From IMG/VR virus record IMGVR_UViG_3300042366_000091, positions 1 to 36,214 of that record: DNA of 36,214 nucleotides; one strand, 5' to 3'. Made by a program: the position numbers and the translations under genes. Within the stretch, counting starts at the first letter, position 1; each line of letters opens with the position of its first letter. Shown here piece after piece: positions 1 through 36,214 of the stretch. Source of the DNA: a virus. Lineage: Duplodnaviria > Caudoviricetes. The notes beneath the pieces were generated by a model. The model searched no databases. It saw nothing but the letters and a program-made list of their open reading frames with translations, and was not told where the DNA came from.

Positions 1-2
1 TC

Positions 3-62
3 GCTCCTCGGGTGCATGACTTGTGGGCGATAGAAATTAGAAAAGTTATCAGGGAAAGATAA
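3..62 (+). CDS. 3' fragment of a gene (APRVHDLWAIEIRKVIRER*), alternative allele at the HNH position
   Basis: Open frame ending in TAA at 60-62; last codons resemble the HNH ORF end (ITRVIQQR*) in the same context. Confidence 0.5.
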   Translation, partial: APRVHDLWAIEIRKVIRER

Positions 63-93
63 CTTGCTTAACTTTCACATAAAGGATGTTTCC

Positions 94-327
94 ATGACTT
101 GGCCCTTCCCCCCGTTCCCCAACCCCCTAGACCGTCCTGGGCAAACCCCAGGCCAGAGCATGAGCAAAGAAGAAGTTATCAACGCCCTCAAGCTGGCGCA
201 GGACGCGCTGCATATGGCTACGCTGCCTTTCCCGATTGATGAGGTGAAGACGCAACGTGCGCTTGAGGCGGTGAGCAAGGTACTTATGTATATCCCAGGA
301 GATGATGATGAGCCAGCCCCCTATTGA
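94..327 (+). CDS. Small Pro-rich hypothetical protein (MTWPFPPFPNP...), long allele, 77 aa
   Basis: ATG at 94 after the GGATGTTTCC leader; short allele at 35892-36002. Confidence 0.65.
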   Translation: MTWPFPPFPNPLDRPGQTPGQSMSKEEVINALKLAQDALHMATLPFPIDEVKTQRALEAVSKVLMYIPGDDDEPAPY

Positions 328-517
328 CAAAGGAGTGCCTATCCCTAACCGCTTCCCCTTTGAGCAAATGGAGGTAGGCGATAGCTTTGCAGTCCCAGAC
401 GGACTGAACAGGACTACCGTATCTGTGGCTGCTAAGCGGTACGGTAGGAAGAACGATAGAGAGTTCATCACAAGGACTATGCCCGACAAGACTGTCAGAT
501 GCTGGAGGACAAAATGA
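308..517 (+). CDS. Small putative DNA-binding protein (IDKGVPIP...FPFEQMEVGDSF family, DUF7303-like)
   Basis: Motif shared with paralog 32586-32810; all 8 differences to the allele at 35983-36192 are synonymous. Confidence 0.85.
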   Translation: MSQPPIDKGVPIPNRFPFEQMEVGDSFAVPDGLNRTTVSVAAKRYGRKNDREFITRTMPDKTVRCWRTK

Positions 518-720
518 ATGTTGGAGATATCGTGCAGGTCAATCCTGAAAAAGAAATGTTCGGTGCTTGCCTAGTTGTAGTCACTGAGGTCAAGACCTGG
601 GGCATACAAGGCTATGTCCAGAATGCGGGTGTAGCTGGTCAGGCTTACATCCGTCTGAAGACAGAAGACTTTGAACCAACTGGTGGCACTGTTGTGTGGA
701 TTGCTGGGAGTGAAGAATGA
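514..720 (+). CDS. Hypothetical protein (MNVGDIVQV..., SH3-like)
   Basis: ATGA overlap with upstream stop, GGAGG upstream; stop overlaps next ATG. Confidence 0.75.
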   Translation: MNVGDIVQVNPEKEMFGACLVVVTEVKTWGIQGYVQNAGVAGQAYIRLKTEDFEPTGGTVVWIAGSEE

Positions 721-1172
721 GCATCCCTGCAATGAAGCTGGCGCTGGAGGCGCTGGAGCATGAAGCCAATAAAGGCAACGACAACGCATATCAGCGTGAG
801 CGTGATGCCCTCCGCACCGCCATCGCAGAGGCTGAGAAGCAGGAGCCTCGGTGCGCGGTAATCGTGGAGGTGTTCGGAAAAGACTGGCGACTCGACTATA
901 TGTCGCTCCCCGTTGGAAAGCACAGGCTCTACACACAGAATTATGTCTACACCACCCCACCCGCAGCACAGCAGGGTATGACTATTGACGCATCTGCCCC
1001 GATTGTGATGACGCCGCATCCTGCGTTTGCCCACCGATCCGCAGCACAGCGCCAGCCGCTGACGGATGAGCAGATCGACGCAGTATGTGCGCCGCTGGGG
1101 TTTGCCCAACTGTCGCCGCGAGAAGTTGCCCGCGCCATCGAAGCCGCCCACGGCATCAAAGGGGCATCATGA
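717..1172 (+). CDS. Phage hypothetical protein (ALEALE...EP...PLTDEQI...ARAIEAAHGI modular family)
   Basis: Coupled start and stop; motifs typical of betaproteobacterial phage accessory genes; GC-richer than neighbours. Confidence 0.8.
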   Translation: MSIPAMKLALEALEHEANKGNDNAYQRERDALRTAIAEAEKQEPRCAVIVEVFGKDWRLDYMSLPVGKHRLYTQNYVYTTPPAAQQGMTIDASAPIVMTPHPAFAHRSAAQRQPLTDEQIDAVCAPLGFAQLSPREVARAIEAAHGIKGAS

Positions 1173-1369
1173 GCTGGAAACTTGTTGGCTTTGCCTCTGA
1201 GGCTGGCAATTTTGTTCAGCACATTGTGCCGACAGATGACTTGTACGAACACGAGTTAATGCCAAGCTGCTGGTGTGCTCCAAAAATTGACCCCGGTGAT
1301 TTTCTTGCCATCCACAACAGCGCAGATAACCGCGAGGCATTTGAGCGCGGAGAAAGGAAATCATCATGA
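1169..1369 (+). CDS. Hypothetical protein with H..P.DDL.EH...CWC.P...HNS.D motif (possible metal binding)
   Basis: ATGA coupling at both ends. Confidence 0.75.
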   Translation: MSWKLVGFASEAGNFVQHIVPTDDLYEHELMPSCWCAPKIDPGDFLAIHNSADNREAFERGERKSS

Positions 1370-1641
1370 GTGGCGACCACAACATGAACCAGAAACGCAT
1401 GAGAACCCACAAAGACAAGCTACAGGCGCTGCTCAGTTACCTGAGCATCAACGTCTCCATTACGTCTCACCGGCTGATGGCTGAAAAAGCGTACGACATG
1501 GATGATGAGACATGGAGTTGGCACTGCCTACTTCTGTGGGCCGTAGACAAGGATGACCGCGCTCAGTTGTGGAAGTGGTTTCACAAGGAGTATCACGATG
1601 CCGTCATGCTCAAGGAGGGCTACTATGACTCGTACAAATGA
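1366..1641 (+). CDS. Hypothetical protein
   Basis: AAGGA SD, ATGA coupling, 91 aa. Confidence 0.7.
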   Translation: MSGDHNMNQKRMRTHKDKLQALLSYLSINVSITSHRLMAEKAYDMDDETWSWHCLLLWAVDKDDRAQLWKWFHKEYHDAVMLKEGYYDSYK

Positions 1642-1665
1642 CATCATCCGAGCAAGGGGGCAAGA

Positions 1666-1815
1666 ATGACCGTCTCGTGGTATGACGTAGCACTGTGCTT
1701 AGCTGGCTTGTGCCTAGCTGTGTGGATAGCTATAAAAATAGATGACTTCGTTGCCTGCGAGGACTGTGACTCTGACTGCAATCAAGGACGTAACTGCAAG
1801 AAAGACAGACTATGA
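1666..1815 (+). CDS. Small membrane protein with C-terminal CNQGRNC motif (49 aa; not in ORF track)
   Basis: MTVSWYDVALCLAGLCLAVWIAIKIDDFVACEDCDSDCNQGRNCKKDRL; AAGGGGG SD; stop overlaps ATG 1812. Confidence 0.7.
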   Translation: MTVSWYDVALCLAGLCLAVWIAIKIDDFVACEDCDSDCNQGRNCKKDRL

Positions 1816-2027
1816 AAGACTACCTAGATGAACGACTGCAAGAACTCAGGAAACGATACAAGAACAGTGGAGAGATACGCTGGCTACACCGCTACAACGA
1901 GGTTATGCATATCCGTGAGAGGTTTGTCCTACGACAGATCGACAGCGAACAAAATGTTGGACAACGTGAAAGAAGGACAGTACTTGCCCCCGAACATCCT
2001 GACACTAGCTCTGCAAGCCACGGGTGA
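1812..2027 (+). CDS. Hypothetical protein
   Basis: ATGA coupling with upstream gene; 3' half overlaps a second plausible ORF. Confidence 0.6.
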   Translation: MKDYLDERLQELRKRYKNSGEIRWLHRYNEVMHIRERFVLRQIDSEQNVGQRERRTVLAPEHPDTSSASHG

Positions 2028-2037
2028 CCTGCCATGA
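1915..2037 (+). CDS. Small hypothetical protein (...ANKMLDNVKEG...LALQATGDLP); start uncertain
   Basis: GTG at 1915 with GAGG upstream; stop overlaps ATG 2034. Confidence 0.45.
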   Translation: MRGLSYDRSTANKMLDNVKEGQYLPPNILTLALQATGDLP

Positions 2038-2270
2038 CACCAGCAAAAATGTTTGACGGCGACCTTTGGATGCTTGCATCTGATGCAGTCAAGATGGCCG
2101 AGAACGCTTACAAAAAAGGACAAACTGACGAGCGTGAGGCGTGTGCGAAGGTGTGTGATGAATATTCAGTAACTGAAAACATAGGAGAATTTGATCGTGG
2201 CTGGATATCTTGTGCAAAAAATATGGTCGCCACCATCCGAGCAAGAACGAAAGGAGAAACAAACACTTGA
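2034..2270 (+). CDS. Phage hypothetical protein (EREACAKVCD...IRAR family)
   Basis: Recognisable motif; ATGA coupling. Confidence 0.8.
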   Translation: MTPAKMFDGDLWMLASDAVKMAENAYKKGQTDEREACAKVCDEYSVTENIGEFDRGWISCAKNMVATIRARTKGETNT

Positions 2271-2295
2271 CAAGCCACTTCTAATCATCTAATCT
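2267..2295 (+). promoter_or_regulatory. Sigma70-type promoter for the recombination operon
   Basis: TTGACA (2267-2272), 17 nt, TAATCT (2290-2295), in the gap before ATG 2329. Confidence 0.7.
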
Positions 2296-2328
2296 TCTCA
2301 TCTCATCCTAACTCAACTGGAGGTTTCC

Positions 2329-2577
2329 ATGAAATTCTGTGTTAACTGTGCCAACTTTGTCCTGCAAGACAAGCTAGAACATCGCCCTGACCTGGGGCTG
2401 TGCAGCCGTGTAGATGGGTCTAGGGACCTTGTAACAGGAGCCTGGGAGGACGGACGTAGGTGGCAGTGGGCAAAGGTCGTACGCTCGCCTTACGCACCTT
2501 CTGACGGCCCTGCATACTGCGGTCCTCAAGGCAAGTACTGGGTAGCTAAGGAGGAGGACGGTCATGTCGGATTTTGA
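2329..2577 (+). CDS. Cys-rich hypothetical protein (CVNC...C...CGPQGKYW)
   Basis: GGAGGTTTCC leader; CxxC motif. Confidence 0.8.
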   Translation: MKFCVNCANFVLQDKLEHRPDLGLCSRVDGSRDLVTGAWEDGRRWQWAKVVRSPYAPSDGPAYCGPQGKYWVAKEEDGHVGF

Positions 2578-3463
2578 CCACTCCTTCCGTAAGCAAGCAT
2601 GGTGGTCTAGCGATACACGCAAGGCCGTCAACGGGAAAGCTAACGAAGTCATCCTCCAAAAGCTCGACATGATGGAGGTAGAAGACCTGTCTGACGTAGA
2701 AGCTGTCCAGATGGGTCATGTGATGGAGCCTGTTATCGGCAGGCTTGCTGAACAAAAGCTAGGGGTACAACTCACAAAGGTAGAAGAGTTCAGGACTCAC
2801 CCGAAAGAGTCTTGGTTGCGTAGCCACTTTGACTTTGCAGGTACACAAAATGGTGAGACGATTCTTGTCGAATGCAAGAACTACAACGCTGCTGTGCGTT
2901 CAAAGTTTGACGCAGAAGCTGGCATCATCCCTGTATCTGACATGGCTCAGCTTGTCCACGAAGCTACGGTGTTCGGCGTTAGGAAGATTTATCTGGCTGT
3001 TCTATTCGGTGGTCAAGAGTTCTTCCTCGCACCTTTCAACATTGCTGACGAACAAAAGCAAGACCTGATAAAGCAGATGGCCGTTTACTGGGCAGCAGTG
3101 CAAAGCAGGACTCCCCTGCCAGCATCTTCTACCAGTGAAGCCAAGCTCATGTTCCCAACGTCAGCACCAGACACAACTGTCCTGGCTGACTCTACGATGG
3201 AAGAACTGGCTACTCAACTCTTTCGCGTCAACGCAGAGCGCAAGGCGCTGGAGACAGCGGAAGACACGCTCAAAGCTGCAATCCAACAAAGGATGGGAAG
3301 CAAAGCCGCTCTTGTTGACATTGCAGGCAACGTGCTAGCGACATGGAAGAACGATAAGGCAAGCATGAAGTTTGACCAAAAGCTCTTCCAGCAGTCCATG
3401 CCTGACATCTACAAACAGTTTGTGCGTGAGGTTCCTGGCCCACGTAAATTTCTTATCAAGTAG
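2564..3463 (+). CDS. YqaJ-like viral recombinase exonuclease (lambda-exonuclease family)
   Basis: GHVMEP, HPKESWLRSHFDF, ILVECKN, AQLVHE, YLAVLFGGQEF motifs; next to RecT-like gene. Confidence 0.9.
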   Translation: MSDFDHSFRKQAWWSSDTRKAVNGKANEVILQKLDMMEVEDLSDVEAVQMGHVMEPVIGRLAEQKLGVQLTKVEEFRTHPKESWLRSHFDFAGTQNGETILVECKNYNAAVRSKFDAEAGIIPVSDMAQLVHEATVFGVRKIYLAVLFGGQEFFLAPFNIADEQKQDLIKQMAVYWAAVQSRTPLPASSTSEAKLMFPTSAPDTTVLADSTMEELATQLFRVNAERKALETAEDTLKAAIQQRMGSKAALVDIAGNVLATWKNDKASMKFDQKLFQQSMPDIYKQFVREVPGPRKFLIK

Positions 3464-3474
3464 GAGGTTTCCTA

Positions 3475-3648
3475 ATGTTCATCTCGAAAGCAGAGAAACA
3501 AGACATACATAGCAAGCTAGAGCTTCTGGAAAACGCTGTAGCTAACCTGACCATCATCATAGAAAAACTGTTAGAGCCAGCACCGTACGGTAGGTGCAAA
3601 GACGGAACACCACGTATGAAACCTGGACGTAAAGGAGTAAAGAAATGA
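3475..3648 (+). CDS. 57-aa protein with APYG...DGTP..KPGRK (AT-hook-like) tail; not in ORF track
   Basis: GGAGGTTTCC leader, ATG 3475, stop overlaps ATG 3645. Confidence 0.75.
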   Translation: MFISKAEKQDIHSKLELLENAVANLTIIIEKLLEPAPYGRCKDGTPRMKPGRKGVKK

Positions 3649-4526
3649 GCAACATCGTACCCTTCTCAGAGATTGAGAACATGGGCCTAGTAGCTGCCAA
3701 GTCAAAGCTGTTCGGGTTCAAAACACCAGAAGAAGCTATGTCTATCATGCTTCTGTGCCAAGCAGAGAACCTGCATCCTGCTGTAGCTATGCGTGACTAC
3801 CATGTCATCCAGGGTCGTCCTGCCCTGAAAGCAGACGCAATGCTTGCAAGGTTTCAGGCTGCTGGTGGCAAGGTGGACTGGAAGGTCTACACGAATGAGC
3901 AAGTCACAGGACTCTTCTCTCATCCACAAGGCGGTAGCCTAGAAGTGACATGGACTATCAGTCAGGCCAAGTCGATAGGTATTGCCAATAAAGACAACTG
4001 GCGTAACTACCCTCGCGCCATGCTACGTGCAAGGGTTCTGTCAGAAGGTATCCGCGCTGTCTACCCTGGCGTAGTTGTAGGTGTCTACACGCCAGAAGAA
4101 GTACAGGACTTCGAGCCTGCCAAGCCTGCTGCTGCTGTAGATATGGGTGTGGCAGAGCGGGTAGATGCACAACCTGTTGTTGTTGAAGAGAAGAACGACG
4201 GGGCTTTCAAGCTCTACGTTCCTGGCAATGACAAGCCATACAACAGCTTCTACTCAGAGGAAGACTGGATTGCCGCATATAGTGGTCTAGTTGCCCGTAT
4301 ATCCTCCTCTAGCAAGCTCACAGAGACTGAGAAGACGAGCAAGTACCTAGCCCTGCAAGAAGCAAACAAAGACGTTGTAGAGGCTTTTATGAGCATTCAC
4401 AAGGTCAAGCTGAAAGGGGAGATTGTCAAGGCTGGAGGGCATACCAACCCAAAGTCGCAGATGTCCCCGTCAGGTATGGATTCGCTACAAAGCGATCCAG
4501 AATTCTGCGACACCTACGAGAAGTAG
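3645..4526 (+). CDS. RecT/Red-beta-like single-strand annealing protein
   Basis: HVIQGRPAL, NWRNYPRAMLRAR, GVYTPEE motifs; downstream of YqaJ. Confidence 0.85.
   Translation: MSNIVPFSEIENMGLVAAKSKLFGFKTPEEAMSIMLLCQAENLHPAVAMRDYHVIQGRPALKADAMLARFQAAGGKVDWKVYTNEQVTGLFSHPQGGSLEVTWTISQAKSIGIANKDNWRNYPRAMLRARVLSEGIRAVYPGVVVGVYTPEEVQDFEPAKPAAAVDMGVAERVDAQPVVVEEKNDGAFKLYVPGNDKPYNSFYSEEDWIAAYSGLVARISSSSKLTETEKTSKYLALQEANKDVVEAFMSIHKVKLKGEIVKAGGHTNPKSQMSPSGMDSLQSDPEFCDTYEK
4434..4454 (+). promoter_or_regulatory. Putative programmed -1 ribosomal frameshift signal
   Basis: Internal SD GGAGG (4434-4438), 9 nt, then X XXY YYZ heptamer C CCA AAG (4448-4454) phased in the RecT frame. Confidence 0.7.
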
Positions 4527-4678
4527 GACCGCTTACACAGAAGCAGTCGTATGAGCTTTACAGGGACACAAGGCTTGCAGCACATATCGAAGTCTTTCGA
4601 AAACAAGGACATCGAATCACTACGGAAGATGTTAGTCAGGGTGGGTCGGTCTTTGCCAGATACCACTATCAACCATGA
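4448..4678 (+). CDS. Winged helix-turn-helix domain (HTH_39-like) in the -1 frame, no start codon; probable frameshift extension of RecT
   Basis: PKVADVPVRYGFATKRSRILRHLREVGPLTQKQSYELYRDTRLAAHIEVFRKQGHRITTEDVSQGGSVFARYHYQP*; no ATG/GTG/TTG after in-frame stop 4328-4330. Confidence 0.75.
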   Translation, partial: PKVADVPVRYGFATKRSRILRHLREVGPLTQKQSYELYRDTRLAAHIEVFRKQGHRITTEDVSQGGSVFARYHYQP

Positions 4679-4688
4679 AAGGAAAGTG

Positions 4689-4997
4689 ATGGCTGAACAT
4701 AAAGAGATGCCCGGAAAAGGCGTTATGTTTTACGAGGAGAAGGCCAAGCGTAAGAGCGACAAAGGCCCGGACTACAAAGGCTTCCTAGTTCTGGAGATGG
4801 ACTACAAAGCTGGTGACAAGCTCAAGCTCAGCGCGTGGGAAAAGCCAACCAGTATGGGCTACAACCTTCTGTCTCTGGCAGAAGACAACTGGGCACGAAA
4901 GCAGAAAGAAACACCCAGAGAGGTGCGGTCAGGCTACCAACGCAGGGAGAACAACGACTATGCGTATCGGCCTAAAGACTCTGACGTGCCTTTCTGA
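4689..4997 (+). CDS. Putative ssDNA-binding protein (PDYKG motif, acidic DSDVPF tail)
   Basis: AAGGA SD before ATG 4689; SSB-like C-terminus; position after SSAP. Confidence 0.7.
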   Translation: MAEHKEMPGKGVMFYEEKAKRKSDKGPDYKGFLVLEMDYKAGDKLKLSAWEKPTSMGYNLLSLAEDNWARKQKETPREVRSGYQRRENNDYAYRPKDSDVPF

Positions 4998-5320
4998 TGT
5001 CAACAAAGACATCGCCCACACAGCGTTCTCTAGCTTACCTGCGTGAGCAGGGCTACCACTGCGAGGTGGTGGAGAAGTGGAACAGCTTTACCAAACAGCG
5101 TAAAGACCTGTGGGGGTGGTGCGATATCCTTGCCATCCGTAAAGGAGAAGTCCTGGCAGTGCAGGTCACAGCCTCTGCTGTCAGTGACAGGATAAAGAAA
5201 ATCATGGCATCTGACACACTAGTTCTCGTCAGAGATGCTGGTATCAGAATCGAAGTTCACGGCTGGCGAAAGTCAGCAAAGACAAACAAGTACGTACTTA
5301 GGATAGAGGACATATCATGA
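4997..5320 (+). CDS. PD-(D/E)XK nuclease, VRR-NUC/Holliday-junction-resolvase-like
   Basis: LREQGY..EVVE, DLWGWCDILAI, AVQVT motifs. Confidence 0.75.
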   Translation: MSTKTSPTQRSLAYLREQGYHCEVVEKWNSFTKQRKDLWGWCDILAIRKGEVLAVQVTASAVSDRIKKIMASDTLVLVRDAGIRIEVHGWRKSAKTNKYVLRIEDIS

Positions 5321-5499
5321 CTCAACAAATCGAAATCAAACCATCGCAGAAGTCTCTGGAAAAGGGACGTAACGCTGTAGAGTACAGCCAGAACCTTATC
5401 AACATGAGCCTACAGCAACTGTGGAACATCGCGTATACGTCCGGGTATGAGGATGCTATAGCGCAGCTTAGTCAGCCAGTAGATGCACCGTCGCAATGA
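5317..5499 (+). CDS. Hypothetical protein
   Basis: GAGGA SD, ATGA coupling. Confidence 0.7.
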   Translation: MTQQIEIKPSQKSLEKGRNAVEYSQNLINMSLQQLWNIAYTSGYEDAIAQLSQPVDAPSQ

Positions 5500-5502
5500 C
5501 GG

Positions 5503-5562
5503 GAGTTAGGACGCTGCCGGTGGACAGCGGTACTGGCTTCCACCACCCTACCTAACTCGGAG
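5503..5562 (+). promoter_or_regulatory. Structured (pseudoknot) leader of the glycosyltransferase gene
   Basis: GAGTTAGG/CCTAACTC, CGCTG/CAGCG, loop GGTGGA/TCCACC; SD GGAG directly after. Confidence 0.5.
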
Positions 5563-5567
5563 TAAAC

Positions 5568-6323
5568 ATGGAAGAAGAAAAGAAGCCTCACGTATTCCTG
5601 GCAACACCTATGTATGGTGGCATGTGTACAGGGTTCTTCACACAGTCCCTCATCACTGCCGCTAAAGTGCTTACAGAGAACAACGTAGAACTGTCTGTGT
5701 CGTTCCTCTTTAACGAGTCACTCATCCAGCGTGGCCGTAACCTGCTAGCTCACCAGTTCATGCAGAACAACGCAGCTACTCACCTGATGTTTATAGATGC
5801 AGACATCAAGTTCAACCCTGCTGACATCGTTCACATGCTCAGAGCAGACAAGGACATCATCTGCGGCATCTACCCTAAAAAGGAAATCAACTGGCATGCA
5901 GTTGAGCAAGCAGTCAAAGATGGTGTGCCTGTAGACCAACTCAAGAACAAGACTGGTTCGATGGTGGTCAATCTCGTAGGCTACGAAGGACAGGTCACAG
6001 TGCCTGCTCACGAGCCTCTGGAAATCTGGAATGGTGGCACAGGCTTCATGCTTATCAAGAAGGAAGTTCTTGTGAAGATGAAGGAGCAACTTCCTGCCTA
6101 CCGCAACGATGTAAAGGTTCTGTCCGGTGAAATCACAGACTGGATTACCGAGTACTTCGCCTGCGCTATAGAGCCAGGAGTGCAGAGACTCCTGTCAGAA
6201 GACTACTACTTCTGCTGGAAAGCAAGAGAGATGGGTATCAAGATTCACGCTGCACCCTGGGTCAACCTGGGGCATTTCGGAAGCTACCTCTTTGAAGGTG
6301 GCTTGCTGCCTAACGCTTCTTAG
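5568..6323 (+). CDS. GT-A fold glycosyltransferase (GT2/Anp1-like)
   Basis: ATPMYGG, ESLIQRGRN, HLMFIDADI (DxD), GTGFMLI, LSEDYYFC motifs. Confidence 0.85.
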   Translation: MEEEKKPHVFLATPMYGGMCTGFFTQSLITAAKVLTENNVELSVSFLFNESLIQRGRNLLAHQFMQNNAATHLMFIDADIKFNPADIVHMLRADKDIICGIYPKKEINWHAVEQAVKDGVPVDQLKNKTGSMVVNLVGYEGQVTVPAHEPLEIWNGGTGFMLIKKEVLVKMKEQLPAYRNDVKVLSGEITDWITEYFACAIEPGVQRLLSEDYYFCWKAREMGIKIHAAPWVNLGHFGSYLFEGGLLPNAS

Positions 6324-6459
6324 CAGTACGTGCAGACTTGCGAAAAGCCTCGGCAGTAGGGTAACCAGCCTGCCCAGGCTTCTTCGCAGGCAGTCCTGCT
6401 TTCCTGCGCTTGTTGATGTTGTAGTACAGGCCGCGCTTAGCTTTAGGTGTCTTCTTCAT
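6310..6459 (-). CDS. 49-aa highly basic protein (MKKTPKAKRGLYYNINKRRK...SARTAKKR); not in ORF track
   Basis: ATG overlaps upstream TGA; GLY.NI..RR...K and AF.KSA.TAK motifs. Confidence 0.8.
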   Translation of the reverse strand: MKKTPKAKRGLYYNINKRRKAGLPAKKPGQAGYPTAEAFRKSARTAKKR

Positions 6460-6686
6460 CTGCATCCCCAGCGTTTACGAGCAGCCTTGCCACGCTCACC
6501 CTTCCACGACTTGCTGCGAGCGCAGAAGGCTTTCTGACGAGGACCAGACTTGGTGGGAGCTTTAAGGTTAGAGCCTGTAGCCCTGTTTGCCTTAGCCCTT
6601 CCTTTGGCAGTCAGGCCAGCGCCTTTGCTTGCAGGCAACTTCTCGCCTCTTCCTACAGACAGGTTAGGGAACTTCTTACGAGCCAT
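6456..6686 (-). CDS. 76-aa basic protein (GLTAKGR...NLKAP...FCAR...RWGC; DUF6321-like)
   Basis: ATG at 6686 overlapping endolysin end; recognisable phage motif. Confidence 0.8.
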   Translation of the reverse strand: MARKKFPNLSVGRGEKLPASKGAGLTAKGRAKANRATGSNLKAPTKSGPRQKAFCARSKSWKGERGKAARKRWGCR

Positions 6687-7194
6687 CACACATCCCCTTA
6701 CATTCTTCTTCAACAGAGTCAAGCCTACGCATCCAACCTTTGCCAAACGTAGGAAAGGATGACAGAGATTTGTAGAAGGATTCCCGGTGGTGACAGAACT
6801 CAGCAATGATGGTTGCAGGCTCTTTGTTCGCAACTGCTGCCAGGGTTGCAGGGCCGATACTGCCGTCTTGCTTTACTCCCACAACCCTCTGTAGAAATTT
6901 ACTAGACTGACCAACACCAGAGTTAACAGCACAGTCAAAGACACAAAGGTCAACGCCGCTAGGAAGGTCATCACCGCGCACAGCATCCCAGTAGCGTTTC
7001 TTGTAAAGCGGAGAAACCTGCTCAACAGTGAGCGAGCGCATGTCTTGCTCTGTTGCTGGTCTGCCGATCCATTCTTCCCAGACACGCTTGGTCACTCCCA
7101 GGTTCGTCATCCCGCCTGGGTCAGAAGGGTGATTGACATAACCGCCCTCGTACTTGAGAACGTGTTTGAGAGCTTCTTCCCAGTTCTGTTTCAT
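6676..7194 (-). CDS. Endolysin, glycoside hydrolase family 108 with PG-binding_3 domain
   Basis: EGGYVNHPSDPGGMTNLGVT, FDCAVNSG, DGSIGPAT, FGKGWMRR. Confidence 0.95.
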   Translation of the reverse strand: MKQNWEEALKHVLKYEGGYVNHPSDPGGMTNLGVTKRVWEEWIGRPATEQDMRSLTVEQVSPLYKKRYWDAVRGDDLPSGVDLCVFDCAVNSGVGQSSKFLQRVVGVKQDGSIGPATLAAVANKEPATIIAEFCHHRESFYKSLSSFPTFGKGWMRRLDSVEEECKGMCDGS

Positions 7195-7697
7195 TTGATT
7201 GGTGTAGCTTTAGAAAGAAGGTCTGTCTTTGCTTGTGAGCCAGCAGAGGAGCCAAAGTAGTAGGCAATGATGCCAGTCCAGGCTGTGCCTAGCGAGCCTA
7301 GCATCATGGTCAAAGCAGTGTTGTCAGCCACGGACATCTGACCAAACATCATGCCACCAAGGATGGCAAAGAATCCTAGCGTGACAGAGCCTGCGAGCAA
7401 CGGAGGAACCCACGAGCGTGTAACCGCCTGCATCTCTCTAGCACTCTTGCGGTCATCTACTGCCAGCTTCTCAAAGTTCAGGCCAAGCTCCTGCGCCTGC
7501 TTAGCAAGCTCAATCTCTGCAATCTTGATCTGGGCTACTTGATCTGCCGTGAGCTTGTTGCTGGAGATGATGTCAGTTACCTTGTCCTCATCTACACCTA
7601 TGGCTTTGGAAATGGCAGACACAGCCATCCCAGCAAGAGGGCCACCCAGCGCAGTGGCAATCGTTGGTGCGATCTGTTTAAGCCAGTCCATGCTCAC
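7191..7697 (-). CDS. Holin (3TM/GTA-type holin-like)
   Basis: APTIATALGGPLAG, DRKSAR, two TM helices, YYFGSS; next to endolysin. Confidence 0.8.
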   Translation of the reverse strand: MSMDWLKQIAPTIATALGGPLAGMAVSAISKAIGVDEDKVTDIISSNKLTADQVAQIKIAEIELAKQAQELGLNFEKLAVDDRKSAREMQAVTRSWVPPLLAGSVTLGFFAILGGMMFGQMSVADNTALTMMLGSLGTAWTGIIAYYFGSSAGSQAKTDLLSKATPIK

Positions 7698-8149
7698 TCC
7701 TTTTTCGCGGTGACCACATCTTCACCCTTGCGAACAGTGACTTTGTCGCCTTCAACGTCAACGCGCATCGGCTGTTCTGGACGGTCGAGTCGATCTAGCT
7801 TCTCAATCAACTGCTTCATGATTTCAAACTCAGGCTTTTCTTGCTTTGTGCTTGCGCCAGCGATGCCGTTAAGCATTGAGATGAGCGCGGTCAATGCGGC
7901 ACCGAGTAGGCCCATCACAGCAGCGATTTTCTCGTTCTCAAGCACCACACTAGAACCAACGCCGATGACGATAATCAAAGTGATGTAGAAGAGGCCACTT
8001 TCACCAATTGCTTTACCAGCCACCTCTTTGGCTGTGCTTTGCGCTTGCAGCCGATTGAGTTCCACTTTGGCCTGCTCTTTTATGAGCGCCAGTTCGTGGT
8101 TCAAATCTTGATTTGACAACGCGCCTTTAGCAGATTCTTCAGCGGCCAT
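7694..8149 (-). CDS. Two-TM membrane protein in the lysis cassette
   Basis: Two hydrophobic segments; GGGAG SD; coupled to holin. Confidence 0.7.
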   Translation of the reverse strand: MAAEESAKGALSNQDLNHELALIKEQAKVELNRLQAQSTAKEVAGKAIGESGLFYITLIIVIGVGSSVVLENEKIAAVMGLLGAALTALISMLNGIAGASTKQEKPEFEIMKQLIEKLDRLDRPEQPMRVDVEGDKVTVRKGEDVVTAKKE

Positions 8150-8159
8150 CTCGACTCCC

Positions 8160-8501
8160 TTACAGACCCTCTCCAGGCGTCACGTAGATCGTTGCTGTCC
8201 CAGATGCAACAATAGCAGACACATACAGTGTTGCTGTAGATGTTGCTTGGATTGGAACAGTGAAAATGTTCGTCTGGTTGTTGTGAAGGACGAATCCGTA
8301 CGCAGGAGTTCCAGCGGTAGGTATTACAACAGCGTCCGTACTGGCAGTGCCGAAACGAATGAACACTTCAGCCGCAGTGCCATTGTGAATTCGAACTTGG
8401 TTGGCTGGACTGTCTGACAAAACAGCAACCGTGTTGGCAGTGGTTGTTACGTTTATCCGAGTAGATTTACCCATCGGCTGAAAAGCAATGTTATTAGCCA
8501 T
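8160..8501 (-). CDS. Beta-rich putative virion protein, paralog of 17025-17354
   Basis: AFQPMGK...YVTPGEG vs PFTPSGN...YVTPGDG. Confidence 0.75.
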   Translation of the reverse strand: MANNIAFQPMGKSTRINVTTTANTVAVLSDSPANQVRIHNGTAAEVFIRFGTASTDAVVIPTAGTPAYGFVLHNNQTNIFTVPIQATSTATLYVSAIVASGTATIYVTPGEGL

Positions 8502-8716
8502 CAGTACACCTTCTTGCCACCACCAGACGTAGGACTCATCTTACGAGTGAAGTAGTCGTTAGGCTGGTCGTTCTTGAAGTTCCAGACGGCCTGGAACCCA
8601 CCGGCAGGCAACTTGCCCGACTGGTACTCACCAGGGACAGACAGACGGTTCTGGATCAAACCAGTACCGACTTCAGCATCACACTTAACCGTCTTGACCT
8701 TTGGTATGAATTTCAT
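8501..8716 (-). CDS. Hypothetical protein
   Basis: AAGGAG SD; TGATG coupling. Confidence 0.7.
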   Translation of the reverse strand: MKFIPKVKTVKCDAEVGTGLIQNRLSVPGEYQSGKLPAGGFQAVWNFKNDQPNDYFTRKMSPTSGGGKKVY

Positions 8717-8912
8717 TTCTACTCTCCTTTGCTCGGACTACAAGATATGCAAAAAACACATAAATAGCAAGTGTGGAAACTCTTTCCCACTGCGGTCCCC
8801 ACATCACCCAACAAGCCAGCCCACCGCTGCTGAGCAGGGCAAGAATGGTGATGAGTCGGTCTGTGATGACCTCCAGGCCGAGCCTGACAAAGCGCAAGAC
8901 TTGTGCGTCCAT
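8685..8912 (-). CDS. Small two-TM membrane protein
   Basis: GAGGG SD; two hydrophobic segments. Confidence 0.65.
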   Translation of the reverse strand: MDAQVLRFVRLGLEVITDRLITILALLSSGGLACWVMWGPQWERVSTLAIYVFFAYLVVRAKESRNEIHTKGQDG

Positions 8913-8953
8913 GATTAAACCCTCTATGTTGAGATAGCGGAATAATCATATCA

Positions 8954-9163
8954 TCACTTATCCTCATCGTCCTCATCAGTCATGAAGCCAGAACCCCACT
9001 CATCATCAGAAATCTTGGCCTTCAACTGCTCTAGCTTGAGGGCGCGGTCAACGACCTTCATCTTCTCTGTGATGCTGGCAGTGCCGTCATTCATGACTGC
9101 GCTCAGAAGCTGATTTATGTGCTTCTCAAGCTCAGGATTGATGCCTGTCTTCTTCCTGCTCAT
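8954..9163 (-). CDS. Hypothetical protein with acidic tail
   Basis: ATGA coupling with upstream basic ORF. Confidence 0.75.
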
Positions 9164-9300
9164 CGCTTAGCCTTACGTTTTGCCTTGCTCGCCACGCTCA
9201 AAGCAATAGCCACCGCCTGCTTCTGTGGACGACCACGCTTCATCTCCCGAGAGATGTTTTTGCTGATGGTCTTTTTAGAGAAACCTTTTTTCAGCGGCAT
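9160..9300 (-). CDS. 46-aa basic protein ([35 protein letters not shown]...); not in ORF track
   Basis: Common phage motif MPLKKG.S..TIS.NI...QAVAIAL; AGGT SD; coupled stop. Confidence 0.85.
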
Positions 9301-9311
9301 GGCAACACCTG

Positions 9312-9458
9312 TTAACGACGAGCCTTGCGCTTTTGCTTACGTGCTGGACTGCGGTCCATCTCACGCTGCTTGGCAAGCGCCCGCTGAGCGTCACGGCTAC
9401 CACGCGCTTCGTTCTCACCACCCTTGCGGGTGTCTTTTTCTTCCAAACTGTCTTTCAT
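9312..9458 (-). CDS. 48-aa protein with basic tail (...[11 protein letters not shown]); not in ORF track
   Basis: AAGGAG SD 5 nt before ATG; fills the gap. Confidence 0.75.
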
Positions 9459-9460
9459 GA

Positions 9461-11035
9461 TTACTCCTTTACAGGGACTTGTGCCGCAGCCAATCCTGCA
9501 TACGGCGAAATTTGAGATTGCCGAAGTCTTGCGGCAGTCTCTTGCGGATTTAAGTACGCCTGGGCAACTCGTCTTGCCACAGGAGGTGTTGCGCTGTAAG
9601 TCGCAGCGGCAGCAGGAAGATACGGAACACCAGCAGCCAGCCCACCACCAAACAAGCTAAGACCAGTTCCAGCACGTAGCAAGCCGCCCAAAGTTGTTGC
9701 CTCAGTTTGAGGAATGCGCGGCCTAGTAAAAATCTGGTACTGCTCACCCATCTGGGCAAGTGGAACAAAGTCTCCACCTCTTCCACCCTCTCGCCCATAC
9801 AGGACGTTCATAGGCTCAACATTGGCGTACTGTCTTGCAAACTTGTTGATGTCAACATCAGAGCCACGGCGCAAAGACGGGTCACGAGTAAAAGCATCTT
9901 CAAAAGACTTCAGTGCCGCCCACTTCCTGTCGATGCCTCTAAGAGCGCCGTAGTCTTTTTCTCCAAGGTTTTTCTGAGCAATGTCATCAAATCCTTGCAG
10001 CACGTTTCTGCCGATAAGTTTGGAAGAGCCTTGCAGCCTGCTGACGTAATCAGATATGTCGCTGCGAACCTCTTTCCACAGTTGACCATCAATCTTCTGG
10101 CCGGATACAAGAGACTCTGCAAACTTGCCAACCTTTGCGTTTGCAAGAGCAAAGTTCTTCAACTCCTCGTTGTCAGCAAAAGCCTTAGCGAGCTTGTTGG
10201 CAGACTTGAAGTCAACCGTGAACTCTTTGCCACCCAGAACCGTGTTGTAGTCGTTCTGCAAGTTCGTCTTTGCTGTTTGCATCGCAGAACTTGCGAGAGA
10301 CGGCTCCATTCCACCAAACGCTTTTGCTACAGCCTTGTTTGCAGCCTCTTGGTTCTGCCGTCCAAACCTAACAAACTCTTCTTTCGAGCCAGGAAGAAGC
10401 TGCATTATCCTTTCAATCATCTGAAAAGGACGAGACTCTTTGATTTGGCTAGGAAGAACTCTCATGCCGCTTTCTTGCGCTGTACGCAAAGCAGCCTCTT
10501 TCTCTGGAGTCCTAAGTTCAGGAGGAATGTTGTACATGCGCTTGCCAGCAGCCTCAACCAAAGGCGCAGTAGCCCTTCTTGCAGCAACGGCAGCAGCAGA
10601 CGGAGCCATAGCGCCGCCCATCTCTGCTAGTTGCTGACCTGTTTTGCCAGCGCCTCCTGCCTCTGCCGATTGTCTTGCAACTTCACCAGCGCCACCAGCA
10701 AGACCAGCAGAACCCGTCATGCCAACAAGTTGCCGTAGTGATGTTGGGGTCAGTGCTTCTGCAAGAGCGCGTCCTCCACGAGCAACAGGACCGGCCATCT
10801 GCTGAACAGCTTGCGGCGCTCTTCCTGCAAGTTTTAGCGCACCACCAGCGGCAACACCAACAGGCCCAACCATCGTTGCGGCCTCACCAGCCTTACGCAA
10901 AACTCTGCCAAAACCCGATTCTTCTGGCGTAGTTGCAGCAGGCGCAGAGGTTCCACCAGTAGGAATTTGTGACGCGCCAGAAGGAGCGTCTTCCCATCCA
11001 CCAGACTTTGCAGGAGCATCTTCCCATTGAGCCAT
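9461..11035 (-). CDS. Putative DNA ejection/internal virion protein (P22 DNA-transfer-like), 524 aa
   Basis: Ala/Gly-rich helical; N-terminal WEDAP repeat; after tail genes. Confidence 0.65.
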   Translation of the reverse strand: MAQWEDAPAKSGGWEDAPSGASQIPTGGTSAPAATTPEESGFGRVLRKAGEAATMVGPVGVAAGGALKLAGRAPQAVQQMAGPVARGGRALAEALTPTSLRQLVGMTGSAGLAGGAGEVARQSAEAGGAGKTGQQLAEMGGAMAPSAAAVAARRATAPLVEAAGKRMYNIPPELRTPEKEAALRTAQESGMRVLPSQIKESRPFQMIERIMQLLPGSKEEFVRFGRQNQEAANKAVAKAFGGMEPSLASSAMQTAKTNLQNDYNTVLGGKEFTVDFKSANKLAKAFADNEELKNFALANAKVGKFAESLVSGQKIDGQLWKEVRSDISDYVSRLQGSSKLIGRNVLQGFDDIAQKNLGEKDYGALRGIDRKWAALKSFEDAFTRDPSLRRGSDVDINKFARQYANVEPMNVLYGREGGRGGDFVPLAQMGEQYQIFTRPRIPQTEATTLGGLLRAGTGLSLFGGGLAAGVPYLPAAAATYSATPPVARRVAQAYLNPQETAARLRQSQISPYAGLAAAQVPVKE

Positions 11036-11037
11036 GA

Positions 11038-12495
11038 TTACTGCTTCCTTCTGCGAGCAAACTTGCCTGTTGCTGGGTTAACACCATACTCATACTTATC
11101 TGGCTCGTAAGAGCCAAATGCAGCCCTGGCTTGTGCCTCTGTGTTCGCAGGAGCAGCCTGACCTTGCCTTGCTGCGCCCTGAGCAGGAGCTGACGGAGCA
11201 GAAGCGGCTGCGCCCTGTCCTCCACTATAAGTCTGCTCGAAATCTCTGGGCTTAATTTCTGGAACTCTGTATCCAGCACTCTCTGCCGCAAAAATTTTGT
11301 TGCCTGCTGTAGACCTTACGTAATTGATCTGGTCGTTAAGCATCGTTTCAACAGTGTTTGACGCATCTGTAATCTTTGCCGTAAACGTCTGATAGTTTTT
11401 CAACTCGTTTCCGGTAAGTGTTGCGCCGAACAAGGCATGTCGGTTTGGAGCCTGATACCGAGAGTACCTAGACCACCAGCTAATCATCTCTTGTGCCTGT
11501 TTCCTGCCAAAGCGTCTTTCTAGGTCTTGCTTTAGCTCTGCACCGACACCTCCCAAAAGCGGAGGAAGTCCAGCCTGTGCGTATTCAGGCTTCCAGTCTT
11601 TCTTCAACTTAAGAAGACCGTCTTCTAGAGAAGACAAGCCCTCGATGTCTCTAACTTGCTTGTCAGGAAGAGGTTTCCCATCTCTTCGTTGAGCGGTTGC
11701 TTGAGTGGCTTTTTGAATCGCTCTCTCAAATCTAGTTTCTGCTCTTTCCTCTCTGCGAACAGCGCGTTCTTCTGCCCTTGTCTGCCTGTTCATCCTCTCT
11801 ACTCTGTCTTCTTCTCTATTCTTTTCTGTCCACATCTTGTTAGCGTTGTCATACGCTTGTTTGTGGAACTCGTAAGCAGCAGCAAGGCCATACTTATCTG
11901 CGTATTGCTTATAGAAGTTAGCGCCCGCTTCTGCGTAGGCAAGCTCTGCCTTTTGAATGCCTGCTTGCTTGTCCGTCTTGTACGTTTCTATAGCATCTTT
12001 CAACTGCCTGTCCAACATGTCATAGCGGTTTTTCAACTGCTTGAGGTTGGTGTCGAAGATGTCTTTCTCTCTCTTGTACAAGTCTTGTCTGCCTTGCTGA
12101 TAGCCTTCCAGCATACCGTTCATGGCAGACATAGCGTTGACAGCATTGCGTTTACCGCCTGCTCCCATCGCAAAACCAGCAATGTTTACGAGGGCAAAGA
12201 TGGTTCCCAGCGTCTGAGCGTTGTCACGAGTTGGAATGAATGGCTCAGCCATCTGCGTAGAGACTTGCTCTAGCTGCTTGCGCTGCGGAGCTTTAGCGAC
12301 ATCAGCGGCAAACTTCTCACCGGCTTGCGTCAATCCTCTTTGCTTGGCAAGAGAGCGGTCTGCTTCCATGCTGCGCTCTAGGCCAGCAACTTGACCTCTA
12401 GCTTCAGCCGACCTCTGTAGGTTTTCTTGGAATGGCTGGATGAAACCGGGATACTGCTGCATCCCAGTCATGTCTTTCATTGCTTCTGTTGCCAT
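11038..12495 (-). CDS. Putative ejection/internal virion protein, 485 aa
   Basis: Coiled-coil character, GGAGG SD, position. Confidence 0.6.
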   Translation of the reverse strand: MATEAMKDMTGMQQYPGFIQPFQENLQRSAEARGQVAGLERSMEADRSLAKQRGLTQAGEKFAADVAKAPQRKQLEQVSTQMAEPFIPTRDNAQTLGTIFALVNIAGFAMGAGGKRNAVNAMSAMNGMLEGYQQGRQDLYKREKDIFDTNLKQLKNRYDMLDRQLKDAIETYKTDKQAGIQKAELAYAEAGANFYKQYADKYGLAAAYEFHKQAYDNANKMWTEKNREEDRVERMNRQTRAEERAVRREERAETRFERAIQKATQATAQRRDGKPLPDKQVRDIEGLSSLEDGLLKLKKDWKPEYAQAGLPPLLGGVGAELKQDLERRFGRKQAQEMISWWSRYSRYQAPNRHALFGATLTGNELKNYQTFTAKITDASNTVETMLNDQINYVRSTAGNKIFAAESAGYRVPEIKPRDFEQTYSGGQGAAASAPSAPAQGAARQGQAAPANTEAQARAAFGSYEPDKYEYGVNPATGKFARRRKQ

Positions 12496-13544
12496 TATGG
12501 TCGCCCTCCACCAAGAACAATCATGGGCTGCTGTTGACCGTAAGCAGCACCAACAGTTCGCATGATGTTGTTCATGTAAGAGCTAGTGAGTTGGTTGACA
12601 AACTGGTCAGCCTGCATCCCCTCACGAATAGCACCCAGAGCAATCTGGTCACCTATACCAGAGAGTTTCAAGCCGTAGTCAGACTGACTCTGTAGAAGTT
12701 GCTGACGCAGTGCTTCCATCTGGTTTGCAACTTGTGCTGCGCCAACACCGCCTCTAGCGGTAGCTCCTTGTGCAGCTTGTGCCTGTGCTGCTGCCAGTGA
12801 CTGCTGAGCCTGCGGAGTAAGCTCTCCTCGTGCAGCCTGGGCCTGCAACTGCTCACCCTTCTGACGATAAGGAGCAGCCATAGCCTCCATCTCACGACGA
12901 GCTTGCTGACCCTGACGCTGCGCCCTACCTGCTTGACGATTACCAAGCACAGCCTGTATGCCAGCAAGACCAAGCAGAGGAACGTCCCTAGCCTGAATGC
13001 CAAGCGCATCTGCAACAGTCTTGGAAATGCCGCCTCCAGTTGCTCCTGTTGCTGATGTTGGAGGAACCACATCAGAAGGTCTACTAGCAATAACACTGGG
13101 CGTTGGACCTGCTCCACCACCACGCTGCTGTGGCAAGTTAATTCCCTCAAACAAAAATCTGTTTGAAGGATTTGTCATCAAGTCTGTTAGAGCGGCAGAC
13201 TTGCTGGCGTTTGATTGAAGTCCTTCATACAAACGGTCAAACGGAATTGCGTCTTGAGTCTGGGAAGCAGAAAACTGAGAAGGCGAAAAGTCTGCTTGAT
13301 ATGGCTCCTGAAACTCATTACCCATATCTGCCATGTATGCTTCTGAAAAGTCTGACTCCATCTGGAAAGACGGAATGCCTGTGTCAGCATGGGGCTTGCC
13401 AGAGCCACCACGGGACTTGAGCAGTGCAGCCTCTTGTGGAGAGATGTAGGCAAGCATCTCACCCTTGGGGGCTTTTGCTTGCAACAGGGCTGCAATCTTG
13501 CGAGTGTCGCTACCAAGACGGGTGAGCTTTTTTATTTGAGACAT
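12495..13544 (-). CDS. Putative ejection/pilot protein, 349 aa
   Basis: MLAYISPQEAALLKSRGGSG...TGIPSF motif; Gln/Ala-rich C-terminus. Confidence 0.65.
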   Translation of the reverse strand: MSQIKKLTRLGSDTRKIAALLQAKAPKGEMLAYISPQEAALLKSRGGSGKPHADTGIPSFQMESDFSEAYMADMGNEFQEPYQADFSPSQFSASQTQDAIPFDRLYEGLQSNASKSAALTDLMTNPSNRFLFEGINLPQQRGGGAGPTPSVIASRPSDVVPPTSATGATGGGISKTVADALGIQARDVPLLGLAGIQAVLGNRQAGRAQRQGQQARREMEAMAAPYRQKGEQLQAQAARGELTPQAQQSLAAAQAQAAQGATARGGVGAAQVANQMEALRQQLLQSQSDYGLKLSGIGDQIALGAIREGMQADQFVNQLTSSYMNNIMRTVGAAYGQQQPMIVLGGGRP

Positions 13545-13545
13545 A

Positions 13546-16035
13546 TCACAGTCCTAACGCATCTGTCAGACGCAAAGAAGATTCGTTCCACACATTTCTG
13601 CGGGGCTTGCCGGTCCTCTGCCCCTCAATTTCACCAGCACCACGGTAAGAAGTCAAACCAGAAACAGGCGAAGTCGGGAAAAAAGGAGCCTGCAAAGCCT
13701 GACCCAAAGTCGTAACAGTTGGCCCAAAATCAGGACGCTTACGACCCAGAGATAAGTACGTGTCTCTGATGTACGGAGTCGTGTCAATTCTCGGGAAGCT
13801 GTCCTCTATAGCCTGCTGTTCACCAAGCCCAACTTCAGCCGACGACAACTCTTCCAGAGCCTGCCGGTTTATCGCCTCTTGTTCTCCTAGTCCAACCTCG
13901 GCAGAAGACAAATCTGCCAAAGCATCTAGGTTTGCTTGATCTATCGCTTCTTGCTCTCCTTCTCCCACTTCAGCCGATGACAAGTCTGCTAGAGCGTCAA
14001 GGTTTGCTTGGTCTATTGCCTGCTCTTCTCCTAGACCAACATCAGCAGACGACAAACCTTCTAGAGCTTGATAGTCGATTGCCTCTTGCTCACCCTCTCC
14101 AACAGAGGGCGCAGACAGGCCCAGCAGTGGGTCTTGAGGGATAGGCTCTATGTCTACCGACTCTGGCGTTAATGGCTGTCCAAGAACGTCTAAGGCTGGG
14201 TTGGCAAGCTCTGCAATCTCTGCTTCTGTAGGGATTCCCTCTGCAACACCCTGTTGGATACCAAAGTCTTCTGGAATGGTTTCAACAATGCCCGTCTGTA
14301 CACCCAAGTCTTCAGGGATAGTCTCTGCAATCCCTTCTTGAACCCCAGGAATGATGTCTTCTACAGGTGGAACAACAACTTCTTGTACCGGAGCCAACTC
14401 TGGTTGAGCCTGAGTTATCAAGTTGATAAGCTCTTGGTCTAGAGTTGGAATCGTTTCAGCTATACCCTCCTGTACTCCACCTAATTCTTGAGTAATTTGG
14501 TCGGGTATTGTAATTTCTTGGGTGGATGGCGTGTCAATTTCAGGGATGGTTCCGGCAATGCCGTCCATCAGGCCAACATCGGAAATTTGACCCGTTTCAG
14601 GGGGTGGAGCAGTCGTTATTTCTGCCCCTGGAGGGGGTGAAACAGGCGTTTCTGGGGATACTTGGTCAGCCGTATCCGGTGTAGCAGCACTTTTCTCCTG
14701 CTGTGTCTGAATAATTGCGTTAATAATCGCCTGTGTAGGGTCATCACCTGCCGCTACAGCCCCCGCAGCCTGCCCCAAGTTGGCTCCAAGACCGCCAGCA
14801 CCACCAAGCCCTTGTTCTTGGCCTGCAAGCATCTGGGTTTGCTCTGTAAACGGCGTTGTTCCGTACTCAGCAGCAGTGCCAAGCTCCCTGCCTACAGAAC
14901 CACCAGCACCAGCAAGAGCGCCTGTCAGAGCAGCCTGCCCAACATCACCACCTGTAAGAGCAGCAGACACGGCAGATGAGGCAGAAGATGCAATAGCGTT
15001 AGAAACAACACTCTTAAACGCAGAGTCACCCATCAAGTCGGCAACAGTTGTTCCAACCGTGTTTGCAACTACGGGGGCAACACCGGCAGTGACAGCACCT
15101 TTAATAGCACCATCAAGAAAGTCACCGCCCTGAATTTCAGACAACGTGCCTTGTACGATTGCGCTGCCAATGACAGTCGCAGCCGTACCAGTAGCGCCTA
15201 GCGCCGTCCCTATAGCAGTCCCGATACCAGGAGCGAAGAAGGTAAGGCCCAGCGAAATGATGGGAGCAATTTTTCCCATATCACTCGTACTTGCACCCTC
15301 TTGCGTGTAAAAGTACGGAGTGCCGTCAGGCCCGAACTGAACGCCAAACCCCGTAGAGTTTGCACCCTCAAAAGTGCCGCCCCAAATGTTGCCACCAGCA
15401 CGGGTGTAGTTTGCGTCTATCGCCTGTCCGGTTGTCTTGTTACCGTACTTCCCGTCTGGAAGAACTCCGAACTGCTTGATGTCTGTGATTCCAGCACCCG
15501 ACAGCATGTCGGCCATTGCCAAAGCATTTTTTTCAGGGGTTCCAAACCCCATCCCAGTCCACTTCCCAGAAGTTCCCTGATTAAGTATTTGGTCTGTTAA
15601 CTTATATTTGACTGCAACAGGTTTTATGTTTTCACTTAATTTGTTTAAGTCAAAGTTATTTTCTACCAAATATTTAACTTGTTCTCTTCCAACACCAGTT
15701 GCAAGGGATGTGTCAACCGTGTCAAAGGAAACAAAAACATTTGAAGGTATTGGAATCCCGCGAGCAGCATTGTCATTCATGCTTTGCGTGTTGGGAATGG
15801 AAATGTTTTTTGCAGTCCATTCAACAGGATTGTTTTTTATCTCCAAATAAGTATTTTGCAAATCTTGAATGTTTTGCTGTCTTCTGCGAAACGGGCCGTC
15901 CATAACCGCCCTAAGCTTTCTTTGCAAAAGAAAAGCAGCCCCAGGAACTTCTGTGGTGTCTGCAAAATTAGAAATTTCTGGATACAGGCTTCTCCAGCCT
16001 GCCGGTATTGGGTTTGCTGGTTTTGTTATTGCCAT
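13546..16035 (-). CDS. 829-aa mosaic putative virion protein with Gly/Ala hydrophobic core and acidic repeats
   Basis: Long ORF, GGGAG SD, internal repeats. Confidence 0.75.
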   Translation of the reverse strand: MAITKPANPIPAGWRSLYPEISNFADTTEVPGAAFLLQRKLRAVMDGPFRRRQQNIQDLQNTYLEIKNNPVEWTAKNISIPNTQSMNDNAARGIPIPSNVFVSFDTVDTSLATGVGREQVKYLVENNFDLNKLSENIKPVAVKYKLTDQILNQGTSGKWTGMGFGTPEKNALAMADMLSGAGITDIKQFGVLPDGKYGNKTTGQAIDANYTRAGGNIWGGTFEGANSTGFGVQFGPDGTPYFYTQEGASTSDMGKIAPIISLGLTFFAPGIGTAIGTALGATGTAATVIGSAIVQGTLSEIQGGDFLDGAIKGAVTAGVAPVVANTVGTTVADLMGDSAFKSVVSNAIASSASSAVSAALTGGDVGQAALTGALAGAGGSVGRELGTAAEYGTTPFTEQTQMLAGQEQGLGGAGGLGANLGQAAGAVAAGDDPTQAIINAIIQTQQEKSAATPDTADQVSPETPVSPPPGAEITTAPPPETGQISDVGLMDGIAGTIPEIDTPSTQEITIPDQITQELGGVQEGIAETIPTLDQELINLITQAQPELAPVQEVVVPPVEDIIPGVQEGIAETIPEDLGVQTGIVETIPEDFGIQQGVAEGIPTEAEIAELANPALDVLGQPLTPESVDIEPIPQDPLLGLSAPSVGEGEQEAIDYQALEGLSSADVGLGEEQAIDQANLDALADLSSAEVGEGEQEAIDQANLDALADLSSAEVGLGEQEAINRQALEELSSAEVGLGEQQAIEDSFPRIDTTPYIRDTYLSLGRKRPDFGPTVTTLGQALQAPFFPTSPVSGLTSYRGAGEIEGQRTGKPRRNVWNESSLRLTDALGL
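13810..14115 (-). repeat. Intragenic tandem repeats of ~20-24 aa (LSSAEVGxGEQxAI), about 5 copies
   Basis: Visible in the translation. Confidence 0.85.
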
Positions 16036-16036
16036 G

Positions 16037-16375
16037 TCACACTCCCAAAGCAGCGGCTATCTGTTGATGGATGGTTTGATGCACACCGATCCAATCGTAA
16101 AAATCATCTTCAACATTCCAGTCACTGTCGAGCAACTGGAACGGGTTGTCCAATCCTAGCGTTGATGCCAGAGCCTCATGCTCTTGATTGTGAACAAAAA
16201 GCCAGTCATCAAGGTTAGAGATGTCTGCATCAGTGATTGGGTACTTGGTGATGAGTTGTCCACGGTCAGCCAAGATTTCGTAGAACAGTTGATGCTGCAC
16301 ACCGTTCTCAAACAAGAACTCTTGCAGTCCATCTCTGTCCCCAAAACGGACGTAGGACAACACTTCCATGTTCAC
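16037..16375 (-). CDS. Acidic His-containing hypothetical protein
   Basis: Coupled to upstream stop; repeated DW...H..H pattern. Confidence 0.75.
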   Translation of the reverse strand: MNMEVLSYVRFGDRDGLQEFLFENGVQHQLFYEILADRGQLITKYPITDADISNLDDWLFVHNQEHEALASTLGLDNPFQLLDSDWNVEDDFYDWIGVHQTIHQQIAAALGV

Positions 16376-16605
16376 TTGTCGGCCTTCCCATCTAGCTTGT
16401 CAAAGATGCGCTCGCACATGTATTCAATGCGCTTGACCGCATCACTGAAGTCATCCCTGCGTACAAAGTCGTTGTGCATGGTCTGACTGATGTCACGCAC
16501 GTCTGACTTGAGGTCACGGATAGCATCCCAGATGACCTTGAGCATCCAGCCGCCTAGTGCGCCAGATGCTGCGATAACCATGTTGAACAATTGCTGGTTG
16601 TCCAT
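16372..16605 (-). CDS. TM + coiled-coil protein (VRRDDF motif)
   Basis: N-terminal TM; FVRRDDF...IFDKLDGKADK. Confidence 0.8.
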   Translation of the reverse strand: MDNQQLFNMVIAASGALGGWMLKVIWDAIRDLKSDVRDISQTMHNDFVRRDDFSDAVKRIEYMCERIFDKLDGKADK

Positions 16606-16606
16606 G

Positions 16607-17017
16607 TTAATTACCGTAGTAGGGGATTTTCTTTGTCACACCGGCAATGGTGATGGTTAGGTAGCCTTCTGGCACAAGAGGAAGGCTAGGAGTTGCAAAC
16701 GCGGCGCTGGCGGTAGTTGTGAGGTTTAGAGCGGCAGAGGAGTTGACAGTCAGAGTATTTGTAATGACAGCCGTGAAGTCACCTGTGCTTCCACCGTCTA
16801 CCTTTTGCCAGATAGCTCCATTAAAGACTGCCCAGTCACCTACACCCCACAACGTAGTTCCGTCTAGGTTGGTGTTTCCTGCAACAGAGACAACGTAGTA
16901 GTCGCCTTTAACACCAACTCCAGAAGCAAGAGGAGGGTTGTTCGTGGCTGCGTCCCACGTACCTTTGTAGTTGAGAGCGCCTATGGCGTTAACGATAGAG
17001 CTGACAGTCTTTAGCAT
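16607..17017 (-). CDS. Putative virion/tail-associated protein (YKGTWDA..N.P...GDYYVVS)
   Basis: GAGG SD; motif common in phage tail regions. Confidence 0.8.
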   Translation of the reverse strand: MLKTVSSIVNAIGALNYKGTWDAATNNPPLASGVGVKGDYYVVSVAGNTNLDGTTLWGVGDWAVFNGAIWQKVDGGSTGDFTAVITNTLTVNSSAALNLTTTASAAFATPSLPLVPEGYLTITIAGVTKKIPYYGN

Positions 17018-17024
17018 GACAACC

Positions 17025-17354
17025 TCACGAACCGTCGCCTGGAGTCACGTAGACAACAGATGTGCTGGCGCTTGTGATACCAGTAAAGTAGGCGTTAGGG
17101 ACAAATGTGAGAATCTCATCTGTTCCCGGCAAAAGAGGGATAGAGCTAGCACTGCTGGTCACAATCACTGCGTTTGCAGTAGCTGCCGTATTGCTAGCAC
17201 CTAACCCCATAAACACGGTCACAAGACCTGCGTTGATAACCCTGTACTGGTTGCCACCAAGAGTGCTGGAGACTGCCTGTACGGGCGTAGGAGCAGTAGT
17301 AGCAGCGGTAAAGACTACCGTGTTACCACTAGGGGTGAAAGGAGCGTTGACCAT
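17025..17354 (-). CDS. Beta-rich putative virion protein, paralog of 8160-8501
   Basis: Shared terminal motifs. Confidence 0.75.
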   Translation of the reverse strand: MVNAPFTPSGNTVVFTAATTAPTPVQAVSSTLGGNQYRVINAGLVTVFMGLGASNTAATANAVIVTSSASSIPLLPGTDEILTFVPNAYFTGITSASTSVVYVTPGDGS

Positions 17355-17356
17355 GT

Positions 17357-17680
17357 TTATGCAACCCAGGGCAAGGGAGGCGTAACCACCGGAGGATTGA
17401 TCTGGTTGTTGATCTGCTGCTGCACAGCGGCTTCTGTGGCTGCTTGATCCACGCCGTTAGCCCAAATCCAGCCAAGCACTTGGTCTTGAGTAAGGTCAGC
17501 GTAGGGAGTAAATGCAGAGCCGCTTGGAGCAGGTACAGAGCAGGTCGAGTACACAGAGGCGTTGTATGTGCCGTCAGTGCCAGCGCACTGCCAGCCAACC
17601 TGAAACACCACGTCAGCCTGTCCGTCTGCGTGCGGATAGCACTGCATCCACTGAACTTCCCAAGTTATTGTTACGCTCAT
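17357..17680 (-). CDS. Tail-fibre-associated protein (DVVFQVGW...FTPYADLTQDQVLGW...LPW)
   Basis: Family normally found directly after tail fibre genes. Confidence 0.8.
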   Translation of the reverse strand: MSVTITWEVQWMQCYPHADGQADVVFQVGWQCAGTDGTYNASVYSTCSVPAPSGSAFTPYADLTQDQVLGWIWANGVDQAATEAAVQQQINNQINPPVVTPPLPWVA

Positions 17681-17690
17681 GATCTACCTT

Positions 17691-18182
17691 TCAAATTTTG
17701 GCGTGTGCGCCGTGGTACAGAACTCTTGCTTCGTCAGCAACCAAACAAGCTAACTCGAAGTCTTCATACAAACCAAGATATTTTGTTTTGGCGTTAAAGA
17801 CAATTTGGCACATCCATTTCTTTGCGGCTTTATGCCAAGTAACGCCTTTGTGTCCGCTGGTGTTTTTTATGTTGCGTTTTGAGTTGCAAGCATTCAAAGA
17901 TTTATTTGATGCTCTTAGATTATAAATTTGGTTGTTGGCTGAGTTTCCATCAATGTGGTCAACAACTTCTGGGATATAACCCTTGTGCATCAAAAACACT
18001 AATTGGTGAACGTAAAACCTCTTTTGATTGATGGTTACTTTTTTGTAACCATGACCTGAAGGCGTACCTGCTTCCATGTCGCCTTTAGCCTTTCGGCTGT
18101 TCTTGTGGCGTTCTTTCCAATACAGCACACCATCCCTGTACTCAAACAGGCGATGTGCCTCTTCTTGTGTCAGGGTGGTCAT
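17691..18182 (-). CDS. HNH homing endonuclease with AP2 domain
   Basis: HQLVF...VDHIDGNSANNQIYNLR (HNH_3); NTSGHKGVTW...YLGLY (AP2); AT-rich. Confidence 0.92.
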   Translation of the reverse strand: MTTLTQEEAHRLFEYRDGVLYWKERHKNSRKAKGDMEAGTPSGHGYKKVTINQKRFYVHQLVFLMHKGYIPEVVDHIDGNSANNQIYNLRASNKSLNACNSKRNIKNTSGHKGVTWHKAAKKWMCQIVFNAKTKYLGLYEDFELACLVADEARVLYHGAHAKI

Positions 18183-18185
18183 GGT

Positions 18186-20138
18186 TTAGGCTCCTTTGAG
18201 TGCGGCCAATTCGGCCTTGGTTGCGTCGAGATCGGCTTTGAGTTCTTGAATTGCTTTGACAAGCACGGGGATGAGGTCAGCGCGAACAGCCTTGTAAGGT
18301 TCCTCGCCTTCTGGTGCAGGGTCTTTCCACTCATCAATAAGGTCGGGGAACACTTGCTCAAACTCTTGAGCGATAAATCCACGAGCGTTTTTAATGTCAG
18401 CGCCTTTGCCCTTTTTCCAGTCATACAAACGTGGCTTGAGCGCCATGATTTTTTCAAGACCAACATCAAGGTCACGAACGTTTTCTTTAAAACGAATGTC
18501 AGAAATGGCGCTGATGGTGGTTGTTGTGGCGCTGATTGTGCCGTTGTACCCCACATAAAAACGATACGCTGCCGCTCCGGTTGAATAAAGGCTATATGTG
18601 ACATCAGCACCAGAAGTTGATGAGCCAACAGTGCCCATAAACGGGGCTGCTGCATCTGGTCGAATCTTGTGCCCAACGCCAGAAGTTACAGAAGAACTTG
18701 TAGCCTGCACCAGCAAGTTACCGCTGGAGTCGATACGGGCGCGCTCGGTGTAGGACTCAGAGCCAACTGCTCCGGTGTAGGTGTAGGCTGCGATGCCTCC
18801 ACCGCCCAAACCACCAAACAGGCCACCGCCGCCAGAGTTGGTGTGGGCAATCTGAACACCGCCACCGGTTGCATAGGCAGCAACAATATTTGCGCTACCG
18901 CTTGTAGGTGTACTAGTCGTTCCAACCAGCAGATTTCCTCCCGCCGTCAGCGTCATTGCCTGAATGAAGGTGATGGGGTCGTTTGCTGTGCCGGAGGCTG
19001 CTGTAGACCAAACGTGCTGGCCTTGGAATTGGTAGTAGTGCGATGCCTGAACCCCTGTGCTAGCGTACTTAAAACCGGCGTTGAAATAGGCATTGGCTAT
19101 GGAATAAATGCTTCCTGTGCCGTTCCAAATGCCATACCCAGTCCCAGCAACTTCAATTGCTCTGCCTTGGCTCCACGCACTAGGCGTCACCCCCAGGCCC
19201 AGGTTGCCGGAGGAGTCGAGGGTGGCACGGATTGCGCTGTTGGTGACCAGATATAGCGGATTGGCCGCGAACGTACCAGCAAAAGCAGAATATGCCGCGC
19301 TTCCGGTCAGAGTTTGACCTGCTGTTGAGCCTTCAATGCCTGTGTAAAAGTCGCCAGATGTGTTGGTCAAAGCCGTTTGAGCGCGGCCAGTGGTAATGCC
19401 ACTTGTGCGGAAAACCAAGTTGTAACCCGTCGCCGCAGACGCACCAGAGTTAATTGTCCCTTTAACATCCAACTTGTACGCAGGCAAACTCTCCCCTATA
19501 CCCAGCCCTGTGCTGGTCAGGCGCATTTGTTCGGAGCCGTTCAACTCAAGCGTGATGTAGCCATTAGATTTAGAAGCAGCCAAGGTAACTTGGTCTGTCA
19601 GCGAATACAGTTGCCCCACCAAATTTGTCTGGGTTGTGCTGCCCTGATAGAGAGTTAGCTGAGCAATACCGCCAGTACCGCCGTTCAGGCTCATCTGGCC
19701 TCTATATGCAACATTGGTCGCGTTAAGAGTTTGCGTAGACCCATCAAACGTCAGCGCAGACCCAGTGGTTAGGACTTTGCTGCCGTTGAGGTAGGCCACG
19801 CCGTTGACCGTACCGTAAGACAGTGTTTCGCTACCAGTGACGATGCTTGTTGCTACGTTTGCAGTAGTGACATTGGCAGTCGTAGCAATCACTGTGGTTG
19901 CGTTGACTGTGGTTGCGTTGACTGTCGTTACGTTTGCTGTAGTCACCGTCACGTTCGTGATAGTCACATTACCGCTAGAAATGGTCACGTTCGCCAACGT
20001 CATGTTGTTGAGCGTAGTGACGGTGTTGCCTAGCTGGATAGCAGTGTTGCCCAGCGTGATGGTTGTGTTGAAGTTGTCGTCCAACTGGGACAACGGGATA
20101 GCGCTTGTTGCAGCACTGAAAGAATACGGGACTGTCAT
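18186..20138 (-). CDS. Tail fibre with C-terminal peptidase S74 intramolecular chaperone
   Basis: LSQLDDNF N-terminus, R.DSSGNL repeats, SDIRFKENVRDL...GFIAQE...LVKAIQEL. Confidence 0.92.
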   Translation of the reverse strand: MTVPYSFSAATSAIPLSQLDDNFNTTITLGNTAIQLGNTVTTLNNMTLANVTISSGNVTITNVTVTTANVTTVNATTVNATTVIATTANVTTANVATSIVTGSETLSYGTVNGVAYLNGSKVLTTGSALTFDGSTQTLNATNVAYRGQMSLNGGTGGIAQLTLYQGSTTQTNLVGQLYSLTDQVTLAASKSNGYITLELNGSEQMRLTSTGLGIGESLPAYKLDVKGTINSGASAATGYNLVFRTSGITTGRAQTALTNTSGDFYTGIEGSTAGQTLTGSAAYSAFAGTFAANPLYLVTNSAIRATLDSSGNLGLGVTPSAWSQGRAIEVAGTGYGIWNGTGSIYSIANAYFNAGFKYASTGVQASHYYQFQGQHVWSTAASGTANDPITFIQAMTLTAGGNLLVGTTSTPTSGSANIVAAYATGGGVQIAHTNSGGGGLFGGLGGGGIAAYTYTGAVGSESYTERARIDSSGNLLVQATSSSVTSGVGHKIRPDAAAPFMGTVGSSTSGADVTYSLYSTGAAAYRFYVGYNGTISATTTTISAISDIRFKENVRDLDVGLEKIMALKPRLYDWKKGKGADIKNARGFIAQEFEQVFPDLIDEWKDPAPEGEEPYKAVRADLIPVLVKAIQELKADLDATKAELAALKGA

Positions 20139-20139
20139 A

Positions 20140-22356
20140 TTAGAACCTCACTCTTAATTCATGTTCCATCTCAAACGTGCTGACCACAAAGTTAGGGTCA
20201 GAGCTTTCCAAAGTCAGACCTAAATACTTTCCGTATTGTTGTGCATCTGACTTGTAAAGGAAATAGGTATTTGTCGTCGTCCACCCTATCACAACACTGC
20301 TGTTGTTGATCCACGGTATGACCTGACTAGAGTTGTTGATCCACTGGGCAAAGTTGTTGAGCGTGTACGGAGGGCTAGAACCTTCCTCGCTGTCCACAGT
20401 GATAGTGAATGTAGCGCCCTGCGCAAGAATTGCCTCTACACCAAACTTCAAAGCCTGCTTAGTGCGGATGGTGTCCTGCATGGGGCTAAGCGCAGTCTGG
20501 ATCATGCTGTTGATGGTTGCCGTACTGCTGTTGTAGAGCTTGTAGAAGTCCTTGTCATCTACCCCGTAGAGGTTGATAAGACCAGCAACAGGCAAAGACG
20601 TAATCAGATCAAGCGCACCTTGGCTAGTCAGGAACCACTTCTTGTCAAAAAACACTGCCTGCAACTGCCGTGGACTCTCTCCAGCGGGGGCGTAGGTGAA
20701 GTTGAAGGCTGCACACAGAATGTTGTTGAGCAGAACCTGACCACCTGTGACCGGCAAAGAGAAATCAATGCTTGTGAAGATGCCGTCTAGCGGGTCTGAC
20801 AACTTGCTTGTGGTTGATCCAACTAGGGCATACACCCCATAGTCGTTCATAAACAAGACAGAGCGGAAGTACGGGAAGATGGCTTTGATACGTCTAGTAC
20901 CTACGCTAGCACTGACGTTGGTGTTCGTGAACAACGTACTGCCAGTACTAGTAACACGAAGGTCAGAGAAGACGTTGATGCTGTCGTCACCAAAAATGTA
21001 GAGGAAGTTGTTGGCAGACACAATCGCACGGATGTTGCCATGCAGCGTTGAATCTGTAAGCGTAAAGCTCCCGGCGCTAACGCTTGTGAAATCGCTGTAA
21101 GAGCCAGCAGCGGTATAGAAGACAGTACGCCCTGCCGCCACCCATACGCGGCCTGAGAACGTAGCTACGTCTACTATGTCGTTGAGGTTTACAGATGCTA
21201 CGGCAGTAGCCGCGTTTGTAGCTCCACCACCTGTGATGGCGACAGTCGTGTTTGCCAAGTATCCGCTGCCAGGATTGGTCATGATGACCTGGGTGACCTG
21301 ACCGCCAGAAATGATGGCAGTACCTGCTGCGTTTGAGCCAGCGCCGGAAATAGTGACAACAGTGTTGGCTGCGTTGATGTAACCAGACCCACCGTTGGTG
21401 ATGGTTACGGCAACCGTGCCTGTTCTAAACGTGTTAAAGCTAGCAATAGCAGTGGCATTTGTGCCGCTAGGAGGCGCTGCTATCGTGACAGTTGGACTTG
21501 CTGTGTAGCCAGTACCAGCGTTTGTCAGCGTAATGCTGTTGACCTGACCTGTAGCGATGACTGCGTTTGCCGTGGCAGCGCCGCTAGAGAAAGTAACGCT
21601 TGGTATGGTGGTGTAGCCGCTACCTGCGTTTGACACGGTAACAGCTACAACAACACCACTGGAGATGGTTGCGAAAGCCTGAGCCTGTGTTCCTCCTGTT
21701 TGGTCAGGAGCGCCAATAATGACGTTGGGAACAAAGGTGTAGCCAGAGCCACCGGAGGTAATGTTGATGCTAGCAATGCCGCCAGAGCCTGTGCTGATGG
21801 TGGACACTGCTGTAGCCTGCACACCGTTGGCATCGTTAGGCGCAGAAATTGTGACGGCAGGTGCGCTGACGTATCCTGAGCCTGGGTTGGTAATGCCGAT
21901 AGTGCCGACAGAACCAATGCTTACAAGATTGGCTCCGTCCCAGTTGAACAAGCCTTTGCTGGGGTCACCAATGATGATGCGCTCATCGTTGTACTGAGCG
22001 GTGGTTACGTTTGCGTTTGAAAACGTACCGGCAGAAGCTACGTTGCCTTTGCTGCTGCTGGTGATGTTGACGAACTCTGCTCTACCGTTGTCTTCAAAAG
22101 AAAGAAGGAAGTCACTACCATTGAGGTTGGCAGATTCAAGCGCAGTAACAGTGTTGGCGGCTGCGATGTTTGCACCAGCGCCGGTAGTGACTTTTGTTTG
22201 TGCTTTGACAATCTTGATGTTGCCAAAACCAACAGGCATAGCGTTCTCAATCCACGAGAACTCTGCCTCTTCGATTGCTGTCCTGTTGGCCTTTGTGTTT
22301 AGACCCTTGAAATTCTTGATGACAGCATAGGACTTTTTTTGCTCTGCTGCTGCCAT
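20140..22356 (-). CDS. Tail nozzle/tubular protein B-like with inserted GSGY repeats
   Basis: FKGLNT N-terminus, GRVWVA propeller-type motif, position between adaptor and fibre. Confidence 0.7.
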   Translation of the reverse strand: MAAAEQKKSYAVIKNFKGLNTKANRTAIEEAEFSWIENAMPVGFGNIKIVKAQTKVTTGAGANIAAANTVTALESANLNGSDFLLSFEDNGRAEFVNITSSSKGNVASAGTFSNANVTTAQYNDERIIIGDPSKGLFNWDGANLVSIGSVGTIGITNPGSGYVSAPAVTISAPNDANGVQATAVSTISTGSGGIASINITSGGSGYTFVPNVIIGAPDQTGGTQAQAFATISSGVVVAVTVSNAGSGYTTIPSVTFSSGAATANAVIATGQVNSITLTNAGTGYTASPTVTIAAPPSGTNATAIASFNTFRTGTVAVTITNGGSGYINAANTVVTISGAGSNAAGTAIISGGQVTQVIMTNPGSGYLANTTVAITGGGATNAATAVASVNLNDIVDVATFSGRVWVAAGRTVFYTAAGSYSDFTSVSAGSFTLTDSTLHGNIRAIVSANNFLYIFGDDSINVFSDLRVTSTGSTLFTNTNVSASVGTRRIKAIFPYFRSVLFMNDYGVYALVGSTTSKLSDPLDGIFTSIDFSLPVTGGQVLLNNILCAAFNFTYAPAGESPRQLQAVFFDKKWFLTSQGALDLITSLPVAGLINLYGVDDKDFYKLYNSSTATINSMIQTALSPMQDTIRTKQALKFGVEAILAQGATFTITVDSEEGSSPPYTLNNFAQWINNSSQVIPWINNSSVVIGWTTTNTYFLYKSDAQQYGKYLGLTLESSDPNFVVSTFEMEHELRVRF

Positions 22357-22358
22357 GA

Positions 22359-23204
22359 TTAGTAGGGGTTAGAGTAAGGGTCCGGGATACGTCGCGTGTA
22401 CGTGCTGTTCAAAGCAGCCTGTACGTTCTTGGCGTATTCCTGCTTGTAAATCTCAGCCTCACCATAGCTCTGCTCTTTGTACTTTGCTTTGTACGCAGCA
22501 TAGAAAGCTACAGGCGTTGTGTAGGGGTCCACAATCTGATCTACCTGAGTGGTGGCAGACAAAGACAGTGGTTGCGGAAGAATCACCGTGTCAATCTCAC
22601 ACGGATAGGATTGATCTGGCACTGGGCCAATGTAGATTTGACCTTGCCCGTACATGCTAAAACACACGGGCCTTCCAACGTAGTTTTGCCAATAGCGCAA
22701 CTGAGCGTTGAAGTTTGACCAGGGCAAGTAGCGCAGAGGAATGCGACTGTTGCCCCAGTAAATGTTGACGTTCAGAACGTCTAGCGTCTGAATGCCGTTT
22801 GGCAGCGCAGCAAGGTTGATTACCTCGCAGGGGCTGTCGTATTGAAGGGTGGCGGTTCCGTCTGCAAACGGCGTAGCAGGCGGGTAGATGTAGTTGGCGT
22901 TAGGATACGGAGGAGCAGTAGTACCAAGCACACCGCCATTAGTGACTTGGTAGATGAAAATGTTGTTGAATACAAAATCACCAGTGCTTACTGCTAAACC
23001 CTCTGACCACACTGTAGCGGCTACACCTGTAGACGACAGTGGGGTAGAGGTGATTTGAAGATTACGTAGACAGCCAGTATCTCTTACCGTGCGCTCTCGT
23101 GCCGCATTGATGTCGTCTGTCAGTTCATTGTCTGACCAGAAGACACCGTTGGCATCGTGCAAGAGCCTACGGACTTCCGTAAGGTAGGAAGCAAGAGTAG
23201 CCAT
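22359..23204 (-). CDS. Head-tail adaptor (tubular protein A-like)
   Basis: TL..YLTEVRRLLHD...ELTDDIN.AR; IYIGPVPD; position. Confidence 0.75.
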   Translation of the reverse strand: MATLASYLTEVRRLLHDANGVFWSDNELTDDINAARERTVRDTGCLRNLQITSTPLSSTGVAATVWSEGLAVSTGDFVFNNIFIYQVTNGGVLGTTAPPYPNANYIYPPATPFADGTATLQYDSPCEVINLAALPNGIQTLDVLNVNIYWGNSRIPLRYLPWSNFNAQLRYWQNYVGRPVCFSMYGQGQIYIGPVPDQSYPCEIDTVILPQPLSLSATTQVDQIVDPYTTPVAFYAAYKAKYKEQSYGEAEIYKQEYAKNVQAALNSTYTRRIPDPYSNPY

Positions 23205-23219
23205 CGACGTTCCATTTTT

Positions 23220-23564
23220 TTACGCAACCCGCTGGCGAGTGCTTCCCCCGGCACGTTTTTCAACATGCAGGGGTACTACACCGACCGCCGAGGGTAACGA
23301 GCGGTTCTCTTCAACGAAAGGCTCATCAGACATGATGAACTGAGAAAGCCTTTCCATTCCTTGTTCTAGTTCAGAGTGGAGCCGTATCCAACCCAGACGG
23401 GCAAGATACGGTTCCTTGTTGACATCGCCATGACCAAAAATATGCCGAGCGGCTTCTGCCGAAATCTGCACAGATTTTCCAATTGGGAAATCGTAGTTCT
23501 TGTAAGCATAGACAAAAGACAATGCTTTGTCACTACGATTGGTCACATAAACGAAGTCTGTCAT
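23220..23564 (-). CDS. Hypothetical protein
   Basis: ATGA coupling within the structural operon. Confidence 0.75.
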   Translation of the reverse strand: MTDFVYVTNRSDKALSFVYAYKNYDFPIGKSVQISAEAARHIFGHGDVNKEPYLARLGWIRLHSELEQGMERLSQFIMSDEPFVEENRSLPSAVGVVPLHVEKRAGGSTRQRVA

Positions 23565-23974
23565 AGCGTCACAACGTCACCGTAAACCGTGATGTCAACC
23601 GCATTGTTTGCTGCGGCTGCTGTGCCAACGTACACGTACAAAGAGCCAGTGTAGACCGTAGACGCTGCTGTCGTTGAAAGCGGCAAGTCTTGGAATTTCG
23701 TGGCTGCGGTAACGGTAGTCAAGGTGGCTGCGTTGGTTACTGCATTGCTCGTATTCCCATCACTGGTGGTGAGAATCGTCACGTTTGCAGCAGCAACACT
23801 GCCCCTTGCGTTAGCAACGGTAATGCGGCGAACGATGTAGCTACTATTGTTAAACTGAGCCAAAGTGTTGACAGCGTTGCCAGTAGCACCGAGGTAAGTC
23901 GGGCCGCTAGCTTGTGCAACGACAAAATTGCCAAAATGGTCAGGGTACAGAGCGCCTACATGATTCGCGTTCAT
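23561..23974 (-). CDS. Putative capsid decoration/minor structural protein
   Basis: AGGAG SD; Thr/Ala/Val beta-rich; after MCP. Confidence 0.7.
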   Translation of the reverse strand: MNANHVGALYPDHFGNFVVAQASGPTYLGATGNAVNTLAQFNNSSYIVRRITVANARGSVAAANVTILTTSDGNTSNAVTNAATLTTVTAATKFQDLPLSTTAASTVYTGSLYVYVGTAAAANNAVDITVYGDVVTL

Positions 23975-23986
23975 TACCTACTCCTA

Positions 23987-24313
23987 TCAGGTGTTGTACG
24001 TGCCGGACACGTTCAGACCACCATTGGTAGCCAGCAAGGTCACGGTATCGCTAGCCGCAGTGGACTTGGCGTACACGTTTACACCATCAGAGATGATGAC
24101 TCCACCAGTGTTAGCTGCCATCAGCGTAGCATTGGCCGATCCGTTAAAGGCAATCACGCTGGTGTTCGCTTGCGGGAACATCAGGTAAACGCCTGCCGGG
24201 ATGACCGTACCGTTGCCGGTGCTGACAGAAGTTACGGTGGTGGTAAGAAAATACGCACCAGCCGTGTTGGTGGTGGCATTTGCCAGAATGATTTTGTTTG
24301 TAGACAGAGACAT
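23987..24313 (-). CDS. Putative capsid decoration/cement protein
   Basis: AAGGAG SD directly after MCP; beta-rich. Confidence 0.7.
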   Translation of the reverse strand: MSLSTNKIILANATTNTAGAYFLTTTVTSVSTGNGTVIPAGVYLMFPQANTSVIAFNGSANATLMAANTGGVIISDGVNVYAKSTAASDTVTLLATNGGLNVSGTYNT

Positions 24314-24323
24314 TTTCTACTCC

Positions 24324-25325
24324 TTACAGTGAGAGGTAGTTATAGCCGCTGACCACAGACATAGCTTTCGGCTTGACGTTGACAAGTTCTGCAATCATCA
24401 GAACAGCGCCGACGTAACCGATTTGCCAGTTGGGGAGGGTGGACTCAAAGCCCGTAAACACGAACGAACCTTGCTCATGGATGTAGAGCGACAGGTAGTT
24501 GGTGTTTAGGAAGTACACCGTACCTTCTGGGCAGTACGGGTCAGGATAGATCGGCACACCGGCAACCATGAGGGCGCGGAATGCAGCGTGAGGGCCGTTG
24601 GTATCACCGTCAAAGCCGGAGCCTGGGGTGATGACGTACTGCTCTTGACCAACAAAGTCTTGAGCCAGCAGGGTCCAAGTACCAAAACCGCAAACACCAA
24701 ACGAAGGCATCTCAGCGCCGTTCTTCACAGTGCCGGAGATGTATTGCAGGATGTTCTGACGGGTCGGGTTGACGGAACCAGCAGAGTACGATTTCGACTG
24801 CCACCAAGTGTAAGCAGAGCGGCTGATGTTGCCGTAGGTTCCAGAAGAACTCACAGCGGCAGGCAGACCGATAAACTGCTGGGTGTTGGTCGTGTTGTTG
24901 TACAGAGCCGTTGCCATTGCATCCATCATGACGTTAGTCGCGTCATTCATACGCGCTTCGATCAGGGGGATGATGGCTGCGTCTTGCTGAACTGCACCTT
25001 CCATACCTAGGAACGGCACGGGAGAAATCATCAGCTTGAGGTCATACTCAGCGTTGTAAGCGCCCTGCTGGACAGACGGTTGAGCGAACGAGCCGCTGTA
25101 GTCTGACCATTGTGCGTTCACGAACTGAGCGCCCTGGACGGGCACAGTCACGGACGACACACCACCGCTAGCTTGCTGACTGTTAGCAATCAGAGCCGCC
25201 ATCAGCGGGGTCGAGTTATAAAGTTGAACAACCAGCTTGGGGATGAACGCACGCCGAGTGACATAAGTCAGTTCGGTAAACTGCGAACTACCTGTTGCCG
25301 GAAGAATACCGCCACCAATAGGCAT
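24324..25325 (-). CDS. Major capsid protein
   Basis: 333 aa after scaffold; strong SD; biased codons; GVPIYPDPYCP.G.VYFLN HK97-type C-terminal motif. Confidence 0.88.
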   Translation of the reverse strand: MPIGGGILPATGSSQFTELTYVTRRAFIPKLVVQLYNSTPLMAALIANSQQASGGVSSVTVPVQGAQFVNAQWSDYSGSFAQPSVQQGAYNAEYDLKLMISPVPFLGMEGAVQQDAAIIPLIEARMNDATNVMMDAMATALYNNTTNTQQFIGLPAAVSSSGTYGNISRSAYTWWQSKSYSAGSVNPTRQNILQYISGTVKNGAEMPSFGVCGFGTWTLLAQDFVGQEQYVITPGSGFDGDTNGPHAAFRALMVAGVPIYPDPYCPEGTVYFLNTNYLSLYIHEQGSFVFTGFESTLPNWQIGYVGAVLMIAELVNVKPKAMSVVSGYNYLSL

Positions 25326-25354
25326 GGTTCTCTCCTAGAAAAAAATACCCTCTT

Positions 25355-25885
25355 TTACAATCCAATAGGCCGCATAGGTCTACGCAGCTCATTGAGTGCT
25401 TTCACCGCTTCTTCACGAGCGGCAACACCGGGGTTCTTCCAGAACTTGTTCAGGTCAAAATTCTTGACGGCTGAAGGCTGATAACCGGAAGGAGTCGGAA
25501 CTGCTGCTTGCTTCATCCACTGGTGATACTGTGCCGCAGTCTCATGGTCGGCGATTTTTTTCTCCAACATGAGTTTCTCCACGGCATCAATTTCGTCTTC
25601 ATTATCGACTAGACCCTTCTTCACCAAAGACTGGCGGCGCTTGTCGAGCATCTCTTGAGCTTCTTTAGCCTGAAGCTTTGCGCGAATGGCATCGTTTTCT
25701 TTACGCATCTGATCCAGAGCAGAACTTGTTTTTTCTTCAATCTCAAGCTCGGGAATCGGAAGGTTAGGATTAACCTTCTTGGTCATACGCAAGAAGTCTT
25801 TACGAGTCTCGGGGTTGTCTGCAAGGCGCTGAGCCAGTGCAGCCAACTCGTCTCGTGCTTCTGAAGAAAGATTTTCTAGTGACAT
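25355..25885 (-). CDS. Capsid scaffolding protein (putative)
   Basis: Charged coiled-coil directly upstream of MCP. Confidence 0.7.
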   Translation of the reverse strand: MSLENLSSEARDELAALAQRLADNPETRKDFLRMTKKVNPNLPIPELEIEEKTSSALDQMRKENDAIRAKLQAKEAQEMLDKRRQSLVKKGLVDNEDEIDAVEKLMLEKKIADHETAAQYHQWMKQAAVPTPSGYQPSAVKNFDLNKFWKNPGVAAREEAVKALNELRRPMRPIGL

Positions 25886-25906
25886 GATGTACCCTCTTAC
25901 TTAAAT

Positions 25907-26089
25907 TTAGATGACTTTTTTGCCGTCACCGGGCTTCTTCACGGCCATGCCGGTCTTGCCAACTTTGTTGGGACCAGTCAGACCGCCAAGCTCGGCGAAG
26001 CGGGGAGTGTTGGTGACAACACCGTTTTGCTGGTTGTTGTCGGTAGGACGGCGCGGGGCGGCAGAGCCACGGGGCTTGAACAAATCCAT
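25907..26089 (-). CDS. Small basic hypothetical protein
   Basis: AGGAG SD; 60 aa. Confidence 0.75.
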   Translation of the reverse strand: MDLFKPRGSAAPRRPTDNNQQNGVVTNTPRFAELGGLTGPNKVGKTGMAVKKPGDGKKVI

Positions 26090-26101
26090 GATGGACTCCT
26101 G

Positions 26102-26575
26102 TTACATGGGGGTGGGTTGCGGCATACCACCGGCAGGAGGCATACCAGGGACAGGTGCTTGTGCTAGAGCTTTCCCTTCAGGCGTTGCACCACCAGCTTG
26201 AGGGAGAGATTGGAGCATCTGAAGAATTTCAGACTGCTGTAGTTCGTTGACTTGACCTTTGCGTGGGCCAAGCAATTCTGTGAGAGAGCGCAGAGCAGTC
26301 ATTGCCTTCTGCGCCTCTGCTGAATCCGATCCTAAAGCCGGAAGCGATTGCTCCAGCAAGTCCATTGCCATGCCGATGTTAATCATGGCCGCTTCCTTGC
26401 TGCCCATCTTGGGTTCAGGAGTGGACATCGGTGCGGCAATAGGAGGAATCTCATTGTCAGCAGGAGACATAGGAGGACCACCCTCTGGCGGCATCGCTGC
26501 GGGGGCAGGCATAGAAGTACCTGCGGAACGACTTCCTCGCATTAACTCCATCAACTTGTCTGCTGGAACACTCAT
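26102..26575 (-). CDS. Pro/Met-rich hypothetical head-module protein
   Basis: AGGAG SD; 157 aa. Confidence 0.8.
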   Translation of the reverse strand: MSVPADKLMELMRGSRSAGTSMPAPAAMPPEGGPPMSPADNEIPPIAAPMSTPEPKMGSKEAAMINIGMAMDLLEQSLPALGSDSAEAQKAMTALRSLTELLGPRKGQVNELQQSEILQMLQSLPQAGGATPEGKALAQAPVPGMPPAGGMPQPTPM

Positions 26576-26592
26576 AACAACTCCTAATAATC

Positions 26593-26641
26593 TGCGAGAG
26601 GCATTTTATGTCAGCCTCTCAAAGACAAATCCTTACGGATT
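26593..26641 (-). promoter_or_regulatory. GNRA hairpin + H-type pseudoknot, unit 2
   Basis: AATCC-GTAA-GGATT; TGTC/GACA crossed with GAGAGGC/GCCTCTC. Confidence 0.5.
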
Positions 26642-26678
26642 ACTTACGGCCTTTACGACCTTTACGACCTTTACGCAT
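26640..26678 (-). CDS. 12-aa peptide MRKGRKGRKGRK
   Basis: AAGGAG SD 6 nt before ATG; 9-bp tandem repeat CGTAAAGGT. Confidence 0.7.
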   Translation of the reverse strand: MRKGRKGRKGRK

Positions 26679-26699
26679 GATGCGCTCCTTGGTTCAGGC

Positions 26700-26750
26700 G
26701 GCCACTTACTTACAGGGGAAGCAGCCATACCCTATTTCCCTTTCGGGGAA
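26700..26750 (-). promoter_or_regulatory. GNRA hairpin + H-type pseudoknot, unit 1
   Basis: CCC-GAAA-GGG; ATAGGG/CCCTGT crossed with GGCTGCTT/AAGTGGCC. Confidence 0.55.
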
Positions 26751-26795
26751 TTAACGGCGGGTCTTGCGACCACGCTTCATTTTGCGTCCGTACAT
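26751..26795 (-). CDS. 14-aa peptide MYGRKMKRGRKTRR
   Basis: AAGGAG SD 5 nt before ATG. Confidence 0.7.
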   Translation of the reverse strand: MYGRKMKRGRKTRR

Positions 26796-26804
26796 GATTA
26801 CTCC

Positions 26805-26972
26805 TTAACGGCGGTTGTAGTCCCGTTGACTACGACCGGTGTAGGTTTTAAACCCAGTTTGGCGGCTTGTCAAGCTAGGACTCGCTTCTCCGCGAGACAG
26901 TTGTTTTGTGTCCACCCTTGGCTGGTCAGCTTTGGGTTGGGTCATGGAACGGGTTCCGGGGTCTGTAGCCAT
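26805..26972 (-). CDS. 55-aa protein (MATDPGTRSMTQPKADQPRV...RSQRDYNRR); not in ORF track
   Basis: AGGAG SD; TGATG coupling. Confidence 0.7.
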   Translation of the reverse strand: MATDPGTRSMTQPKADQPRVDTKQLSRGEASPSLTSRQTGFKTYTGRSQRDYNRR

Positions 26973-27154
26973 CAGTCTCTCCTAGAAGACCGCTTGTCTT
27001 TTTTTGACTCTGAACGAGTTTTTTTGATATAGCGGTCATAAGAAGCCTGAGCATCTTCTGCTCTTTTTATGTTCTCTCTACTTGGAGACGCTTTTGCTCT
27101 TTGTTTCGCCGCATCAGCCTCCGACCACAGTTTAATTGACTCTTCGCTCATCAT
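26972..27154 (-). CDS. Small charged hypothetical protein
   Basis: Coupled to portal stop; basic tail. Confidence 0.65.
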   Translation of the reverse strand: MMSEESIKLWSEADAAKQRAKASPSRENIKRAEDAQASYDRYIKKTRSESKKDKRSSRRD

Positions 27155-28785
27155 CCCACCTGTTTAAGTTGAGGTTTGCCTTCTGGCTTTTGTTGCATCG
27201 CCTGCTGAGCTTGTTGAGCTTCTTGCTTTTCTTGCATCTTTTTCAGACGGTCTTTAAGCATCTGCTTCATAGGCGGATCAACCATGTCGAGCAAGGATTC
27301 CTTGTCGATAACCTGGGACTTGAAGAGATTGAACGCCAGAGTCCTCAAGTCTTCCATGAAGATCGGACTGTTAGAGTGGGCATCAACCTTGACTACATAG
27401 TCTTTGGTGAACTGTTCGGCAATAAACGGGTTGCCTTGTTCGTCTATGTAGTGGGTGTCATCGTATGCCTGCATACAGCGCAGGTATAGCGTTGCCATCT
27501 TCTCTAGTGAATCTTCAATGACGAGGGCACGTTTCTTGGCACGGCTGGAGCCAAGACGGGCAAGCTGAGAAGCATGACCAGATGAGCGCACGCCTGACTC
27601 ACCACGACCCTGCAAAACACTGACAATGCCACTGGCTTCTTCAAACATCGCATCTATTTCGTTAATTTCACGGAATAGATCGGGAGGAATCTGCGGAGCT
27701 AGCTTCTCAACCTTTGCGTTTGGCATGTCTGTGGCTAGCAGGCCACCAGCACGGTTAAGAGCAAAGTTTTTCTCGTCCAAAATTCCCGTAAAGCCTACCA
27801 AAGCGGTAGGTGGAGAGACTTGTTTGCTTAGCAAGTCTAGGATTTCAGCCATACGCTTGTTGCGTAGCTGCTGTAGGAAGATAAGACGCTGGACTTCTGA
27901 CAAGCCCCAGAAGTAGTCATACAGAGGGTTGGGGCAAATCTGCACGAATGGCAGTTCACCCTTGAGGAAAAGGCTTTCACCTTCCCTGTCATAGATGATG
28001 ACATCTGGATCGGCCTTGGTAACGACTTGGTAGTCTTGAATGTCGTCATTCCAGAGCCAAAGCTCAGTCATTTCGATGGTGTCTTCAGCAACTTCAGCCT
28101 TGTAGCGGTTCATGCCGCCCAAATCAAGGTTCACATTGCCGTACATCGTGGGGTTTGACTGCGACAAGATGATGCGCTCAATCCCGTTTGCAATGTCCGT
28201 GCGCTCGTGAGGCATGGACGACACCCGTCTAACTAACTCTTCCCGTCGAGGATGGCTCCACAACTGGCTGTAAAGCTCAGACTTTGTGATGTAGTAGGTG
28301 TGGACAAAGGCTTCTTGGTTGTCCAAACCGGGGATGTCTTCCCGCAAAACACCTATGCAAGCAGGCTCAACATAGTGTGGATGGGGCGTTTTCCCCTTCA
28401 TGACCAGCTTGATGAACCCGCTGTTGTAGCAAAGTGACCAAGTTGTAGCCAGTGAAAACTTCTGATCTGCGTTTGTGTCTAGCCAGCGGTCATTGAGAGC
28501 GCGTGTAAGAGCCGGAACTTTTGTTTGTTCTTGCTCTTTGACAGCAGCACCCATGTTGATGCTAAACCGCGTAGTCTCTGCTGAGTAGAGAAAGCTGGTT
28601 AGCTGGTCAATGTGGGGGTAAATCTTGTTGTACAAAGCCGGTGACTCGTCTGGGCCATTGCCAAACAAGTACCAGCTTCGCAGCGAACCGTAGTCAACCT
28701 TGCGTGTTTCCTTCGAAACCAAGCACTTCTGAATGAGGTCGAGGTAAAACTCCTCGCGCTCTACAGAATCAGTTGGAATTCTCAT
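27151..28785 (-). CDS. Portal protein
   Basis: 544 aa between TerL and scaffold/MCP; NKIYPHIDQL, LPFVQI.P...WGLSEV..L, SGI..VLQG motifs. Confidence 0.82.
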   Translation of the reverse strand: MRIPTDSVEREEFYLDLIQKCLVSKETRKVDYGSLRSWYLFGNGPDESPALYNKIYPHIDQLTSFLYSAETTRFSINMGAAVKEQEQTKVPALTRALNDRWLDTNADQKFSLATTWSLCYNSGFIKLVMKGKTPHPHYVEPACIGVLREDIPGLDNQEAFVHTYYITKSELYSQLWSHPRREELVRRVSSMPHERTDIANGIERIILSQSNPTMYGNVNLDLGGMNRYKAEVAEDTIEMTELWLWNDDIQDYQVVTKADPDVIIYDREGESLFLKGELPFVQICPNPLYDYFWGLSEVQRLIFLQQLRNKRMAEILDLLSKQVSPPTALVGFTGILDEKNFALNRAGGLLATDMPNAKVEKLAPQIPPDLFREINEIDAMFEEASGIVSVLQGRGESGVRSSGHASQLARLGSSRAKKRALVIEDSLEKMATLYLRCMQAYDDTHYIDEQGNPFIAEQFTKDYVVKVDAHSNSPIFMEDLRTLAFNLFKSQVIDKESLLDMVDPPMKQMLKDRLKKMQEKQEAQQAQQAMQQKPEGKPQLKQVG

Positions 28786-29285
28786 GGCTTGCTAACCTGA
28801 AGGTTTTCATGGTCCTGCATGATAACGCTGGCTTTCGGACCCGTCAAATTTCCTGCTGACTTAGGGTTAATACTTACCGCTTCGTCTTTTACGGGCTTGA
28901 ATTGGCCGGACATGACGGATTTCATGCTAATGTTACCGCCTCCACCCCAGATGGCTTGGTCACCAGGGCGTGGGCCTTGCTGCTTTTGTTGTTCTTTGAG
29001 GGCGGCATCTGCCTCTGCAAACTGCTTGTCAGACAGCTTGTTGTGGCGTTTCATGTAGCCAGTTTGGTGTTCACCTTCTCTGGTTGTCTTGATGTCGGTC
29101 ATGTCGTAGTCGATAGCAAGCTGCTGGACGGTCTTGTCCGTGCGCTTGGTCTTGTCTGACTTCAAGCCAACAGGTTTTAGGAACACAACACTGAGTTCAC
29201 CCTTGCAGTTTTTCATGGGGCACTTAGGTTCCCATGCTTCAAAAATACCGTGTGTTTCGCAGTAGTAGTCTTTCAAGACAGCCAT
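28782..29285 (-). CDS. FmdB-like zinc-ribbon protein
   Basis: DYYCETHG.FE...CP...C N-terminus. Confidence 0.7.
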   Translation of the reverse strand: MAVLKDYYCETHGIFEAWEPKCPMKNCKGELSVVFLKPVGLKSDKTKRTDKTVQQLAIDYDMTDIKTTREGEHQTGYMKRHNKLSDKQFAEADAALKEQQKQQGPRPGDQAIWGGGGNISMKSVMSGQFKPVKDEAVSINPKSAGNLTGPKASVIMQDHENLQVSKP

Positions 29286-29287
29286 TT

Positions 29288-29689
29288 TTACCCTCTTAGT
29301 TGCTCGTCAAAACTCGGATTGCTGTAGTCATGGCGGTTGACGAGGCCCACCTTGACCTTCACACCTTCTGGAGTAACCTGTAGTTTCATCTGCCTCATGA
29401 TGGGAGGCTCGGGAGTGCGCCGGTACTCTACGTAAAACTTCTTGTGCTGGTCCTTCATAACCCGCACAGCGCCTTCTCTCCAGGCTGCGTATGCTTTGTT
29501 TACGCGCCTCTGAATGTGTTCCGACAGAGGTTCTTCCTCGTAGACGAAGACAGTGTGAAACATACGGTGAGAGATGCCAGCAAGCTCACAGAAACGCTGT
29601 ATAGAGATGCCACGGTCTTTGTCATCATAGAACCGGCGCATCTGCTTTTTGAGTTCCGTCTTGCTCAGCGGGTTGTTTGAAGTACTCAA
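29288..29689 (-). CDS. Hypothetical protein with HTH-like segment (ISIQRFCELAGIS)
   Basis: ORF fills the gap; exact start uncertain. Confidence 0.65.
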   Translation of the reverse strand: MSTSNNPLSKTELKKQMRRFYDDKDRGISIQRFCELAGISHRMFHTVFVYEEEPLSEHIQRRVNKAYAAWREGAVRVMKDQHKKFYVEYRRTPEPPIMRQMKLQVTPEGVKVKVGLVNRHDYSNPSFDEQLRG

Positions 29690-30467
29690 TCTCGTACCCC
29701 TTCTTTAACAGGTGTTCCAGAAACATCATTTCTTTGTGCATGTTCTGCGGCTCATGCTTGGTCGTGTCAATCTTTACTTTGTGACCACCGACCAACTTGC
29801 GAGTAGGGCCGTGACAGCCGAACAGCTTGTCAAGGTCAAAGTCATCGTGGTAACCAGGACCAAAATACTCTACAGAGAAAAACTTGGCTTCTTGATCTGG
29901 CGCGTATTTCAGTCCACACCGCTCTAGCTCTGTTCGCATGAACCCTGTTAACTGCACATCCTCGTTGCAAAAAGGCTGAACGTTAAATGATTTGTGCATC
30001 ACGCCATGTTTGCCAGGGGCTTGCAGCATCTTCTTGCTTCGCAGAGAGAACCCTCCGTTTTGGATGATGTGCTTAGGCTCTGTTTCCTGTTGCCAAGTCC
30101 AGTTGTAGTAGTACTTTTCAGACGTTAAGGCGCAGTGTGTAGGAGCGCCTATGTAGTCGTACTCGTACCAATCTTTGTTGAAGTTGTTTCCGTCTAACAC
30201 CCAGCCATCGTCTTGAACGATGAGAACATGGCTTGTGTCTACAAAATGATGCAAGGCATACATCATGAACCACGAGTACTGGAAGTAGTCCAGCGGGAAG
30301 ATTCCCTTGTAATCTATAAACCAAGGAAGTGTAGGTGGCCTGCTAGGGCTTAGCAGTAGAGCCTTGCTGCCAGGAAGTTGTGTTGAGCTTCTGACAAGGC
30401 TTGGAATGGCGCTCGTGCCATCGTTATGGCCGTACACCGCCACCACGGTCAAGTTACTGTGTTCCAT
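29625..30467 (-). CDS. DUF5672-like glycosyltransferase-fold protein
   Basis: LIVQDDGWV, YDYIGAP, NGGFSLRSKK, NEDV, FGCHG motifs. Confidence 0.8.
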   Translation of the reverse strand: MEHSNLTVVAVYGHNDGTSAIPSLVRSSTQLPGSKALLLSPSRPPTLPWFIDYKGIFPLDYFQYSWFMMYALHHFVDTSHVLIVQDDGWVLDGNNFNKDWYEYDYIGAPTHCALTSEKYYYNWTWQQETEPKHIIQNGGFSLRSKKMLQAPGKHGVMHKSFNVQPFCNEDVQLTGFMRTELERCGLKYAPDQEAKFFSVEYFGPGYHDDFDLDKLFGCHGPTRKLVGGHKVKIDTTKHEPQNMHKEMMFLEHLLKKGYEIEYFKQPAEQDGTQKADAPVL

Positions 30468-32211
30468 ACAAACCTATCCGTTTTAGGTAGTCACTGACGT
30501 TTCTGCCAACAGCAATTTGTTCAGGCGTGTACTCTTCCTGCGCCCTGCTTACTTCACGGGTAATCTTCTGAGCTATCAAGCGAGGCTGAATCTGTTCTGC
30601 AAAGGCTACAGCAGCAAGGGCAGAGGCAATGACCCTATCGTCCTTGCCGCGCCCAGGAGCGCCCAAGAATCCGTTATCTCTGATGATGCCCTTCATCTCT
30701 TCCAGCAAGTCCATGCTGTAGATACGCATCATGTCTCGCTCAAAATAGTCTTTCATGTAGTTGAGCATCCTCTCCTTGGTAGAAGAGGTGGTCAGGTATC
30801 CAATGCTGTTGGACAGGCCACCAAGCGTGTCGTTACGCCTCCAGATGTAGTTCTGCATAGAACCGAGCACATCTAGCAAGCCATGCCCCATAGGACCGCC
30901 CATAGAGCTTGCCATGCGTTTGAGGTTGCGTATCTCGTTGATGACCGCCTGACCTGGGCCGTTGACCTCTAGGTTGAGCGTAGAGTTCTTGTAAGCGCCA
31001 GCAAGGTGAGCAATAACCCACGCAAACTGGTAGGTGTTCATCTCACTGGTTGCGAACTCTGCTACTTGGTCAAGACCGTCAGCGTAGCATCTGAACACTT
31101 GTATGCAAAATCTATCTGCCCAGTCTGAACTTCCGTAGGCTGGATCGGCTCCAATAACGTAGTAAGCCGAGTCAATAGGTTGTTCCCACACGCGAAGCGT
31201 GGACAGTCTCTCTGTACTTCTAAGCACCTCGGTGTCTTGGAACAACTGACCAAAACTGTAGCGGAAGTCTTCATGGTCCCTCTTCTTACTTTGCTTGGCA
31301 GATTCTGTGCATCTCGTGTGTGAGAAAAAACTAGTGCCAGTCATGACGAAGGCATAGTCTTCAGTGGGCGGGAACTCCTGATACATCAGCGTCTCGTCTT
31401 TGATTCCTTCGTGCATCTTCCAGCGCCACCATGCCATCTGACGAGAGTTGATTTCTACGTTGTAGAGCTTCTTGATTTCTTTCGTCCACTCCCTCTCTTC
31501 TGGCTTTAGCTTGCCATCCCAGTACACCTTGTAAATCTGGGAGTCACCAGCAACGGAGTAGAACTCGTTACGCCACCAACCACAGAAGATTGCCCTCTGC
31601 GTCTTTGCTCGCTTGGCAGTCTTGTACATGTCGTGGAACATGTTAAAGCCCTGAGCCGTAGACTCAAACATGTAAAGCCTCTCTGCATTCTTCTCTGCAA
31701 GAGAAGCTATCAGAGAAGCTAAGCCTTCTTCATTGCCCCACGAGGCTGTCTCTGTGCCGTGCAAGTAGGTAATGGCCTTGCCCTGACCCAGACGAGACTT
31801 GTTGCCAGCAATTTGGTAGAAAAGTCTTGACCTGTTTTTGAGGACCATCTGGTTTCTGTTGTGGGCAACCAGAGGAATCTTGTACTCCTTGGGCAACCCG
31901 TCCATGTACATGGCAAGAGTGCTGCGGAACATGTCCCTGTTCTCTTCCGTGTCTGCCACCAGAGTGCCCTGCCAGCCAGGGTGGGTGAACTGCCAGTACA
32001 GGTCTAGCGCAAGGCTTATCGTGGTGATGCCAAGCTGCCTTCCTTTCAAGATAACAAAGAAGTGGACATCCTCCTCCAACCCCTTCGCAATCTCTTCCAT
32101 CACGTACTTCTGCGTCCCCAGAAGAGTGCCCATCTTCTTCAAGCCCTCCTCCTTTGTCTCAATCTTGAGTTCAGAGCAGAACTTATAAAACTTCTTCAGG
32201 TCAAAGTTCAT
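30454..32211 (-). CDS. terL: Terminase large subunit
   Basis: Walker A LKGRQLGITT, Walker B-like YLHGTE, coupling motif ESTAQG, nuclease IGADPA / LEVNGPG / DDRVIA. Confidence 0.95.
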   Translation of the reverse strand: MNFDLKKFYKFCSELKIETKEEGLKKMGTLLGTQKYVMEEIAKGLEEDVHFFVILKGRQLGITTISLALDLYWQFTHPGWQGTLVADTEENRDMFRSTLAMYMDGLPKEYKIPLVAHNRNQMVLKNRSRLFYQIAGNKSRLGQGKAITYLHGTETASWGNEEGLASLIASLAEKNAERLYMFESTAQGFNMFHDMYKTAKRAKTQRAIFCGWWRNEFYSVAGDSQIYKVYWDGKLKPEEREWTKEIKKLYNVEINSRQMAWWRWKMHEGIKDETLMYQEFPPTEDYAFVMTGTSFFSHTRCTESAKQSKKRDHEDFRYSFGQLFQDTEVLRSTERLSTLRVWEQPIDSAYYVIGADPAYGSSDWADRFCIQVFRCYADGLDQVAEFATSEMNTYQFAWVIAHLAGAYKNSTLNLEVNGPGQAVINEIRNLKRMASSMGGPMGHGLLDVLGSMQNYIWRRNDTLGGLSNSIGYLTTSSTKERMLNYMKDYFERDMMRIYSMDLLEEMKGIIRDNGFLGAPGRGKDDRVIASALAAVAFAEQIQPRLIAQKITREVSRAQEEYTPEQIAVGRNVSDYLKRIGLYGTQ

Positions 32212-32462
32212 CTTGTTTTCTTGTTGTCAAACTTGTCCAGATTCCACGCAACGATGTCACCAGCAACAGACTTGTTCTTGGCACAGCGGATAAGTTCCTT
32301 GTAAAAGATTTCTGAGTACTTCTCCTGCCACTCAGCAGCCAACGCTCGCTTGGCTTTAGGGCTAATGCACGACAAAGCCCTCTTCATCTCCAACTGCAAC
32401 CTTCTGCGAGTGGCGTAAAGCTCTGTCTGCCACTGCGTCTGAATATCCAATCCTGTAGCCAT
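32208..32462 (-). CDS. Hypothetical helical protein upstream of TerL
   Basis: Stop coupled to TerL ATG; GGAGG upstream. Confidence 0.65.
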   Translation of the reverse strand: MATGLDIQTQWQTELYATRRRLQLEMKRALSCISPKAKRALAAEWQEKYSEIFYKELIRCAKNKSVAGDIVAWNLDKFDNKKTR

Positions 32463-32589
32463 CAGCCGCAGCCTCCTGCACCTTCTTTATCAACATCTCC
32501 TGCTTAGCCTGCGAATAAACAAGGTTAGCCATCAGCAAATGACACATCTGCCGTAACTCCTCCTCATCCATCCACAACAAAGCAGTCAC
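32362..32589 (-). CDS. Hypothetical protein
   Basis: GTGA coupling to upstream stop; GGAGG SD. Confidence 0.55.
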   Translation of the reverse strand: MTALLWMDEEELRQMCHLLMANLVYSQAKQEMLIKKVQEAAADGYRIGYSDAVADRALRHSQKVAVGDEEGFVVH

Positions 32590-32810
32590 AACACCCTCCA
32601 CACCCTCACAACATCACCCTCAGTCCTGGCCTCAAACCTCCACCCCAACCGCCTGCCAGCCCTGTAGTTCGCATTCAACACCTTCGCCCTAGCCACCACA
32701 GGAACAACAAAACTGTCACCCACCTCCATCTCCTCATAAGGATAGGCGTACACCACCCGAGGCTTGGGCATCCCAACTCCAACTTCTTTCTCTATCGCAG
32801 CTATCGTCAT
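32586..32810 (-). CDS. Small putative DNA-binding protein, paralog of 308-517; first gene of the late arm
   Basis: YPYEEMEVGDSFVVP...RT....VRVWR; GAGGT SD. Confidence 0.82.
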   Translation of the reverse strand: MTIAAIEKEVGVGMPKPRVVYAYPYEEMEVGDSFVVPVVARAKVLNANYRAGRRLGWRFEARTEGDVVRVWRVL

Positions 32811-32834
32811 CTCGCTACCTCTACATATAGCTTC

Positions 32835-32869
32835 ATCTTACAAGCAAGTCGGGGTGGTTGCAACACCCC
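32835..32869 (-). promoter_or_regulatory. Sigma70-type late-arm promoter with palindrome over the -35
   Basis: TTGCAA (32858-32863), 17 nt, TAAGAT (32835-32840); GGGGTG(G)TTGCAACACCCC. Confidence 0.65.
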
Positions 32870-33450
32870 TTGTCGCCCTGCCAGTTCCGTCAGGGCAAAA
32901 AAAGACCAGCACAAGGGGCTGGTCGTAAGAACAGACCAAACCCAGGCTGGTCGAATGGAGAAAGACTCCCTGATTGCGAAGGCAACTGCAATCAGAAGCA
33001 AGTCTACAGGAAAAATGTAAATTGAAAATTTACGTCTTGGAAAAACGTAAATTTTTTATGGGGGGTGGAAAGTGGGGGCACACCAAACCCTCCCCCAAGT
33101 CCCAACGAGGTTGGCCTAGGTCGCTGATCTGATGCCTAGACTGATGACGGACTGCCCAAGCCCAGGTCTAGGCCTAGTCTGCTCATCACCGGCACAGTCT
33201 GACTAGCCTAAGCATGGTCTGTGCCAGTTACCCCGATTGTCGCCCTACCCCATGTCTATTTACATTGTCGCCCAAGGGGACGGAGGGTGACAATCCCCCC
33301 TGTTTGTACATTGTCCCCTTGACTGTGCTTTAGACTACTATGTAAACAACTACTAACATTCACTTTAGACTATAGGGGATAGTCTAGTTTAGTCTATAGT
33401 CTATCGCAATGACTGTACCTAATCACACTAGGGAATGTACCTAGAAAATA
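32870..33450. other. Non-coding control region between the arms (candidate genome end/pac/origin)
   Basis: No convincing ORF; clustered short direct and inverted repeats. Confidence 0.6.
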
Positions 33451-33454
33451 GTTG

Positions 33455-33482
33455 TTGACGTAGTGTGAATTCGTGATACACT
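33455..33482 (+). promoter_or_regulatory. Sigma70-type early promoter
   Basis: TTGACG (33455-33460), 16 nt, TGn-extended TACACT (33477-33482). Confidence 0.6.
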
Positions 33483-33528
33483 GTCTTTACTGCACTAAAG
33501 CAGTGTCCTAACTTAAGCGGAGGTTTCC

Positions 33529-33774
33529 ATGACAAAAGACAAATTCCAGCATTCAGACTTTGTTCGCAATCCGGGCAAATATGAGTTGTTCAAGACTGCT
33601 ACTGTTCGCAACCTTATGGTCAATCAAGACGGTGAGGTTAAAGAGGGAACAATCGTAGGCATCCGTTTTGCGGGTGTTAAGCACAATCGTCTGTACCGCA
33701 GGGATGAGCCGATCTATGTGCTTAGCACCGGTGATGTGTGCTATGCCAATAACCTGTGTGAATTCACACTTTGA
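33529..33774 (+). CDS. Early hypothetical protein
   Basis: GGAGGTTTCC leader; 81 aa. Confidence 0.8.
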   Translation: MTKDKFQHSDFVRNPGKYELFKTATVRNLMVNQDGEVKEGTIVGIRFAGVKHNRLYRRDEPIYVLSTGDVCYANNLCEFTL

Positions 33775-33847
33775 CAATCCAGCCTGTGCCAGTGTGACAG
33801 ACTGGCATGGGGTGAGGTTGTCTCACTGTCTAACGGAGGTTTCCACT

Positions 33848-33985
33848 ATGCGCTATCAAAAACACTTTGACCATTGGACTGTGCTTTACCCTAACGGTCA
33901 CCGGGCCTACTTCAAGTCTGAGGAGGTCGCTAGGGCTGAGGCAGTTCTGTACGGCATCGGGCTTGTTTCCCCTCTTTACGCCTAA
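33848..33985 (+). CDS. Early 45-aa protein (MRYQKHFDHW...)
   Basis: GGAGGTTTCC leader fixes the start at 33848. Confidence 0.75.
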   Translation: MRYQKHFDHWTVLYPNGHRAYFKSEEVARAEAVLYGIGLVSPLYA

Positions 33986-34003
33986 CCATCGTAGGTTTCC
34001 ACC

Positions 34004-34204
34004 ATGCAATCACTTCCTAACATCGAGAAAAGTGCTTTCCATTCCGGCACCTATGTGGGCTATGGCCGTGGTCAGGTGTGGCGCATCCGCAAAAGCTCAG
34101 GCATTTACGGGGTCTGGTGGGCTTACAGTCTCCAAAACCCTAACGATAGGCTGTACGCTTGGAAGTTGTCAGACCTAAGCGCAAAGCTTGCCCAACCTGC
34201 CTAA
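34004..34204 (+). CDS. Early hypothetical protein
   Basis: GTAGGTTTCCACC leader. Confidence 0.75.
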   Translation: MQSLPNIEKSAFHSGTYVGYGRGQVWRIRKSSGIYGVWWAYSLQNPNDRLYAWKLSDLSAKLAQPA

Positions 34205-34284
34205 CTCATCCCCTAGGGGCTTGCACAGCCCCTACAGGATGCGCTAGCATCAAGACCCTAACTTAACTACTGGAGGTTTCCACC

Positions 34285-34602
34285 ATGTCAGACAAGATCA
34301 AAGACCACGTTCTTAGCATCATCAACACTCTAGAAACAGGGTTTGGCGATGACGTAAACGAAGATGGACAGCCTTTTTCCGCTTTTGACTACCTGCAAGA
34401 TGCCCTAGACATCGAATGGGTAGTAAACAGTAAAAAAGAATACCTAGGCGCTCGCATCCTTGTGGCTTTTGGTGGGCCAAACATCTGGGTGGATACCCGC
34501 AGGGGCATTGTTGAGGGCGCGTGGTGGGGCGACAGCTACTCACGCACGTTCAAGGACAACATCGGTCTAGATGACGCCCTGCAAGAACTTCACGCCTGCT
34601 AA
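34285..34602 (+). CDS. Acidic early protein (DYL.DALDI...LVAFGGPNIW family)
   Basis: GGAGGTTTCCACC leader; recognisable phage motif. Confidence 0.82.
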   Translation: MSDKIKDHVLSIINTLETGFGDDVNEDGQPFSAFDYLQDALDIEWVVNSKKEYLGARILVAFGGPNIWVDTRRGIVEGAWWGDSYSRTFKDNIGLDDALQELHAC

Positions 34603-34678
34603 CCCCACCCTAACCCTACCCCAGGCATTGCAAGGCGTCTGGGGGCGTTTAAACCCGTTTTAGAAGGATGTTTCCACC

Positions 34679-34888
34679 ATGAAAACCACCACAGATCAAT
34701 TCCATGTCATGCGTGGGCATGTTGCTGAGGGCTGCATTGTCATTGCCCCCAGTGGGCGAGAGTTCACCATCAAGAACACTATGCACGGATGGATGGTGCA
34801 TGGCCCGGACGGACGCCCCATATCTGGCTATCTGCTAGCAGCGGCTGATGTTGAGTATTTTGTCGTAAACGGACTATCTAGCAGCTAA
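34679..34888 (+). CDS. Early hypothetical protein
   Basis: GGATGTTTCCACC leader. Confidence 0.75.
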   Translation: MKTTTDQFHVMRGHVAEGCIVIAPSGREFTIKNTMHGWMVHGPDGRPISGYLLAAADVEYFVVNGLSSS

Positions 34889-34898
34889 GGAGAACACC

Positions 34899-35090
34899 AT
34901 GCAAGAACCCAGGATGGACACTTACAAACGATTCCCCCGTACTCTGGAAGAGGCATTCCCAGACCACTACCGGGAACAGTTTGACCCCCTGTACCAGCCC
35001 CCGCATGACAGAACAGACCCAGACGTGTGGGTGATGCTGGCCTGTGCTTTTGCTGCTGGCTTTTTAACCGGACTGATTGTGTGGGCTTGA
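34899..35090 (+). CDS. Small membrane protein (RFPRTLEEAFP motif + C-terminal TM)
   Basis: AAGGAG SD; recognisable phage motif. Confidence 0.8.
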   Translation: MQEPRMDTYKRFPRTLEEAFPDHYREQFDPLYQPPHDRTDPDVWVMLACAFAAGFLTGLIVWA

Positions 35091-35116
35091 CAAGTCCCTA
35101 GGCAGTCAGGTAGAGT
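35087..35116 (+). promoter_or_regulatory. Sigma70-type promoter of the structured RNA locus
   Basis: TTGACA (35087-35092), 18 nt, TAGAGT (35111-35116). Confidence 0.6.
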
Positions 35117-35119
35117 CCC

Positions 35120-35227
35120 CATCGTTGTCGTCGAAAGCAACATGAGGCCGCTTAGGAGAGCATCTTGCCCGAAGGGATTCCCCGAGGGTTTCGACCAAGA
35201 TGTTCTACCCAAGTGGCCTTTTTGTTT
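35120..35227 (+). ncRNA. Putative ~105-nt pseudoknotted RNA/attenuator ending in a terminator-like stem and U-tract
   Basis: Loop GTCGAAA pairs with TTTCGAC; AGGCCGCTT/AAGTGGCCT and AGAGCATCTTG/CAAGATGTTCT stems; TTTTTGTTT. Confidence 0.65.
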
Positions 35228-35239
35228 CCTAACTGACAA

Positions 35240-35425
35240 CCGCCCATGTGTCGGGGTAAACACGGCAGGCATGGGGGATATCCGGTACTGTGGGTAAGCT
35301 CTGAGAGACCGGGATGGGTGGCGAAGATAGCGCCCTTGAGCGAACGGCTGTCGGGCATGTGCGGCTCCGTCCAGCATGTAAGGTTTAGCCCTGTCTCTGG
35401 GAGGGCTAGGCTTTGCTCACCATCC
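35240..35425 (+). ncRNA. Putative second multi-stem structured RNA/DNA element
   Basis: At least five consecutive stems with G-U pairs. Confidence 0.5.
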
Positions 35426-35440
35426 AGCATAGAGGTCAGT

Positions 35441-35851
35441 ATGGGAAAACGTAAACAAGAAAGAAGAAAAAAAAGAAATCAAAAGTTTATAGATAGTCTA
35501 AAGAACAAGGCTATGAGACTTGACTGGATTGCTAAGTCATCAGGCATGAGTGACAACGCAGTTGCAGACATGTTAGACCTAGCTCACTGGTCATTTACAC
35601 AAACAGAAAAATGGAGAGAAGTCAGACGACAAGCTGTGGAAAAGTACGGGACAACTTGTGCTAAGTGTGGGAGACCCCAGAGTCCTGGCTATCCCGTCAA
35701 CATTGACCACATCAAGCCCCGTAAGTTCTACCCGCATCTAGCGTATGACCTAGACAACTTGCAACCACTGTGCGGCCCGTGCAACAAAGAAAAAGGTAAC
35801 GGCCCACCTGTTGACTATAGAAAAATTACAAGAGTTATCCAGCAAAGATAA
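35441..35851 (+). CDS. HNH endonuclease (McrA-like, CxxC...HNH...CxxC), 136 aa with basic N-terminus
   Basis: WREVRR...CAKCG...NIDHIKP...DNLQPLCGPCNKEK; GAGGT SD before ATG 35441. Confidence 0.9.
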   Translation: MGKRKQERRKKRNQKFIDSLKNKAMRLDWIAKSSGMSDNAVADMLDLAHWSFTQTEKWREVRRQAVEKYGTTCAKCGRPQSPGYPVNIDHIKPRKFYPHLAYDLDNLQPLCGPCNKEKGNGPPVDYRKITRVIQQR

Positions 35852-35891
35852 CCTGCCAAACCTTCCTAACTTTCACATAAAGGATGTTTCC

Positions 35892-36002
35892 ATGACTTGG
35901 CCATTCCCACCGTTTCCCAACCCTCTAGACCGACCTGGGCAAGCCCCAGGCCCGGACAAGTTCAACCCCAGCAAGGACAAATATGAGCCAGCCCCCTATT
36001 GA
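35892..36002 (+). CDS. 36-aa short allele of 94-327
   Basis: Same N- and C-termini; mostly synonymous divergence. Confidence 0.65.
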   Translation: MTWPFPPFPNPLDRPGQAPGPDKFNPSKDKYEPAPY

Positions 36003-36192
36003 CAAAGGAGTGCCTATCCCTAATCGCTTTCCCTTTGAACAAATGGAAGTAGGGGATAGCTTCGCAGTCCCAGACGGACTGAACAGAACTACCGTGTCTG
36101 TGGCTGCTAAGCGGTACGGTAGGAAGAACGATAGAGAGTTCATCACAAGGACTATGCCCGACAAGACTGTCAGATGCTGGAGGACAAAATGA
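35983..36192 (+). CDS. Allele of 308-517 (identical protein)
   Basis: 8 synonymous substitutions. Confidence 0.85.
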   Translation: MSQPPIDKGVPIPNRFPFEQMEVGDSFAVPDGLNRTTVSVAAKRYGRKNDREFITRTMPDKTVRCWRTK

Positions 36193-36214
36193 ATGTTGGA
36201 GATATCGTGCAGGT

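Follow-up and report, generated by a model that had tools for sequence, protein, structure and literature searches.

The window analyzed here is a virus record of 36,214 bases, found in lake and freshwater metagenomes. It carries a recombination block in which a YqaJ/RecE-like exonuclease gene is followed by a 57-aa open reading frame (ORF), a recT-like annealase gene, and an SSB-like gene (Table 1). The exonuclease is likely the annealase's partner, and its gene lies beside recT, as in RecT/Red-beta annealase systems. When 28 ORFs of the window were scanned against PHROGs, we recognized terminase, portal, and major head genes and two HNH genes; no polymerase, helicase, primase, or initiator was recognized among these 28. 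The initial annotation of this DNA had spoken of a phage with no initiator, a description that holds for the 28 scanned ORFs and the ORF lists, its sole basis. No tRNA genes were found in the window. The two ends of the window (35811-36214 and 1-520) repeat near-identical genes with small differences; therefore, the record overlaps itself imperfectly. A repeated GGAGGTTTCC(ACC)ATG motif precedes several small early genes (33519-35896, also 84-97 and 2319-2332) and is a translation-start module common to them.

Table 1. Features of the recombination block, with positions in the window
Feature	Positions	Strand	Basis or remark
YqaJ/RecE-like exonuclease	2564..3463	+	Pfam YqaJ, E 4e-8; phrog_434 RecE-like, E 1.5e-44
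recT-like annealase gene, 0-frame product 293 aa	3645..4526	+	Pfam RecT, E 1e-7; phrog_561, E 2e-22
RecT C-terminal domain (small beta hairpin and helical bundle, ~residues 186-265), common to both predicted forms	4200..4440	+	pLDDT >90 over residues 191-260
Internal SD-like GGAGG, 9 nt ahead of the heptamer; likely stimulator	4434..4438	+	Enrichment of SD-type motifs; Gly codon bias
Slippery heptamer C CCA AAG in the RecT frame; predicted -1 shift site	4448..4454	+	Sequence and conservation
-1 frame extension (74 aa) of a basic linker plus the HTH_39 winged helix, Pfam match at ~4493-4645; no start codon	4454..4678	+	Pfam, model, pN/pS
Outer stem of the initial annotation, overlapping the shift site	4454..4511	+	Pairing present in the window, not conserved
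Inner hairpin, 22 nt past the heptamer; role doubtful	4477..4499	+	Retained by the nearest clade: 61/63 cells pair, with 0 compensatory changes
SSB-like gene with its own SD	4689..4997	+	phrog_18154 SSB, weak match, E 0.009

We assign the recT product to the RecT/Red-beta single-strand annealing proteins on its Pfam profile, which scores above the cut-off, and on the fold of its core; annealing is its predicted activity. In the structural model (m36d03552ec83), an annealase core is followed by a disordered linker, a folded C-domain, and a disordered tail. The top structural matches of the model were the N-terminal domain of lambda Red-beta (7ujl; E 9e-4, Z 7.0, rmsd 3.8, 128 aligned) and LiRecT (7ub2; Z 6.2). 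Like those proteins, the product combines this core fold with a linker and a small C-domain and has an exonuclease gene adjoining its own. However, as far as the review of them shows, Red-beta and LiRecT have one product each; the words "frameshift" and "winged" are absent from the portion of its text available (PMC11611040). The C-domain of the window's protein had no usable match in PHROGs, PDB sequences, or the Atlas, a structure search gave generic helical matches only, and no match to the C-domain of Red-beta was established. Past the shift site, the 0-frame product has a 23-aa acidic tail with a charge of -4; among 46 representative relatives, these tails are 6-23 aa long with a median charge of -2. 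Because 20 of the 46 end in Phe, we considered the tail as a mimic of the SSB C terminus. We dropped this idea because the Ile-Leu codons of the -1 frame account for the Phe-stop.

The initial annotation had proposed that a programmed -1 frameshift appends a winged-helix domain to this annealase. The site that it named is present as described: C CCA AAG lies in the RecT frame with GGAGG 9 nt upstream. The -1 frame between 4331 and 4678 is indeed without ATG, GTG, or TTG, its near-cognate codons being confined to ATT at 4502, CTG at 4505, and later ones. It matches HTH_39 (PF14090; E 9e-8, 32.3 bits against a cut-off of 21.3), and the matching region was modeled as a winged helix with three helices and a beta hairpin (pLDDT 85). 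We recomputed the lengths of the two predicted products and obtained the same values, 293 aa for the 0-frame form with its acidic tail and 344 aa for the slipped form, whose extension has a net charge of +6. The heptamer by itself is unremarkable: the plus strand of the window holds 80 X XXY YYZ heptamers with an A/T triplet, four of them CCCAAAG. The surprise lies in its conservation, not in its mere presence.

We found a winged helix behind the RecT C-domain in 236 records (the window included; scans overlap and some contigs were fetched twice, so that there are 147 distinct 160-nt junctions in 64 clusters under 90% identity, and common descent makes the counts overstate independence). In every one of the 236, the domain lies in the -1 frame and a heptamer stands in frame ahead of it, with no 0 or +1 case. 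The heptamer is CCCAAAG in 203 records, CCCAAAA in 22, and AAAAAAG in 11. The last group represents a swap to the dnaX motif in which the frame, the domain, and the 3' stem are retained, and in this clade a -1 frame stop lies two codons ahead of A AAA AAG. Our first scan had covered 80 RecT relatives. In 61, the winged helix was present, always in the -1 frame behind CCCAAAG or CCCAAAA; in the other 19, which are close relatives, it was absent and is thus dispensable, and 18 of these 19 had no heptamer. On a second core, none of 67 domain-less relatives had CCCAAA. Copies of the winged helix outside this setting look different: among 16 that do not follow the C-domain, there are 13 free genes, each of which has a start and lacks the heptamer; the other 3 have the heptamer and are cut by a contig edge. 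A later scan added 30 free-standing HTH_39 copies, 28 of them with an in-frame start, for a total of 41/43. The initial annotation had proposed checking related recT loci for conservation of the heptamer, the SD, and the lack of a start, and the outcome agreed with its reading: homologues behind RecT keep the heptamer, and SD-type motifs precede it in nearly all representatives (see below), although a canonical ATG, GTG, or TTG is found near the domain start in 19/236 records.

We then considered how far the heptamer could be explained by the protein that it encodes. For this we took 46 representatives that stay below 90% identity, 45 of them full length, with a median RecT identity of 61%. 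The representatives were chosen by having the motif, and the informative figure is therefore the zero records without it. In the 45 full-length sequences, the codon before the Pro ends in C whether it specifies Ser, Asn, Leu, His, Thr, Gly, Asp, or Pro, and no other invariant third base was found in 218 other ungapped columns. At four other invariant prolines, the commonest codon accounts for just 17-22 of the 45 sequences, and codon use would predict C CCA at 8% of Pro positions. A Pro-Lys in both frames would likewise force CCCAAAR. A -1 frame stop lies 0-2 codons ahead of the heptamer in 9/46 representatives; therefore, the -1 frame is entered at the site and not read from upstream.

The second conserved element is the SD. 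In the nine sequences nearest to the window, GGAGGGC and CCCAAAG are invariant, while the spacer between them and the nine bases that follow vary. More widely, an SD-type motif precedes the heptamer in 44/46 representatives, compared with 21% of control positions. The Gly codon that forms the SD is GGA or GGG in 37/40 cases versus 264/773 elsewhere in RecT; in 4/5 relatives that lost the domain, the Gly codon at this position is GGT.

These observations bear on a rival reading, in which re-initiation at a weak TTG, CTG, or ATT where helix 1 begins would express the winged helix as a small gene of its own, with the heptamer reflecting a protein constraint. Free-standing HTH_39 is common (8,610 clusters at E 0.001), and one clade (10 records) has an ATG two codons ahead of the second Leu of helix 1. 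Although that Leu codon is TTG in 24/46 representatives, it is CTG, CTC, or TTA in 21/46 (CTG in the window), and a start there would remove conserved residues that the free-standing copies retain. A separate gene would also leave unexplained why silent positions are frozen, why the motif was swapped to AAAAAAG, why an SD lies upstream, and why the heptamer is lost together with the domain. We therefore regard this explanation as very improbable.

The initial annotation had also named two pairings 3' of the heptamer as part of the signal. Both exist in the window, and the stretch from 4454 to 4515 folds at -26 kcal/mol (z -4.6). However, the comparison did not support them as a stimulator: the outer stem starts on the last base of the heptamer and is broken in all near relatives aligned, and we rejected it in this role, which it probably does not have. 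Most 3' stimulators begin 6-9 nt downstream (PMC5009743, partial text), and in bacteria a 3' stem-loop or pseudoknot is not obligatory (PMC4066793, partial text). Neither a pseudoknot nor a strong stem at +5 to +10 is present in the window. Across the representatives, downstream windows with z < -2 occur in 9/46 versus 5/92 controls, and a strong stem starting 5-10 nt past the site occurs in 17/46 versus 15% of controls; pseudoknots are not enriched (5/46 versus 19%). One clade has an 11-bp stem at +6 with one compensatory pair, and this stem is retained with altered pairs in the AAAAAAG clade. Since 3' stems are found only in some clades, the SD in nearly all representatives, and the motif in all records with the domain, the comparison indicates that the shared signal is the SD plus the heptamer and that the stems are clade specific.

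The comparison also shows selection on the protein of the -1 frame past the site. The winged helix has a pN/pS of 0.21 in its own frame versus 1.6 and 2.8 in the other frames, its recognition helix is invariant across relatives, and the extension, 66-86 aa long, is basic in 46/46 representatives (+3 to +7, median +6). The ratios indicate that the winged helix is under purifying selection. This matters for a regulatory reading in which the frameshift is real and serves mainly to bring shifted ribosomes to the start of the SSB-like gene, coupling its translation to that of recT, with the winged helix secondary. The stop of the winged helix overlaps the next start in 34/46 representatives by script, or 29 after removal of 5 mis-picks, and in a clade with another tail (tail-2, described below) the -1 frame runs across the SSB start. 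However, the next gene has its own SD in 38/46 and starts 10 nt past the winged-helix stop in the window, and the domain is under purifying selection with an invariant recognition helix. We consider it improbable that coupling is the main purpose.

We searched for natural in-frame fusions of the annealase and the winged helix, bearing in mind that such searches are weak evidence of absence. There was none among 41 candidates, none among the best 150 of 8,610 (10 inspected; a 377-aa match is a triple winged-helix protein), and, judged by length, none in the best 120 of 6,541. A further search gave four long candidates. One of these, the 214-aa P0271, changes frame within the C-domain and continues as the winged helix; it has no N terminus and is a singleton from a single contig, and we rejected it as an indel product. 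P0271 shows that read-throughs made by indels occur, and slippage during transcription, an indel from sequencing, or a fusion gene in decay could in principle give the layout seen at recT. At the window's site, however, there is no homopolymer longer than 3, and the check for an indel error proposed in the initial annotation came out clean: no indel is present at the site in contigs from four runs, one of them RNA (this run, X20, contains fragments of a relative only and is no evidence of expression). The only indels listed, at 3959/3962, are in one divergent contig. The layout is seen again in many independent assemblies and is kept across cores that are 31-44% identical. Moreover, all 236 records shift in one direction only, and one conserved direction is a mark of ribosomal shifting (PMC3711429, partial text). 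An artifact or slippage of this kind is the least credible of the explanations considered here.

Taken together, the recT loci have the marks used to recognize bacterial -1 frameshifting: an X XXY YYZ heptamer of a shift-prone class in the 0 frame, nucleotide conservation beyond the need of the protein with a single direction, and an SD-like element 6-17 nt upstream. Weighing against this reading are the lack of a family-wide 3' stimulator, the lack of a clean in-frame fusion, the starts near the domain in some records, and the loss of the domain from 19/80 relatives. Comparison strongly supports the programmed -1 frameshift with an upstream SD put forward in the initial annotation. Thus, recT very probably undergoes programmed -1 ribosomal frameshifting at C CCA AAG.

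The relatives also differ in what stands on either side of the site. The C-domain, heptamer, and winged helix occur together on three annealase cores, the window's type (105/146), one that is 44% identical to it, and one that is 31% identical; loci with other cores are L101, L123, L305-L317, and those of the L110 type. In the family of the 31%-identical core, this cassette is present in 13/80 records and absent in 67. The sharing among three cores suggests cassette exchange. A quick tree, used only to ask for more than one change and leaving out 15 distant actinobacterial loci, short rows, and 3 motif-filter failures, has 6 changes of domain label, at least 3 of which are forced by well-supported branches.

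In the tail-2 clade (L170-L175, L179-L184, L221, and L268-L302), the site is kept in 35/35 records, as CCCAAAC in 23 and CCCAAAG in 12, and the -1 frame encodes a basic tail of 59-60 aa in place of the winged helix. Purifying selection acts on the -1 frame in the 12 codons directly past the RecT stop (pN/pS 0.25), where no start is conserved and the GTG is missing in 10/26 variants; the second half of the tail merely shadows the SSB-like gene. We found no usable match for the tail in PHROGs, PDB sequences, or the Atlas. A consensus fold of this clade gave nothing, though single sequences fold well. In a short-tail clade, Gly-Thr-Gln is kept with silent changes between the RecT stop and any possible start. 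Two further loci (L076:3834-3989 and L222:2949) have CCCAAAG and an upstream AGGAGG with a third -1 tail of 51-52 aa, perhaps the decayed remnant of a winged helix.

HTH_39 genes with their own ATG stand free upstream in related operons (L084, L187, L314, L315, L330, L331, L334, L335, L349, L351, L354, and L382), and the RecT of those operons has no frameshift tail. No free HTH_39 gene was seen alongside the fused form within the flanks fetched. The presence of these free genes upstream in related operons suggests that the winged helix was a free gene captured as an optional domain that was later swapped or lost. Two free-standing HTH_39 genes, L485 and L486, have an ATG out of frame across A-rich runs, an indel or slippage unrelated to RecT. 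Separately, five relatives without the winged helix (L336, L337, L352, L355, and L379) have an in-frame A AAA AAT 16-19 nt ahead of the RecT stop. In the genome collection, HTH_39 behind RecT was found in none of 46 records, L222 having the heptamer with its other tail, and no host was found.

We propose an explanation in four steps. The first is the site itself, described above: its frames, the absence of a start, its conservation, and the selection on the -1 frame. In the second, following the rules of E. coli, tRNA-Pro would re-pair from CCA to CCC in tandem with tRNA-Lys from AAG to AAA, giving a product that reads Asn-Pro-Lys and then Val-Ala-Asp. In E. coli, C_CC.A_AA.G was the most efficient motif, reaching 54% frameshifting when combined with the IS3 pseudoknot, and A_AA.A_AA.G ranked in the top three (PMC4066793, partial text). 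In the third, pairing of the SD with the anti-SD would be the family-wide stimulator, with 3' stems helping in some clades only; an SD 6-17 nt upstream stimulates -1 frameshifting, according to the same partial text. The share of ribosomes that slip would trade the acidic tail for the basic winged-helix extension. Judged on the comparative evidence, these three steps are jointly highly probable, only a shade less so than the shift itself.

The fourth step, the weakest, concerns function. The cores of Red-beta and LiRecT form filaments (PMC11611040, partial text); therefore, the two forms, both of which have the oligomerizing core, would co-assemble. The resulting mixed filaments would carry winged helices on a flexible tether at a set fraction of subunits, likely the minority, and these would hold the annealase on double-stranded phage DNA beside ends resected by the exonuclease. 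We give about an even chance to the long form being a DNA tether on an annealing filament near exonuclease-made ends. A smaller but real chance goes to an alternative that accepts the frameshift and differs at this step only, in which the long form is a repressor acting in autoregulation or a module that contacts the exonuclease, SSB, or a host protein. The fold of the winged helix is generic, with transcription regulators, Z-alpha domains, and scaffold winged helices tied at Z 6-8 in a fold search; in 10 distinct records, free-standing copies are placed ~2.2-2.4 kb upstream within related operons, like many small regulators; and the C-domain of Red-beta is a protein-binding module (PMC11611040, partial text). 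However, an annealase core is needless for a repressor, and the extension is basic in every representative. No operator-like repeat or other target for the winged helix stood out in the window, which is weak evidence either way; repeats of the GGAGGTTTCCACCATG family upstream of early genes look like repeated ribosome-binding sites, and we rejected them as operators. Between the two, the DNA-tether role is likelier than a regulatory or protein-binding one.

We compared the recT site with known cases of frameshifting. In IS3/IS1-family elements, the shift joins a DNA-binding part to a catalytic domain; the two forms of dnaX are tau and gamma; and the heptamer of copA is CCCAAAG. Like recT, E. 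coli dnaX has an upstream SD-like element and X XXA AAG in a gene of DNA metabolism and gives two forms that differ in whether they have a C-terminal domain (PMC6771820, partial text), and the 11 AAAAAAG records carry its very motif. However, the dnaX shift shortens the protein and has a stem-loop as a fixed part, whereas the recT shift lengthens it with no family-wide 3' structure. The IS3/IS1 family (IS911 and IS3) resembles recT in an SD 6-17 nt upstream, X XXA AAG, a longer fused product, and the use of a heptamer class whose best member in an E. coli survey is C_CC.A_AA.G (PMC4066793, partial text), but in recT the 0 frame already encodes the whole catalytic part, to which the shift would add a DNA-binding-type domain. 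E. coli copA, giving CopA(Z), is likewise an efficient bacterial -1 shift (PMC9548414 and PMC6182138, partial texts); it is a truncating one that acts through a pseudoknot in an unrelated protein. Among phage frameshifts, lambda gpG/gpGT and the Ig-like capsid and tail extensions of T3, T7, A2, and A118 set the ratio of short and extended subunits of one oligomer and involve a mobile domain captured out of frame (PMC5009743, partial text). Those are virion or assembly proteins, in contrast to a recombination enzyme with a winged helix.

In the first 300,000 characters of that review (PMC5009743), the phage cases encountered are mainly tail, capsid, and cro genes, and "recombinase" is absent. 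The terms "recombin," "RecT," and "annealing" are absent from the available part of PMC10885494, and no RecT cluster is shown in that of PMC3711429. In open full text, where subscription journals are largely missing, we found no description of frameshifting in a phage recombination or annealing gene. On these comparisons, the mechanism is a known one, and recT of this large lake-phage group is a widespread and well-conserved case of it, with unusually clean comparative support, in a gene class for which no description was found.

In the sources consulted, phage frameshifts come almost entirely from tail-chaperone, capsid, and tail genes, and here annotation misses the winged-helix extension: the GenBank record MW202825.1 (L081, locus 3318-3528) has no more than a 37-aa "helix-turn-helix domain" called from an internal ATG, and the heptamer and SD lie upstream of it. 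The family makes visible how a free gene may become an optional domain by capture and subsequently be replaced or lost. A two-form annealase is predicted whose ratio would be set at one 7-nt site, and the dosage of an accessory domain on the filaments of RecT/Red-beta proteins, which underlie recombineering, becomes directly testable. More speculatively, and with a probability that we place well below that of the tether, the C-domain and slippery site may form a frameshift socket that moves between cores, appends a winged helix, a short basic peptide, or perhaps a third tail, and sets the fraction of the filament that bears tails, with the winged-helix form aiming recombination or recombination-primed replication at a specific phage site. 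If this is true, a phage without a recognizable initiator, helicase, or polymerase would have its recombination or recombination-primed replication targeted by the tail of its annealase.

Follow-up and report, generated by a model that had tools for sequence, protein, structure and literature searches.

Translation of phage T4 gene 32 is repressed by the gene's product, gp32, by way of a leader pseudoknot, and the gene 32 operator of phages T4 and T2 and the Escherichia coli rpsO/S15 system resemble the locus considered here in combining an H-type leader pseudoknot with a nucleic-acid-binding product and possible feedback (PMC3014915). The present locus, termed the cassette, lies in a 36.2-kb tailed-phage record (the window, meaning the whole stretch of DNA analyzed) that is complete (CheckV 100%) and encodes a terminase, a portal, a capsid, and a DNA-ejection protein, and here, too, a predicted, covarying H-type pseudoknot, PK1, stands upstream of an initiation region. 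The gene 32 product, however, is a folded SSB, whereas here it is a polycation of 10–15 aa made in the late head module. The gene 32 pseudoknot is placed 67 nt upstream and is followed, before the ribosome binding site, by an unstructured tract of A+U-rich repeats (PMC3014915), whereas PK1 has a short mixed tail and lies about 21 nt from the AUG (0 nt in a distant clade). A second pseudoknot, PK2, closes the message in the cassette, for which self-repression is a proposal.

Tiny basic peptides, protein J of the Microviridae and VP8 of the gokushoviruses, have been proposed to neutralize the viral genome. As in the cassette, a tiny basic peptide gene lies next to the capsid gene in the head module, but protein J serves a ssDNA microvirus and has capsid protein F as its partner, whereas the window, 36 kb long, comes from a tailed dsDNA phage that has a motor and encodes a terminase, a portal, and an ejection protein. 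The cassette peptides have 10–15 aa and no hydrophobic capsid-binding tail, their packaging role is putative, and, in contrast to protein J, they are encoded in one to three tandem copies that have a separate promoter-like site and an RNA frame. In its proposed working the cassette combines an operator of the gene 32 type with a packaging peptide of the J type, and it is a member of neither family.

Compact leader pseudoknots are also a property of the preQ1, SAM-II, and guanidine-III riboswitches, which the distant clade recalls in that stem S2 of its leader is formed with the Shine-Dalgarno (SD) region; the cassette, however, has no Rfam match, and PK1 of the near clade leaves the SD free. 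With RNase E obstacles and intercistronic stabilizing hairpins the cassette shares 12–13 coaxial pairs just outside the ribosome binding site (PMC9943677), although its elements are natural phage elements that frame micro-genes on both sides, and protection by them is proposed.

The cassette is real, conserved, and not in Rfam, and it joins known kinds of element in an unusual combination. Scanning window positions 25300–27400 against Rfam 15 gave no match near the gathering score, and a literature search, mostly at abstract level, returned no description of it. Fremin and Kyrpides (2023) predicted 8495 structured RNAs from IMG/VR (PMC10690425); no match to the motif was found in three of the six supplements listed there, and PK1 or PK2 may be among the unnamed candidates of that study. 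Exact patterns alone recover roughly 430–500 stored IMG/VR stretches with PK1/PK2-type elements, which represent two RNA pseudoknot families with strong covariation and without an Rfam model.

Basic micro-genes between portal and capsid

The first-pass annotation described two micro-ORFs and two H-type pseudoknots on the minus strand of the window, and all four are present there (Table 1), between p55, which follows the portal gene, and p157, which opens the block leading to the capsid gene and has 1308 unnamed relatives. A charged 60-aa ORF between portal and p55 (window 26972–27154, minus strand) occurs, among 80 portal loci, in the window and identical contigs only, and is, as judged from sequence, a recent insertion.

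Table 1. Features of the cassette and its surroundings in the window.
Feature	Position	Strand	Remark
Portal protein	27151..28785	-	phrog_1216; context
p55, conserved 55-aa basic ORF after portal	26805..26972	-	without family match
Promoter-like site inside p55 (TTGACA, 17 nt, TAAAAC)	26845..26873	-	predicted start of peptide message
Predicted 5'-end hairpin within p55, just past putative start	26817..26833	-	folding z in relatives
Micro-gene 1, 14-aa Arg/Lys peptide MYGRKMKRGRKTRR	26751..26795	-	SD at 26806-26801
Hairpin 1, after stop 1	26736..26750	-	loop varies among relatives
PK1, H-type pseudoknot, 5' leader of micro-gene 2	26700..26735	-	ends 21 nt before AUG
Micro-gene 2, 12-aa Arg/Lys peptide MRKGRKGRKGRK	26640..26678	-	SD at 26690-26685
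Hairpin 2, overlaps stop 2	26628..26641	-	position in window
PK2, H-type pseudoknot closing unit	26596..26627	-	predicted fold and covariation
SD of p157	26585-26581	-	p157 ATG at 26575
p157, 157-aa Pro/Met-rich gene, conserved neighbor	26102..26575	-	without family match
Major capsid protein	24324..25325	-	phrog_9953; context

Related loci were gathered by portal protein, capsid protein, PK1 pattern, peptide pattern, and p157 start, and the set used for statistics comprised 186 distinct portal-to-p157 regions, of which 128 were selected by protein and 58 by the peptide pattern, and none on PK1. Matches in MAGs (two beta-proteobacterial, one Terrimicrobiaceae) are possibly mis-binned and were left out of host assignment.

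Only three SD-led ORFs of 7–45 aa with at least 35% R/K exist in the whole 36-kb window, and micro-genes 1 and 2 are two of them. The 250 distinct micro-ORFs collected from relatives encode 9–29 aa, mostly 12–14, composed of 32% R and 30% K (R+K 62%) with less than 1% L/I/V/F/W, and the peptides carry a median charge of +7 (range +6 to +12). An SD core lies 5–8 nt from the ATG in 221 of them, the stop codon is TAA in 226, TGA in 21, and TAG in 3, and 866 of 984 Arg codons are CGU/CGC, which are optimal codons; pairwise codon differences are synonymous in 3247 cases vs. nonsynonymous in 2180. Size, R+K share, SD spacing, stop use, Arg codons, and the synonymous excess together indicate that the micro-ORFs are genes, as the first-pass annotation had taken them to be, and signs of coding selection extend over the 250 distinct ORFs. 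The common ending of the 55-aa and 14-aa ORFs, to which it had also drawn attention, reduces to coding for "RR-stop" and was seen again in 3 of 149 relatives. Two GenBank genomes from this phage family leave the peptides unannotated and have hypothetical ORFs called on the opposite strand; the cassette exposes genes that annotation has missed. A membrane-disrupting lysis peptide was considered and ruled out, given the <1% hydrophobic residues and an endolysin 19 kb away. One lineage (L101, L126, L136) has a longer second peptide of 24 aa, in which Met/Ala/Pro repeats precede the basic tail.

One to three peptides are encoded at 119 of the 128 portal-selected loci and none at 9, while 60 regions selected independently by p157 hold two peptides in 49 cases, three in 2, one in 3, and none in 6. 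Peptide copy number (0–3) changes 22 times on a 178-tip portal tree and each tandem copy has its own SD, which together speak for product dosage, not for sensing in cis by the leader. On the portal tree the nine loci without a cassette group in a single clade, and two 100%-complete genomes of this clade carry no cassette elsewhere; because one whole clade has lost it, the cassette is not essential for this capsid type. The position in the head module is kept across 27–100% portal identity, even in phages with a reversed portal gene. Four cultured distant phages with a related capsid (Mx8, BUCT555, ppBjS10J-1, and Mwe-JY13) have no such micro-ORF. The product annotated right after the presumed portal of Stenotrophomonas phage BUCT555 is a basic protein of 52 aa (L477:3942-4100), which is possibly analogous to the cassette peptides.

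The stop codon of each micro-gene in the window is accompanied by a small hairpin, and the first-pass annotation had made GNRA hairpins part of its repeated unit and likened peptide and hairpin to lambda N and boxB. In lambda N, of about 100 aa, the ARM that recognizes the conserved GNRA-fold pentaloop of boxB is joined to a domain binding RNA polymerase and NusA, and antitermination involves a boxA/nut site and the read-through of terminators; what the lambda N/boxB and HK022 Nun systems share with the cassette is an Arg-rich peptide near GNRA-like hairpins. If the peptides bound these hairpins, they might control the head genes by antitermination or as attenuator leaders, and it speaks for this that no loop class is commoner than GNRA (75 of 254 distinct segments following a stop), that about 23 further loops are five-base CGNAA, and that in some distant loci a U-tailed hairpin lies between the peptide and a next gene with no visible promoter. 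Other loops are frequent, however, and 44 of the 254 segments have no stable hairpin, so that the GNRA hairpin is no required part of the unit and the N/boxB model fails. The peptides, mostly 12–14 aa, have no activation domain, the near clade offers no terminator to override, PK2 is without a U-tract, the downstream genes have a promoter-like site of their own in 142 of 173 loci, and the tandem copies speak for dosage; we therefore consider antitermination or attenuation very improbable.

Leader and closing pseudoknots

PK1 is built of an S1 of 4–6 bp, a 3-nt L1, and an 8-bp S2 with tandem U-G/G-U, with a junction pair after a bulged U, and PK2 of a 4-bp S1, a 3-nt L1, a 7-bp S2, a 1-nt L2, and an A-rich L3. 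The H-type descriptor score of the window-identical spacer was equalled by 1 of 300 dinucleotide shuffles for PK1 and by 3 of 300 for PK2. In the PK1 alignment of 58 sequences 94% is paired, and in 20 distinct PK2 sequences of equal geometry all 220 cells pair (100%), compared with 38–51% in slid controls. The covariation on which the pseudoknots had been made to depend was found: two-sided changes, counted without regard to relatedness in alignments (A4–A6) picked for equal geometry, occur at 6 of 13 pairs in PK1 and 9 of 11 in PK2, the latter including 3 of the 4 pairs of S1, the stem singled out beforehand as the weak one. PK2 displays 27 different S1 cores over 122 loci, and the 4-bp S1 forms with its own 5' strand in 109 of the 122 vs. 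23% in cross-type swaps. The number of distinct complementary stems is, on sequence comparison, far beyond the inheritance of one event.

The two pseudoknots had been described as sharing topology and placement within tandem units of peptide, GNRA hairpin, pseudoknot, and SD. Both are indeed H-type, and there are two sets of peptide and pseudoknot, but PK1 is a 5' leader and PK2 the end of the unit, and the C read as L2 of PK1 is no plain loop, since it pairs with L3 (C-G in 25, U-A in 21, and G-C in 3 of 58 sequences). This pair spans the bulged pyrimidine and is Watson-Crick in 56 of 60 cases against a shuffle mean of 26. In the middle of PK1 S2 there is either a tandem U-G/G-U or a mismatch, U-C/U-U or C-A. 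A covariance model of PK1 (S1 only) does not match PK2.

PK1 ends 17–24 nt before the peptide AUG in 96 of 103 parsed rows, a spacing that may simply be the shortest to leave initiation free. Among 119 metagenome matches to the PK1 pattern, 108 have an R/K micro-ORF 14–25 nt downstream, and the remaining 11, all from outside this phage family, have no such ORF. PK1 is present without an upstream peptide in L039, L150, and L387 and is the first element after the promoter in L387 and L150, for which reasons it is regarded as the leader of the downstream peptide. The covariance model finds PK1 in the intermediate relatives L150, L362, L327, and L326 and no distant leader; run against 151 cellular genomes of one order, it returned the phage contig itself and three weak matches, two of which were inspected and are not followed by an SD-led micro-ORF. 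An SD-sequestering switch was not detected in the near clade, where loop:SD pairing (−6.4 own vs. −6.0 swapped) is not above controls and a tail hairpin gives −2.3 own vs. −2.1 swapped.

PK2 sits 0–51 nt past the last peptide stop and is followed in 109 of 122 loci by a TTGAC box within 13 nt of its end, which places it outside the p157 message from that promoter in most relatives. A role for PK2 in tuning the head genes in cis, as first suggested, is consequently unlikely in most relatives. Intrinsic terminators, GC stems with a U-tract behind them, were not found on the minus strand of 25300–27400, and PK2 has no U-tract, being followed by A/C and then the next -35 box. In a number of relatives (L020, L012, L072, and their kin), though not in the window, an extra small hairpin lies between hairpin 2 and PK2; its 4–5 nt loop nearly always ends in GA, and it recurs in many lineages.

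Pseudoknots behind stop codons bring to mind recoding, in which read-through or frameshifting would fuse the basic peptide to a downstream product, and in the window an H-type pseudoknot does lie 12–15 nt past each stop. Recoding pseudoknots keep a fixed spacer of 5–9 nt after a leaky stop or slippery site. The variable distance from stop to PK2 is unlike such a spacer, the prevailing stop is TAA (226/250), and PK1 persists where no peptide precedes it, so that stimulation of recoding can be given almost no credence.

Among the 119 peptide-bearing loci, the PK1 motif is found in 102 and a PK2-like fold in 110, the latter by a descriptor that also picks up loci falsely (the L351 group and L397, on inspection by eye). 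One or the other pseudoknot is missing from some of the loci with peptides (the L351 group, L376, and L397, by eye). In three-peptide loci without PK1 (L379, L444, L448, L453–L455, L211) a G-rich motif is conserved in the first spacer and a C-rich one in the second; long-range pairing of these spacers around the ORF was rejected, as 1 of 20 pairs reached ≤0.05 of shuffles. An HDV-like ribozyme was ruled out by eye, there being no room for P3/P1.1.

The leader in distant relatives

In distant phages, whose portals are 27–32% (~29%) identical and whose portal gene is often reversed, the Pro/Met-rich gene is likewise preceded by an R/K micro-gene, and a TTGACA promoter-like site, leader, and peptide are found together in 33 of 40 loci. 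The leader of these phages is a predicted hairpin with a loop that pairs to the stretch from SD to AUG and with a 3-nt L1 as in PK1, and on position and topology its homology to PK1 is plausible. A plain GC hairpin, in some loci with a U-tract, occupies the place of PK2 (by eye). An Rfam scan of 10 distant loci returned no match. In 8 leaders hand-picked from 25, 95% of cells pair and two-sided changes occur at all five S1 and two S2 pairs, those of S2 being G-C to A-U swaps. Over 24 automatically parsed leaders the own pairing averages −6.5 vs. −5.3 kcal/mol when swapped, a result reached in 21 of 20,000 permutations with kinship ignored and several automatic picks wrong, and only 9 of the 24 beat loop shuffles at p ≤ 0.05.

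The leader pseudoknot might accordingly be mainly a sensor, an operator or riboswitch responding to polycations, polyamines, or Mg2+ that switches peptide synthesis, with message stability secondary. The pairing of distant-clade S2 with the SD-to-AUG stretch in the hand-picked leaders suggests this, as does PK1 in keeping non-canonical pairs and a bulged U beyond the needs of an obstacle, and phage riboswitches have been reported, though rarely (PMC9004378). The near clade, however, offers no alternative structure, S2 of PK1 has been replaced wholesale with pairing kept in L462, L328, and L062, unlike a ligand pocket, Rfam riboswitches give no match, and most of the parsed distant leaders, several of them wrongly picked, do not exceed their shuffles. 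A primarily sensory leader is thus a tentative and rather doubtful reading of the cassette.

The distant leader is probably conditional, because it buries its own SD (L398–L436, upstream of the reversed portal gene; for example, L414:4653-4705, minus strand), and it is a candidate for a translational riboswitch or operator family of its own. At the distant loci L399, L408, and L410 the peptide bears a short acidic or hydrophobic N-terminal extension, which could be a leader or cleavage site.

The predicted message and its proposed role

A promoter-like site inside p55 precedes the first peptide in 116 of 173 cassette loci and is present in none of the 9 cassette-less loci, which are one clade, while portal-gene control slices contain one in 122 of 708 cases (17%). 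Cassette and p55-internal site are both absent from that clade. A strict scan demanding the last T of the -10 box does not find the p55-internal site, since near-clade -10 boxes (TAAAAC, TAAAAA, TACAAA) end without it; near-clade promoters are for this reason pattern matches only, whereas distant-clade boxes mostly retain the T. The form of the near-clade boxes suggests activator-dependent late promoters. Past the putative start, the 5' segment has a mean folding z of −2.35, with 40 of 72 sequences below −2, vs. 10–21 of 70–72 in three upstream comparison windows (mononucleotide shuffles, related sequences). The second promoter-like site, after PK2 and before p157, is absent from the window, which is one of a minority that lost it. 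Where present, that site and an inverted repeat around its -10 box frequently overlap (many near-clade loci, such as L003:5990-6040); the motif occurs in 68 of 182 loci, is absent from the window, and is likely an operator for a late regulator. The predicted message would be about 240 nt long (window about 26838–26596) and would consist, in order, of a hairpin, peptide 1, a hairpin, PK1, peptide 2, a hairpin, and PK2.

Among the options raised by the first-pass annotation, a stabilized mini-mRNA for the mass production of DNA-condensing peptides fits this anatomy best. We give about even credit to the full reading that the cassette is a self-contained, nuclease-resistant mini-message mass-producing DNA-neutralizing peptides for head filling. 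Transcription would begin at the promoter-like site inside p55 and reach a high level, and PK2 would block 3'-to-5' exonucleases, as RNA structure is known to do. The 5' hairpin and PK1 would slow 5'-end-dependent scanning by RNase E, which H-type pseudoknots of 11–15 coaxial pairs impede in E. coli (PMC9943677), and the protected peptide segment would outlive the rest of the late message. The leader pseudoknot may also set peptide translation or feed back on it, most simply if excess polycation stabilized it, by the logic of T4 gene 32. The peptides, for which position, composition, and dosage suggest a role as DNA counter-ions, would screen the charge of the DNA inside the head or close to it, in the manner of microvirus protein J or of polyamines. 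Our confidence falls from high expression from a separate promoter, through message protection and DNA counter-ions, to leader feedback.

The capsid protein of a T=7 head is present in 415 copies. Neutralizing a tenth of 72,000 phosphates with peptides of charge +7 takes about a thousand copies, above that count, and such a need would explain the separate promoter, tandem copies, and armor. Against the mini-message stand the loss of the cassette in one clade, loci without a pseudoknot, the lack of an SD switch and the pattern-matched promoters of the near clade, and its absence from all four cultured distant phages. If the reading holds, tailed dsDNA phages supply themselves with protamine-like counter-ions, in regulated amounts exceeding those of the capsid protein, with a bearing on how DNA charge is handled in phage heads. 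PK2 could be put to use in bacteria as a compact protector of 3' ends.

The peptides could instead act on the host, binding ribosomes or host nucleic acids or being ejected with the DNA as a shield, with the RNA frame ensuring output. Pure polycations bind RNA as well as DNA, the peptides presumably resemble the tiny basic ribosomal proteins eL41 or bS22 in composition, and the cassette is dispensable in one clade, but its strict head-module position at every level of portal identity, even with the portal reversed, makes action on the host unlikely.

An extension of the mini-message, a polycation homeostat, is speculative and would more probably prove wrong than right: the leader pseudoknot would sense free polycation, either the 10–15 aa product itself or host polyamines, and shut off peptide translation, while the 5' hairpin and 3' pseudoknot armored the message, so that a home-made polyamine substitute would be dosed to the amount of DNA to be packed. 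Such a leader, if real, would represent a cis-regulatory RNA of a new class, and the gene would rank among the smallest autoregulated ones known. Pseudoknots of 35 nt and peptides of 12 aa are small enough for synthesis, probing, and E. coli reporters.

Genome length gives a weak hint of a trend with peptide number. Among 29 near-clade contigs of 33–40 kb, the five with 0–1 peptides measure 37.1–38.4 kb and the 24 with 2–3 peptides 33.7–37.4 kb, in a post hoc comparison covering three lineages. A held-out set added one further long cassette-less contig, from the same clade, and also short one-peptide contigs of 34.0 and 33.5 kb. The cassette-less clade (L060, L071, L722) has the longest near-clade genomes, at 37.9–38.4 kb.
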